The notes under the pieces: model-generated | Seen by the model: the letters and a program-made list of their open reading frames with translations, nothing else | Databases searched by the model: none | Told to the model about the DNA's origin: nothing | From: Candidatus Hydrogenedentota bacterium | Lineage (GTDB): Bacteria; Hydrogenedentota; Hydrogenedentia; Hydrogenedentales; GCA-2746185 | NCBI GenBank assembly: GCA_046583315.1 | Contig: JAYGCN010000187.1 | Location: forward strand, 1-29,740 | DNA length: 29,740 nt | Direction of reading: 5' to 3' | Made by a program: the position numbers and the translations under genes | Part shown: positions 1-29,740 of the stretch, one piece after another | How positions within the stretch are numbered: position 1 is the stretch's first letter | Layout of the letters: every line of letters starts with the position of its first letter

Positions 1-393
1 AGTTGCGCAATCGCCGCTTCCAGATCCGCGCGAAGGCCCGGCGTCGTTTCTCGACCGGGTCTTTCGAATGGTACGAGATCGTCCGTAGTGAAGACTCTCT
101 CCGCCTTACGCGTCTGGGTTTTCAGCGCGGTCAACACCACGTTCACCGTAAGACGGTGCAACCAGGTGGAAAATGCGCTGTCTCCCCGAAAGCTATTCAA
201 CTTTTGCCAAGCCCGAATGAAGGCCTCCTGCGTGAGGTCTTCATTCGGTCCTGTTTCGTGCCATACGCAAGCATAATGCGTAGATGCGACCCACATTTTC
301 CTTGTACAACTGCTCAAACTCGTCCGCATCACCCACTTTCGCGCGCTCAACCAGATCCAAGCTCGTATCTCCGAGTTTCTGCGTCTCACTCAT
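1..393 (-). pseudogene. ECF (sigma-70 group 4) sigma factor, frameshifted at ~243-244; runs off the left edge
   Basis: Frame 1: MSETQ...[37 protein letters not shown]. The +1 frame continues [36 protein letters not shown]...[12 protein letters not shown] (region 2 to start of region 4). Start could also be GTG 414 or ATG 444. True pseudogene versus sequence error cannot be resolved here. Confidence 0.85.
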
Positions 394-474
394 TGTCAGT
401 GTAGCTGCACTCACCTTGGGTCGTCTTCTTTCTGCGTCGCGCATCTATTATTGGATACTCTCACTTGCATTCAA

Positions 475-504
475 TAAGACAACACTATGCAGAAAATCGT
501 TTGA
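475..504 (-). promoter_or_regulatory. Possible ECF-type (autoregulatory) promoter
   Basis: Minus strand TCAAAC-N17-TGTCTTA resembles the ECF AAC/GTC consensus and lies in AT-rich DNA upstream of the sigma gene. Confidence 0.3.
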
Positions 505-562
505 ATAAAAAACAAAAAAGTTCGTCGATCAATAGCGATTTTACCTAAGTACAATAATTATA

Positions 563-2332
563 CTAGTTAGACGTATCTGTGTGTTTCGCCAATGCCCGGG
601 CGCGCCACTCGGCTATCATCGCAACACCTGCGGCTTCAATGGGGTAGCCTCGGGCATTCAGTTCGGTGGCCTCAGTCGATAGTCTGGATATCGCCTGTAT
701 AAGTTGCGCCGGACGGGAGGATTCAGGCACCTCTGAGCGACCGCTCATGAATCGGGCAATAAAACGGTTGGTCTGTGTGAGCATGGTCTCGTGGGGTTCC
801 AAAAATGCCTCATCTTGCAGTTCGGCAATCGCGGACATCCAGCGCGTAATCCGAGTCAAACGAACCGTGACCGGCACGACGAGATGAATCGGCATACTAC
901 CCGAAGCCAGCCCATGTTCAAGAACCGGCAGACGCAGCAACAATTCGAGGAATATCGAGCGGGACGAAGAGCTCTCGACGCCGTTTTTCAATCGTTTCAG
1001 ACTGCCCCAAAGTTCGTCGGACACCACGTCCTTGTAGGTCTCCACAGCGAGCAATGTACTGACTTCGAGCAGAATCGCGTTCGATAACGAATCCGTCAAA
1101 ACCTCCTTGTCGCGCCCCGTCAGAAATACCGGATCAGAGCCGACCGATAGTTCACGGGTGTTGTCAATCGAAAATATATTGGTGTCGGCCGACATGGCGT
1201 GTACTTCCCCGAATTGCATCGGTATGGCCCAGCTCGTTGGGGTAGAAGCGGTTGCCGCCATAAGCCACGACGCGCGGTCGGTTCGGCTGCGAAAGAGGAG
1301 TACCTCAAGCTCGGGGTCGGAGAATTGAGGTCCCACATATTCGTAAGAGGAAAATAGATCGCTCCAAAGGTTGTATCGGGAGATAGAAGTCAAGGTTTCG
1401 TCCGCGTCCGAGCCGGATAAGCCAAGTGTGATCCGACTCGGGGAGAACGATGCCAAGTTGTTCGACCAGGCGCTCCAGTCTGAAGTTGTCGTGTCGCGCG
1501 GCATCTCGGTCACGAGGTCTAGAAACTCAAAACCGGATTGTTCAATTACCAACCGATAACTGTGCAATCCTCCCTCATCGACTTCAGAATGCGAAACAAT
1601 GATCTCGTCCAGAGTAGCGGAGCCCTCCGATTCGAGACACTCGGTCAGCTCAAGCGGGTTTGCGACATGAACGGAGATTGAGCGACCTGGCGCAAAATCT
1701 TCGATTTGTGCCGCAATTGATAGTGCCGAGGGGATATCGTTCATCACCGGGATCTCCCAGTGTGTAATCTGGTCTCCATGCCGTCGAGCGATGCCCTCCA
1801 GAGCTTTTTCTGTCGTGTTGTCAAGCAGCAGCCGAACACCGATGCCACGGTTCTGCAGGACTGCCATCGCTTCATCAAAATTCCCGTCTTGCGTTGAAAT
1901 GCGCGCCCAGCCGTAGGGTAACTCTGATGCTAATTCATACGCCTCGGGCGACCAAGGTATAAAAGAAGCGGTGATGGAGCGCGCATGCAGGTACGATGGA
2001 CGATGAATTCGATACGCGGTCAGTTTATCCCGAAGGGTGCCCTCTTCCGTCATGATGGTGACAGAAAGCCGTCCCATTGGAAGCGCCGAAGTGTCTACCG
2101 TGACATAACAAGGTGCCGCGCCGTCACTGTGAACCGTCCCAAGACTTACCTTCGTGGCTTCAAGTTCGTGTGCTTCGATGGTGGCCTCAATCGCGTGGTC
2201 GCCCCGAGCCAAACCCGTGATACGAATCGCGAGCGGCTCGTCCGTATACGAAAAAGGATGAATCCGATCGGGTGACACCTGTATCGAAAATTGCGACAGG
2301 CACAGCGCGGTGAATAGAACGATGGCGTTCAT
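563..2332 (-). CDS. Secreted hypothetical protein, possibly a degenerate glycoside-hydrolase-like multidomain protein
   Basis: 589-aa ORF with signal-like N-terminus MNAIVLFTALCLSQ; ATGA overlap with the upstream MBL gene. Confidence 0.8.
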   Translation of the reverse strand: MNAIVLFTALCLSQFSIQVSPDRIHPFSYTDEPLAIRITGLARGDHAIEATIEAHELEATKVSLGTVHSDGAAPCYVTVDTSALPMGRLSVTIMTEEGTLRDKLTAYRIHRPSYLHARSITASFIPWSPEAYELASELPYGWARISTQDGNFDEAMAVLQNRGIGVRLLLDNTTEKALEGIARRHGDQITHWEIPVMNDIPSALSIAAQIEDFAPGRSISVHVANPLELTECLESEGSATLDEIIVSHSEVDEGGLHSYRLVIEQSGFEFLDLVTEMPRDTTTSDWSAWSNNLASFSPSRITLGLSGSDADETLTSISRYNLWSDLFSSYEYVGPQFSDPELEVLLFRSRTDRASWLMAATASTPTSWAIPMQFGEVHAMSADTNIFSIDNTRELSVGSDPVFLTGRDKEVLTDSLSNAILLEVSTLLAVETYKDVVSDELWGSLKRLKNGVESSSSRSIFLELLLRLPVLEHGLASGSMPIHLVVPVTVRLTRITRWMSAIAELQDEAFLEPHETMLTQTNRFIARFMSGRSEVPESSRPAQLIQAISRLSTEATELNARGYPIEAAGVAMIAEWRARALAKHTDTSN

Positions 2333-2955
2333 TGCGCTCCGAGGTATTGCAGGATGAAGGGGTTGCTCTTGCGTTCCTGTCCAATCGTGGTCGCGGGACC
2401 GTGTCCTGAGTAAACAATCGTTTCGTCAGGCAACGGCATGAACTTTTCGCGAATGGAGGTCATCAATACTTCCAAACTACCTCCCGGTAGATCGGTACGT
2501 CCGATGGAGCCAGAAAATAACACGTCGCCTCCAAACACAAATCCGTCTCCCAGCAGACCGACATGTCCCGGCGCGTGACCCGGGCAATTGAAGACACCAA
2601 GCGATTCGTTGCCAACCTGAACTGTGTCCCCTTCATCAAAAAGAGACGTGGGTTTCGGAGAGGGTGAGATTTGCATACCGAACATCTGACCTTGTGAAGC
2701 TACATTTTCGAGCATTTCGACACAGTCGGCATGAATCAGTAGTTCGCAACCGAATTTCTCCACGATATCCGCGTTCCCGCCGACATGGTCGATATGGGCA
2801 TGGGTATTCACCACCTTCGTCACGTTCCGCCCCTCCAGTGCATCTATCAGTTCAGCTGTAGCCTCCCCGGGATCGATAACGATGACTTCACCCGCGTCTT
2901 CGACTACGTAGCAATTCTCCACGAAGGGAGATGTAATAAATGCCTGTATTTCCAC
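2329..2955 (-). CDS. MBL-fold metallo-hydrolase (glyoxalase II / YcbL-like)
   Basis: THAHIDHVGG (HxHxDH), PGHAPGH, GDVLF, GRTDLPGG, GHG motifs; GTG start with AGGAG RBS. Confidence 0.93.
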   Translation of the reverse strand: MEIQAFITSPFVENCYVVEDAGEVIVIDPGEATAELIDALEGRNVTKVVNTHAHIDHVGGNADIVEKFGCELLIHADCVEMLENVASQGQMFGMQISPSPKPTSLFDEGDTVQVGNESLGVFNCPGHAPGHVGLLGDGFVFGGDVLFSGSIGRTDLPGGSLEVLMTSIREKFMPLPDETIVYSGHGPATTIGQERKSNPFILQYLGAQ

Positions 2956-2995
2956 GGTTTAACTCCTGTTTAGTGTCTTTATGGCGTAGAATTCC

Positions 2996-3004
2996 ATCAT
3001 ACCA
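2996..3004 (-). promoter_or_regulatory. Extended -10 promoter for the MBL operon
   Basis: TGgTATGAT about 40 bp upstream of the start; -35 is poor. Confidence 0.45.
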
Positions 3005-3078
3005 TATCGCTGGGCGCGAACCTACCCGATTGGGTCCGCAAAACCGACTTAAGACGGCTTTCCTCCCCTATTTAACTT

Positions 3079-3108
3079 TTGATTTGACAGTGATTTAGAT
3101 GCTATACT
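3079..3108 (+). promoter_or_regulatory. Sigma-70 promoter of rpsA
   Basis: TTGATT-N18-TATACT with extended TGc; a TTGACA at 3084-3089 is only 13 bp from this -10. Confidence 0.65.
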
Positions 3109-3206
3109 CTGCGGTCGCTGTCACTCTGATAGCGCGTGTTTTTATAACCCCAGGTCAACCTGCCCGGATGTTCCGGAGCAAACGCAAGAAAAGGTAGTGT
3201 AACCCA

Positions 3207-5204
3207 ATGACCAACGATTCAAGTATTTTAGACAAAGTATTCGATCTCGGTAGCGATGAAGAAATCTCCGTAGGTGAACTCGACGAACTCTTCTCCGAGG
3301 CCATGCAGGACTTTCGCGAAGGCGAAGTCGTCAACGGCACAATCGTAGACATCACCGCAGACCGTATTCTCGTGGACATCGGCTACAAGAGCGAGGGCAT
3401 CATTTCGGCCAACGAATTCCCCGAGCCCGGCGCGCTTGCCGTCGGTGATACATTTGAAGTATATATCGAAGCTCCGGAAGATGAATCCGGCATGCCGCTT
3501 CTTTCAAAAATCAAAGCAGACCGTATCAAGAACTGGGCTAAGGTTCAGGAAATCTATGAACAAGACGGCACCATTCAAGGAAAAATTGTTCGCCGCGTGA
3601 AGGGTGGACTTAAAGTGGATATCGGTATTGACGCGTTCATGCCCGCCAGCCAGCTTACATGGCGCCCGACCGGTGACCTCGAGCGTTACCTCGGCGAAAC
3701 AATGGAACTCAAGATTATCAAACTCACCAAGCGTCGCCGTAACGTGGTGGTAAGCCGTCGTAAATTGCTCGAAGAGCAGCGCGCCGGTGAGAAGAGCGAA
3801 CTGCTTGCGACCATCGAAGTCGGAAAATCCATTCCGGGTGAAGTCAAAAACATCACCGATTTCGGTGCCTTCGTGGACGTTGGCGGAATCGACGGACTGC
3901 TTCACGTAACCGATATGTCCTGGGGGCGCGTCAAACATCCTTCGCAGGTCGTCAGCGTTGGAGACAAGATTAACGTTATGGTGCTCAGCTTCGATCCCAA
4001 GTCTGAGCGCATCAGCCTGGGCCTCAAGCAGAACACCGAAAATCCCTGGGTCAGCACCGAAAAACGCTATCCGGTCGGTTCCGTGATTCGCGGTAAAGTG
4101 GTCAGCATGACCGATTACGGCGCCTTTGTGCAGATTGAAGAAGGCATCGAAGGCATGGTCCACGTCAGCGAAATGAGCTGGACCCGTCGCGTCAAACACC
4201 CGAGCGAACTCGTCGGCATTGAAGAAGATATCGATGTGATGATTCTTTCAGTCTCTCCAGGCGAAGAGAAAATCGCCCTGGGCATCAAACAGACCCAGCC
4301 CAACCCGTGGATGGAAATCGAGCGGAAATACCCGATCGGTTCAGAAGTAGACGGTATCGTTCGCAATCTTGCTGATTACGGCGCCTTTGTTCAGATTGAA
4401 GAAGGCATTGACGGATTGCTTCACGTGTCAGACATTTCCTGGACACAGAAAATAAGCCATCCTTCCGAAGCGCTTGAAAAAGGCCAAGAGATCAAGATCA
4501 AAATTCTCAGCATCGACACGGCCAACGAGAAAATCAGCGTGGGCCTCAAGCAGATGGAAGAAGACCCCTGGGATAAAGTTATCAAAGGTATCGCCATCAA
4601 CGACGATGTTGAAGTTGAAGTGGCCAAGCTCGTCTCCTTCGGCGCGTTCGCCCGTCTTGAGAACGGAATCGAGGGCTTGATACACGTTACCGAACTGACC
4701 ACTGGTGATGACAAGACGCAGAAACCCGAAGAGATTCTCGAAATCGGTCAGAAGCTCAAAGCTCGTGTAATCAGTATCGATAACGGTGAACGCAAAATCG
4801 GCTTGAGCATTCGCGCATTCGAGAAGAATGAATCTGCACAGCTTCAGGCCCAATACGGCGTGAGCGGTGCTGAAGGTGAAGTCGCTTCCGCCCCAACTGT
4901 TAATTTGGCCGGTGCTGGTAACACGTTGGCTGATTCGCTCATGGCTTCTGTGCAAGCGCAGAACGAAGAGCCTACTCCGGTAGTTGAAAAAGAACCTGTT
5001 GTAGCGGAAACGTCGGCAGTAGAAGAAGCTCCTGCAGCTGACGAAACGCCGGCAGTAGAAGAAGCACCTGCGGCTGAAGAAGCACCTGCGGCTGAGGAAA
5101 CTCCTGCAGCTGAAGAAGCGCCTGCTACGGAAGAAGCACCTGCTGCTGAAGAGGCTCCTGTAGAAGTAGAAGAAGCCGCTTCGGATGAAACGCCTGAGAG
5201 CTAA
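3207..5204 (+). CDS. rpsA: 30S ribosomal protein S1 with six S1 domains and an acidic C-terminal extension
   Basis: DIGYKSEG, ITDFGAFVDVGGIDGLLHVTDMSW, YGAFVQIEEGIEGMVHVSEMSW and further repeated S1 motifs. Confidence 0.98.
   Translation: MTNDSSILDKVFDLGSDEEISVGELDELFSEAMQDFREGEVVNGTIVDITADRILVDIGYKSEGIISANEFPEPGALAVGDTFEVYIEAPEDESGMPLLSKIKADRIKNWAKVQEIYEQDGTIQGKIVRRVKGGLKVDIGIDAFMPASQLTWRPTGDLERYLGETMELKIIKLTKRRRNVVVSRRKLLEEQRAGEKSELLATIEVGKSIPGEVKNITDFGAFVDVGGIDGLLHVTDMSWGRVKHPSQVVSVGDKINVMVLSFDPKSERISLGLKQNTENPWVSTEKRYPVGSVIRGKVVSMTDYGAFVQIEEGIEGMVHVSEMSWTRRVKHPSELVGIEEDIDVMILSVSPGEEKIALGIKQTQPNPWMEIERKYPIGSEVDGIVRNLADYGAFVQIEEGIDGLLHVSDISWTQKISHPSEALEKGQEIKIKILSIDTANEKISVGLKQMEEDPWDKVIKGIAINDDVEVEVAKLVSFGAFARLENGIEGLIHVTELTTGDDKTQKPEEILEIGQKLKARVISIDNGERKIGLSIRAFEKNESAQLQAQYGVSGAEGEVASAPTVNLAGAGNTLADSLMASVQAQNEEPTPVVEKEPVVAETSAVEEAPAADETPAVEEAPAAEEAPAAEETPAAEEAPATEEAPAAEEAPVEVEEAASDETPES
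5022..5165 (+). repeat. Eight degenerate 18-bp tandem units encoding (E/D)E(A/T)PAA
   Basis: EEAPAA DETPAV EEAPAA EEAPAA EETPAA EEAPAT EEAPAA EEAPVE, in frame within rpsA. Confidence 0.9.
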
Positions 5205-5232
5205 TTCACTCGCAGAGTAACTGACACCATCC

Positions 5233-5267
5233 GGAAAGCGTCGCCAACCATGCGGCGCTTTCCTTTT
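5233..5267 (+). terminator. Intrinsic terminator after rpsA
   Basis: GGAAAGCGTCGC-caaccat-GCGGCGCTTTCC followed by TTTT. Confidence 0.8.
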
Positions 5268-5326
5268 ACACAAAGTACGCATAGCGGCAGTAGTATTCAG
5301 ACCCGCATTCGATTGAGGAGAGCGTC

Positions 5327-7192
5327 ATGGCCACGGCCAAACCCAAGTCAAAAGCCAAATCCCGAAAATCCGCCACCAAGAAGCATCCATTGGCTGGTAA
5401 TACAATGGAAGGCGCAGAAATGGTCCTTCAGGTGCTAGCCGATGAAGGGGTGGACACCATATTCGGATACAGCGGCGGCGCAATCCTTCCTACCTATGAT
5501 GCCGTTTTTAATTTTAACGACGGCCGGAAAGAGAAAGATCAAATTCGACTTATTGTTCCCGCCAATGAACAAGGCGCAGGATTCATGGCGGCTGGGTATT
5601 CCCGGGCATCAGGACGCGTCGGTGTGTGTCTGGTTACTTCCGGTCCGGGTGCGACTAACTGTGTTACGCCGATTCGCGACTGCATGGCCGATTCCATTCC
5701 CGTGGTCATGATTTGCGGCCAGGTGCCGCGTCCAGCCATCGGCACGGATGCTTTCCAGGAAGCCCCGATCTTCAATATTATGTCCGCCTGTGCGAAACAC
5801 GTTTTCCTCGTTAAAAATGAAGACGATCTGGAAGCAACGGTGCGCTCGGCTTTCGATATTGCGCGCAGCGGTCGTCCCGGCCCTGTTGTTATCGACATTC
5901 CCAAAGACGTTCAGCAATATTTCGGCACCTTCAAAGGCGAAGGCCTGCTCGAATTCCGGGGATACGATCAACGAAAACAAGTGCGCGAAGACCGCGTCAT
6001 GAGCAAGTCCAACGGGGACAAGTTTTTCAAGATGCTCAAGAAAAGCAAACGCCCCCTCGTGTACGCGGGTGGCGGCGTGATCATGGGTAGCGCCTCGGAC
6101 GAACTGCGCAAGTTTTGCAAACGATTTAAGCTACCTGTCGTCACCACACTCATGGGTATCAGCAGTGTCGATACGACCGAAGACCTCTCCATGCATATGC
6201 TCGGCATGCACGGCACCGCCTACGCCAATTACGCCGTTGAGGATTGCGACTTTTTGATTTCGATTGGCGCTCGATTCGATGATCGTGTTGCCGGCAAAGT
6301 ACAGGAATTCGCGCCGAACGCCAAGAATATCGCACATATCGATATCGATGCCGCAGAAATTGGCAAAGTAAAGGCCGTTACCTGGTCGCACAACGCCGAT
6401 GCCAAGCGCAGTCTCGTCGAACTGATCAAATTCGGCAAGGATGTTAAAGTCAATTATACCGATTGGCACAAACACCTGAAAGCGTTGAAGAAAAAGCATT
6501 GTCTCAATTATGATCGTAAGTCGAAGCTCATTCAGCCCGGCGAAGTGCTTGAGGAAATGAACAAGATCACACAGGGCAACGCGATTGTCTCCACCGGCGT
6601 CGGGCAGCATCAGATGTTCGCGGCACAATATATTGATTACAAAAAGCCGCGCACCTGGCTCACCTCCGGCAGCATGGGCACGATGGGTTTCGGTCTTCCT
6701 GCGGCCATCGGCGCGCAATTGGCCTGTCCCAATGCCCTCGTGATTGATGTGGACGGCGATGGCTCGATTCGCATGAACATCGGTGAGCTTGAAACCATGA
6801 CTACCTACGGCGTGAACGTGAAAGTGCTTCTCCTGAATAACCTTGTTGACGGCATGGTACGTCAATGGCAGAACATGATGTACGATGAGCGCTACTCGGG
6901 TACCGATAAAGCGCTGCACAAAAAAGACTTCGTGATGTCCGCCAAGGCCGACGGATTTGAATATTCCGTTCGCGTCTCCGAACGCAAGCAACTCAAGAAA
7001 GCCCTGAAAGAGTTCCTCGCCTTCAAAGGCCCCGCGTTCCTTGAAGTCATGACCGACATGGACGCGATGATCTTCCCGATGGTCGGTCCCGGTAAGGGAT
7101 ATAAAGAAATGCAGACAGGTCCCTTCATCGTCGCACGCCAATACGAAGAAGAAGTCGAAGTATCCGGTACAGGCGAGACGTCGATGTTCTAG
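5327..7192 (+). CDS. ilvB: Acetolactate synthase large (catalytic) subunit
   Basis: FGYSGGAILP, NEQGAGFMAAGY, TSGPGATN, RFDDRV (FAD), GSMGTMGFGLPAAIG, GDGS...NN (TPP); GAGGAG RBS. Confidence 0.95.
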   Translation: MATAKPKSKAKSRKSATKKHPLAGNTMEGAEMVLQVLADEGVDTIFGYSGGAILPTYDAVFNFNDGRKEKDQIRLIVPANEQGAGFMAAGYSRASGRVGVCLVTSGPGATNCVTPIRDCMADSIPVVMICGQVPRPAIGTDAFQEAPIFNIMSACAKHVFLVKNEDDLEATVRSAFDIARSGRPGPVVIDIPKDVQQYFGTFKGEGLLEFRGYDQRKQVREDRVMSKSNGDKFFKMLKKSKRPLVYAGGGVIMGSASDELRKFCKRFKLPVVTTLMGISSVDTTEDLSMHMLGMHGTAYANYAVEDCDFLISIGARFDDRVAGKVQEFAPNAKNIAHIDIDAAEIGKVKAVTWSHNADAKRSLVELIKFGKDVKVNYTDWHKHLKALKKKHCLNYDRKSKLIQPGEVLEEMNKITQGNAIVSTGVGQHQMFAAQYIDYKKPRTWLTSGSMGTMGFGLPAAIGAQLACPNALVIDVDGDGSIRMNIGELETMTTYGVNVKVLLLNNLVDGMVRQWQNMMYDERYSGTDKALHKKDFVMSAKADGFEYSVRVSERKQLKKALKEFLAFKGPAFLEVMTDMDAMIFPMVGPGKGYKEMQTGPFIVARQYEEEVEVSGTGETSMF

Positions 7193-7216
7193 CTCGAGTC
7201 CAACGATATGCGTCTC

Positions 7217-7251
7217 AAAGGCCGACTCCTCGCGAGTCGGCCTTTTTATTT
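7217..7251 (+). terminator. Intrinsic terminator after ilvB
   Basis: AAAGGCCGACTC-ctcgc-GAGTCGGCCTTT followed by TTATTT. Confidence 0.88.
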
Positions 7252-7257
7252 GATACG

Positions 7258-8103
7258 ATGTGTCCAATGAAATCTCTACCCCCTCAAAAACTCTACACGC
7301 CCTTCGACACGGGCCAGTACTCATTCCATGTCGGCCTCGAAACGCTTTCGCAAGACGCTCAAATATTCTCGATTGATGACCAACTGCCGCGTTATCGTGA
7401 TAATAAGGAGGCGATTCGTAAATCGAATCCCGGCGACCACATTGGAACGAAAGAAATTTCGGCCGAACTTCATGAATCTGTCACCCGGTGGCTCGTCGGG
7501 CGGACAGTCGATGAACACCCCGAACACTTTTCGCCGGACACCGCGACTTCGTTCGAGGAGATCGCCCTGCAGCTCCAGGAAGACCTCGCGATCATTCATG
7601 TACCGGAAAAAGGAGAGGACCGTCTGGTCGCGGTTCATGTCTGCGCCCCGAGTGGATGGGATCCATCGGAGAAACTGGGCAAGTCCTTTCTGGAGATTCA
7701 CGAACCCATTCCGGAGATGCAGCATATCAACAAGAATGCCGACAACATGATGCGCGCGCTCACACGGCAGGGGATTCGGCGACGATTCGTGTGGGGAATC
7801 ACCTTTGATGACGCGCTGAATCGACACCCGAAAGTGATCACGCACGAAAATCGTACGCATTTCAATCCCGATGCCCCGGAAGTCTACGTGCGCGTTGAAC
7901 GGCAATGTATCATAGGATTCCCTGAACAGTCGGCCTTCGTGTTCACGATTCGTACTTATATGTATGACGTACTGGAACTAAGTCGTGAGCACCGCAAGAA
8001 TCTGCGTGATGCGCTATTGTCCCTGAGCCCAGCGATACGAGAATACAAGGGAATTACGGACGATGTGCAACCTGTCGTGTCGTGGTTGAGCGTTGGGCTA
8101 TAA
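7258..8103 (+). CDS. DUF3445 / heme-dependent oxidative N-demethylase alpha-subunit-like protein
   Basis: LQEDLAI, VCAPSGW..EKLG.SF.EIH.PIP, RFVWGI, RVERQ, FTIRTY motifs; start may be ATG 7267. Confidence 0.82.
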   Translation: MCPMKSLPPQKLYTPFDTGQYSFHVGLETLSQDAQIFSIDDQLPRYRDNKEAIRKSNPGDHIGTKEISAELHESVTRWLVGRTVDEHPEHFSPDTATSFEEIALQLQEDLAIIHVPEKGEDRLVAVHVCAPSGWDPSEKLGKSFLEIHEPIPEMQHINKNADNMMRALTRQGIRRRFVWGITFDDALNRHPKVITHENRTHFNPDAPEVYVRVERQCIIGFPEQSAFVFTIRTYMYDVLELSREHRKNLRDALLSLSPAIREYKGITDDVQPVVSWLSVGL

Positions 8104-9390
8104 GGTGGCGAAGACTTCGCGTGCGTCGGAGAGCGTCTTGTCGATGATGTCGTCGGTGTGCGCGATGCTGGTGAAGCCGGCTTCGTATTGGGATGGCGCG
8201 AAATAGTTGCCGCGTTCGAGCATGCCGTGGAAGTATTTGTTGAAGCGCTCGATGTTGGACGTGGTCGCGTCCTGATAATTGCGCACGGGGTTCTCATTAA
8301 AAAACAGGCACGCCATCGAACCGACCTGTGTCTGAAACACGGGTATGCCCGATTCTTCTGCGATTGCGCCGAGGCCTTCGCCCAGTCGCGTTTGTGCCGA
8401 TTCAACTTTTTCAAAGACACCGAGTTCGGAAAGCGCATTCAACGTCGCAATCCCCGCAGCCGTAGCCAAGGGATTTCCAGATAACGTTCCCGCCTGATAC
8501 ACGGGACCCTCCGGCGAAAGATTCTGCATGATTTCAGCCGGGCCGCCATAAGCACCCACGGGCAATCCGCCGCCAATCACTTTTCCGAGCGTAATTAGAT
8601 CAGGCGTGACACCGTAGCGTTCTTCGGCACCACCCATCGCGATACGAAATCCGCTCATGACCTCATCGAAGATTAGCATGGCGCCGTGGGCCTGAGTGAT
8701 CTCACGTAGACCTGCCAAATAGCCATGCTCCGGAACAATGACACCCATGTTGCCCGGCACCGGTTCCAGAATCATGCACGCAATCTCGTCACCGCGCGAT
8801 GCAAAGGCCTCTCGCGCCGCATCCAAATCGTTATACGGCACCGTCAGTGTTGATTCCACAAATGACGCTGGAATACCCGGACTCGTCGGCGTGCCGAAGG
8901 TCGTCGGGCCGCTACCGGCGTTCACCAACAGGCTATCCACGTGTCCGTGATAGCAGCCTTCGATTTTCAGCACCAAATCGCGTTTGGTCACGCCCCGGGC
9001 CAGTCGAATCGCGCTCATCGTGGCTTCGGTACCGCTGTTTACCAGGCGTACCTTCTCGATACAGCCGATTTTGCTTGCGATGAGCTCACCCAGCCGGATT
9101 TCCGCTTCGGTGGGAATGCCGAAACTGGCTCCGTCCTTGAGAGCCTCGGCGACGGCTTCATGAACCGGGGGATAGGCGTGGCCCAAGACCAGCGGTCCCC
9201 AGGAAAGCACGTAATCGATATAAGAATTTCCGTCGACATCGGTAACGTAAGCACCCTTGCCGGACTTCGCGAAGAAAGGTTCACCGCCGACGGCTTTGAA
9301 TGCGCGAACCGGACTGTTTACGCCGCCCACAAGAACGGATTGCGCCTGACGAAAAAGTTCAGAGGAAGTAGAGGTATTCATGGAAGGCAT
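8098..9390 (-). CDS. hemL: Glutamate-1-semialdehyde 2,1-aminomutase
   Basis: GGVNSPVRAF, NSGTEATMSAIRLAR, GCYHGH, FDEVMSGFR, LGKVIGGGLPVGAYGG, YQAGTLSGNP. Confidence 0.98.
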   Translation of the reverse strand: MPSMNTSTSSELFRQAQSVLVGGVNSPVRAFKAVGGEPFFAKSGKGAYVTDVDGNSYIDYVLSWGPLVLGHAYPPVHEAVAEALKDGASFGIPTEAEIRLGELIASKIGCIEKVRLVNSGTEATMSAIRLARGVTKRDLVLKIEGCYHGHVDSLLVNAGSGPTTFGTPTSPGIPASFVESTLTVPYNDLDAAREAFASRGDEIACMILEPVPGNMGVIVPEHGYLAGLREITQAHGAMLIFDEVMSGFRIAMGGAEERYGVTPDLITLGKVIGGGLPVGAYGGPAEIMQNLSPEGPVYQAGTLSGNPLATAAGIATLNALSELGVFEKVESAQTRLGEGLGAIAEESGIPVFQTQVGSMACLFFNENPVRNYQDATTSNIERFNKYFHGMLERGNYFAPSQYEAGFTSIAHTDDIIDKTLSDAREVFATL

Positions 9391-9425
9391 ACTTTCCAGA
9401 TCGGTTGTGGGTCGTTAGATGATAC

Positions 9426-9980
9426 TTAGCGAATTTTCGCGACCAACGCGAGTGCTGTTTCATATCCGCCATCGAAATCTATGCGAGTGATCTCATCCAG
9501 ATGAATACGCTTAGTGCCGTTCCATTTGGCATCGGGATCCATTTCGTTCAGCAGCACCGTTTTGTCACAAACGGATTCAACCGATCCCACATAACATGCA
9601 TCCGGATCGTGGGATTCGCGGTGCAACGTCATCAAAGGAAAGTTCTGGTCGATGGAAGAGAGGACGGTACTGATATCCGTCAGGTCTACGAGCACCGGAC
9701 GCTTCACAACTTTCTTGCGAATCTCCAGAGCCGTCTCGATAAATCGCGCATGGTCCACTTCGATGTTCAATTCCGAAATGTCCTGCACGCGAATGAGTGA
9801 ATACCCGTTCAATGTGATTCGATCGTCTACAAGTTGCAGCAACATATAGTCCTCGTTGCCATCGACTACGTAGCCGAGATCGTACACCTCGTCGCCATCG
9901 ATCGATTCCCGATAACACTCCACCAACTTCGTGTACCGTCTCGCCGTGGCCACTTTCTTCGCATTTTCCGTCGACGTCAT
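9426..9980 (-). CDS. Hypothetical protein with two similar beta-rich halves
   Basis: Start MTSTE at 9980 follows GGGAGAAG; LGYVVDGNEDYMLLQLVD...IRVQDISEL resembles VGSVESVCDKTVLLNEMD...IHLDEITRI. Confidence 0.75.
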   Translation of the reverse strand: MTSTENAKKVATARRYTKLVECYRESIDGDEVYDLGYVVDGNEDYMLLQLVDDRITLNGYSLIRVQDISELNIEVDHARFIETALEIRKKVVKRPVLVDLTDISTVLSSIDQNFPLMTLHRESHDPDACYVGSVESVCDKTVLLNEMDPDAKWNGTKRIHLDEITRIDFDGGYETALALVAKIR

Positions 9981-10159
9981 AACTTCTCCCCTAGACTGCA
10001 ATTCGAAGTTCGCCTCCATCATGCCAATTTAATCAGGTCCGGTACAAGTTTATATTTCGCCCCCGAGAAACAAAAGTAGTAACCATAGAGCCATCTATGG
10101 TTTAATATTCCTCTTGTCGTAGAATCGAAACGTATCACTGTTCCGGGGAGACCACTACC

Positions 10160-10981
10160 ATGTCCACCACGAACTGGCAAACTGCAAAAGAATACAACGA
10201 AATCTTCTATCATAAAGCTGATGGAATTGCGAAAATTACGATAAACCGGCCCGAAAAGCGCAATGCCTTTACGCCATTGACCGTGGATGAAATGCGCGAC
10301 GCGCTCGACGATGCACGGATGGATACCTCCATCGGCGTCATCATCCTCACCGGTGAAGGCGACCTCGCGTTCTGCTCCGGCGGCGATCAGGGGATTCGCG
10401 GCGACGCGGGATATGAAGGCACCACCGGCCCACCTCGCTTGAACGTACTCGACTTTCAGCGCGAAATTCGCGTGTGTCCCAAACCGGTGATTGCGATGGT
10501 CGCGGGATACGCGATCGGTGGCGGACACATTCTCCATCTCGTTTGTGATTTAACCATCGCCGCGGAGAATGCCATCTTCGGTCAGACCGGACCCAAGGTC
10601 GGCTCCTTTGATGCTGGATACGGTTCCAGTCATCTCGCACGAATCGTCGGGCAGAAGAAGGCGCGCGAAATCTGGTTCTTGTGTCGGCAATACGACGTTC
10701 GTGCGGCAGAAAAAATGGGCATGGTTAATCACATCGCGCCGCTTGCCGAACTCGAAGAAGAAACCGTGAAATGGTGTAAAGAGATTCTCGCACTCTCACC
10801 AATCGCGTTGCGCTGTATCAAAGCGGCCATGAATGCCGACGAAGACGGCGGTGCCGGATTACAACAACTCGGCGGCGACGCGACGTTACTCTTCTACATG
10901 AGCGAAGAAGGCCAAGAAGGCCGCAACGCCTACAACGAAAAACGTAAACCAGACTTCAGTCGTTTCCCGAGATTGCCTTAA
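10160..10981 (+). CDS. menB: 1,4-dihydroxy-2-naphthoyl-CoA synthase
   Basis: [54 protein letters not shown]. Confidence 0.98.
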
Positions 10982-10986
10982 CTGCC

Positions 10987-11122
10987 TATTCACCGCGGAG
11001 ACGCGGAGAAACGCGGAGGAAGAAACCGAATACAGCTTTTTTCTTAATGCAAAGGTGCAAAGCCGCAAAGGAAGGAACTGAAAACTGCTTTAAGAACATA
11101 TTTAACACAGAGACGTAGAGAG
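10987..11122 (+). repeat. Left array: three units of an ~8-bp-period repeat (YGCRRAG)n
   Basis: TATTCACCGCGGAGACGCGGAGAAACGCGGAG (10987), TTAATGCAAAGGTGCAAAGCCGCAAAGG (11044), TTTAACACAGAGACGTAGAGAG (11101). Confidence 0.8.
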
Positions 11123-11191
11123 TTTTACTGATATGGCGAGTGGTAGTTGACCCACTTGTACACTGTACATTTTGTGTGAAAGTTGATTTCT

Positions 11192-11867
11192 ATGGACCAC
11201 CTTCTAAAATATTTGGAAAAGCACTTTAATGAGAGTGATCTGAGTACTTCGGAATTTAGGCTTTCAGGTGAATATTATCTGCGATTCGAACTCGGGGATC
11301 CCCATAAGAACGGTACAATTGAACGCGTAAATCAGAGTGTCAAACGAGCAGTTACTATTTTTGAAGAAATATTTGACGAGAACGATGATATCTGCTTATT
11401 TATCAAGTCTGGTTCATATGATGTTGATTCCACCAAAGGTCTAATTCCAATAAACGACCATCTAGAGAATCAACCCAAGAATTTTTCTTACCAAGATGTT
11501 TCTCAACGAACAGAAGTGGAAATTGAAGAATGAGGAAGTTTATGATTTTAACAAGGATGGGAATTTGGTGGTCGTAGATGCTGATGACCTCACTCATGTT
11601 CTAACGTGTCTTTGTCTGAAGCAAAAGGATATCAGGGTTGAGAATATTATTAGAGGCATCGCGAATTATGATATGGGATTTACACCCAGTATTGTTGACA
11701 GAATCTACTTCATAAACACGGACGCAAGTGTTGTATTTTATATGTATGATGATCGGGGATGTTTGTTGTTTTCCGATAGAAAAGATGTACTAGAACCACT
11801 ATATACGAAATTCAACAATTGGCTAGTGGATTACGATAGAAAGAACCTCGCATTACTCTTTGAGTAA
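11192..11867 (+). pseudogene. DUF3885-family protein split by a frameshift (~11496-11533); low GC
   Basis: 5' ORF has LRFELG...RAVTIFEEIF; the +1 ORF has IANYDMG...IYFIN...MYDDRG...YTKFNNWLVDYDR. About 37% GC in a counted line versus about 57% in a menB line. Confidence 0.8.
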
Positions 11868-11978
11868 CCCTCGGCGCTAAAATAAATTGCTCTTAGCAGT
11901 TCTCCGCGACCTCCGCGTCTCCGCGGTGAATAAAATATGAAAAGAAAAACCCCTTGCGCCTTTGCGTCTTTGCGTTAA
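11868..11978 (-). repeat. Right array: inverted copies of the same repeat units
   Basis: Minus strand TTAACGCAAAGACGCAAAGGCGCAAGGG (11978), TATTCACCGCGGAGACGCGGAGGTCGCGGAG (11932), truncated TTAGCGCCGAGGG (11880). Confidence 0.82.
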
Positions 11979-11996
11979 AAACAAAAGAGTGAATGA

Positions 11997-12872
11997 ATGA
12001 AAAATTGGATACTCGCCAGCAGACCCAAGACCCTCTGGGCGGGAGCATGCCCAGTGATGCTGGGTACGGCGATGGCGTTTGACGCGGGGTTGATGCATGT
12101 TCCCTCGGCGTTGGCGGCACTGCTCGGCGCGTTGCTCATTCAAATCGGCACGAACTTCGCCAACGATTATTACGATGGCCTCAAAGGCACGGACGATGAA
12201 AATCGAAAAGGTCCGCCTCGTGCTGTTGCGTCCGGCTTAATCACGTCTGAGACCATGAAACGCGCAATGATCGTGACCATGTTGCTCGTGTTCGTTCCGG
12301 GCGCGTATATTTTGTGGCGTGGGGGAGTCCCCTTTCTCATCATCGGCATCGTCTCCATCCTTTCCGGCATCGCTTATACCGGCGGCCCCTACCCCCTGGC
12401 GTACAACGGACTCGGTGATATCTTTGCGCTCGTATTTTTCGGTCCTGTTGCGGTCGCGGGAACCTACTATCTTCAGATCTACGCTGTTCCGCCAGAGGTC
12501 ATCATTGCTGGATTCGCTCCTGGATTATTTTCGGTGGCTATCCTCACGGTCAACAACCTGCGCGACATCGAAGGCGATGCGAAGGCCGGGAAAAAGACCT
12601 TAGCCGTTCGTTTCGGTGCCGGATTTTCTCGCTTCGAATACGTGGTGTCTCTGTTCGCCGCGACACTCGTGATACCCGTCGGCCTAAGCCTGTACACGGG
12701 CGCGCATTACTTATCCATCGTGTCCGGGGTTACCTTTCTTTTAGCCATCCCCGCGTACATAGCGATTGTGCATCACGCCGCAGATGGCCCCATCATGAAC
12801 GCCACCCTCGCGAACACCGGAAAATATCTCCTCATTTTCACTATCCTGTTTTCCGTCGGATGGATTCTATGA
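11997..12872 (+). CDS. menA: 1,4-dihydroxy-2-naphthoate polyprenyltransferase
   Basis: W..ASRPKTL, NFANDYYDGLKGTD, YTGGPYPLAY.GLGD, NNLRDIEGD..GKKTLAVRFG; multiple TM helices. Confidence 0.97.
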   Translation: MKNWILASRPKTLWAGACPVMLGTAMAFDAGLMHVPSALAALLGALLIQIGTNFANDYYDGLKGTDDENRKGPPRAVASGLITSETMKRAMIVTMLLVFVPGAYILWRGGVPFLIIGIVSILSGIAYTGGPYPLAYNGLGDIFALVFFGPVAVAGTYYLQIYAVPPEVIIAGFAPGLFSVAILTVNNLRDIEGDAKAGKKTLAVRFGAGFSRFEYVVSLFAATLVIPVGLSLYTGAHYLSIVSGVTFLLAIPAYIAIVHHAADGPIMNATLANTGKYLLIFTILFSVGWIL

Positions 12873-14269
12873 CGCTTCACAACGGAAAACCTTCCGACCC
12901 CGCTGTCATCGCTCCCGAAGGCGTGCTGACCTACTCCGAATTGGATGCTCAGTTCGACCTCTGCGTCACTACGTTTCGAGCGGCCGGCATACAACCCGGT
13001 CATCGTGTCGCGTTGTACCAGTCCACATCCCTGCGTTACCTCATCTCCATGCTCGCACTCATCGAACTCGGTACGGTCGCGTGTCCCATCAGTACACGCC
13101 TGCCGGAAGACGGACTCCAGGATGCTGTGCGTCGTATTGGTGCCCAAGCTATTTTTTACGCGGATCGTGTCGCACCTGTCGCAGGATCGCCGATAAGCCC
13201 CATCTTCTTCGACGGCATGCGGATCGATCCCCAGGAAGAAGAAGCCGAAGAAGCCGCAACTGATTCTGATCGCTGGGCGACGATTATTTTTACGTCAGGT
13301 AGTTCCGGTACACCCAAGGCCGCGGTACACTCGCTCGACAATCATTTCCAGAGTGCTTTGGCGTCCAACGTGAATATTGCGCTCGTACCCGGCGACCAAT
13401 GGTTGCTTTCACTTCCTCTGTTTCATGTGGGCGGACTCGGCATAATTTTTCGGTGTTTACAGGCTGGTGCAGCGATGGTATTGCCTCAGGCAGACGAGTC
13501 GCTCGAGAAAACGCTCGAAACGGACGGCGTGACCCATATCTCCCTCGTGTCCACACAGCTTTATCGCCTCATGCAGTCCGAAGAATCAACGCGCCGACTC
13601 GCGAAATTCAAAGCCGTGCTCATGGGGGGTAGCGCGATGCCGGAACGCCTGATCGCGCGGGCAATCGAGGCGGGCATCCCCATTCACACCAGCTACGGCA
13701 TGACAGAGATGACCACGCAGATTACCTGCACGCCCGCGCACGCCGATAACGAGACCTTACAGTCGTCGGGATTTCCCTTGCGTCCCGATTCGATCCGATT
13801 GGCTGATGATGGAGAGATTCAGGTGAACGGCCCCACGCGTTTTCAGGGCTACTTTACAAATCGCGAACTCGATTCCCCCTTCACCTCTGGCGGCTGGTTC
13901 TCCACCGGAGACTGCGGACGCTTCGACAAGGCCGGGCGCCTCCACGTCACCGGACGCGTCGATAATCAATTCATCAGCGGCGGCGAAAACATCCAGCCCG
14001 AAGAAATCGAACACGCGTTCTGTCAAATCGAAGGGATTCTGCAAGCCGTTGTCGTGCCCATCAACGATGAAGAATTCGGACAGCGTCCTGTGGCTCTGAT
14101 TCGCGCAGAAGGCGAATGGAATGAAGCCTCTCTCAAAGATAATCTCCGCCAGACGCTACCCAGATTCATGATACCCGCTCGAATACTCGAATGGCCTTCC
14201 GAGCTTATTCCAGAAGGAATGAAAGTGAACCGCACCCGACTTCGTGAGTATTGTGTTTCCGAAATCTAG
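12869..14269 (+). CDS. menE: o-succinylbenzoate--CoA ligase
   Basis: FTSGSSGTPKA, SLPLFHVGGL, SYGMTE, TGD, GRVDNQFISGGENIQPEEIE; ATGA overlap with menA. Confidence 0.93.
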   Translation: MTLHNGKPSDPAVIAPEGVLTYSELDAQFDLCVTTFRAAGIQPGHRVALYQSTSLRYLISMLALIELGTVACPISTRLPEDGLQDAVRRIGAQAIFYADRVAPVAGSPISPIFFDGMRIDPQEEEAEEAATDSDRWATIIFTSGSSGTPKAAVHSLDNHFQSALASNVNIALVPGDQWLLSLPLFHVGGLGIIFRCLQAGAAMVLPQADESLEKTLETDGVTHISLVSTQLYRLMQSEESTRRLAKFKAVLMGGSAMPERLIARAIEAGIPIHTSYGMTEMTTQITCTPAHADNETLQSSGFPLRPDSIRLADDGEIQVNGPTRFQGYFTNRELDSPFTSGGWFSTGDCGRFDKAGRLHVTGRVDNQFISGGENIQPEEIEHAFCQIEGILQAVVVPINDEEFGQRPVALIRAEGEWNEASLKDNLRQTLPRFMIPARILEWPSELIPEGMKVNRTRLREYCVSEI

Positions 14270-14314
14270 CAGTTATAGTACGAAAATAGACGCAGAGGAG
14301 AGAAAGGGGCATTC

Positions 14315-15007
14315 ATGGATCGGGAAACAAAGTTGAAGGAACTGCTTGAGGAAACACGTCAGCGTATTCGGGAACTTGCGGATGAGGATCCCGACGAATG
14401 GTTCTACGCAAATCGATATATTTTCGAAAGACTTGGATTGGATGAACGGAAAACAAAGACAGGTATAAAGAAGGCCCTATTTGACGCGAATGAACCATGT
14501 GACTTCTGCGGAAAACATTTTGAGACGAAGAAGAACGTTCATATTCATCGAAGAGATAGCAAAAGAGCATACTCATCTGATAATTGTGTACTCATGCATC
14601 CGGAATGTCATAGGGACCATCATAAAGAGAACCCGAATGAGGGTCTTTCTAATCTGACGATGGAACAGGAAGTATCATCGGATGCGAGGTATCGAACGAA
14701 GGGAAGCTGTTTATATGATAACAACAGGTTTCGATATTGGTGGGATATTTCGCCGAATCACCTCGAACGATACAAGAATGAAGACGGTATTCGATTTATG
14801 AAAGATGATTCGGGTATGTTCTGTGAGGTTTCATTTGCTACTTTGAAGCCTTTTCTGAGTGAGATTCGTCGAACGTCACGAGGTAAAGGGAACTGGGGTG
14901 TACGTGTGCTGCTGGAGCAACCGGAAGAACTTGCGTTTGAGTCCCCTTCGGGTAGTAAAGATTGGAAATTCCTGTCCGTAGAGTGGCAACAAGGCTCTCA
15001 TACCTAA
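14315..15007 (+). CDS. HNH endonuclease-domain protein, AT-richer than flanks
   Basis: CDFC...VHIHRRDSKRAYSSDNCVLMHPECHRDHH; unassigned N- and C-terminal regions. Confidence 0.8.
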   Translation: MDRETKLKELLEETRQRIRELADEDPDEWFYANRYIFERLGLDERKTKTGIKKALFDANEPCDFCGKHFETKKNVHIHRRDSKRAYSSDNCVLMHPECHRDHHKENPNEGLSNLTMEQEVSSDARYRTKGSCLYDNNRFRYWWDISPNHLERYKNEDGIRFMKDDSGMFCEVSFATLKPFLSEIRRTSRGKGNWGVRVLLEQPEELAFESPSGSKDWKFLSVEWQQGSHT

Positions 15008-16845
15008 AGTATCTTCTCAATGGAGACCGTCTGCCCTTCTTTGAAGTGCGCGTAGTCGAAGGCTTCTTGACTGATTCGAATTGCGTCCCCGTCTGTGACT
15101 CCCGTTGCCGAACAATGAAATGATCGGAGTCCGCCGAACCACCATCGTGGATCGGTCACGTAGATCAGATCGTCGACTTCCGCGGACATCGTATCCAGGG
15201 CTGACTGCGGCACGAGGACCTTATTCATGGCATCCAGTTCCGGATCGACGACGACGGGAATCGTGGCCCATTTGCCCGGCGTGCGATTCGGGGTCGAGCC
15301 ACCTTTGAAGGCCCGCATTGCATCGAGTTGTGTTCCATTGACGAGGCCGACGAGTTGTGCCTCCTCACGTGGCTTGGTAAACAAGGTCACAATTATCCCG
15401 ATCGTTCCACATGCCGCGAGTCCGAAAAATGAGCGCGTGAATTTGTAGCTGTCTTCGCCCATGCCGAAGGAGAAGGGTTGCAAGAAAAGGTTGTCGAGCG
15501 AATCGTGAAATGATAGTCCAATGAGGATCCCGCCGCCGATCATCGTCGCAAGTGCGGCCTTTGTGCTGTACTTTTTCCAGAGAATGCCGAGGAATATCGC
15601 GGTCACGATAGGGGGCGTCACGGCGGCGGTAAACATGCCGTGGGCGGAATAAATGCTGTCCTGTTTCATGAATACGAGGACCAGCAGGACACCCACGAAG
15701 ACCGTGCACATGCTGCTGATGCGCGCGACCTTGAGGTAATGTTTGTCCGCCGCGTCCGGTTTTATATATGGACGATAAATATCGTTAATCACAATTGAGC
15801 TAACGGCGGTAACCAGTGTATCTGCCGTACTCATCAACGCGGCAGTAAGCGCGGCCAGAACGAACCCGAATACGCCCGGCATCAACAGGAAGGACGCGGC
15901 ATCCACGAAGGCGTCCTTGCCATTCGTTTCGATTTCACCGTTCGCTACCAACGCCGCAGCAATCCAACCGCCGCCACTCACGGTAATCGCAGCAAGCGGA
16001 TACAGAATCAACATCCAGAAAACCGCCATCTTTCGCGCCTCTTTTACACTCCGAAGCGAAAGAAACCGCATGATCATTCCCTGATTCATCAACACGAAGG
16101 CGCCCGTATTGGCGAGTCCGTCCTGTCCGTAGATCCCGATAAAGCTGAAATTATCCGGCGCATTAAACTCCGAATACATAAACTTGTGGGACCGGGGGAG
16201 AAGGTCCCAAAAATTCCCAAAGCCTCCGAAATGATAGATGCCGACGAAGAAGAGACCCAGACCGGCAACCAATAGAATGAAACCCTGCGCCAAGTCTGTC
16301 ATGATCACCGAAGTCTGACCGCCCGCAAACATATACAGCATCACGACGAACGCTGTCCCGATTGCCCCGACCATGATGGGCAGTCCTGTCAAGGTCTGTA
16401 CAAGTACGCCCAGCGTGAACAGATTTATACCGACGTACCCGATTAGATACAGCAGGATGAGCGCGGTCGCTGCATGTCGAGAAACGGTGCCGAATCGACG
16501 TTCAAAATATTCCGGCACCGATTGGATTCTTCCGAAATAGATTATCGGGAGCCAAAGCAGGAGCAGAATCGGCATCCAGAACCAGTCATTCATATACGAC
16601 TGCGTACTACTGAGTCCGTATTGAAACCCGACATCGCTGTACTTCACAAAACTGTAGCTGCCGACCGTAGTAGCAACGCCCGAGAAGGCGATCAGCCACC
16701 ACGAAAAGCGTTGCCCGCCGAAAAAGAAATCTTTGGTACTCTTCGTATACTTCCCGAACCATAGGCCAAAGGAAACCACGGCCACAAAATAGAACGCGAC
16801 GACAAAAAGATCGATGGGCGCGCCCACAAAATTGGTATCGTTCAT
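15004..16845 (-). CDS. Sodium:solute symporter (SSS) family transporter
   Basis: DFFFGGQRFSWW, SVPEYFERRFG, GGQTSVIMTDLAQ, AALMSTADT; GGAGG RBS before ATG 16845. Confidence 0.93.
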   Translation of the reverse strand: MNDTNFVGAPIDLFVVAFYFVAVVSFGLWFGKYTKSTKDFFFGGQRFSWWLIAFSGVATTVGSYSFVKYSDVGFQYGLSSTQSYMNDWFWMPILLLLWLPIIYFGRIQSVPEYFERRFGTVSRHAATALILLYLIGYVGINLFTLGVLVQTLTGLPIMVGAIGTAFVVMLYMFAGGQTSVIMTDLAQGFILLVAGLGLFFVGIYHFGGFGNFWDLLPRSHKFMYSEFNAPDNFSFIGIYGQDGLANTGAFVLMNQGMIMRFLSLRSVKEARKMAVFWMLILYPLAAITVSGGGWIAAALVANGEIETNGKDAFVDAASFLLMPGVFGFVLAALTAALMSTADTLVTAVSSIVINDIYRPYIKPDAADKHYLKVARISSMCTVFVGVLLVLVFMKQDSIYSAHGMFTAAVTPPIVTAIFLGILWKKYSTKAALATMIGGGILIGLSFHDSLDNLFLQPFSFGMGEDSYKFTRSFFGLAACGTIGIIVTLFTKPREEAQLVGLVNGTQLDAMRAFKGGSTPNRTPGKWATIPVVVDPELDAMNKVLVPQSALDTMSAEVDDLIYVTDPRWWFGGLRSFHCSATGVTDGDAIRISQEAFDYAHFKEGQTVSIEKIL

Positions 16846-17069
16846 TGCGTCGCCTCCGCGGGCAGATTTGGAAGCCAAAACGTGAACGCACAAGAGAGGA
16901 GCAGAAGGAATACGAAGCCCCCGACGATGATATAAACCACTCGCTTATCTTCAGCATCGGACAAGTTCAGGTATTTACTTGTTATCCCGCACCACAATCC
17001 GATAGCGCATAGGACGAAACCTCCGCCAAACTGCACAATGATCGGCCAAATTCGCGCCATATCGTCCAT
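16842..17069 (-). CDS. Small two-TM protein (75 aa), probable SSS accessory subunit
   Basis: AGGAGA RBS, two hydrophobic stretches, ATGA overlap with the SSS gene. Confidence 0.75.
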   Translation of the reverse strand: MDDMARIWPIIVQFGGGFVLCAIGLWCGITSKYLNLSDAEDKRVVYIIVGGFVFLLLLSCAFTFWLPNLPAEATQ

Positions 17070-17106
17070 GTATGATTCTCCTGACTCCCGAGCACAACAG
17101 TCCTGT

Positions 17107-17135
17107 ATCATAGCGAGCCACGAATGATTGCGCAA
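17107..17135 (-). promoter_or_regulatory. Sigma-70 promoter of the SSS operon
   Basis: TTGCGC-N17-TATGAT. Confidence 0.6.
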
Positions 17136-17175
17136 GGAAACAGGGCGCCCCGGACTTTTCCGCAGGATTCGACGG

Positions 17176-20100
17176 TTAGGGAACCATCTTCGGAGGGCTG
17201 AGCAGACTTCCGGATGGCCCGAGCACGACGTAGGTCCGCACGTAGATATCGATGAAATGAAAACTCCGATTGGTCACGTTTTTCTTCACGCCATCAGCAG
17301 GGAGCCATCCTGTTTCGGGGGTGTAAGCGTATACTTCCAGCTGATCGAAATTTTCTTCGGTGCACACCGACTTCGCGATGCGAATATTGGCGGCCACTGT
17401 CCCCTTCGCGGATATGGGTGCATGCAGACAGGCGAAAATGGGCGAAAAGTTCGTGAGGCCAGCAGGGTAGGCTTCCGGCGGCTTCGGCATCAGAGCAACC
17501 TGTGCGCGCACTTTGGTATTCATGCTCAGCGCAAAACGTCCACCGAATTCGGGTAGCGTAAAATCAATTTCCGTTCCGAAGAATAGCTGGGTGGACAGAT
17601 CGGGATCCGGGGCCAACGAAAGTTTCCGAGGCTCAAACTGTTCTCGTTCCTGCCGAAATTGTTCGGGTAATCCAGACTCGAATGCAACCCCCGTATTCTG
17701 TTGACGGAAAGGGTTTTCCGCGCGAGCCGTCGCTTTTGCTTCACGATGGCGCGCGATCATGTCGTCGGTAATCACCAAATCCTTATCCGGATCGCGCGGA
17801 GTAGCTTTGGAAGCCGTGCGTGGCGTAAAAGGTAATGATCGTTCAGGTTTTGCCACCGGTAAGTCTTCACTCGTAACTTCTGGTGTGGGTCGCAATGGAA
17901 TTTCAATCGGCTCCCCGTCGCGCGGTATAAATATCGCCGCACCCGATTCCGCTGAATTGAACATCGTCAAGCCTTCCGGCGACGGCAAATTGTCTTCGGT
18001 TCTGCTGCGTGGTGTAATCAATGTCTGATTCCGTGGCATCGGTGCCGGAAGCAGATTCGGAGCGATGGCTTCACGCATCTGCATGCGCTGCGTCTGTTCC
18101 ATCAGCCGCAGATCCCAGCCTGGAGGAAGTGCAGGAAGTGGCGCATTGCCGAACGTTCGAACTATCCGATTGGCTTGAGCCACAGGATAGTCGGGTTCCG
18201 CCTGCGTGTTCGGCGTATTCTCAGGCAATGCCATGGCAACGCGTCGGCGTTCCGTGGGGGACAGAGACGATACCAGTTCCTGTTGCGGCAAGACCTCGGT
18301 CGTGCTGGGAGACGCTTGCGCCAGGCGAATCAAATCAGGCTCGAAAGTCTCGTAGTTTTCCAGCGCAACATCTCCATCCAATATGTGCTGTGGACCCAGC
18401 ACGGTGTACACCTGGCGACCAGTTGCGCGCACATAAAACGTCCGCGTGTTCCGGTTCAGCTGTTGATCCTGAACTGGTTGCCAGCCTGTCTGCGGCTGAT
18501 AGCGATACACAGCGAGTTTCGCCAAACCCTCCATCGAACACAAGGTCTCGGGTACATGAAGCTCCATGTTGATCTCGATCGGCGTGTCGACGGGATTCAC
18601 TACCGGTTCCACGAAGGGCGTGAACGCTTTTAGACTGGTCGGCAGGGACAATTGCAACGAAGTGGATAGCCTCAGACTGACCTGGATCGGTGTCGCCGCA
18701 CGAATCAGCATGGCCGTGCCAGAATCCGCAGGCCGAAACGCAATCACTTTGCCGCGCGCGCTTACCGCGTGCTTTTCCACATCGACACGCGCATACCGCG
18801 TGTGTTTGAATCGCCGCTGCGTCATCAGAGGAAGTTGATCGGCATAGTGGGGCGAATCCGGATTCTCCGAAGTCCCGAAAGGCACCCAACTCACCGCCTT
18901 GGGGATTTCGCCGAACTGCACCGCCATCGCGAAACCCGGACCCTGCTTGGCCACCCACATTCCGTTTTCGTAATACGTATCGCCCATGCCAAACACCGGC
19001 TCACCCGTGTACGCGCCGGGCATAGGCACTTCACGCGTCCCTCGACGAATCACGTGCGCCTCTCCCCAGGGAATTTGAATCGTTTGAAACGAGTCCCGCA
19101 TCAATCGCGCGGCATCGGCTGCCGTATCCAGCAAGAAACGCTGCATGTCAGGCGTGTTTTCCTGCAACATCGCATGCAAGGCCTCAGATGCCGTCGCGCG
19201 CTCTTCGTAATTTCGACTGAACAGCGTCCACCAAACATGAAAATAGGTCATCGCTTCGCTATTCGGGTGCGCCAGAAAATCCCAATTCTGCAACAAGGTC
19301 AATGCGACGCGTAGATCGGGATGAGACTGTTGAACATATTGCGGGTGCGCACGCGCGGCACCGATAAGATAAGGCACTACTTCCACTGCCAGCGGTACAA
19401 CAATGTCGAACAGGATCGACTGGTTGTCTTCGAAGCTGCGCTGACCCCGCCCAAGCATCTGACGCAGCCGTTTCGCGCGATACGTATCGGGATCGCGTAT
19501 CAACCAGTCGCCCCAGGTCGCCCGGTTCCAATCCAGTCCATCCGTCACCAGCCAAGGCGGTGTCCCCGACGCCTGAATGTAGCCTGCTTCCGGGTTTACG
19601 AACCAGGGAAGCTGATGGGGCTGAAAGGGGGCTCCCCACATCGTGCCCGCCATGAGCGTCGAGACGGGTTCCTCCCACACCGTCTTCGCCAGGCGGGGTT
19701 TTCCAAGTCGATTGTCAGGCAGTCCCGAGCGTTCGCCAACTTTCGCGTTGTAATTGTAATACAAATTGCCGCTTCGATCCGTGTACACCAAATGAAACAG
19801 CGGCAACTCCTGACGCTCCCACGCCGAACGAAACTGTTCCAGATTCTGTGCGCGTCCCATGTCGTACAGTTGACGCAGCCCGCCGAAATCGCGATAGCCT
19901 CCGACCCGCAAAGCATACGGAATCCCCCGTGAAAATCCCAACACCGGACCCAGATGCGTCATATACCGTTGCGTCTGCTGCTCCATCAGGCCATTGTCGG
20001 TCCAAACGTAGTAAGACTTCGTGTCCGACTCGTTGGTGAATTTGCTTCGCTGAGACGACTGCCGGGGTTGCCGCGCCAGTGAAACGGATTTCGGGTTCAC

Positions 20101-20898
20101 GGGAGGCGGTGCGAGTTCGTTCAACACCCCGTAGGTGTCCGCGATGTCCGGATGATTCGGCGACAAGGCCCAGCCCAACGAATCGTTGTGACCCATCAGA
20201 AGGATTGGCAAGCCGAACAGCGTCGCGCCGTACACATTCATCTCATGCGTGATCAGATGCGCCTCATACCACTGAAAAATCCCGTCGTAGTCCGTGTGTG
20301 GATTCATGACCAGGATGGATTGTCCCTCTTTCGTTCGCGACGGTGCCAAAGCCCACGCATTGGCGAAAGGCGTTCCCGGTGCGGGACGATAGGTGTCCTT
20401 GTAATCAACAGGTGCCATCGACATGAGGTAATGGTGAAAAAAGGCCAAGACATCAACCGGAGCGATGCCCTCGGCCCAATCCGGCCGTTCATCGGGATGA
20501 TCGATGATCCACGAATTCACCCCCAGCGCAAAACCCTCACACAAATCCTTCGTGACTTGATCGAGCGTGGGGTAGGCCGCCAAGGCGAGGTCGCGATGGC
20601 GCATCTTGAGCGCAAACTCGTCCGAAGCCATGAACCGTTCGCCAAAGATCTCAGATGCCCGTCCGTTTGCAATGCGATAGGCAAAAAGCATGTCTTCCAG
20701 GTGATCTTCCGCCTGTGCCTGCCCAAAGGCGAAGGCCATTGCTCGTGGGTTGTTCGCGAAGACATGCGGCACGCCCCATTCATCACGGTAAACCGTCGCA
20801 TCATTCCAAAGCCGATCCGCCTGCGACTGGGCGTAAGCCGGTAGGGTAGCGATGAGCAGGAGAAACGAATACAGACACGGTTTCATAGAGTCAGGCAC
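17176..20898 (-). CDS. Secreted penicillin-acylase (peptidase S45 / Ntn) family protein with substituted catalytic residues and a long C-terminal extension
   Basis: Signal peptide (likely start ATG 20886); YRDEWGVPHV, FGQAQAED, ANAWALAPSRT...NPH, FGTSENPDSPHYADQ. Confidence 0.9.
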   Translation of the reverse strand: MPDSMKPCLYSFLLLIATLPAYAQSQADRLWNDATVYRDEWGVPHVFANNPRAMAFAFGQAQAEDHLEDMLFAYRIANGRASEIFGERFMASDEFALKMRHRDLALAAYPTLDQVTKDLCEGFALGVNSWIIDHPDERPDWAEGIAPVDVLAFFHHYLMSMAPVDYKDTYRPAPGTPFANAWALAPSRTKEGQSILVMNPHTDYDGIFQWYEAHLITHEMNVYGATLFGLPILLMGHNDSLGWALSPNHPDIADTYGVLNELAPPPVNPKSVSLARQPRQSSQRSKFTNESDTKSYYVWTDNGLMEQQTQRYMTHLGPVLGFSRGIPYALRVGGYRDFGGLRQLYDMGRAQNLEQFRSAWERQELPLFHLVYTDRSGNLYYNYNAKVGERSGLPDNRLGKPRLAKTVWEEPVSTLMAGTMWGAPFQPHQLPWFVNPEAGYIQASGTPPWLVTDGLDWNRATWGDWLIRDPDTYRAKRLRQMLGRGQRSFEDNQSILFDIVVPLAVEVVPYLIGAARAHPQYVQQSHPDLRVALTLLQNWDFLAHPNSEAMTYFHVWWTLFSRNYEERATASEALHAMLQENTPDMQRFLLDTAADAARLMRDSFQTIQIPWGEAHVIRRGTREVPMPGAYTGEPVFGMGDTYYENGMWVAKQGPGFAMAVQFGEIPKAVSWVPFGTSENPDSPHYADQLPLMTQRRFKHTRYARVDVEKHAVSARGKVIAFRPADSGTAMLIRAATPIQVSLRLSTSLQLSLPTSLKAFTPFVEPVVNPVDTPIEINMELHVPETLCSMEGLAKLAVYRYQPQTGWQPVQDQQLNRNTRTFYVRATGRQVYTVLGPQHILDGDVALENYETFEPDLIRLAQASPSTTEVLPQQELVSSLSPTERRRVAMALPENTPNTQAEPDYPVAQANRIVRTFGNAPLPALPPGWDLRLMEQTQRMQMREAIAPNLLPAPMPRNQTLITPRSRTEDNLPSPEGLTMFNSAESGAAIFIPRDGEPIEIPLRPTPEVTSEDLPVAKPERSLPFTPRTASKATPRDPDKDLVITDDMIARHREAKATARAENPFRQQNTGVAFESGLPEQFRQEREQFEPRKLSLAPDPDLSTQLFFGTEIDFTLPEFGGRFALSMNTKVRAQVALMPKPPEAYPAGLTNFSPIFACLHAPISAKGTVAANIRIAKSVCTEENFDQLEVYAYTPETGWLPADGVKKNVTNRSFHFIDIYVRTYVVLGPSGSLLSPPKMVP

Positions 20899-20950
20899 TC
20901 ACAAGATAGTTGACAGCCCGTCCATTATTTCACATCTTGGAAAATAACAC

Positions 20951-20982
20951 AAAAGGCCGGAATTTCCTAAGAAATCCCGGCC
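20951..20982 (-). terminator. Intrinsic terminator after the MFS gene
   Basis: Minus strand GGCCGGGATTTC-ttag-GAAATTCCGGCC followed by TTTT. Confidence 0.75.
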
Positions 20983-21008
20983 CCTCACAACGCTTTACCC
21001 CAAGAAAA

Positions 21009-22358
21009 TCAGGTTTCGTTCGCTTCCAAGGTCTTACGGAACTGCTTCATGCCGTTCCAGAGTAGGATAGCAGCAAGGGTACCAGCAAAAGTACTTACCG
21101 TGGCCAACGAATAGTGAATTTTCATGTCGTCTTTGAAAACATTTTGCGTAAACAAGGCCACCGCGCTCGGCCCCATGCCAAGTCCAATCATGTTGACAAC
21201 GAAGAGGTAAATGGCTGAGGCCTGCCCGCGCATTCGGTTTGGCATCATTTCTTGGATGGCAGCAGGTGCGACACCGAATGGCATCGCCGCCAGATAGACT
21301 GAGGGACACAGCACCATAATGGCCAAAATGTGATTAGGCATCAGCGGGAATATAAGGCCGAGCGGTATGTGCGCCATAGCGGCATAGAACCCGACACGCA
21401 ATTTTGAATCGGTGTATCCTCTCTCACGCAGTTTATCGGCAAAGAATCCTCCACTGACAATTCCCAGGGTGCCGAAAATGATTACGATAATTCCATAAAT
21501 GATACCGATGTCAGCGCGCCCCATATCATGAAGTCGAATGAAGAATTCGGGTATCCAGCTCCCGCTTCCGTACGAAACGAAAGAGAGCAGTGCGAATCCG
21601 ACATTGTGGAAAAAGAAAGTTCGCCAATGGGTCTTCACGAAGGCGAAAACTTCGGCCAATGGTACGCTACCCGTGTCTTTCTTTTTGCCAAGACCTCTGC
21701 GCTTCGGTTCTTTGATTAGAAACATGAACGGGACGAACAGGAATCCCGGTACACCGATGAAAAAGAATACGCTCTGCCAGGGAGCTACATCGCCGACGAG
21801 TGGTATAGCGACTGATTCTGCGGTGCCTACCCACGCAATGACGATACCGCCGAGTAAATAGGCCATGCCGGAACCGATGTAGATACCTGCTCCGTAGATG
21901 GATATCGCCAGAGCGATTCGACTCGGTTTGAAAAGATCCGTAATCAACGAATAGGCCGAAGGCGACAGCGACGCTTCGCCGACACCGACTCCCATGCGGA
22001 ACATCGTCAACTGGGTGAAATTTTTGGCCAATCCGCAACCGGTTGACATGATACTCCAGATGCCCAATCCGACAGCAATAATCGTTCGGCGGCTCTTACT
22101 GTCTGCCAGACGTCCCAACGGGATTCCGAATATCGTGTAGAACAGGGCAAATGAGAATCCCATCAGGAGCCCCATTTGGTTCTCGGAGATTCCCAAATCT
22201 TCCTTTATCGGTCCTACCAGCAAACTCAAAATCTGGCGGTCAACAAACGAAAAAATATAGGCGATCATCAAGATGCCTACGACGAACCAGGCATACCTCT
22301 CACTAGGATACGGTTCTTCTTCTACGGACTCAGGGGCCCTCGATTCTTCTTCGGACAT
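21009..22358 (-). CDS. MFS transporter, spinster-like
   Basis: FSFVDRQIL, GRLADSKSRR, RMGVGVGEASLSPSAYSLITDLF; about 12 TM helices. Confidence 0.93.
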   Translation of the reverse strand: MSEEESRAPESVEEEPYPSERYAWFVVGILMIAYIFSFVDRQILSLLVGPIKEDLGISENQMGLLMGFSFALFYTIFGIPLGRLADSKSRRTIIAVGLGIWSIMSTGCGLAKNFTQLTMFRMGVGVGEASLSPSAYSLITDLFKPSRIALAISIYGAGIYIGSGMAYLLGGIVIAWVGTAESVAIPLVGDVAPWQSVFFFIGVPGFLFVPFMFLIKEPKRRGLGKKKDTGSVPLAEVFAFVKTHWRTFFFHNVGFALLSFVSYGSGSWIPEFFIRLHDMGRADIGIIYGIIVIIFGTLGIVSGGFFADKLRERGYTDSKLRVGFYAAMAHIPLGLIFPLMPNHILAIMVLCPSVYLAAMPFGVAPAAIQEMMPNRMRGQASAIYLFVVNMIGLGMGPSAVALFTQNVFKDDMKIHYSLATVSTFAGTLAAILLWNGMKQFRKTLEANET

Positions 22359-22464
22359 TCAATGATTCTCCAGATCTGGTTTCGCTACACAACGCAGATA
22401 AGAGTGGCGGATCGGAGAAAAAAAGTCAATAGCCAGAGACGTAATATTTCGCGCGAGGGGATCG

Positions 22465-23259
22465 TTAGGCCAACGTGCGGTAAATCAGGCGCATTGTGAT
22501 GACGAGAAGTAAGGCACCCATGACAAAACGGCGTCGTTCGAAGCTAAGGTGGTGATTGATTTTGCGGCCGATCGGTGCCGCAGCGACCGCGCCAATAATG
22601 ACGAGCGGGGCCAACGAGATATTGACCAGGCCATAGGTCCACGCCATGTCCACCGATTTAGGACTCAACAGATTTGAGATGGTACCCGCCGTCGCGGACA
22701 CAACCATGATTGCATTCGACAGCGCGACGACCCGCTTGTTCGAGACGATTCCGGCCCACAGTGCAAAAGGCACGAAAATCGCCCCGCCACCCGTACCGGT
22801 CGCACCCGCCACGAATCCAGCCGCTAAACCGACCAGCACGGAAATCTGGGTGCGTTTGAGAACTTCTTCTTCATTGACGTGAGGCTCTTTTAACAGAAAC
22901 GAGCGCGCTCCCGCGAAAAACAGCAGTCCGATAAAGACCCACGTCGCTCCAGTGTCGCTGAGCAGGCTCGTTGTCCAAGCGCCCAGGAATCCTCCTATTA
23001 CCGCGCCAATGGCTATCACCGCGATAAAGCGAGTTGGATTGCGCATGTGTCCGCGATTCATCAGGAACGCATTGTTGAGCGCCACAAGAGCGATGATCAA
23101 CATGCTCGTACCCTTGGCGGTATTCGTATCCATAATCGGATAGAGAAACAGCAGCGCGGGCACCATCAGCACGCCACCACCAATTCCCAGTGCGGCACTG
23201 ACTATGCCAACGCTCGCGCCGAGTCCGAGCATCGTTACAATAAAAACAAAGGTGTCCAT
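22465..23259 (-). CDS. TauE/SafE (TSUP) family membrane protein
   Basis: Duplicated GIGGGVLMVP / GTGGGAIFVP motifs and AKGTS. Confidence 0.9.
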   Translation of the reverse strand: MDTFVFIVTMLGLGASVGIVSAALGIGGGVLMVPALLFLYPIMDTNTAKGTSMLIIALVALNNAFLMNRGHMRNPTRFIAVIAIGAVIGGFLGAWTTSLLSDTGATWVFIGLLFFAGARSFLLKEPHVNEEEVLKRTQISVLVGLAAGFVAGATGTGGGAIFVPFALWAGIVSNKRVVALSNAIMVVSATAGTISNLLSPKSVDMAWTYGLVNISLAPLVIIGAVAAAPIGRKINHHLSFERRRFVMGALLLVITMRLIYRTLA

Positions 23260-23302
23260 GAATCCGCCATCACCCCTAAAGCATCTTAGAAAAGGTGTTG
23301 CG

Positions 23303-23331
23303 AGTGTACCTGTTTATGCATACCACTACAA
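23303..23331 (-). promoter_or_regulatory. Sigma-70 promoter of the TauE gene
   Basis: TTGTAG-N17-TACACT. Confidence 0.45.
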
Positions 23332-23357
23332 CTCGGAGCGGGGGAGGGCATACGGTC

Positions 23358-23392
23358 AAAAAAAGAGGCATCGCCAACCGTGACGATGCCTC
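23358..23392 (-). terminator. Intrinsic terminator after the ThuA gene
   Basis: Minus strand GAGGCATCGTCA-cggt-TGGCGATGCCTC followed by T7. Confidence 0.88.
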
Positions 23393-23422
23393 GTATATGC
23401 TAGTCAATTCGAGTTTCTTGAA

Positions 23423-24265
23423 TCAGTCCTTCATGACCTCTTCATAATTCGGGTCCGCCTGAGCCGGGCCTTCCCCCATCGCCCACGTTGCCGCCGCGAT
23501 GACGGTCTGCTGGAAATCATCATCCAGCCACACGTCTTCACGATGCCCCTGTGCATTGAAATAAATGCGGCCTTCACCCAGGGTGCTCACCCAGGTGATC
23601 GCATAGTTCGGCGTGTCATACATTTTTTGGCGTTCGCGTTCCCGACCCGCATCCAGCGTAGCGATTACATGAATCTTGTCTTTGTTGAGGTTCTTGAACA
23701 CGTACCATTCATCCAGCGTGCTCCAATCCTGGGGCGTGGCCGCCGCGGCAGGATGGCTCTCATCCACAACCTTCACTGTGCCGCGAAACTGTTTGCCGTG
23801 ACCACGGAATTCCCCGCCAAGCATCTCGATATAGGGTGTCACCTCATCGCCCTTGCCATGAAACGTATCACTCGCGCAGTGATACCCCATGAAACCACCG
23901 CCCTTCGCAATCCAATCCTTCAAATCCTGAATTCCGCTTTCCGCCATAGGTGGATTGCCATCCGAACCCTCTTCGGTCAGATTCAACGTTGTGTAGAAAA
24001 TGACCAGGTCGAAATTTTCCAGCGTCTTTGCATTGATCATGCTGGCATCTTTCGTGGAGGTCAGTTCTGCGCCAGCCGTATCCGCCAATTCCTGCAACAC
24101 ATCGGCCACATGATTACTGCCGCTGTCATTTGGTTTTATTACACTGTGTTGAAAACCCGACGATTTACTCAAAAACAAGATGCGCGGAGCATCCTGAGCC
24201 AGTGCAACACCACACACCAACAGGGCCGTGGTCGCCGCAAGTATCCGTGAAAATTGCTTAAACAT
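23423..24265 (-). CDS. Secreted ThuA-domain (class I GATase-like) protein
   Basis: Signal peptide from ATG 24265 (GGAGA RBS); SKSSGFQHS, GGGFMGYHCASDT, DEWY, GRIYFNAQGHREDVW. Confidence 0.9.
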   Translation of the reverse strand: MFKQFSRILAATTALLVCGVALAQDAPRILFLSKSSGFQHSVIKPNDSGSNHVADVLQELADTAGAELTSTKDASMINAKTLENFDLVIFYTTLNLTEEGSDGNPPMAESGIQDLKDWIAKGGGFMGYHCASDTFHGKGDEVTPYIEMLGGEFRGHGKQFRGTVKVVDESHPAAAATPQDWSTLDEWYVFKNLNKDKIHVIATLDAGRERERQKMYDTPNYAITWVSTLGEGRIYFNAQGHREDVWLDDDFQQTVIAAATWAMGEGPAQADPNYEEVMKD

Positions 24266-24406
24266 GTGAATATCTCCTTCCATTTCGTAGTCCATACCCC
24301 ATCTACAGGGCAACGGACAGTGTACTGGTTCTCTTTACGACACCACAAGCATTTTTTGAAGGTCTTAATGCAAATGCAACTGAAACGCGATATACTGGGA
24401 GCCATC

Positions 24407-25552
24407 ATGTCACGCGCAATCACAAAGAGCCGATGTTTGGTGAGTCTTGTCGCCCTGATACTCGTCGTTTCAGGAAGCGGTTGCACCTTTCTGCCTCACA
24501 CGACTCCCTCCTCCGAAACCCTGACCAAACGCTTTCAGAATACGCTGGACGATCTCCAACGCGAGCACAAATTTCCGGGGGCCACAGCGGCCGTGTTGTT
24601 GCCGGACGACACCATCATCGCAGTCGCCACAGGCTACGCGGATCGCGACAAAAAAATCCTCATGCATCCCTCCACGCAGCAATACATCGGAGACGTGGGC
24701 ATGACTTTCGTCGCCGCCCTTGCGTTGGCGTTGGTACACGACGAGCGACTCGATCTTGATCGCCCGGTCCAAAACTATCTCGATACCCGAGGCCAGGATG
24801 CCTGGTTCCTGGAGATTCCGAACGCCGGGCGAATCACCATGCGTCATTTACTTACGCATACAAGCGGACTTCGCGATGTCAGCCAGGAAAACGAATCGAT
24901 TCAGCCGGCAAATCAGGTGAACGATTCCACCCGCCTGCTGATGATGTCCGAATCGTGGACCGGCACCGCCAACGGTTTGGAATCTGAATTTCGCCCTGGC
25001 GCGGGATTCAATCACTCGCGAATGGGCTATCTGCTCGCGGGCATCGTACTGGAACGCATTAGCGGTCAGTCCATAGAAGAGTTGCTTGAGCAGAGATTGA
25101 TCGGCCCAAGAGACCTTAGCCGTACTTCCCATGTATCTTCTGAATATCCCGATGCCATCGCGACGGGATATGCGGGAGACCATTCGCAGTCGAATACTCC
25201 GCGATGGGTCAGCTCGGCATTGATAAGTAATCCGCACGATCTGGTGCGTTGGGCCAAAGGCCTCTATCAGGAAGACCTTTTCGATAGGCCGTATCTTGAA
25301 GATCTATTGGCCTCAGGATATCGTGGCTCCGATCGCAATTCGGAATACGGGCTAGGCGTCTACATCTACGAGACGACTGCCGGCGAGGCCTACGGACACA
25401 CCGGAAGCTATCCCGGATTCGAGACCAACCTCATCTATTTTCCGCGCCACGAAATCGCCGTGTGCATTCAGGTCAACTCTTCGTATGACAATGACATCAG
25501 GGCCTACGTGCAAGAGCTCGCCCAGGTCATCCTGAATAGCCTGCCTCGCTAG
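24407..25552 (+). CDS. Beta-lactamase / serine-hydrolase-fold lipoprotein lacking SxxK and YxN
   Basis: GGGAG RBS; lipobox-like VSGSGC; FPGATAAV, ITMRHLLTHTSG, PGAGF, YGLG, YGHTG motifs. Confidence 0.88.
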   Translation: MSRAITKSRCLVSLVALILVVSGSGCTFLPHTTPSSETLTKRFQNTLDDLQREHKFPGATAAVLLPDDTIIAVATGYADRDKKILMHPSTQQYIGDVGMTFVAALALALVHDERLDLDRPVQNYLDTRGQDAWFLEIPNAGRITMRHLLTHTSGLRDVSQENESIQPANQVNDSTRLLMMSESWTGTANGLESEFRPGAGFNHSRMGYLLAGIVLERISGQSIEELLEQRLIGPRDLSRTSHVSSEYPDAIATGYAGDHSQSNTPRWVSSALISNPHDLVRWAKGLYQEDLFDRPYLEDLLASGYRGSDRNSEYGLGVYIYETTAGEAYGHTGSYPGFETNLIYFPRHEIAVCIQVNSSYDNDIRAYVQELAQVILNSLPR

Positions 25553-27111
25553 CGCACCAACGCCTTCTCCAGAAAGTCCAACTGTTCTTTCAGCACATGC
25601 TGACCCGCCTTGGGCGTATCACCCAGCTCCATATAGTCGCCGTTATGCGTTGAATACGGCAACCACTTCGGAAGCCCCTTGCCATTCGGATCGCCGTTCG
25701 TGGCGAAGTTCACCCAGTAATCCGAAATCTGATCGGCCAAGCGGAGATCAATCTCTGTCGTATAGTCGTTCGACTTGCCGTTGTTGTTAAAGGCATACGC
25801 GATTTCCGCAGCATGATACGCGCCCGTGTACTCACTCTGCGGTAGCGGCGGTACACGTGTGAAGTAATAAAGGTACGCGTTGGAATCCAACCGTTCCGTC
25901 GCGCGTGCCCAACCCCGCATCTGCAAACCAAAAAAAGTGTCGCCCTGAGAACGCAGATACGCATCGGATGCTTCCTCGATAGTGGATGCCGGGTACACAG
26001 CATGAAATCCATCCGCATTCGCTCCGTATTGTGTCGTAATGCGCGCGCGGTAATCACCCATTTCCTTGGGAAGCGTTGCGGGATTGCTCAATGTAGACAT
26101 TTCTTTCGCGTTGAACCCGACCATCACCGGCACGTCGTGTTGGCGTCCGCTGTAGAATATGTTCTCCGTCTCTTCTGGAAATACCCAGCCATCCACGACC
26201 GGACGCGTTCGGAATTTTCGCCCTTCCGGATTCTTCTCGAACACTTCCACAATTTTCTCCGACGGGAGCGCGCGCATTTCGGCCAACGTTTCGACACCAA
26301 GGGCCTTCATGAAAGCAAGCCCTACTTCCTCACCGGAAACACTGCCCGTCTTGCTCTTGTCCGCAAGATAGAAATCCCAACCAAAGGTGGCACCGCTTTC
26401 GCCGATAGCCCGATGCACGAGTCCTTTCGACAACGGCGTCGCCAGCAGAGCATGTACACTCCAAGAACCCGCCGACTCACCAAATATAGTCACGTTATCC
26501 GGGTCGCCACCAAATAATTCGATGTTGCGATTCACCCAGCGAAGAGCGGCAACCTGATCGAGCACGCCGTAGTTACCCGAAGACCCCTGTGCAGATTCTT
26601 CCGTCAATTCAGGATGCGCTAAATACCCCAGCGGCCCCAGACGGTAATTCACCGTGACCAGCACGACACCCTTCTTGGCCAAATTCGCCCCGTTGTAGGT
26701 TGGGATCGATCCAGTACCACGCGTGAGAGCCCCGCCATGAAACCAAACCATCACAGGACGTTTTTCTTTCACCTTCTCGGCATCGGTCCATACGTTCAGA
26801 TAAAGGCAATCCTCATTCATGGGCACGGCGGGCCTTTTGTAAAATGATCCATCAGGATACCCCGGCTGCGGACATATCTCTGAGAATTCAGAACACTCCT
26901 TCACGCCCGCCCACGGAATGACCGCCTGCGGTGGCTGCCAACGCAATTCACCAACGGGCGGTGCTGCAAAGGGAATTCCTTTGTACGCGCGCACGCCGTC
27001 ATCAATCGTCCCGGAAATTTCCCCACCCGTCACGCGTATGGGATCAGCCGCTACAGCAAGCGCCGGAAAACCGGCCACAGCAACCAAACAAAAACAAGCC
27101 AAACGTTTCAT
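25549..27111 (-). CDS. Secreted type-B carboxylesterase
   Basis: GIPFAAPPVGELRW, EDCLYLNVW, HGG, FGESAG, NAKE, GAYHAAE; catalytic triad intact. Confidence 0.95.
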   Translation of the reverse strand: MKRLACFCLVAVAGFPALAVAADPIRVTGGEISGTIDDGVRAYKGIPFAAPPVGELRWQPPQAVIPWAGVKECSEFSEICPQPGYPDGSFYKRPAVPMNEDCLYLNVWTDAEKVKEKRPVMVWFHGGALTRGTGSIPTYNGANLAKKGVVLVTVNYRLGPLGYLAHPELTEESAQGSSGNYGVLDQVAALRWVNRNIELFGGDPDNVTIFGESAGSWSVHALLATPLSKGLVHRAIGESGATFGWDFYLADKSKTGSVSGEEVGLAFMKALGVETLAEMRALPSEKIVEVFEKNPEGRKFRTRPVVDGWVFPEETENIFYSGRQHDVPVMVGFNAKEMSTLSNPATLPKEMGDYRARITTQYGANADGFHAVYPASTIEEASDAYLRSQGDTFFGLQMRGWARATERLDSNAYLYYFTRVPPLPQSEYTGAYHAAEIAYAFNNNGKSNDYTTEIDLRLADQISDYWVNFATNGDPNGKGLPKWLPYSTHNGDYMELGDTPKAGQHVLKEQLDFLEKALVR

Positions 27112-27164
27112 CAGGAATCTCCTCGACGTAGTATCGGAATAAATCGTCTCATCGATAAGCGATC

Positions 27165-27228
27165 AGAATACATCATTACACCCTGACCAGCAAGTCGATT
27201 GATTCCATCACGGTATAAGCCCTATACT
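27165..27228. promoter_or_regulatory. Back-to-back sigma-70 promoters (esterase on minus, peptidase on plus)
   Basis: Minus: TTGCTG-N17-TATTCT (27193-27165). Plus: TTGATT-N18-TATACT (27199-27228). Confidence 0.5.
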
Positions 27229-27272
27229 CGGACGCGTTACGCTCTTATCCACATATATAGAAGGAGAATTTC

Positions 27273-28868
27273 ATGAAGGCGACCTCCTGCCTGTTGCTGT
27301 CCGTTACCGTGTGCATCACGTCTCTCGCGATCCACGCCGAAGAACCCGTCGATTGGGATGTCGTGAATCAAATTCGCGATGAGGGTTTCCATCGTTCCGA
27401 AATTATGGATACTATCAAGCATCTCACCGATACCATCGGTCCGCGCATCACCAACTCACCCCAGCAACGCGAGGCCAGTAAATGGACCCGCCAGAAACTC
27501 GAAGACTACGGACTCAAAAATGCTGAAACGGAGAATTGGGGGGAGTTCGGGCGCGGCTGGTCCTTCTCTCGCGCGGACATTCAATTGATCGAACCGATCA
27601 GCATTCCCCTGTATGCGCTACCCAAGGCATGGACACCCGGTACCGATGGCCCCGTGCAGGGCGAAGTCGTGCGAGCGACAATCAAAGAAGAAGAGGACTT
27701 CGAGGAATATCGCGGAAAACTCGAAGGCAAGATTGTCCTCGTCAGTGCGCCGCGCAAACCGGGGGTTGATGACGAAGACACCATCGTCGATCGCTATACG
27801 ATCGAAGATTTATGCGAATTGGAAGAATTTCCCATTCCCGCCGCAAAACAAGCGTCCCGGCTTGAGGAGTACAAGAAAAATCTCCCCTTTCGTGACAAAC
27901 TCAGGCAATTCTGGATTGACGAGAAGGTGTTGGCACTGGTCGAATTGAGTTCGCGGGATGCCGGCGTGATTCGCGTGACTGGCAATCGCTCCTACGAAGC
28001 CGGCGATGATCCCGGGCCGCTCCAGCTCTCCATGATCACCGAGCACTACAATCGCCTTACCCGTTTCGTGAAAGACGAAATACCCGTCGAGATGCGCATC
28101 GATGTCAATTCCAATTTTCACGAGGAAGACCCGGTCGCCTACAATACCATCGCTGAAATTTCCGGTACGTCGAAGAAAAACGAAGTCGTAATGCTCGGCG
28201 GACATCTCGATTCATGGCACACAGGCACCGGGGCCACCGACAACGCTTCCGGCGTCGCGGTTGCGATGGAAGCCGTCCGTATTCTGAAAGCCATCGGCGT
28301 AAAACCGAAGCGAACAATCCGTGTCGCACTGTGGACCGGTGAAGAGCAGGGGTTGCTGGGTTCACGCGCCTACGTCAAGAATCATTTCGCCACCCGACCG
28401 CCAGTCACCGACGAAGAAGAACTTAAGCTGCCTTCCTGGTTGCAAAAAAAGATGTGGCCAATTTCCACCACGAAGGAACACGATCGCCTTTCAGTCTATT
28501 TCAACCTGGACAACGGAAGCGGAAAGATTCGCGGCGTCTACTGCCAGGAAAACGCGGCCGTGAAACCAATATTCGACGCATGGATGGCCCCTTTCGAGGA
28601 TCTGGGCATGACGACGACCTCACTTCGCAATACAGGCTCGACAGACCACGTCGCGTTTGATTCGGTCGGACTACCCGGCTTCCAATTCATTCAAGACCAG
28701 CTCGAATACTTTCCGCGTACGCACCATTCGCACCTTGACGTGTATGATCGCCTTCATCGAGACGATTTGATTCAATCCGCCGTCGTGATGGCTTCATTCG
28801 TTTACCACGCCGCCATGCGCGACGACCTGATGCCACGCAAACCGTTCCCGCGTGAACCCAAAGAGTAG
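27273..28868 (+). CDS. Secreted M28 metallopeptidase (carboxypeptidase Q-like) with PA domain
   Basis: [52 protein letters not shown]. Confidence 0.95.
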
Positions 28869-28878
28869 GAGGTGTTCC

Positions 28879-29280
28879 ATGTCCGATGAAACCATACCCG
28901 AAGACGAAGCCGGTTGGGAAGCAAAACTGGACTCAGAACAATTTCGAGTGCTCCGAAACAAGGGCACCGAACCCGCCTTCGCCGGAAAATACTGCGAGAC
29001 CAAAAGCGATGGCACCTACGCCTGCGCGGGGTGTGGACAACGGCTCTTCCAGTCGGAAACGAAATTTGAATCCGGTACCGGTTGGCCCAGCTTTTTTTCG
29101 CCGGTCAATCAAGAGGCCATCACCGAAATTGATGACAACTCGCACGGCATGCTTCGGACCGAAGTGGTGTGTAGCCGTTGCCAAGGACACCTGGGGCACG
29201 TCTTCCCCGATGGTCCCGCCCCAACCGGACTACGCTATTGCCTGAACTCGGTTTCGTTGGACCTGGTTAATCCGGATTGA
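28879..29280 (+). CDS. msrB: Peptide-methionine (R)-S-oxide reductase, Zn-binding
   Basis: [55 protein letters not shown]. Confidence 0.97.
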
Positions 29281-29305
29281 CCACTGGCAAAGGTCGTGGT
29301 ATGAT
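29277..29305 (+). promoter_or_regulatory. Sigma-70 promoter whose -35 overlaps the msrB stop codon
   Basis: TTGACC-N17-TATGAT with extended TGg. Confidence 0.7.
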
Positions 29306-29331
29306 CCGTGTAGACGAAGCAGAGGCGATTT

Positions 29332-29740
29332 ATGCGCGCGACCCTATTTATACTTATCGGACTATTCGGCATTGCACCCCTGTGCGGCTCCCATACCTTG
29401 GCCGTACCTTTTTTCGCCGATGACGGTGGCAACATGGGTGCCAATGGGCCTGCGAGCGGCAATGCCTCCTTTATCGGCATCAAGAATATCTCTTCGACAC
29501 CGATACTCCTCGACATCACCTACATATTCCCCGTTGCTGGACAGGCCTCCGTCGTACAGAACCCGCGGAAATTCCTGTTGGGAGGCTCGCAGGGAATTTC
29601 CTGGCGGCCATTCAGGGACGATCCCGGCGAAGGGTCGGGGCGCGTCGTTCCGGGCGTACTTCCCGGCAATCCCGCATTCGGTTCCGCGATTATTTCGTGG
29701 CAGGGCGGTGAATATGACGGAAAAACAGTGACCGGCCGAT
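29332..29740 (+). CDS. Secreted hypothetical protein, partial; absent from the ORF track because it has no stop in the window
   Basis: Manual translation MRATLFILIGLFGIAPLCGSHTLAVPFFADDGG...FIGIKN...ISWRPFRDDPGEG...TVTGR is open to the edge; GAGG RBS and promoter upstream. Confidence 0.75.
   Translation, partial: MRATLFILIGLFGIAPLCGSHTLAVPFFADDGGNMGANGPASGNASFIGIKNISSTPILLDITYIFPVAGQASVVQNPRKFLLGGSQGISWRPFRDDPGEGSGRVVPGVLPGNPAFGSAIISWQGGEYDGKTVTGR

Follow-up and report, generated by a model that had tools for sequence, protein, structure and literature searches.

In Neisseria, genes for the small single-domain nuclease Ssn, a GIY-YIG protein (cd10448), lie between copies of their own repeat, NTS-SRM (dRS3), and 42% of Ssn homologues are flanked by it on both sides (PMC11893778). 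NIME arrays are mosaics of repeats and spacers beside variable genes, for which the uptake of exogenous DNA has been proposed (PMC11893778; PMC1797815). REPINs, with the related REPtron and TIRtron, are extragenic inverted doublets accompanied by solo remnants; they cluster by insertion into each other, and their enzyme gene stays put across lineages (PMC3116915; PMC3733652; 10.1101/2021.07.10.451892). Insertion of DNA into REPINs has been named as one route to singlets (PMC3116915). The minimal mobile elements of Neisseria are alternative short gene sets in a syntenic spacer between conserved genes (PMC1797815). Integron cassettes carry a single foreign gene with tight borders.

We analyzed a window of 29,740 nucleotides from the genome (G000) of a marine Candidatus Hydrogenedentota bacterium, in which a foreign gene between menB and menA, two genes of the vitamin K pathway, is bracketed by inward-facing repeat arrays, here called arms. 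The site would seem to work like the Neisseria Ssn/NTS-NIME arrays or like REPINs, with a different nuclease; it belongs to none of these systems, differing from each in enzyme family and in repeat structure. As with Ssn, a small single-domain nuclease gene, here GxxExxY, lies between its own repeats (16 of 26 loci), gene and repeat co-occur at the level of genomes, and many repeat copies are without a gene. However, the family here is PD-(D/E)XK (TIGR04256/PF13366), and NTS folds on itself into a hairpin whereas an arm here is a row of words whose only pairing partner is the opposing arm; the sequence-specific cleavage of single-stranded DNA at the repeat that marks Ssn is a putative activity for GxxExxY. 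Like REPINs, the arms form extragenic inverted doublets able to fold into a hairpin and leave solo remnants, but the repeats are not individually short palindromes, they show no GTAG/CGTC-tagged palindrome, and their doublets often contain whole ORFs. Nor is the enzyme an HUH Y1 transposase: a search for RAYT (HUH Y1; PF01797) gave no matches in this genome (96.7% complete), with the control positive in 6 of 14 genomes. The menB-menA spacer also holds alternative short gene sets, as minimal mobile elements do, but its alleles differ across genera, not strains, and repeats fall outside that concept as set out in the accessible text (PMC1797815). Integron cassettes share the single foreign gene and the tight borders, but we found no attC fold or match and no integron integrase, and the sites are inverted instead of direct. 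The arms do show the features of repeats that accompany GxxExxY genes, namely tandem 7-base purine-rich words with an 8-10-bp period, a T-rich head and an inward orientation at gene junctions; the one GxxExxY copy in the genome is broken, and an intact cognate gene was not found.

Layout of the menB-menA locus

The preliminary description placed the foreign gene in the men operon, and it does sit there, although the operon here consists of menB, menA and menE only (Table 1). The surrounding units are short purine-rich words in tandem, with a period of 8-10 bp, behind a T-rich head. When recomputed, the reported geometry held: positions 10987-11008 are the exact reverse complement of 11911-11932 (22 bp), 11044-11071 and the reverse-complemented stretch 11951-11978 agree at 23 of 28 positions, and unit heads fall at 10990, 11045 and 11103 (55/58 bp apart) on one side and at 11977, 11929 and 11879 (48/50 bp) on the other. 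Apart from L1/R2, the assembly (4.65 Mb in 355 contigs) has no perfect inverted pair of at least 22 bp separated by 300-2000 bp. Pairing by similarity (L1 with R2, L2 with R3) is crossed, not nested, and, in line with the reported lack of a target duplication, none was found beyond the TTAA (4 bp) common to the unit heads. Two details held only in part. A degenerate 7-mer does lie 2 bp from the cargo stop codon, but its reported truncation at that point is indistinguishable from decay; the inner spacers do resemble each other, but similar spacers stand behind units elsewhere in the genome. At two positions, L2 is nearer to the consensus in the public runs than in the assembly.

Table 1. Features at the junction of menB and menA, with positions in the window
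Feature	Position	Strand	Description and basis
menB	10160..10981	+	Left host gene, 1,4-dihydroxy-2-naphthoyl-CoA synthase; cut-offs of TIGR01929 and NF005637 exceeded
L1	10987..11018	+	Left unit, head and three CGCGGAG words; 6 bp past menB stop; partner R2
Linker, copy 1	11022..11036	+	GAAACYGAAAACYGC type, genome-specific; pattern search
L2	11044..11071	+	Left unit, CGCAAAG type; partner R3 at 23/28
Linker, copy 2	11074..11098	+	Continues into inner spacer AACTGCTTTAAGAACA
L3	11102..11120	+	Left unit, degenerate CRCAGAG type
DUF3885 cargo gene, 5' part	11192..11533	+	Profile positions 3-93; start backed by homologue N-termini
DUF3885 cargo gene, 3' part	11496..11867	+	Profile positions 93-189, other frame; profile match
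R1	11868..11880	-	Right unit, one degenerate word abutting cargo stop; weak, sequence inspection
Right inner spacer	11888..11901	-	AACTGCTAAGAGCA; similar spacer at C73
R2	11902..11932	-	Right unit, three CGCGGAG words; partner L1
R3	11951..11990	-	Right unit, CGCAAAG type; outer A-rich stretch directly before menA start
menA	11997..12872	+	Right host gene; over NCBIfam cut-off
menE	12860-14269		Downstream of menA

The duplex between the two arms is predicted at -76.1 kcal/mol, against -48.7 +/- 5.1 for 200 shuffles (z = -5.4), whereas neither arm by itself folds better than shuffles do (z -1.4 and -1.1). The predicted fold is a long stem, from 10987 to 11932, that closes around the cargo. The arms might accordingly be kept as an RNA structure that pairs in the menB-menA-menE transcript and loops out the insert, so that the insert would be tolerated or its expression damped. 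The predicted stem around the cargo fits this reading, as does the restriction of the signal to the inter-arm duplex, and no terminator-like site was found at the locus. However, any inverted repeat folds in this way, and the structure would account for tolerance of the insert, not for its origin; as an explanation of the locus we consider it very improbable. Promoter-like sites occur at chance level (3 vs 2.6).

Two kinds of recombination had been suggested, at attC-like sites or driven by a RAYT. Integron-like attC sites used by a tyrosine recombinase would suit a single foreign gene whose stop codon lies at the repeat edge, and the cargo types at other arms (SMI1/KNR4, toxin-antitoxin pairs) are cassette-like. 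Against such sites, Rfam gave no match for the arms, which are not self-palindromic and face inward rather than forming direct sites, and the two full tyrosine recombinases of the genome score best as XerD and XerC. This reading is largely refuted and we give it almost no weight. With no RAYT and only XerC/XerD-like recombinases found, neither suggestion gained support; of the co-occurrences that had been proposed for checking, the one with GxxExxY genes was upheld, while RAYT was absent and the tyrosine recombinases were of the XerC/XerD type only.

In phage and plasmid sequences, the ends showed no match to an annotated element, as the preliminary description would have it: no phage match was found, and six weak plasmid matches carry no annotated feature at that point. 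As mutual matches the two arms rank only 7th and 9th of 62, and only the GxxExxY pair of this genome ranks 1st-3rd. Judged from these sequences, the crossed arms, their ranks and the lack of a duplication beyond 4 bp speak against terminal repeats of the IS/MITE kind.

The cargo proved to be the AT-rich DUF3885 gene that had been described, with a GC content of 0.37 against 0.53 for the genome and a GC3 of 0.32/0.39 against 0.61/0.65 for menB/menA. A one-base frameshift, missed at first, splits it into 11192-11533 and 11496-11867. The base in question, 11531, is missing in public runs X2, X3 and X4 and present in X1; therefore, the cargo gene, frameshifted in the assembly, is intact in three of the four runs and in part of the population. 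This population check used contigs of four public runs from three studies, and contigs drop rare variants. In X1 and X2 a single contig spans the entire cassette, in X3 and X4 several contigs cover it piecewise, and all four have the same allele. The empty or inverted alleles expected among reads did not appear in credible form in these variant-poor contigs. A joint from 11041 to 11959 in X2, with a likeness of 88 and 21 letters on its shorter side, is probably another repeat locus and was rejected.

Cargo homologues occur in many phyla, the best (51%) in a Marinicella genome. A weak protein search for the cargo 3' half among longer proteins gave no match at E 0.001, and an atlas search with an intact homologue returned DUF3885 clusters only. 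DUF3885 genes are present in 7 of 13 other family genomes, where they belong to a different subfamily without a tblastn match to the cargo and without arms; dating the cargo from them was dropped on these grounds. In genus g8, a distant DUF3885 subfamily (L031-L035) has host-like GC and one conserved site in five genomes, so this family can also be domesticated.

Two other features of the window deserve mention. A low-GC ORF directly after menE (14315-15007; GC 0.41 in 14401-14800), with a weak HNH match below cut-off, is probably another insertion, placed where the men genes end; no repeat units were detected there. Inside menB, at 10438-10628, a contig of run X2 carries about 30 clustered differences, which represent a recombined segment or a second strain.

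Arms across the genome

A pattern built from the six units matched the genome 81 times, against 12-16 times in three shuffles, and a wider pattern set matched 98 times, against 14-25. A looser unit pattern (313 matches vs 251-284 in shuffles) was discarded. The 77 matches outside long ORFs, with five re-added by eye, make 82 units in 61 arrays, some of which will have arisen by chance; most arrays are solo. Units are joined by the linker listed in Table 1, which under a loose pattern has 28 copies (0-1 in shuffles), 19 of them within 150 bp of a unit, and under a strict pattern 16 copies in this genome and at most two in each of 132 others. R3 has near-copies at C14 (33/34) and in an arm before xylA at C95 (37/42). 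Because the modules match other loci as well as each other, the arms are best read as mosaics of genome-wide modules.

We found an inward partner scoring at least 30 for 15 of the 37 arrays that had 2 kb available on both sides (both members of each pair counted), and an outward partner for none. The ten distinct inward pairs comprise five that hold an ORF (the menB-menA locus, C76, C101, C220 and C346), one that holds a broken GxxExxY gene (C202) and four in which the content, 65-280 bp, is all non-coding. In the other order genomes examined, short palindromes facing outward are common, and the strict inward bias is thus a feature of this genome.

The proposed link between inverted pairs and low-GC DNA also emerged in this genome, both in the inward orientation and in what the arrays face. 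By a crude longest-frame rule for calling ORFs, the ORF faced by an array is below 48% GC in 12 of 54 cases, and none of the 54 ORFs at the back of an array is; the background is 3.4% of 4006 ORFs. For solo arrays, with three doubtful ones dropped, the facing 500 bp fall below 48% GC in 12 of 32 and the back in 0 of 32 (background 6.6%). Arm backs lie close to host genes (median 22-63 bp) and fronts point toward spacer DNA, and the low-GC bias may partly reflect this placement. Faced ORFs include SMI1/KNR4, DUF7684, DUF998 and AbiJ-N proteins and many without a family; a Pfam cut-off was reached by 9 of 36 proteins, drawn mostly from array-faced loci.

At C346, about 560 bp are taken up by arms and a low-GC 130-aa ORF; the corresponding site of the same-genus genome G001 measures about 65 bp and lacks arms. 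At the sites orthologous to C76 (two sites), C101 and C220, neighbors differ or were not found in five relatives. Cargo capture is suggestive in this genome, and unproven.

Several arrangements were seen in passing. The linker stands three times in tandem with a 31-bp period, with no units between, behind a CACAGAT unit at C183:15054-15158 and C291:1-44. An inward arm pair at C137:7265-7576 surrounds a different REP-like sequence (labeled by eye) and AT-rich filler. The xylA junction has an arm pair and 118 bp of filler in this genome and short gaps in G005 and G006; upstream of xylA in G009, a GxxExxY 3' remnant (read by eye) lies between ACAGGAT-type arms (L288).

GxxExxY genes and their own repeats

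The suggestion that such repeats recur near GxxExxY genes was borne out in genomes of the family and the order. PF13366 is present in 14 of 14 family genomes, with 30 loci found and 26 used (two own and two contig-end fragments were excluded). Inward units detected by pattern lie on both sides at 16 of these 26 loci, and outward-facing units at two. The inverted-repeat score of the flanks is at least 31 at 21 of the 26, a value reached by 2 of 1000 random ORFs (99th percentile 23). GxxExxY genes each come with a matched arm pair of their own, reminiscent of terminal repeats, and copies keep the same site across genera. The word types of the menB-menA locus flank GxxExxY genes at L044, L061, L296, L297, L300 and L305.

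Of 133 order genomes, 106 contain the 8-bp unit pattern and 107 contain PF13366 (E 1e-20). The pattern is absent in 17 of the 26 genomes without strong PF13366, nine of these 17 being of one genus, and in 10 of the 107 with it. This genome has 34 hits of the pattern and a sole GxxExxY gene, which is broken and carries CACAGAT-type arms; we found no intact or cognate copy in the assembly. Same-genus G001 has 0 hits and a decayed GxxExxY gene. The suggestion of an enzyme acting in trans today thus gained no support, the only GxxExxY gene being broken and of a different arm type.

The protein tied to the arms (TIGR04256/PF13366) has about 130 aa, with D74 and K86 invariant and E84 near-invariant (D...ExK); its sequence matched no solved structure. 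PF13366 is listed as a PD-(D/E)XK family of unknown function in the accessible part of PMC3424549. In the literature searched, which covered few subscription journals and no supplements, GxxExxY with repeats is not described and biochemical data on GxxExxY were not found. The one mention, in the accessible text of 10.1101/2021.01.26.428298, is incidental, and the MITE catalog of PMC11602168 may include such elements unnamed. The repeats apparently belong to an undescribed nuclease-plus-repeat family. Its interest is that a large nuclease family, listed without function and present in 107 of the 133 order genomes, comes with flanking repeats that name a substrate for direct assay, as was done for Ssn.

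In 16 hand-picked loci of other order genomes, the repeats enclose GxxExxY five times, MNT/HepT-type toxin-antitoxin pairs twice and non-coding DNA four times; the MNT/HepT pairs lie within the same arm type in two genomes.

Origin of the insert

As predicted, relatives carry empty and alternative alleles at the junction. In 75 genomes with collinear menB and menA, the gap, measured between match ends, is at most 100 bp in 52, 101-400 bp in 18 and more than 400 bp in 5. G008 has an empty inward pair; G010 and G011 have a GxxExxY gene with inward arms between menB and menA, and G013 has one right after menB. The insert is an orphan 151-aa ORF in G001 and a DUF433/DUF5615 pair in G079, neither with recognizable arms, and other palindromic repeat families were seen at several of 20 junctions picked by hand, mostly longer ones. 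The menB-menA spacer is a promiscuous landing place. The GxxExxY genes of G010, G011 and G013 form one clade of their own with arms of the ACGGAT type, and the arms of G008 too are of another type than those here; therefore, the locus studied here is a separate event at the same spot. A g8-genus GxxExxY cassette was rejected as its direct ancestor, having another arm type and a separate clade.

How often cargo travels with arms was seen in two surveys. None of 40 genomic loci of cargo homologues had units on both sides. A metagenome survey listed 120 loci with the L1/R2 unit, 40 of them with 300-bp flanks only. Among those listed, empty inward pairs shorter than 250 bp were the commonest recognizable form (52), one locus encloses a GxxExxY gene and four more face one, two are long pairs around ordinary-GC genes, and 61 have no partner. 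Because the loci listed are mostly empty or partnerless, cargo-filled pairs are rare in general, yet they do recur, at C346 and around the MNT/HepT pairs. The original idea of a dedicated cassette-capture system is not supported by these results: arms are missing from all 40 homologue loci, arm-less foreign genes occupy the same junction, and cargo pairs were not seen among the 120 metagenome loci listed, bar the two long pairs with ordinary-GC genes.

The account we favor, at about even confidence, is that an empty GxxExxY-type arm pair settled first, that a foreign gene then entered and more modules were added, and that the locus is now inert here. Gene-less arms of the GxxExxY repeat family would have spread into gene junctions as empty inward pairs and solo arms, and one pair would have settled in the permissive menB-menA spacer in this lineage. 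A horizontally acquired DUF3885 gene would then have come in between the arms by break-and-repair or by recombination at the hairpin, possibly after a cognate GxxExxY enzyme, now missing, had cut there. Recombination with other copies could have supplied more arm and linker modules and produced the crossed mosaic, and the locus would now be fixed and decaying. We infer this order of events, the role of the nuclease and any cutting chemistry. Support for this account is drawn from the bracketed GxxExxY loci (16 of 26), the junction alleles of relatives, the co-occurrence across the order, the abundance of empty pairs, the inward and low-GC bias, C346 and the crossed pairing. Against it, no relative has empty arms of the same word type at the junction, the predicted intermediate, and the GxxExxY genes there are a clade of their own; foreign genes also enter the junction without arms (G001, G079) or with other repeat families, and the assembly has no intact or cognate GxxExxY gene.

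A rival reading, which we regard as clearly less probable, is a coincidence at a hotspot. The gene would have entered the spacer first, by ordinary recombination at a site of the minimal-mobile-element type, and solo arms would have settled later beside the menB stop and the menA start; arm backs would always be turned to host genes, hence the seemingly inward orientation. Consistent with this are the five inserts longer than 400 bp among the 75 collinear genomes, of which two lack recognizable arms, the several unrelated palindromic repeat families at the junction, the prevalence of solo arrays in this genome, the low mutual ranks of the paired arms and the near-identity of R3 to arms at C14 and C95. 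Yet nothing else in the genome equals the 22-bp identity of L1 and R2, and the predicted inter-arm duplex far exceeds that of shuffles; moreover, an ORF lies inside five of the ten inward pairs, and low-GC DNA is also what solo arms face.

The strong version put forward at first, in which arms and cargo are a non-autonomous transposable block moved by a GxxExxY enzyme in trans, appears unlikely. It would explain why C346 has both cargo and arms where the compared allele is empty, why the same arm type surrounds MNT/HepT toxin-antitoxin pairs in two other order genomes, and why every GxxExxY gene has its own matched pair. It is at odds with the 0 of 40 cargo homologue loci with units on both sides, with a crossed mosaic instead of nested ends and no target duplication, with the lack of a credible empty or inverted allele in the contigs of four runs, where rare variants are dropped, and with GxxExxY copies fixed at the same site across genera.

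The repeats look like landing places for foreign DNA rather than a proven gene-capture machine. A bolder extension, which we think doubtful, is that GxxExxY and its arms form a widespread gene-uptake system not yet described, in which empty pairs sit at operon junctions, nuclease cutting allows single foreign genes or toxin-antitoxin pairs to enter or to be exchanged, and a linker peculiar to the lineage builds the arrays. If gene-less repeats channel foreign genes into core operons, this would be an integrase-free route of single-gene acquisition and also a source of small sequence-specific nucleases; if not, they remain a dispersed repeat family, so far unannotated, whose copies mark recent insertions.

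Other menB-menA spacers showed further arrangements. In G010, on the stretch from GxxExxY to menA (L011:935-1075), two right-hand arms enclose a diverged copy of the 3' end of the GxxExxY gene, which looks as if it came from repeated insertion or duplication. After menB in G129 (L312; C700:1-1650), a gene fragment with an in-frame arm palindrome is followed by a GxxExxY gene of another clade and, further on, by tandem arm palindromes with a decayed GxxExxY 5' end. The spacer of G125 (L229; C563:1760-3100) holds a 400-codon frame with a different in-frame palindromic repeat and, judged by eye, a possible DUF559-type nuclease and intein-like ends. In genus g31 (G052, G053, G055 and G056), menA lies on the strand opposite menB, and in G056 the two genes are separated by short repeats and by what reads by eye as a PIN-like pair.
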